Assembly: GCA_031364845.1 (NCBI GenBank)
Contig: JANLWX010000155.1
Location: forward strand, 1-13,821
From: Candidatus Eiseniibacteriota bacterium
GTDB taxonomy: Bacteria > Eisenbacteria > RBG-16-71-46
Direction of reading: 5' to 3'
DNA: 13,821 bases
Shown here piece by piece: positions 1 through 13,821 of this stretch. The notes beneath the pieces were generated by a model. That model did no database searches and was not told the DNA's origin. It worked only from the letters and a program-made list of their open reading frames with translations. Within the stretch, counting starts at the first letter, position 1, and each line of letters opens with the position of its first letter. Position numbers and translations under genes: made by a program.

Positions 1-336
1 CAGATGTTCGAACGCTGGATACTCGAAGACATGGAGATCGGTGGTGTGCGGGTGCCGAAGGGCGCCGAGCTCGGACTCTTGTTCGGATCCGCGAACCGCG
101 ATCCTGCCGCGTTCGACCGGCCCGATGTGCTCGACCTCGCGCGAGACCCCAACCCGCACCTGAGCTTCGGAGCCGGAATCCACTTCTGCCTCGGCGCTCC
201 GCTCGCGCGGATGGAAGCGCAGATCCTGCTCGAAGCAATCGTGCGGCGGATGCCCGGGCTCTCGCTGGCCGAGGAGCCGGTGTGGAAGCCGGGCTACATC
301 ATCCGCGGGCTCGAGGCATTGCGCGTGCGGGTGTAG
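1..336 (+). CDS. Cytochrome P450, C-terminal part (5' partial, frame open at window start)
   Basis: Heme-binding signature HLSFGAGIHFCLG (FxxGxHxCxG, Cys codon TGC at 187-189), preceded by the SANRDP..F..PD..D..R..NPH segment typical of bacterial P450s; stop TAG at 334-336. Confidence 0.95.
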   Translation, partial: QMFERWILEDMEIGGVRVPKGAELGLLFGSANRDPAAFDRPDVLDLARDPNPHLSFGAGIHFCLGAPLARMEAQILLEAIVRRMPGLSLAEEPVWKPGYIIRGLEALRVRV

Positions 337-388
337 CCGGTTTTCACGGCCGACGCCGCAGATTGGGCGGCGACCGCGGCTGCACGCT

Positions 389-418
389 TTGGCGGATCGT
401 TACCGGCGCCGGTACAGT
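389..418 (+). promoter_or_regulatory. Possible sigma70-type promoter for the phosphatase gene
   Basis: TTGGCG (389-394), 18-nt spacer, TACAGT (413-418), just upstream of ATG 431, which has no clear Shine-Dalgarno. Weak match only. Confidence 0.25.
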
Positions 419-430
419 CAACGCCTCGCC

Positions 431-3232
431 ATGATCGACGATCCCCGACACACGCGCCCCGCCTCGGCGGCTCGCTTCACGACCGCGAATCTCCTGCTGC
501 TCGTGATCTCGATCATGGTGGTCGTGGGAGCGTTCGTATACGCGACCTATGCCCGCCAGGTCGCAGGCCGCAGGGTGTGGGTCGGCCTGAACTACATGAC
601 GTCCGACACACTGCTCGCCCGGCGCAGCGGAGCTTTCATGCTCGGCAAGAAGTTCGTTCCGGGCGGTGTGCTCGAGGTGACGCCGCGGGGCCCGGCGGAT
701 GTTGCGGGCCTGCGCGCGGGGGATCGCGTGCTCTCGATCAATGGTATCCCCGCGCGGGCGGAATCCGTGCTGGCGCTGCTCGGGCCCCGGACCCGTCCCG
801 GCGAGCGGCTGGGCTACCGGGTCGCGCGCAGCACCGATACGCTCACCCTCGCGGTCGCGCCGATCTCGGGCGAAGATCACAACCGCCGATCGGTTCCCTG
901 GTTCTACAATGTCGTGGCGCTCGCGACCTGGTTGATCGGACTGTTCGTTTCGATCCGCCTGCCGCGCGACCGGCGCGCGGCGCTGTTCGGACTGACCTGC
1001 GCGACCGCGGCCGCGACCTATCTCATGACGCCGCTGATCAAGAACCCGTCGCAGACCGACGGCATCCGCCCGGCCGGCAATCTCACGCTCGAGCTGGGTC
1101 TGGTCATCGGCGTGATCGCGTTCACCGCGATGGTGTTTTCGGCGCTCCTGCTCCACTTCGCGCTCGTGTTCCCGCACCGCCGTCCGGGTGTCCGAACGCA
1201 TCCCGAGTGGCTGCATGCGATCTATGCCGCACTGCTTTACCCGCCGATCGGATTCGCCGCCTCGATCGGCGCCAGCATCCTCGCGCGCCGCGCGGGCGTG
1301 ATCGCGACCGTGGGGGTGATCGCCGCGTGGCTGATCGGGGCGTTCGTGTTCGCGCGCCGCCGCATGCCGGCGCCGGGATTGCGCGAGCGCAGTCTGAGAC
1401 AGCCGTGGCTCTCGATGATTCTCATCGCGGGAGTCAGCGTGATCGTCTCCATGGCGGCCGTCCAGTTCATGGGACCCGCCCTGCGTCCGGTCCGGATCGG
1501 ACTGCTCACGACCGCGATGATGGTGCCGCTCGTCGGATTCTTCCTGCTGCCGTTCGGCTTCGGCATCGCCACGATCGTGGCACTGGTGCGCAGCTTCCGT
1601 GAGAGCGGCATCGAGGAACGCCAGCAGATCCGCTGGCCGCTGTGGGGCATCGTGATCTCGGTCGGTCTGTCGCTCGTGCTCACGGTCGTGAGCGTCGGGC
1701 TCGCGATCGGACTCGACACGCAGACCATGCTGCGGCTTCAGCCCGCGGTCTCGGCGCTGACCGGCCTGTCGACGTTGATCATTCCGATCACGTTCGCCGT
1801 CGGCATTCTCAAGTACCGCCTCATGGATCTCGATGTCGTGATCCGGCGCGCATCGATCTACGGCGTGTCGCTCGGCGTGCTGGCGCTGGTGTTCGTGGCA
1901 CTGGTCGCGGGCCTCGGCGGGCTGATCGGCCAGTTGCTCGGGCTCGCGAGCCACGTCGTGACCTCGGGCGCCACGGTCGCGGTCGCGCTGATCGCGGTGC
2001 CCGCGTTCCGGCGCGTGCAGAACCTGCTCGACCGCAGTTTCTTCCGCACGCGCTACGACGCGGCGGCCGTGCTGCGCCGGATCGGCGATGTGGCGGCTCA
2101 GGTGTCGGACACCGCCACACTCGGACGGCGCGCGATCGAAGAGCTTCAGGCAGCGCTGCGCTGCCGAACCGCGGCGTTGCTCGTGCGTCGCGGCAATACG
2201 CTGGTGCCTGTCGCGGCACTTGGAGTCGATCCGGAGAAGCTGGACCGCGTTCCGGTGGAGGCCGCGTTCACCGGACCGCACGCGGCGGGCACGCACTTGC
2301 GAGTGCTGGGGCTCAGCGGCCCGCTCGCCGTCGTCGCGGGGCAGGCGCGTGCCGACATGCTGGTCCCTGCGCGGCATCGCGGCGAGCTCCACGGCGTGCT
2401 GGCGCTGGGCGCCAAACTCTCGGACGAGGACTTCACGCTGGGAGATCTCGAGTTCCTCACCGCCGCGGCCGGGCAGATCGCGGCCGGCATCGCCAGCTCA
2501 CGCGCGAGCGGCCAGAACCGTGAGTTGAACGAAGCGCGCGAGATCCAGGCGAGCCTGCTGCCCGCGCAATTGCCGGCGTTCGAAGGCTTCGATCTCGCCG
2601 CGCACTGGCAGCCGGCGCAGCAGGTCGCGGGCGACTACTACGACGCGTTCGTGATCGAGGCGCGCGGCCTCGCGGTGTGCATGGCCGACGTGACCGGCAA
2701 GGGCATGCCCGCCGCACTGCTGATGTCCAATCTGCAGGCGATGGTCAAGGCGTTCGCGCCGATCGCGTCCGGGCCCGCGGCACTGGTCGAGCGGCTCAAT
2801 CGGGTGCTCGGCACCCAGCTTACGCCGGGACGATTCGTCACGCTGTTCTACGCCGAGGTCGATGCGCGCACGCGCGTGATGAGCTACGTGAACGCGGGCC
2901 ACAATCACCCGCTGCTGTTGCGCGCGGACGGCCGCGCGGAATGGCTCGATCGCGGCGGACCGTTGCTGGGTCCGGTGCCCGATGCGGTGTTCGAGCAGGG
3001 TGCCGTGACGATCGAACCCGGCGACCGCATCGTGCTCTACACCGACGGCATCACCGAAGCCGAGGGCGCGGATCGCGGGCTGTTTGGGGAGGACCGGCTG
3101 CTCGACGCCGTGCGCGATTCAGCGCCGGGCGATGCGGGGACGATCCAGCGCGCGCTGCTCGCCGCGGTGAGTGCCCATTGCGGCGCTGAGTTCCAGGACG
3201 ACGCCACGGTGCTGGTGATCGCGGCGAACTGA
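431..3232 (+). CDS. Membrane-bound PP2C-family (SpoIIE/RsbU-like) Ser/Thr phosphatase with N-terminal PDZ domain, multi-TM region and GAF-like domain
   Basis: PDZ-like VLEVTPRGPADVAGLRAGDRVLSING after the first TM helix. Many hydrophobic helices end in FAVGILKYRLMDLD...VQNLLDRSFFR. GAF-like segment LVPARHRGELHGVLALG. PP2C motifs AREIQASLLP, VAGDYYD, ADVTGKGMPAAL, FVTLFY, NAGH, LYTDGITEA, DDATVL. ATG 431 preferred to the in-frame TTG 389. Confidence 0.92.
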   Translation: MIDDPRHTRPASAARFTTANLLLLVISIMVVVGAFVYATYARQVAGRRVWVGLNYMTSDTLLARRSGAFMLGKKFVPGGVLEVTPRGPADVAGLRAGDRVLSINGIPARAESVLALLGPRTRPGERLGYRVARSTDTLTLAVAPISGEDHNRRSVPWFYNVVALATWLIGLFVSIRLPRDRRAALFGLTCATAAATYLMTPLIKNPSQTDGIRPAGNLTLELGLVIGVIAFTAMVFSALLLHFALVFPHRRPGVRTHPEWLHAIYAALLYPPIGFAASIGASILARRAGVIATVGVIAAWLIGAFVFARRRMPAPGLRERSLRQPWLSMILIAGVSVIVSMAAVQFMGPALRPVRIGLLTTAMMVPLVGFFLLPFGFGIATIVALVRSFRESGIEERQQIRWPLWGIVISVGLSLVLTVVSVGLAIGLDTQTMLRLQPAVSALTGLSTLIIPITFAVGILKYRLMDLDVVIRRASIYGVSLGVLALVFVALVAGLGGLIGQLLGLASHVVTSGATVAVALIAVPAFRRVQNLLDRSFFRTRYDAAAVLRRIGDVAAQVSDTATLGRRAIEELQAALRCRTAALLVRRGNTLVPVAALGVDPEKLDRVPVEAAFTGPHAAGTHLRVLGLSGPLAVVAGQARADMLVPARHRGELHGVLALGAKLSDEDFTLGDLEFLTAAAGQIAAGIASSRASGQNRELNEAREIQASLLPAQLPAFEGFDLAAHWQPAQQVAGDYYDAFVIEARGLAVCMADVTGKGMPAALLMSNLQAMVKAFAPIASGPAALVERLNRVLGTQLTPGRFVTLFYAEVDARTRVMSYVNAGHNHPLLLRADGRAEWLDRGGPLLGPVPDAVFEQGAVTIEPGDRIVLYTDGITEAEGADRGLFGEDRLLDAVRDSAPGDAGTIQRALLAAVSAHCGAEFQDDATVLVIAAN

Positions 3233-3262
3233 CGGACCCGGGAGATCCGCCGGAGTATCGCT

Positions 3263-4384
3263 CTACTTCAGGATGAACGGCACCGTGAAGCGGATCGTGG
3301 TTCCGTTCGGTTGCGCCGCCTCGGCGACCACCGTTCCGGAGTGGGCTTCGACGAACGTCTTCACGATCGCAAGGCCGAGCCCCGTGCTTCCGTCGCGGTC
3401 GGGATCGCCTTCGCCCTTGTCGAAGACCTTGTCCATCAGTTCAGCGGGAATGCCGGTACCGTTGTCGGTCACCCAGCATTCGACCAGGCCATCGAGCGCC
3501 ACGACCTGCGCGCCGATGTGGACCTCTCCACGAGCCGTGTACGCGATCGCATTGGCGATCAGGTTCTGAAAGATCCGCTTCAGCAGTCCGGCGTCGGCGA
3601 AGATCACGAGATCCTCGGGCACCGCGTTGACCAGCAGTGTGCTCGAGGTCCCGGCGACCGGATGCAGGTCGTGGATCAGCGCCTCGACGAGCGGCCACAG
3701 ATCGAGATGGCGGCGCGCGAGTTTGAGACCGCTCTCGGTTTCGAGGTTGCTGTTCTCCTCGAGAACCTTGACGACCAGACTCTCCAGATGACCGACGTTG
3801 CGATGGAGCGACTTGATCATGCGGCCGACCTCGGGAGATCCGCCGGGGCTGTCGGTCTTCAGCTCGAGCACCCGTGCCGCGAGTGCGATGGCATTGAGCG
3901 GAGTGCGCAGGTCGTGCGCCACGAACGCGAGGTATTCTTCGCGCCGGCGCTGGACATCGAGCGCTCGCTGCGTGGCGAAGCTGTCGACGGCGAGGCCGAT
4001 CGCGCCGTCGAGCACGCGGTTCAAGATGTGGAACGCCTCGCCCGCCAAGGAGATCTCATTGGTCTCGGCCAGGTCGTGCACGCAACCGCGCAGGATGTTG
4101 TACTCGGCAACGACTTCGGCGATGTCGAAGCCATCCTCGAGGCGCTGCACGCCATGCGCCGGAGGAGTCCCTTCGATCAAAGCATGCGCGATCGATTCAT
4201 CGGAGCGCGTCTCGAGCGCCGTGGCCAGTTCTTCGAGCAGCGCCGGGATGTGATCGTTGAGCGTGGGCACGTCGAGATGCCGGGCCGAAACGAGCTCACG
4301 CACCTGTCCCCGCCATGTCGCGAGCAACTGATCGCGGTCGCGGCGAATCAACGTCGCGAGCGTGGCGAGTTCGAGGCGGGTCAA
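3263..4384 (-). CDS. Soluble sensor histidine kinase (HisKA + HATPase_c) with N-terminal RsbRD_N-like helical domain
   Basis: H-box FVAHDLRTPL, N-box FQNLIANAI, G1 DNGTGI, G2 GLGLAI. N-terminal HGVQRLEDGFDIAEVVAEYNILR resembles RsbRD_N-type domains. No TM segment. TTG start immediately follows the upstream TAG stop. Confidence 0.92.
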   Translation of the reverse strand: MTRLELATLATLIRRDRDQLLATWRGQVRELVSARHLDVPTLNDHIPALLEELATALETRSDESIAHALIEGTPPAHGVQRLEDGFDIAEVVAEYNILRGCVHDLAETNEISLAGEAFHILNRVLDGAIGLAVDSFATQRALDVQRRREEYLAFVAHDLRTPLNAIALAARVLELKTDSPGGSPEVGRMIKSLHRNVGHLESLVVKVLEENSNLETESGLKLARRHLDLWPLVEALIHDLHPVAGTSSTLLVNAVPEDLVIFADAGLLKRIFQNLIANAIAYTARGEVHIGAQVVALDGLVECWVTDNGTGIPAELMDKVFDKGEGDPDRDGSTGLGLAIVKTFVEAHSGTVVAEAAQPNGTTIRFTVPFILK

Positions 4385-5242
4385 CTACGAAGCTTTCTTC
4401 GCGCGTTCCTCGGGCTGGCTCTGGCGCAGGATCTGCGCCTCGCGCTTGCGCGCCCATCCGTCGATGGCCCGCACCAGTTCCGGCGGTGGGGCGATCGCGA
4501 AATCCTTCGCGGTCGCCATGCGGCCTTCGAGCAGCAGCGCCTTCGGCTGGTGGTAGGTGCCGAAGACCCAGTCGGCGATCGGCAGGCCGAAGAAGCCCGA
4601 GATCGCCTCGTTGCAGGAGATGTTCGCGTGGTGCATGTGATGGAATCCGTAGATGCGACGCCACAGGCCGCCGAAGCGCGGATGCTCGGTGGCGCTCTTC
4701 CACCACTCGTAGGGGCGATGCTCCATCGCGTGCAGGATCTCGTAGAGCGCCATCGAGAACGCGACCGCGCCGTAGCCGCCGATCAGGATCGGGAGTTTGG
4801 GAAACATGATCTGCACGCCTGCCAGCAGGGGGGTAAAAATCGCGGAGAACGCGATCATCGCGTAGACCGGGAACGCCGAGTCCTCGAACTGCTCCGCATC
4901 CGTGATCGGATAGCGGTTGAGGATGTAGCGGTCGGATCCGGTGGACACCGCCTGCAGCTTGATCGGGGTCAGGCCATGATGATTGCGGTGTCCGTGGGCG
5001 AAGCGCGAGAGCACCTTGAACGTGATGGAGTGCAGCACGTAGCGGTGGAACGCCCATTCGAAGAAGCACAGCACCATGTGGGTCGCGGCGAACACCAGGA
5101 AGAACGCGAGCGGTCCTGCAGCGATCTGATTCGCCCACACGTTGGGCAGGAATGTCCGGATGCCGAGCATCAACAGCACGAACTGCGCGACGGTCTGGAC
5201 GCTGAACCAGAAGATGGAGAACTTCTTTCTTTCCTGAGCCAT
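4385..5242 (-). CDS. Membrane di-metal His-motif protein, fatty acid hydroxylase/sterol desaturase superfamily
   Basis: Four His clusters EWAFHRYVLH, GHRNHH, YEILHAMEH, FHHMHH separated by TM pairs. ATG 5242 (MAQERKK) has GGGGA upstream and is preferred to the track start at 5389. Confidence 0.82.
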   Translation of the reverse strand: MAQERKKFSIFWFSVQTVAQFVLLMLGIRTFLPNVWANQIAAGPLAFFLVFAATHMVLCFFEWAFHRYVLHSITFKVLSRFAHGHRNHHGLTPIKLQAVSTGSDRYILNRYPITDAEQFEDSAFPVYAMIAFSAIFTPLLAGVQIMFPKLPILIGGYGAVAFSMALYEILHAMEHRPYEWWKSATEHPRFGGLWRRIYGFHHMHHANISCNEAISGFFGLPIADWVFGTYHQPKALLLEGRMATAKDFAIAPPPELVRAIDGWARKREAQILRQSQPEERAKKAS

Positions 5243-5338
5243 TGCCAAAGTTTTCCCCCGGGAGAGCGGAGTGCTGGGGCCGCCAAATGGGCCCGATTCA
5301 AACCGATATTGTGCTGGGCAATCCGGCCGACAGAGCGT

Positions 5339-5394
5339 AAAAACATCCGCGACCGCCCAATCTGACACGCAGTGGGCGCTCGCGGTCATGGATG
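5339..5394 (-). terminator. Long imperfect hairpin followed by a T5 tract; candidate intrinsic terminator downstream of murB
   Basis: CATCC(5344-48)/GGATG(5390-94), GACC(5351-54)/GGTC(5384-87), GCCCA(5355-59)/TGGGC(5373-77), CTG/CAG inner stem. AAAAA at 5339-5343 gives UUUUU directly 3' of the stem on the minus strand. Confidence 0.45.
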
Positions 5395-5509
5395 CTCCGA
5401 ACCCCAGCGCCCCGAGAGACTACCACCGACCTTGGTCGGGGGGCCATGGGCCCTTGGGACCAGGCCGAGGCTTGACGAGGTCTGGACGCTAGCGCTCCTG
5501 CGAGGTCGG

Positions 5510-6493
5510 TTACCCAGCCTCGGGTATCGGCCTTTCGCCAAGGAACATCACTTCTTCCTCGAGCTCGACCCCGAACTTCTCGCGGACCCGCCCCTTCATG
5601 AGCTCGGCGAGTTCGAGCACCTCGCGCGCGGTCGCGCGGCCCGCATTCACGATGATGTTCGCGTGCTTGGCGAACACCATCGCGTCGCCGACCCGAAGCC
5701 CGCGGCACTCGCACTCGTCGAGCAGCTGGCCCGCCGCCACCCGGTACGTGCCCGGCGAGAGCTTGGCCCCCGGCATCCGCCAGTCGGGCGGCAGGTTCTT
5801 GAAGTACGAGCCCGCCGTCGGTTCGACGCGCCATTGCGGATGCTTCACGCGGCGAATCTCGAGCTTCTCCTCGATCTCGCGCGCGCTCGCCGCGGGATCG
5901 CCCTTCTGGAGCTGGAGCAGGCACGACAGCAACACGCGCGGGTCGCGCTTGAGCCTGGAATCGCGGTAGGCGAACTCGAACCACGACGCCGGGCGCGTCT
6001 CGACCTTGGCGCCGTCGACGGTCGCGATCGTGCACTCGATCGTGAACGAGCCGATGTCCTTGCCGTAGCAGCCCGCGTTGCCGAACAGCGCCCCGCCGAC
6101 CGAACCCGGAATCCCCGCGGCGAACTCGAGGCCGGAAAGCTCACGATCGCGGCAATAGAGGATGAAGTCGAGGAAGTCCGCACCGCACCCGACGTGGGCC
6201 ACCGTGCCGTCCAGTTCGACCGAGGCGCACGCGTTGCGGATCACGAGCCCGCGGAAGCCTTCGTCCGAGACCAACAGATTGCTGCCGCCGCCGAGCAGGA
6301 ACAGCGGCATCTCGATCTCGTGCGCAATGCGCAGGGCCGCGACCATCTCGTCCGGCGTGCGCGCCGCGTAGAAAAAGTCGGCCGGGCCGCCGATGCGAAA
6401 CGTCGTGTGGTGGCGCAGCGGCTCGTTGGTGAGGAGCAGATCGCCGAGCACCTTGCGCAGGCGCTCTTCGGCGGTCGCGACGCGTTGCATCAT
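5510..6493 (-). CDS. murB: UDP-N-acetylenolpyruvoylglucosamine reductase (UDP-N-acetylmuramate dehydrogenase)
   Basis: Motifs HTTFRIGGPA, LGGGSNLLV, GLEFAAGIPGSVGGAL.GNAG.YG, FAYRDS, AGSYFKN, KHANIIVN, FGVELEEEV. ATG 6493 has AAGGTG 8 nt upstream; alternative in-frame start at 6520. Confidence 0.97.
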   Translation of the reverse strand: MMQRVATAEERLRKVLGDLLLTNEPLRHHTTFRIGGPADFFYAARTPDEMVAALRIAHEIEMPLFLLGGGSNLLVSDEGFRGLVIRNACASVELDGTVAHVGCGADFLDFILYCRDRELSGLEFAAGIPGSVGGALFGNAGCYGKDIGSFTIECTIATVDGAKVETRPASWFEFAYRDSRLKRDPRVLLSCLLQLQKGDPAASAREIEEKLEIRRVKHPQWRVEPTAGSYFKNLPPDWRMPGAKLSPGTYRVAAGQLLDECECRGLRVGDAMVFAKHANIIVNAGRATAREVLELAELMKGRVREKFGVELEEEVMFLGERPIPEAG

Positions 6494-6634
6494 CGGGTCT
6501 TCACCTTTCCGGTCGGACATTGAGGTCGTGTGATGCGCGTACCTTGCCGTCCTCGCGCGCTCGGGTCAATGGAGCGCCTCGCGCTGCGGACTATCGGCGG
6601 CTGCGGCGTGCGCCTTCCCCGAGTCTTCGGCCGG

Positions 6635-6663
6635 TTGGTCGGCCGGAAACAGACCGCTATAGT
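6635..6663 (+). promoter_or_regulatory. Putative sigma70 promoter for the selenoprotein-DUF2231 unit
   Basis: TTGGTC (6635-6640), 17-nt spacer, TATAGT (6658-6663), in the divergent intergenic region ~95 nt upstream of ATG 6757. Confidence 0.5.
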
Positions 6664-6756
6664 GACTTCGTGCCGCGGCCGGCATCATGACGGCCCGGGC
6701 GCACTGCGACCTGATGAGACCCCTTGGCCGCGACATCCTCTGACCGGGAGAGTTCC

Positions 6757-6978
6757 ATGGCGACGATCGAGATCACCTACTGCGTACAGTGAAACTACCT
6801 TCCCCGGGCCTCCAGTCTGGCGGCCGAGATCAAGAAGACCCGCGGCATCGACGCGACCCTTCGCCGCGGTTCGGGCGGCCAGTTCGAGGTGACGCTCGAT
6901 GGAGCCGTGATCTTCTCGAAGAAGCAACTCGGACGATTTCCCGATCCGCAGGAAATCCTGAGCCAGATTCCGACCTGA
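6757..6978 (+). CDS. SelT/SelW/SelH (Rdx) family selenoprotein, 73 aa, selenocysteine encoded by in-frame TGA at 6790-6792
   Basis: GGGAGAG RBS then ATG 6757. Manual translation MATIEITYCVQ-U-NYLPRASSLAAEIKKTRGIDATLRRGSGGQFEVTLDGAVIFSKKQLGRFPDPQEILSQIPT*. Rdx hallmarks lie on both sides of the TGA: I.I.YCxxU, Y.PRA..LA, G.GG.FEV..DG..IFSK....RFP...EI. Absent from the ORF track because of the TGA. Confidence 0.93.
6805..6826 (+). promoter_or_regulatory. Candidate bacterial SECIS hairpin
   Basis: GGCC(6807-10)/GGCC(6822-25), T.C mismatch, CCA(6812-14)/TGG(6818-20), apical loop GTC (6815-17) starting 23 nt after the TGA. A G at the start of the loop and this spacing fit the bacterial SECIS consensus. 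Confidence 0.65.
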
Positions 6979-6997
6979 CGTTGGCCGCACGAGCCGC

Positions 6998-7393
6998 GTG
7001 AGCCTGCGCCAGCATCCGCTTCATCCGATCCTCGCGATCTTTCCGCTCTCGCTGCTGGCCGCGAGCGTGGCGCTCGATGTATACGGGCTCGCGGTGCGGG
7101 ACTCGGTCACGAACGCCGGCGCGCGTTGGGCGCTGGGTGCCGGCGCGATCGCGGGCGTGATCGCCGCGATCCCCGGCATCGCCAACATGCTCTCCTACCC
7201 TGGGCCCGCTCGAAGCGCGCCATTGCGACATGGCGTGCTCAACGGCGGACTCATCGTGCTGATGGGGCTCGGGTGGTGGCTGCGCGATGCAGGTGATGCG
7301 GCGCCGAGCGCGGTGGCGCTCGCGGTCTCTGCGGCGGCGGTCGTGATCGCGGTGGTCGCGTGGCGGATGGGCGTGCGGCTGACGCGGGGGTGA
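6998..7393 (+). CDS. DUF2231-like small membrane protein (about 4 TM helices)
   Basis: N-terminal HPLHPILAIFPLSL motif, AAIPG and RHGVLN segments, four hydrophobic stretches. GTG start 19 nt after the selenoprotein stop. Confidence 0.8.
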   Translation: MSLRQHPLHPILAIFPLSLLAASVALDVYGLAVRDSVTNAGARWALGAGAIAGVIAAIPGIANMLSYPGPARSAPLRHGVLNGGLIVLMGLGWWLRDAGDAAPSAVALAVSAAAVVIAVVAWRMGVRLTRG

Positions 7394-7450
7394 GAGGGGG
7401 GGCGCTGCTTGGAACGGGTTGATGTGCTTCAGGCCGCAAAGTCAGGATAA

Positions 7451-7516
7451 GGTCGAAGTGAAAAGCCTTCGACCACCACCTCGCGTCGGCAATTGCCCTG
7501 GCCGGCGCGAGGCGGT
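7451..7516. terminator. Two adjacent stem-loops between convergent genes
   Basis: GGTCGAAG(7451-58)/CTTCGACC(7467-74) perfect 8-bp stem, immediately followed by a 16-bp stem 7475-7490/7501-7516 with two non-Watson-Crick positions. No clear U tract. Confidence 0.4.
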
Positions 7517-7531
7517 CAACTCGTCGAAATA

Positions 7532-8160
7532 CTATCGGACGTAAATACCCGTCGCGCGCACCATGTGGTCTCCCTGCCGAAGCCGGGCGAAGTAGACCCC
7601 CGGCTGCCGAATTGCCGGTGATATCACGTGTCTTCCAGGTCCCTTTGCGGTGACATCCACGCGACTGACTCTTCGGCCGGCGATATCCATTATTTCCAGC
7701 ACCGCGGGGCCACTGCCGGGAAGATTGATCTCGAACGTCATGGACCGGCTCCCGCACATCAGGCAGCGAATCGACAGGGGTTCCCGCTTAGGACTCCCCT
7801 CGACAGCCACTGCGTCGATCGCAACTTCCGTCACCGCCTCTCCTGCGACCTCGCCGGCCTCGACGTTCCCAGCGCTGTCCGTCGCGACGGCGTAGAACCG
7901 ATACTGATGCCCCCTTGATCCGGTGAAACGGTGAAATACGCCTGCGTGGCGATTCCGTCGAACCATGCGTCGAATGGACCGCCGTCCTCCGACACGCGCA
8001 CCGAGTAGGCACAGATACCCGCACCCATGTCGCTCCCCGCCCATTCGACGAGAAAGCACGTCGTATCCATGATCGCGCTCAACGCGTTCACGGTGCTCTC
8101 AGGTGCGTCGTCGTCAACCGTGTAACGCACCGTATTCGTCGCGATCGGGGCGGCGGCCTC
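7532..8160 (-). pseudogene. 5'-truncated, frameshifted C-terminal remnant of a large exported protein (FN3/Ig-like domain + FlgD/T9SS-CTD-like domain)
   Basis: Track ORF 7831..8130 gives PIATNTVRYTVDDDAPESTV...VEWAGSDMGAGICAYSVRVSEDGGPFDAW...TQAYFT. ORF 7532..8059 continues in another frame with GSRGHQYRFYAVATDSAGNVE...LEIMDIAGRRV...PGVYFARL. The switch is at a CGGTGAAA duplication (7921-7936). In-frame TGA upstream at 8193-8191; no signal peptide. Confidence 0.8.
7921..7936. repeat. Exact 8-bp tandem duplication CGGTGAAA x2 causing the frameshift
   Basis: Read directly at 7921-7928 and 7929-7936. Removing one copy gives continuous ATQAYFTGSRGHQYRFY and 591 nt (197 codons) from GTG 8130 to the stop at 7532. 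Confidence 0.9.
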
Positions 8161-8230
8161 GATCTCTACCCGGCGAAACTCGCGACGGCCTCATGATCCA
8201 GCCACACGAATGTTGGAAGCCCCCAATTCT

Positions 8231-11200
8231 CTACGGCATAAGCACAAATTTCTGCACAGCCCGCATACTCCCACCCCGCACATCACAGAAGTAAAGCCCA
8301 GGAGCAACTCTTGCACCATTTGCTCGCCGCAAGTCCCAAACAAACTGATGCGTTCCCAGAACCAGGTCGTCTGATGCTATTCGCCGCACAATTCGTCCAG
8401 ACACATCAAGAATACTAACACTTGCGTGTGATCGCCTCGGCAGTGTAAATCTGATGTGCACCGGGCTGTTCCTCGCGGGATTCGGCCACGGTGTAACCAG
8501 CACAATTTCCTCCGGCTCACGCTTGTCGACGGATCCGTACGCAACATCAACACTCTGCCAATCGGTACGGTTCACTGAACGCAGCGGAATCACCGCAGAG
8601 CGGCCATTTACGGAGGCTGTAACCGCTGTTTCGCCCACCGATGTTGCGACCACGATAGCCTGCTGGACAAGTTCGGCCACCGCGGGATCAGCAACGCTAT
8701 ACGTTAGTCCCGGCAGATAACTAATATCGCGCACAAGACCATCATCATAGTACCCCAACAAGGATACCTGCGCGGAGTCACCCACCGCGCATCCAATAAA
8801 CGCGGGAAACGCGACAATCGAGTCAAGTAATGCTGCAATCTGTACTTCCACCTCCACAGTATCAAACGCCATTGCCCCGGACCCATCGCGGCCGATCACA
8901 AACAGAGTAATGCTACCTATCGCATCGATTGGCACGACTAGTGGCACCTGCCCGGCGCCTGCGTCGATCACGGTATCGCACCACGCACCACCGCCGTGCG
9001 CAGCACCAACAAATAGACTCGAAATCGGTCCAGTCGAACTCACGGATACATTAACACTCTGACCCGGGACACAAACGGCTCCTGTCGGAGGGCTTACAAT
9101 CGATACCGAGGCGATCGCCTGATCTCCTTTAGCCGAAGCCCCCCGCAGAGGGCTACAAGACACGTAACTAAGCACACTTGGCTGAAAGCCGGACAACCAC
9201 TCTGCTCCCGTGCTTGAAGTTCTTAGCAACCGTTTTACTTCGTCAACTATGGCGGGGGCGGCTGTCGCCTCAGTGTGTATCGGCCCCGCAAACTCGGATG
9301 TAGCCGATAACGCCACGCCGCCCCTTTGGCTACTCAAAGGCACGAGCAAGTCCGAATCCTCTCCTTGGAACACACATTCTGCCGCCCCGGCACCCAATAT
9401 CCAAAGCGTGAAACGCCACACGGTACCGAGCCAGCCGTTTCCCTCAAGAGCGCCGACCGTCGAGACCACAACGTGCGATGGCACGGTATTTCTATTCAGA
9501 CTAGGCCCGTTCAGGGCCGCGGTGGCCGCACTATTAACTCGCAAATCCTCAATCGCGCCGCGGTATGGATTCTTTGACGCGATCCGCAAGACTTCCCTAA
9601 GCACCAGCATGCCCGGCTCGTCATACAACAAGTTGGGTACCTGCGACCCAGCATGCGGAGACGTCAACGTGATGACACGAAACATATCGTTGGCATATGA
9701 CTCCGATTGCAAATATTTCCTGGCGAGCACCCCGCCCATGCTGTGGCCAACAACATCCACCTTCTCGGCTGAATACGCCCCGCTGACAGTCGAATCAAGC
9801 AGCGCTTGTATGCCGCGTTCCACGACGTCGCGATTGCTCTCGAAGTGCAAGTCACCATGATAGGAAATCGCAAGCGTAACAGGTGTCCTTGTCCCTACAA
9901 ATGCACGCTGCATAGCATCCCAGGTGGAGCCCGCTGACCACAGCCCGTGAACCATGAGCACAGGCGGGCGATGCCAGCGAACTGGGATGTCGGCAAGAGG
10001 CTGTCCGTCCTCATCCGTAAGTATAACGCTGTAATCATCCTGAACTACTGGTCCATCTGGATGTGTAAGGATGAATGCCGCTGTAGATCCGCTAGCCTCT
10101 TGACGGTCAACCCTGCCACATCGACCAGGCTCATTACCCTCTACGTCCCAGCTGAGAGTGGCATTTATGCCACTGGGATTAGACAAGCCAAAGGTGTTGA
10201 ATGTTATTCTTGTAGACGGCGTCCCATCCGCGCACACATTAATCCGCGGCATCGCCGCGTCCCCTTCATAATACAACAGCCGGCCATCTCGTGATGGCAC
10301 AAGACTAATATGCTCTGCCGCAATCCTGCCGCAACGCGTCAGCTCCGATGATCCTGAGATACCTGCAGTGGCGCATAGGGCAAACGCATTGTGCGCCGTG
10401 GTCGGCAGAGTATATGACGCATATCCATGGGAGTCCGTCGTGACATCGACTGTAGCAAGGTAAAACTGCGCGCTAGCTTGCCCTAGCGGTGTACATGAGT
10501 CGCCATAATAGACGTCGATTGAGATATAAGTAAACGGTGTGCCGTTTACCCATATTTTTAATACAGTAGCGCCTCGTGCGCGCACTACCGCCGCCAGGGG
10601 ATAGTTGATCTGGTCGTTAGGGCCTGCGTCAACGTCCTGAGCATCATTTAACGACACTCCATCGTCGCCGATATCAATCTCCATGGAGTTGTTGTTATAG
10701 CAGGCATTGCCGCGCCAGCTATTTCGTCGCCCTATGAGAGATGGATTTGTTGCCTTGAGCACGATGCCCTTGTCGTTGTACGCAATGACGTTTCCGGACC
10801 CAAGCGTGCCAATAATATTGTCTGAAGCATCCTCAAGCCAAACACCGAACCGTGAGTTACCCACGGCCCCTGACCCATCTAGCCTGGTGCCGATGGCGTT
10901 TCTTATGATTACGTTATGGTGTGCTTGCTCAGATAGGCGCACACCGTATTTATTTGCGCCTAATACGTTGCCGTCAGCGGCGGCGAGCCCCCCAATTGTG
11001 TTGCCAAACGCTCCTCCCCGGATCCGGATTCCCGCCTCAATGTTTCCCAATGGTGCTTGAGTTGCGGTCAGACCGATAATATTGCCAAGTATACGATTAT
11101 TGCTGACATTGCCGCCGTTTAGTGTAATGCCGTGCTGGCCATTCGCGGAAATAATGTTGGGAGCACCCAACGCGTTGCCGCCGATTGTATTGTTGTGAGC

Positions 11201-12283
11201 GCTACTCCAAAGGTAGATGCCGTAGAATGTGTTGCCAAGAGCTTGGACTCCCGCGTAGTCTGTTCCAATATTATTGCCAAGAATCATGTTATCGTTAGTG
11301 TCTGGACCATTAAGGTTAATTCCACTTAGGGCATTGCCGGAAATCGTGTTGCGCGAGTTACTTGTGGTGCCGCCGATAGTATTGGCCGAGGCCCCGCCGA
11401 TCGAACCGCTACCATTGAGCAACACGCCGTCCCCGCTATTGCCGAGCGCGAGCGCACCAGTCCAATCCGTGCCAATTTTATTGTTGATTATGGTGTTCCT
11501 GGCCCCCATCCGATCGCCGGCATAGAATTCGGAGGCTCGCAGGACGATACCTGACGCACCGTTGCCGGAGATTACGTTGGCGTCCTCGCTGAGACTCCCG
11601 CCTATTACGTTGTCGGATGTAATTAGCCAAATGCCGTCAGAGCGGTTTGGTCTTTTCTGGGTACCAGTAATATCTGTACCTATATAGTTCCCTTTGATAG
11701 TATTAAAGCCGGTAGTTGTACTAACTATGCCCTCATTAAAACGGTTTATCACGAACCCTTGCACTACTGAATAGCCACCAGCTAGACCTATGCCGCGGGC
11801 CAGGCTGGCGGTGCCCCCCACTAGCTCGACTAACGGTCGGCCGCTGTAACCTGGCTGTGATCTACCATCTAGGAGTGTGGGCCCGTTCAATGTGGGCAGG
11901 TTTGTGAATACGGTTATTGTCTTGGGGCCGCTTCCGATGCTAAAGAGGATCGTATCAAAACCGGGATTCGCGTTCGCCCTAGTAATGGCATCGCGTAAAG
12001 TGCCAACGCCCGTATCGGCAGTGCTGACTACTGTAAAAGTCATTGATTGAACTTGTGTGGAGTGATCCAGCAAATGGTACTTATCCAGCGATAGGTCGGG
12101 CGTATCCGCGGTTGTGAACTCTGCGAAACCGGGATGCGCATGGATGGCTGCAGTGTCAGCGTGATTTTGGAATTGAGGGAATGGTTCAGACAATTCCGCC
12201 GATTGCTGCGGATTTGGCATTTTAGCTAGGGTGGTAGTAGTTGGGGGCAAAACGAGTGCAATGGCTAAAAAGAGCGAGTTCAT
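8231..12283 (-). CDS. Large secreted multidomain protein: signal peptide, parallel beta-helix repeats, alpha/beta-hydrolase (lipase/PGAP1-like), Ig-like domains, C-terminal FlgD-Ig/T9SS-CTD-like domain
   Basis: Hydrophobic N-terminus with GGTGGTG upstream. CSLREA-like cap TVVSTADTGVGTLRDAITRAN. Repeats N.IGG...N.ISGN...GI.L...N.I.GN.IGTD..G..ALGN. Hydrolase motifs PVLMVHGLW, VDVVGHSMGG (9731-9748), TLTSPHAGS, DSDLLVP, PIHT. Big_2-like YSVADPAVA...GETAVTASVNG. C-terminal PWPNP...F.LP...VSILDVSGR.VR...WD......VAPGLYF. Confidence 0.9.
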   Translation of the reverse strand: MNSLFLAIALVLPPTTTTLAKMPNPQQSAELSEPFPQFQNHADTAAIHAHPGFAEFTTADTPDLSLDKYHLLDHSTQVQSMTFTVVSTADTGVGTLRDAITRANANPGFDTILFSIGSGPKTITVFTNLPTLNGPTLLDGRSQPGYSGRPLVELVGGTASLARGIGLAGGYSVVQGFVINRFNEGIVSTTTGFNTIKGNYIGTDITGTQKRPNRSDGIWLITSDNVIGGSLSEDANVISGNGASGIVLRASEFYAGDRMGARNTIINNKIGTDWTGALALGNSGDGVLLNGSGSIGGASANTIGGTTSNSRNTISGNALSGINLNGPDTNDNMILGNNIGTDYAGVQALGNTFYGIYLWSSAHNNTIGGNALGAPNIISANGQHGITLNGGNVSNNRILGNIIGLTATQAPLGNIEAGIRIRGGAFGNTIGGLAAADGNVLGANKYGVRLSEQAHHNVIIRNAIGTRLDGSGAVGNSRFGVWLEDASDNIIGTLGSGNVIAYNDKGIVLKATNPSLIGRRNSWRGNACYNNNSMEIDIGDDGVSLNDAQDVDAGPNDQINYPLAAVVRARGATVLKIWVNGTPFTYISIDVYYGDSCTPLGQASAQFYLATVDVTTDSHGYASYTLPTTAHNAFALCATAGISGSSELTRCGRIAAEHISLVPSRDGRLLYYEGDAAMPRINVCADGTPSTRITFNTFGLSNPSGINATLSWDVEGNEPGRCGRVDRQEASGSTAAFILTHPDGPVVQDDYSVILTDEDGQPLADIPVRWHRPPVLMVHGLWSAGSTWDAMQRAFVGTRTPVTLAISYHGDLHFESNRDVVERGIQALLDSTVSGAYSAEKVDVVGHSMGGVLARKYLQSESYANDMFRVITLTSPHAGSQVPNLLYDEPGMLVLREVLRIASKNPYRGAIEDLRVNSAATAALNGPSLNRNTVPSHVVVSTVGALEGNGWLGTVWRFTLWILGAGAAECVFQGEDSDLLVPLSSQRGGVALSATSEFAGPIHTEATAAPAIVDEVKRLLRTSSTGAEWLSGFQPSVLSYVSCSPLRGASAKGDQAIASVSIVSPPTGAVCVPGQSVNVSVSSTGPISSLFVGAAHGGGAWCDTVIDAGAGQVPLVVPIDAIGSITLFVIGRDGSGAMAFDTVEVEVQIAALLDSIVAFPAFIGCAVGDSAQVSLLGYYDDGLVRDISYLPGLTYSVADPAVAELVQQAIVVATSVGETAVTASVNGRSAVIPLRSVNRTDWQSVDVAYGSVDKREPEEIVLVTPWPNPARNSPVHIRFTLPRRSHASVSILDVSGRIVRRIASDDLVLGTHQFVWDLRRANGARVAPGLYFCDVRGGSMRAVQKFVLMP

Positions 12284-12401
12284 GACACCACCATTTCGGT
12301 GAGCGGTCTACGTCTTATATGGGCGTCGGCACGGAGTCCCAAAGCTGATCGGCTACGCAGAGTTGGACACCAAGCTCCATAGCCTACGTAGGTGTCAATT
12401 A

Positions 12402-13821
12402 TTAGTCGAGTACTATCGCCTTAGCGGTAGCCACCCGGTCGTATTGGCGGAGCCTGACCCAGTACACGCCGGCCGGGATCATTTTGCTTCGGTCGAGGCG
12501 CAGCAAGTGGCTGCCTGCGCCTAGCGAGCCCACCTCGCGCATGATCACCCGCTGGCCGGCCAGATTGACCACTTCGATCGTAGCTGGCGCCGCAGCAGGC
12601 AATGTGAACGAAACGTGGAGCGCGCCGCGGGCCGGGTTCGGAACAAGCCCCGAGAGGAAAAAGGCGGCCTTGCCTAAAGCTTCTATCCAGGCTGGGTCCG
12701 TGAATAGCTGGCTCGCTACTTGGTAGTAGCCGAGCCGATACCCGTACCGCTCTCCCGGGGTGATGTCGCGATCCTCGTACGTCACCATACCCATACCGTC
12801 CGCGGTCGCCAGAGCTATCTCCGTCCAGTCAGAGGAAGGTGTACGGCGATAGACTGTGGCGCTGAAGCTCACCACGACGGGAGCGAACCAGGAGAGAACG
12901 ACCCTCCCGGGCGCGACATCCGCGCTCACGAACGACACGAGCGTGGGCGTAACGTAGCTGGGGATGCCGTTGGCGTAGATGTCCCAGCTGGTCCCGCTGC
13001 GAAAGTCGGTCCAGGCGATAATCGCCCCGACAGCACCGTCCGCGACGATGGTGGGCCAAGCTTGATTCTTGACCGCGGTGCACAGGGCACGGCCGTCAGC
13101 GGGCCAAGCGCCGTCCAGCGCGCCCGAGGCCAGCACGTGCTGGGCGTAAATGTCGGCGTTGCTGGCGTTGTTATTTGTACGTATGTCCTGCCAGGTGACG
13201 ATCGCGCCGCCCGCACCGTCCGAGGCGATGCGCTGGTGGTCCTGCTGGTTGGCGGCGGTGCAGAGGGCGCGACCATCGAGAGGCCAGGCCGGATCCAGCG
13301 CGCCCGAAGCTAGGACGCGCTGGGCGTAAATGTCCTGGTTGCCCAGTCCGCCGCGGGCGTCTGACCAAGTGACGATTGCGCCTCCCGCCCCATCAGTAAC
13401 GATGGAGGGGCCCTGCTGGTAGTTGGCGGCGGTGCACAAAGCACGGCCTTCGGCGGGCCAGGCGGGATCCACCGCCCCCGAGGCCAGAACGTGTTGGGCG
13501 TAGATGTCTTCGGTTAACGTGCCGCCTACGCGGCGGTCCATCCAGGTGACTATCGCGCCGCCCGCCCCGTCGGCAACCATAGTGGGGAAGCGCTGATCGT
13601 TGAGGGCGGTACACAGGGCACGGCCGTCAGCGGGCCAAGCCCCATCCAGCGCGCCTGAGGCCAGTACGTGCTGAGCGTAAATGTCAGAGTCCCCGCTGCG
13701 GGCGTCTTGCCAGGTGACTATCGCGCCGCCCGCCCCGGCGGCAACCATAGTGGGGAAGCGCTGAGCGTTGAGGGCGGTACACAGGGCACGGCCGTCAGCG
13801 GGCCAAGCCCCATCCAGCGCG
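12402..13821 (-). CDS. Repeat-containing exported protein (probable beta-propeller-like repeats, FN3-like domain, FlgD-Ig/T9SS-CTD-like domain), 5' partial
   Basis: Frame is open beyond the track start 13748 to the window edge (ALDGAWPADGRALCTALNAQRFPT). Repeat consensus P.IV.DGAGGAIVTW.D.R....DIYAQHVLASGALD.AWPADGRALCTA...Q. Then TPTLVS...LSW...VYRR...YEDR..TPGERYGYRL and PNP...F.LP....IEVVNLAGQRV...GVYWVRL. Confidence 0.9.
   Translation of the reverse strand, partial: ALDGAWPADGRALCTALNAQRFPTMVAAGAGGAIVTWQDARSGDSDIYAQHVLASGALDGAWPADGRALCTALNDQRFPTMVADGAGGAIVTWMDRRVGGTLTEDIYAQHVLASGAVDPAWPAEGRALCTAANYQQGPSIVTDGAGGAIVTWSDARGGLGNQDIYAQRVLASGALDPAWPLDGRALCTAANQQDHQRIASDGAGGAIVTWQDIRTNNNASNADIYAQHVLASGALDGAWPADGRALCTAVKNQAWPTIVADGAVGAIIAWTDFRSGTSWDIYANGIPSYVTPTLVSFVSADVAPGRVVLSWFAPVVVSFSATVYRRTPSSDWTEIALATADGMGMVTYEDRDITPGERYGYRLGYYQVASQLFTDPAWIEALGKAAFFLSGLVPNPARGALHVSFTLPAAAPATIEVVNLAGQRVIMREVGSLGAGSHLLRLDRSKMIPAGVYWVRLRQYDRVATAKAIVLD
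12970..13821 (-). repeat. Intragenic tandem repeats, period 168-180 nt (56-60 aa), about five units in the window
   Basis: The block encoding WP..GRALCTA recurs near 13080, 13260, 13435, 13610 and 13780. The stretches 13542-13653 and 13710-13821 match at 110 of 112 nt. Confidence 0.9.

Follow-up and report, generated by a model that had tools for sequence, protein, structure and literature searches.

SelW-like proteins carrying a CxxU motif rank high among the known bacterial selenoproteins by frequency, and the family has been known since 2005. With 48 genes they form the most abundant family described in the Sargasso Sea selenoproteome (PMC1088965), and the 10 copies counted among sequenced bacteria in 2006 were judged to be ancestrally Sec-containing (PMC1794560). 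Two reviews place them under PF10262 with the motif CxxU (PMC9312934, PMC13188914), and the later one, from 2026, presents them as predicted with high confidence and as largely uncharacterized in function (PMC13188914). Annotation is a recurring problem, and the SelW genes of epsilonproteobacteria are reported to have been completely missed (PMC4607533). The prokaryotic members (PF10262, TIGR02174 CXXU_selWTH, NF041051) share an N-terminal CxxU, a length of about 70-90 residues, an in-frame UGA, a short hairpin after it that has a G in its loop, and frequent annotation misses. Here, we describe a gene of this type in a stretch of 13,821 nucleotides (the window) from a Candidatus Eiseniibacteriota bacterium (assembly GCA_031364845.1, contig JANLWX010000155.1), which differs from the described prokaryotic genes only in its host lineage. 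We found no paper linking Eisenbacteria with selenocysteine or a selenoprotein, and the group goes unmentioned in the main text of both reviews (PMC9312934, PMC13188914); supplementary lineage tables may list it.

The first-pass annotation of this DNA had claimed a ribosome-binding site and an ATG at 6757, the codons TAC TGC GTA CAG TGA AAC TAC, 61 further codons with the motifs GSGGQFEV, IFSK and RFP, and a gene absent from the open reading frame list. These elements are all present: a GGGAGAG stretch and the ATG are both seen (Table 1), the codon string is found exactly so, and the N-terminal product MATIEITYCVQ (11 residues) is followed by the in-frame TGA (6790-6792; the TGC codon is 6781-6783) and then by 61 sense codons, including all three motifs, before the terminal stop TGA (6976-6978). 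GGAG-type stretches precede the gene in many relatives. The mechanical list, with a threshold of 60 aa, holds no ORF of at least 60 aa in this frame and offers four wrong-frame ORFs over the gene instead (6530-6892 and 6789-7001 on the plus strand, 6685-6990 and 6830-7231 on the minus strand). The overlapping antisense ORF (6685-6987, minus strand) has zero Pfam or NCBIfam matches. The full-length read-through protein, with U read as C, has no exact match in a 15-billion-sequence collection, an annotation gap that is corrected here, and the C-terminal stub and the antisense ORF likewise have no exact match there. A promoter scan of 6400-7600 returned 0 sites; 35 of 45 homolog rows have a TANNNT box no more than 160 nt upstream, a count made without a chance control. 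Three terminator-like sites were found, all on the minus strand and none 3' of the SelW-like gene, and an Rfam scan of the whole window at gathering thresholds gave 0 matches. An upstream 18-codon ORF seen by eye (6688-6744) was rejected and taken as chance, because a same-genus genome, whose leader is shorter, has no counterpart.

Table 1. Coordinates of the SelW-like locus, its neighbours and other candidate selenoprotein genes. Positions without a contig prefix refer to the window.
Feature	Position	Strand	Basis or remark
Predicted SelW-like (Rdx family) selenoprotein gene	6757..6978	+	73 codons + stop TGA
CxxU motif: TGC (Cys9), GTA, CAG, TGA (inferred Sec12)	6781..6792	+	sequence, homolog alignment
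Shine-Dalgarno-like GGGAGAG	6746..6752	+	4 nt 5' of ATG; read from sequence
Predicted in-frame SECIS hairpin GGCC-U-CCA-[GUC]-UGG-C-GGCC	6807..6825	+	RNAalifold, covariation
Possible -10 box TATAGT	6658..6663	+	by eye, weak; TTGGTC 17 nt upstream at 6635-6640
murB (UDP-N-acetylmuramate dehydrogenase)	5510..6520	-	NF010480 260.4 bits, cut-off 259
DUF2231 membrane protein, directly downstream	6998..7393	+	PF09990 58.4 bits
Tandem Rdx pair in G030 (L015, L155)	C70:7132-7592		Cys copy without SECIS, TGA copy keeps it
Peroxiredoxin-like TxxU, likely selenoprotein	C192:5550	-	family match spans TGA
UshA-like PCGU, likely selenoprotein	C179:13114	-	family match spans TGA
DUF3179 UxxC, likely selenoprotein	C95:22280	+	family match spans TGA
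Thioredoxin-like UxxC, likely selenoprotein	C147:24530	+	family match spans TGA
AhpD/CMD CxxU, likely selenoprotein	C85:67062	-	family match spans TGA
SelD, likely selenoprotein	C122:16200	-	family match spans TGA
Tandem-YHS-domain candidate (L183/L195)	C50:32197	-	TGA about 25 residues before first YHS repeat

By its profile matches, the predicted 73-residue protein is a member of the SelW-like Rdx family. The Pfam and TIGRFAM searches proposed in the first-pass annotation both scored above cut-off, with 75.8 bits for PF10262 Rdx (E 3e-21, cut-off 22.6, profile positions 1-72 of 74) and 64.2 bits for TIGR02174 (cut-off 34.2); NF041051 also matches, at 91.1 bits (cut-off 88). Taken by itself, the sequence downstream of the TGA has 50.8 bits against Pfam Rdx from profile position 11 onwards (position 10-11 across the profiles), less than the whole protein, and since this part and the whole read-through protein both match the profile, the frame is not a product of chance. 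The window's gene is the one Rdx copy found in the source genome. Seven PDB sequences match the read-through protein (E 1e-12 to 5e-7), and the Cys-form bacterial Rdx structures 2fa8 (Atu0228), 2oka, 3dex, 2obk, 2p0g and 2ojl match its residues 4-67/71 (E 1e-12 to 2e-7), sharing the FEV/I...K...FP features with their CxxC aligned to the CxxU. The TGA had been placed exactly at the second Cys/Sec of the Rdx motif, and in C9-V-Q-TGA12 it does align with the second Cys of the CxxC in 2fa8 and 2oka, which carry Cys where the window's protein has the inferred Sec. At 103-108 residues these solved proteins are longer than the 73-residue minimal form in the window. A single-sequence structure model (pLDDT 69.6) has a helix at residues 15-29, three strands and a helix at 64-70, with residues 1-7 at low confidence and the first strand unformed. 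Its top Foldseek matches are all SelW-related structures, solved Cys-form Rdx proteins among them, with a best E of 1.4e-3 and a TM of about 0.55; no match reached E 0.001 or better with this model, whereas homology to the solved structures is clear at the sequence level. The eukaryotic SELENOW and MIEN1/C17orf37 (PDB 2npb, 2ljk) belong to the same fold family, with CxxU or CxxC and 22-32% identity. The SECIS of eukaryotes sits in the 3' UTR. Eukaryotic selenoprotein genes are described with another SECIS type (PMC1088965), whereas the predicted hairpin of the window's gene lies inside the reading frame.

On the evidence of sequence comparison, the UGA at codon 12 is very likely decoded as selenocysteine. 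By the established bacterial pathway, SelD would make selenophosphate, SelA would turn Ser-tRNA(Sec) into Sec-tRNA(Sec), and SelB, seated on the GU loop of the hairpin, would bring Sec-tRNA(Sec) to the UGA, a mode of delivery summarised for bacteria in PMC4607533. The product motif would be Cys-Val-Gln-Sec, a predicted redox switch in which Cys9 and Sec12, expected from the family to immediately precede helix 1 in a minimal thioredoxin-like fold, would cycle between the reduced form and a selenenylsulfide. Acting as a stand-alone oxidoreductase, the protein would reduce oxidised cysteines of partner proteins and be re-reduced by the thiol pool of the cell. It is probably cytoplasmic, given that a signal peptide is absent by inspection.

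Motif and fold together make a thiol-disulfide oxidoreductase role probable, as a CxxU motif on a thioredoxin-like fold suits thiol redox chemistry. The alternative that survives best concerns function only and shares the Sec decoding: the protein may be non-catalytic, binding metal or serving as a redox-sensitive adaptor, possibly one linked to murB and cell-wall precursors. The passages on bacterial SelW-like proteins in PMC1088965 and PMC13188914 put no activity on record, and in 20 of 22 same-family loci the divergent upstream neighbour is murB. However, the murB link is absent from the loci searched outside the family and in other phyla, a pattern that fits plain synteny, and the motif and fold themselves fit the redox chemistry; we consider a non-catalytic role unlikely. 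The oxidoreductase reading gains no substrate from the locus, in which there is no operon partner pointing to one: the DUF2231 gene directly downstream is poorly conserved as a neighbour, with 3 hits beyond the window's own locus among 117 loci searched. Elsewhere in the window lie the C-terminal end of a cytochrome P450 (1-336, plus strand), a membrane PDZ-GAF-SpoIIE phosphatase (389-3232, plus), an RsbRD_N histidine kinase (3263-4384, minus), a gene matching NF047868 TrhA_N_extend (4385-5389, minus; 278.9 bits, cut-off 200) with an additional weak fatty acid hydroxylase match, a 1350-aa alpha/beta hydrolase fusion of secreted type (8231-12283, minus) and a large secreted-type repeat protein (12402-13820, minus), the last two each with a FlgD/Por C-terminal tail. 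Two overlapping ORFs in different frames (7532-8130, minus) look like pieces of one FlgD/Por-tailed gene and are possibly a frameshifted gene.

The strongest additional support for the Sec reading is the predicted SECIS hairpin (Table 1), which the first-pass annotation had not mentioned. A bacterial SECIS is recognised as a hairpin shortly after the UGA whose small apical loop contains a G (PMC1088965, PMC4607533), and in the window's gene the loop G, at 6815, is separated from the TGA by a 22-nt spacer. The RNAalifold consensus of 96 distinct sequences returns exactly this hairpin. In the covariation analysis, 98.7% of cells are paired, compared with 17-47% in slid controls. Changes on both sides occur in 39 cells, where shuffles give 8.6 and none of 500 reaches the observed number, these two-sided changes being confined to 2 of the 7 pairs, both at third-codon positions, and the shuffles taking no account of relatedness. 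Codon choice in the hairpin is also constrained: among 104 distinct sequences, the loop serine at codon +8 is encoded by AGT in 94 of 94 cases, a codon that makes up 5.0% of serine codons in 635 long ORFs of the source genome, and leucine at codon +9 is CTG or TTG in 104 of 104, with CTC accounting for 46% of leucine codons in that genome. When single sequences are folded, the hairpin shows no gain in stability over shuffles (six windows, z-scores -0.15 to +1.34), hence the case for a SECIS rests on conservation. The hairpin of the source genome's selD gene likewise carries a GUC loop.

Cys-containing copies of the gene provide a natural control. At least 6 of the 7 pairs together with the loop G are kept in 121 of 123 TGA copies, the other two misfitting this hairpin, whereas none of the 9 Cys copies reaches this mark. 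A rough protein tree (82 of 129 rows, few columns, bootstrap unsettled) groups eight of these nine in a single clade that lies within the Sec copies, and the control thus amounts to about two independent events. Tandem Rdx pairs, with the Cys copy directly before the TGA copy, occur in one related genome (G030, Table 1) and on seven metagenome contigs (L161-L167). The arrangement suggests that the Cys copies may have arisen by duplication followed by a Sec-to-Cys change, and the Cys copy of a tandem pair is possibly a selenium-independent backup. More distant Rdx-like frames were also seen. Two loci (L159 in G016:C139, L160 in G005:C465) hold a second, divergent Rdx-like gene with C-x-Y-TGA, a different C-terminal half and a score below the Pfam cut-off. 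A third (L173:601-834) has C-L-I-TGA, and its downstream sequence misfits the hairpin in the tested register, in which the alignment is off by one codon.

The first-pass annotation had predicted selA, selB, selC and selD elsewhere in the genome, whose absence from a complete genome would have counted against the Sec reading, and all four are present in the source assembly (97% complete, 233 contigs). The genes selA (contig C28, 549.8 bits), selB (C121, 339.6 bits) and selD (C122, 356.8 bits) all score over their cut-offs, selD has an in-frame TGA of its own at the catalytic position (motif CAG-U-ASK), and just 3' of selD lies a tRNA with a UCA anticodon, called SeC by ARAGORN and matched by Rfam RF01852 at 63.4 bits. 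This tRNA-Sec (C122:15041-15138, minus strand) has A.G at the eighth acceptor-stem position, which is mostly unpaired across the lineage (G.A, C.A, A.C and others in the relatives L124-L153), and a G.G mismatch in the anticodon stem. Across 41 related genomes, a tRNA-Sec match of more than 60 bits was found in 38 and selA over cut-off in 37; for the 34 with an Rdx gene the figures are 33 and 31, and the misses comprise one 53% complete genome, one genome without a selA match and one contig-end fragment. As these kin are not independent, the co-occurrence is a matter of consistency and carries no statistical test.

A second alternative holds that a genome-wide code change or a suppressor places Trp, Gly or Cys at the UGA instead of Sec. 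UGA reassignment is known in other bacteria (PMC13462651), and the tRNA set of this assembly is incomplete, ARAGORN reporting no tRNA-Cys and no tRNA-Trp among 44 tRNAs, which is probably an assembly gap. Against a recoded UGA, TGA ends 716 of the 1104 long ORFs and is the main stop codon, hence there is no general recoding in the source genome; moreover, the sole UCA-anticodon tRNA found has Sec features and adjoins selD, and homologs have Cys at the aligned position rather than Trp or Gly. We regard such a reading as very improbable and selenocysteine as the very likely meaning of this codon.

The TGA itself is kept in public sequence data. The region 6500-7400 was compared with public contigs from four runs of one study of freshwater sediment metagenomes. 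Of the 16 listed rows of sequencing runs, the 12 sharing under 0.2 of the words were left out of this comparison; no RNA run was among those listed, which has no bearing on expression. One contig spans the whole region with three differences (6840, 6855 and 6861), all at synonymous third positions, and leaves the TGA unchanged, although its run may be the source sample of the assembly; a contig from a second run of the study is identical over 6626-6837. TGC or TGT in reads at 6790-6792 had been named as an outcome that would overturn the Sec reading, and there is no difference at these positions among the contig matches listed, which makes a sequencing error unlikely. Decay 3' of the TGA in relatives had been named as another, and the downstream frames are intact. 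In the 41 related genomes, an Rdx match was found in 34, all of which have a TGA copy, and 36 of the 37 Rdx matches contain exactly one TGA. A scan of GTDB genomes gave 226 confirmed relatives, and the best 80 of these, a choice biased to close relatives, were combined with 30 loci of related genomes into 111 homolog rows. Codon 12 is TGA in 110 of the 111 rows and TGC in one, and position 9 is a Cys codon in all 111. Among the best 80 of the 226, the closest named relatives are Ca. Eisenbacteria at 67-75% identity, followed by Zixibacteria, Thermoanaerobaculia, Myxococcota and others. The 110 TGA rows end in TGA (59), TAG (36) or TAA (15); the terminal UGA is, on this comparison, an ordinary stop that relatives swap freely for UAG or UAA. 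Differences after the in-frame TGA in 30 same-length relatives fall on third positions 888 times, on first positions 548 times and on second positions 358 times. Although TGC to TGA is a single base change and the assembly lies in 233 contigs, a pseudogene or assembly error, with TGC or TGT turned into TGA in a gene that is dead or wrongly sequenced, is refuted by a TGA conserved across independent genomes of several phyla with intact frames, by the third-position bias that persists downstream, by the public contigs and by a hairpin tied to the TGA state, and we see practically no chance that it is correct.

Further candidates were sought in the source genome by screening for a TGA followed by a hairpin. 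A first screen gave 346 candidates and was too loose; a stricter one retained 2061 of 110236 TGA sites, of which 16 were chosen by eye from the top 70, hence the resulting selenoprotein list is a lower bound. Six of the 16 belong to known families, including the SelD control, and from the family matches spanning their TGA these genes are likely selenoproteins (Table 1). Another is a YHS candidate, and the remaining nine have no family match or a match that ends before the TGA. The YHS candidate has a likely signal peptide and two YHS-like repeats and is probably secreted. Its close orthologs (E 1e-29 or better; L196-L213) have an in-frame TGA at or near the site in 19 of 19 cases; in 15 of them a lone Sec is accompanied by a GUY-loop hairpin, strong in most orthologs, and the other 4 have UxxxxC. 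The distant paralogs (L214-L224) have C-U in 6 rows and otherwise C-C-x-x-C. NF041384, the model for the catalogued YHS selenoprotein with its motif GxU, gave no match to the candidate, which hence may be a separate, possibly uncatalogued selenoprotein form.

The gene described here adds no new family and no new mechanism, and as a handle on the function of bacterial SelW-like proteins this metagenome-assembled copy is no better than the known ones. The tandem Cys/Sec pairs do provide a ready test of SECIS decay after a Sec-to-Cys change, and of the interchangeability of the two forms. The finding also shows wide use of selenocysteine in a sediment and soil lineage that has received little study. 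A bolder reading, less likely than not, is an undescribed and nearly order-wide selenocysteine economy in Ca. Eisenbacteria that would be marked by the SelW-like gene and would extend to uncatalogued selenoprotein forms. Among these would be the tandem-YHS family, probably secreted, whose motif would alternate between lone Sec, UxxxxC, CUxxC and all-Cys; in one branch, the Cys copy directly before the Sec copy would take over its redox task independently of selenium, as a backup.
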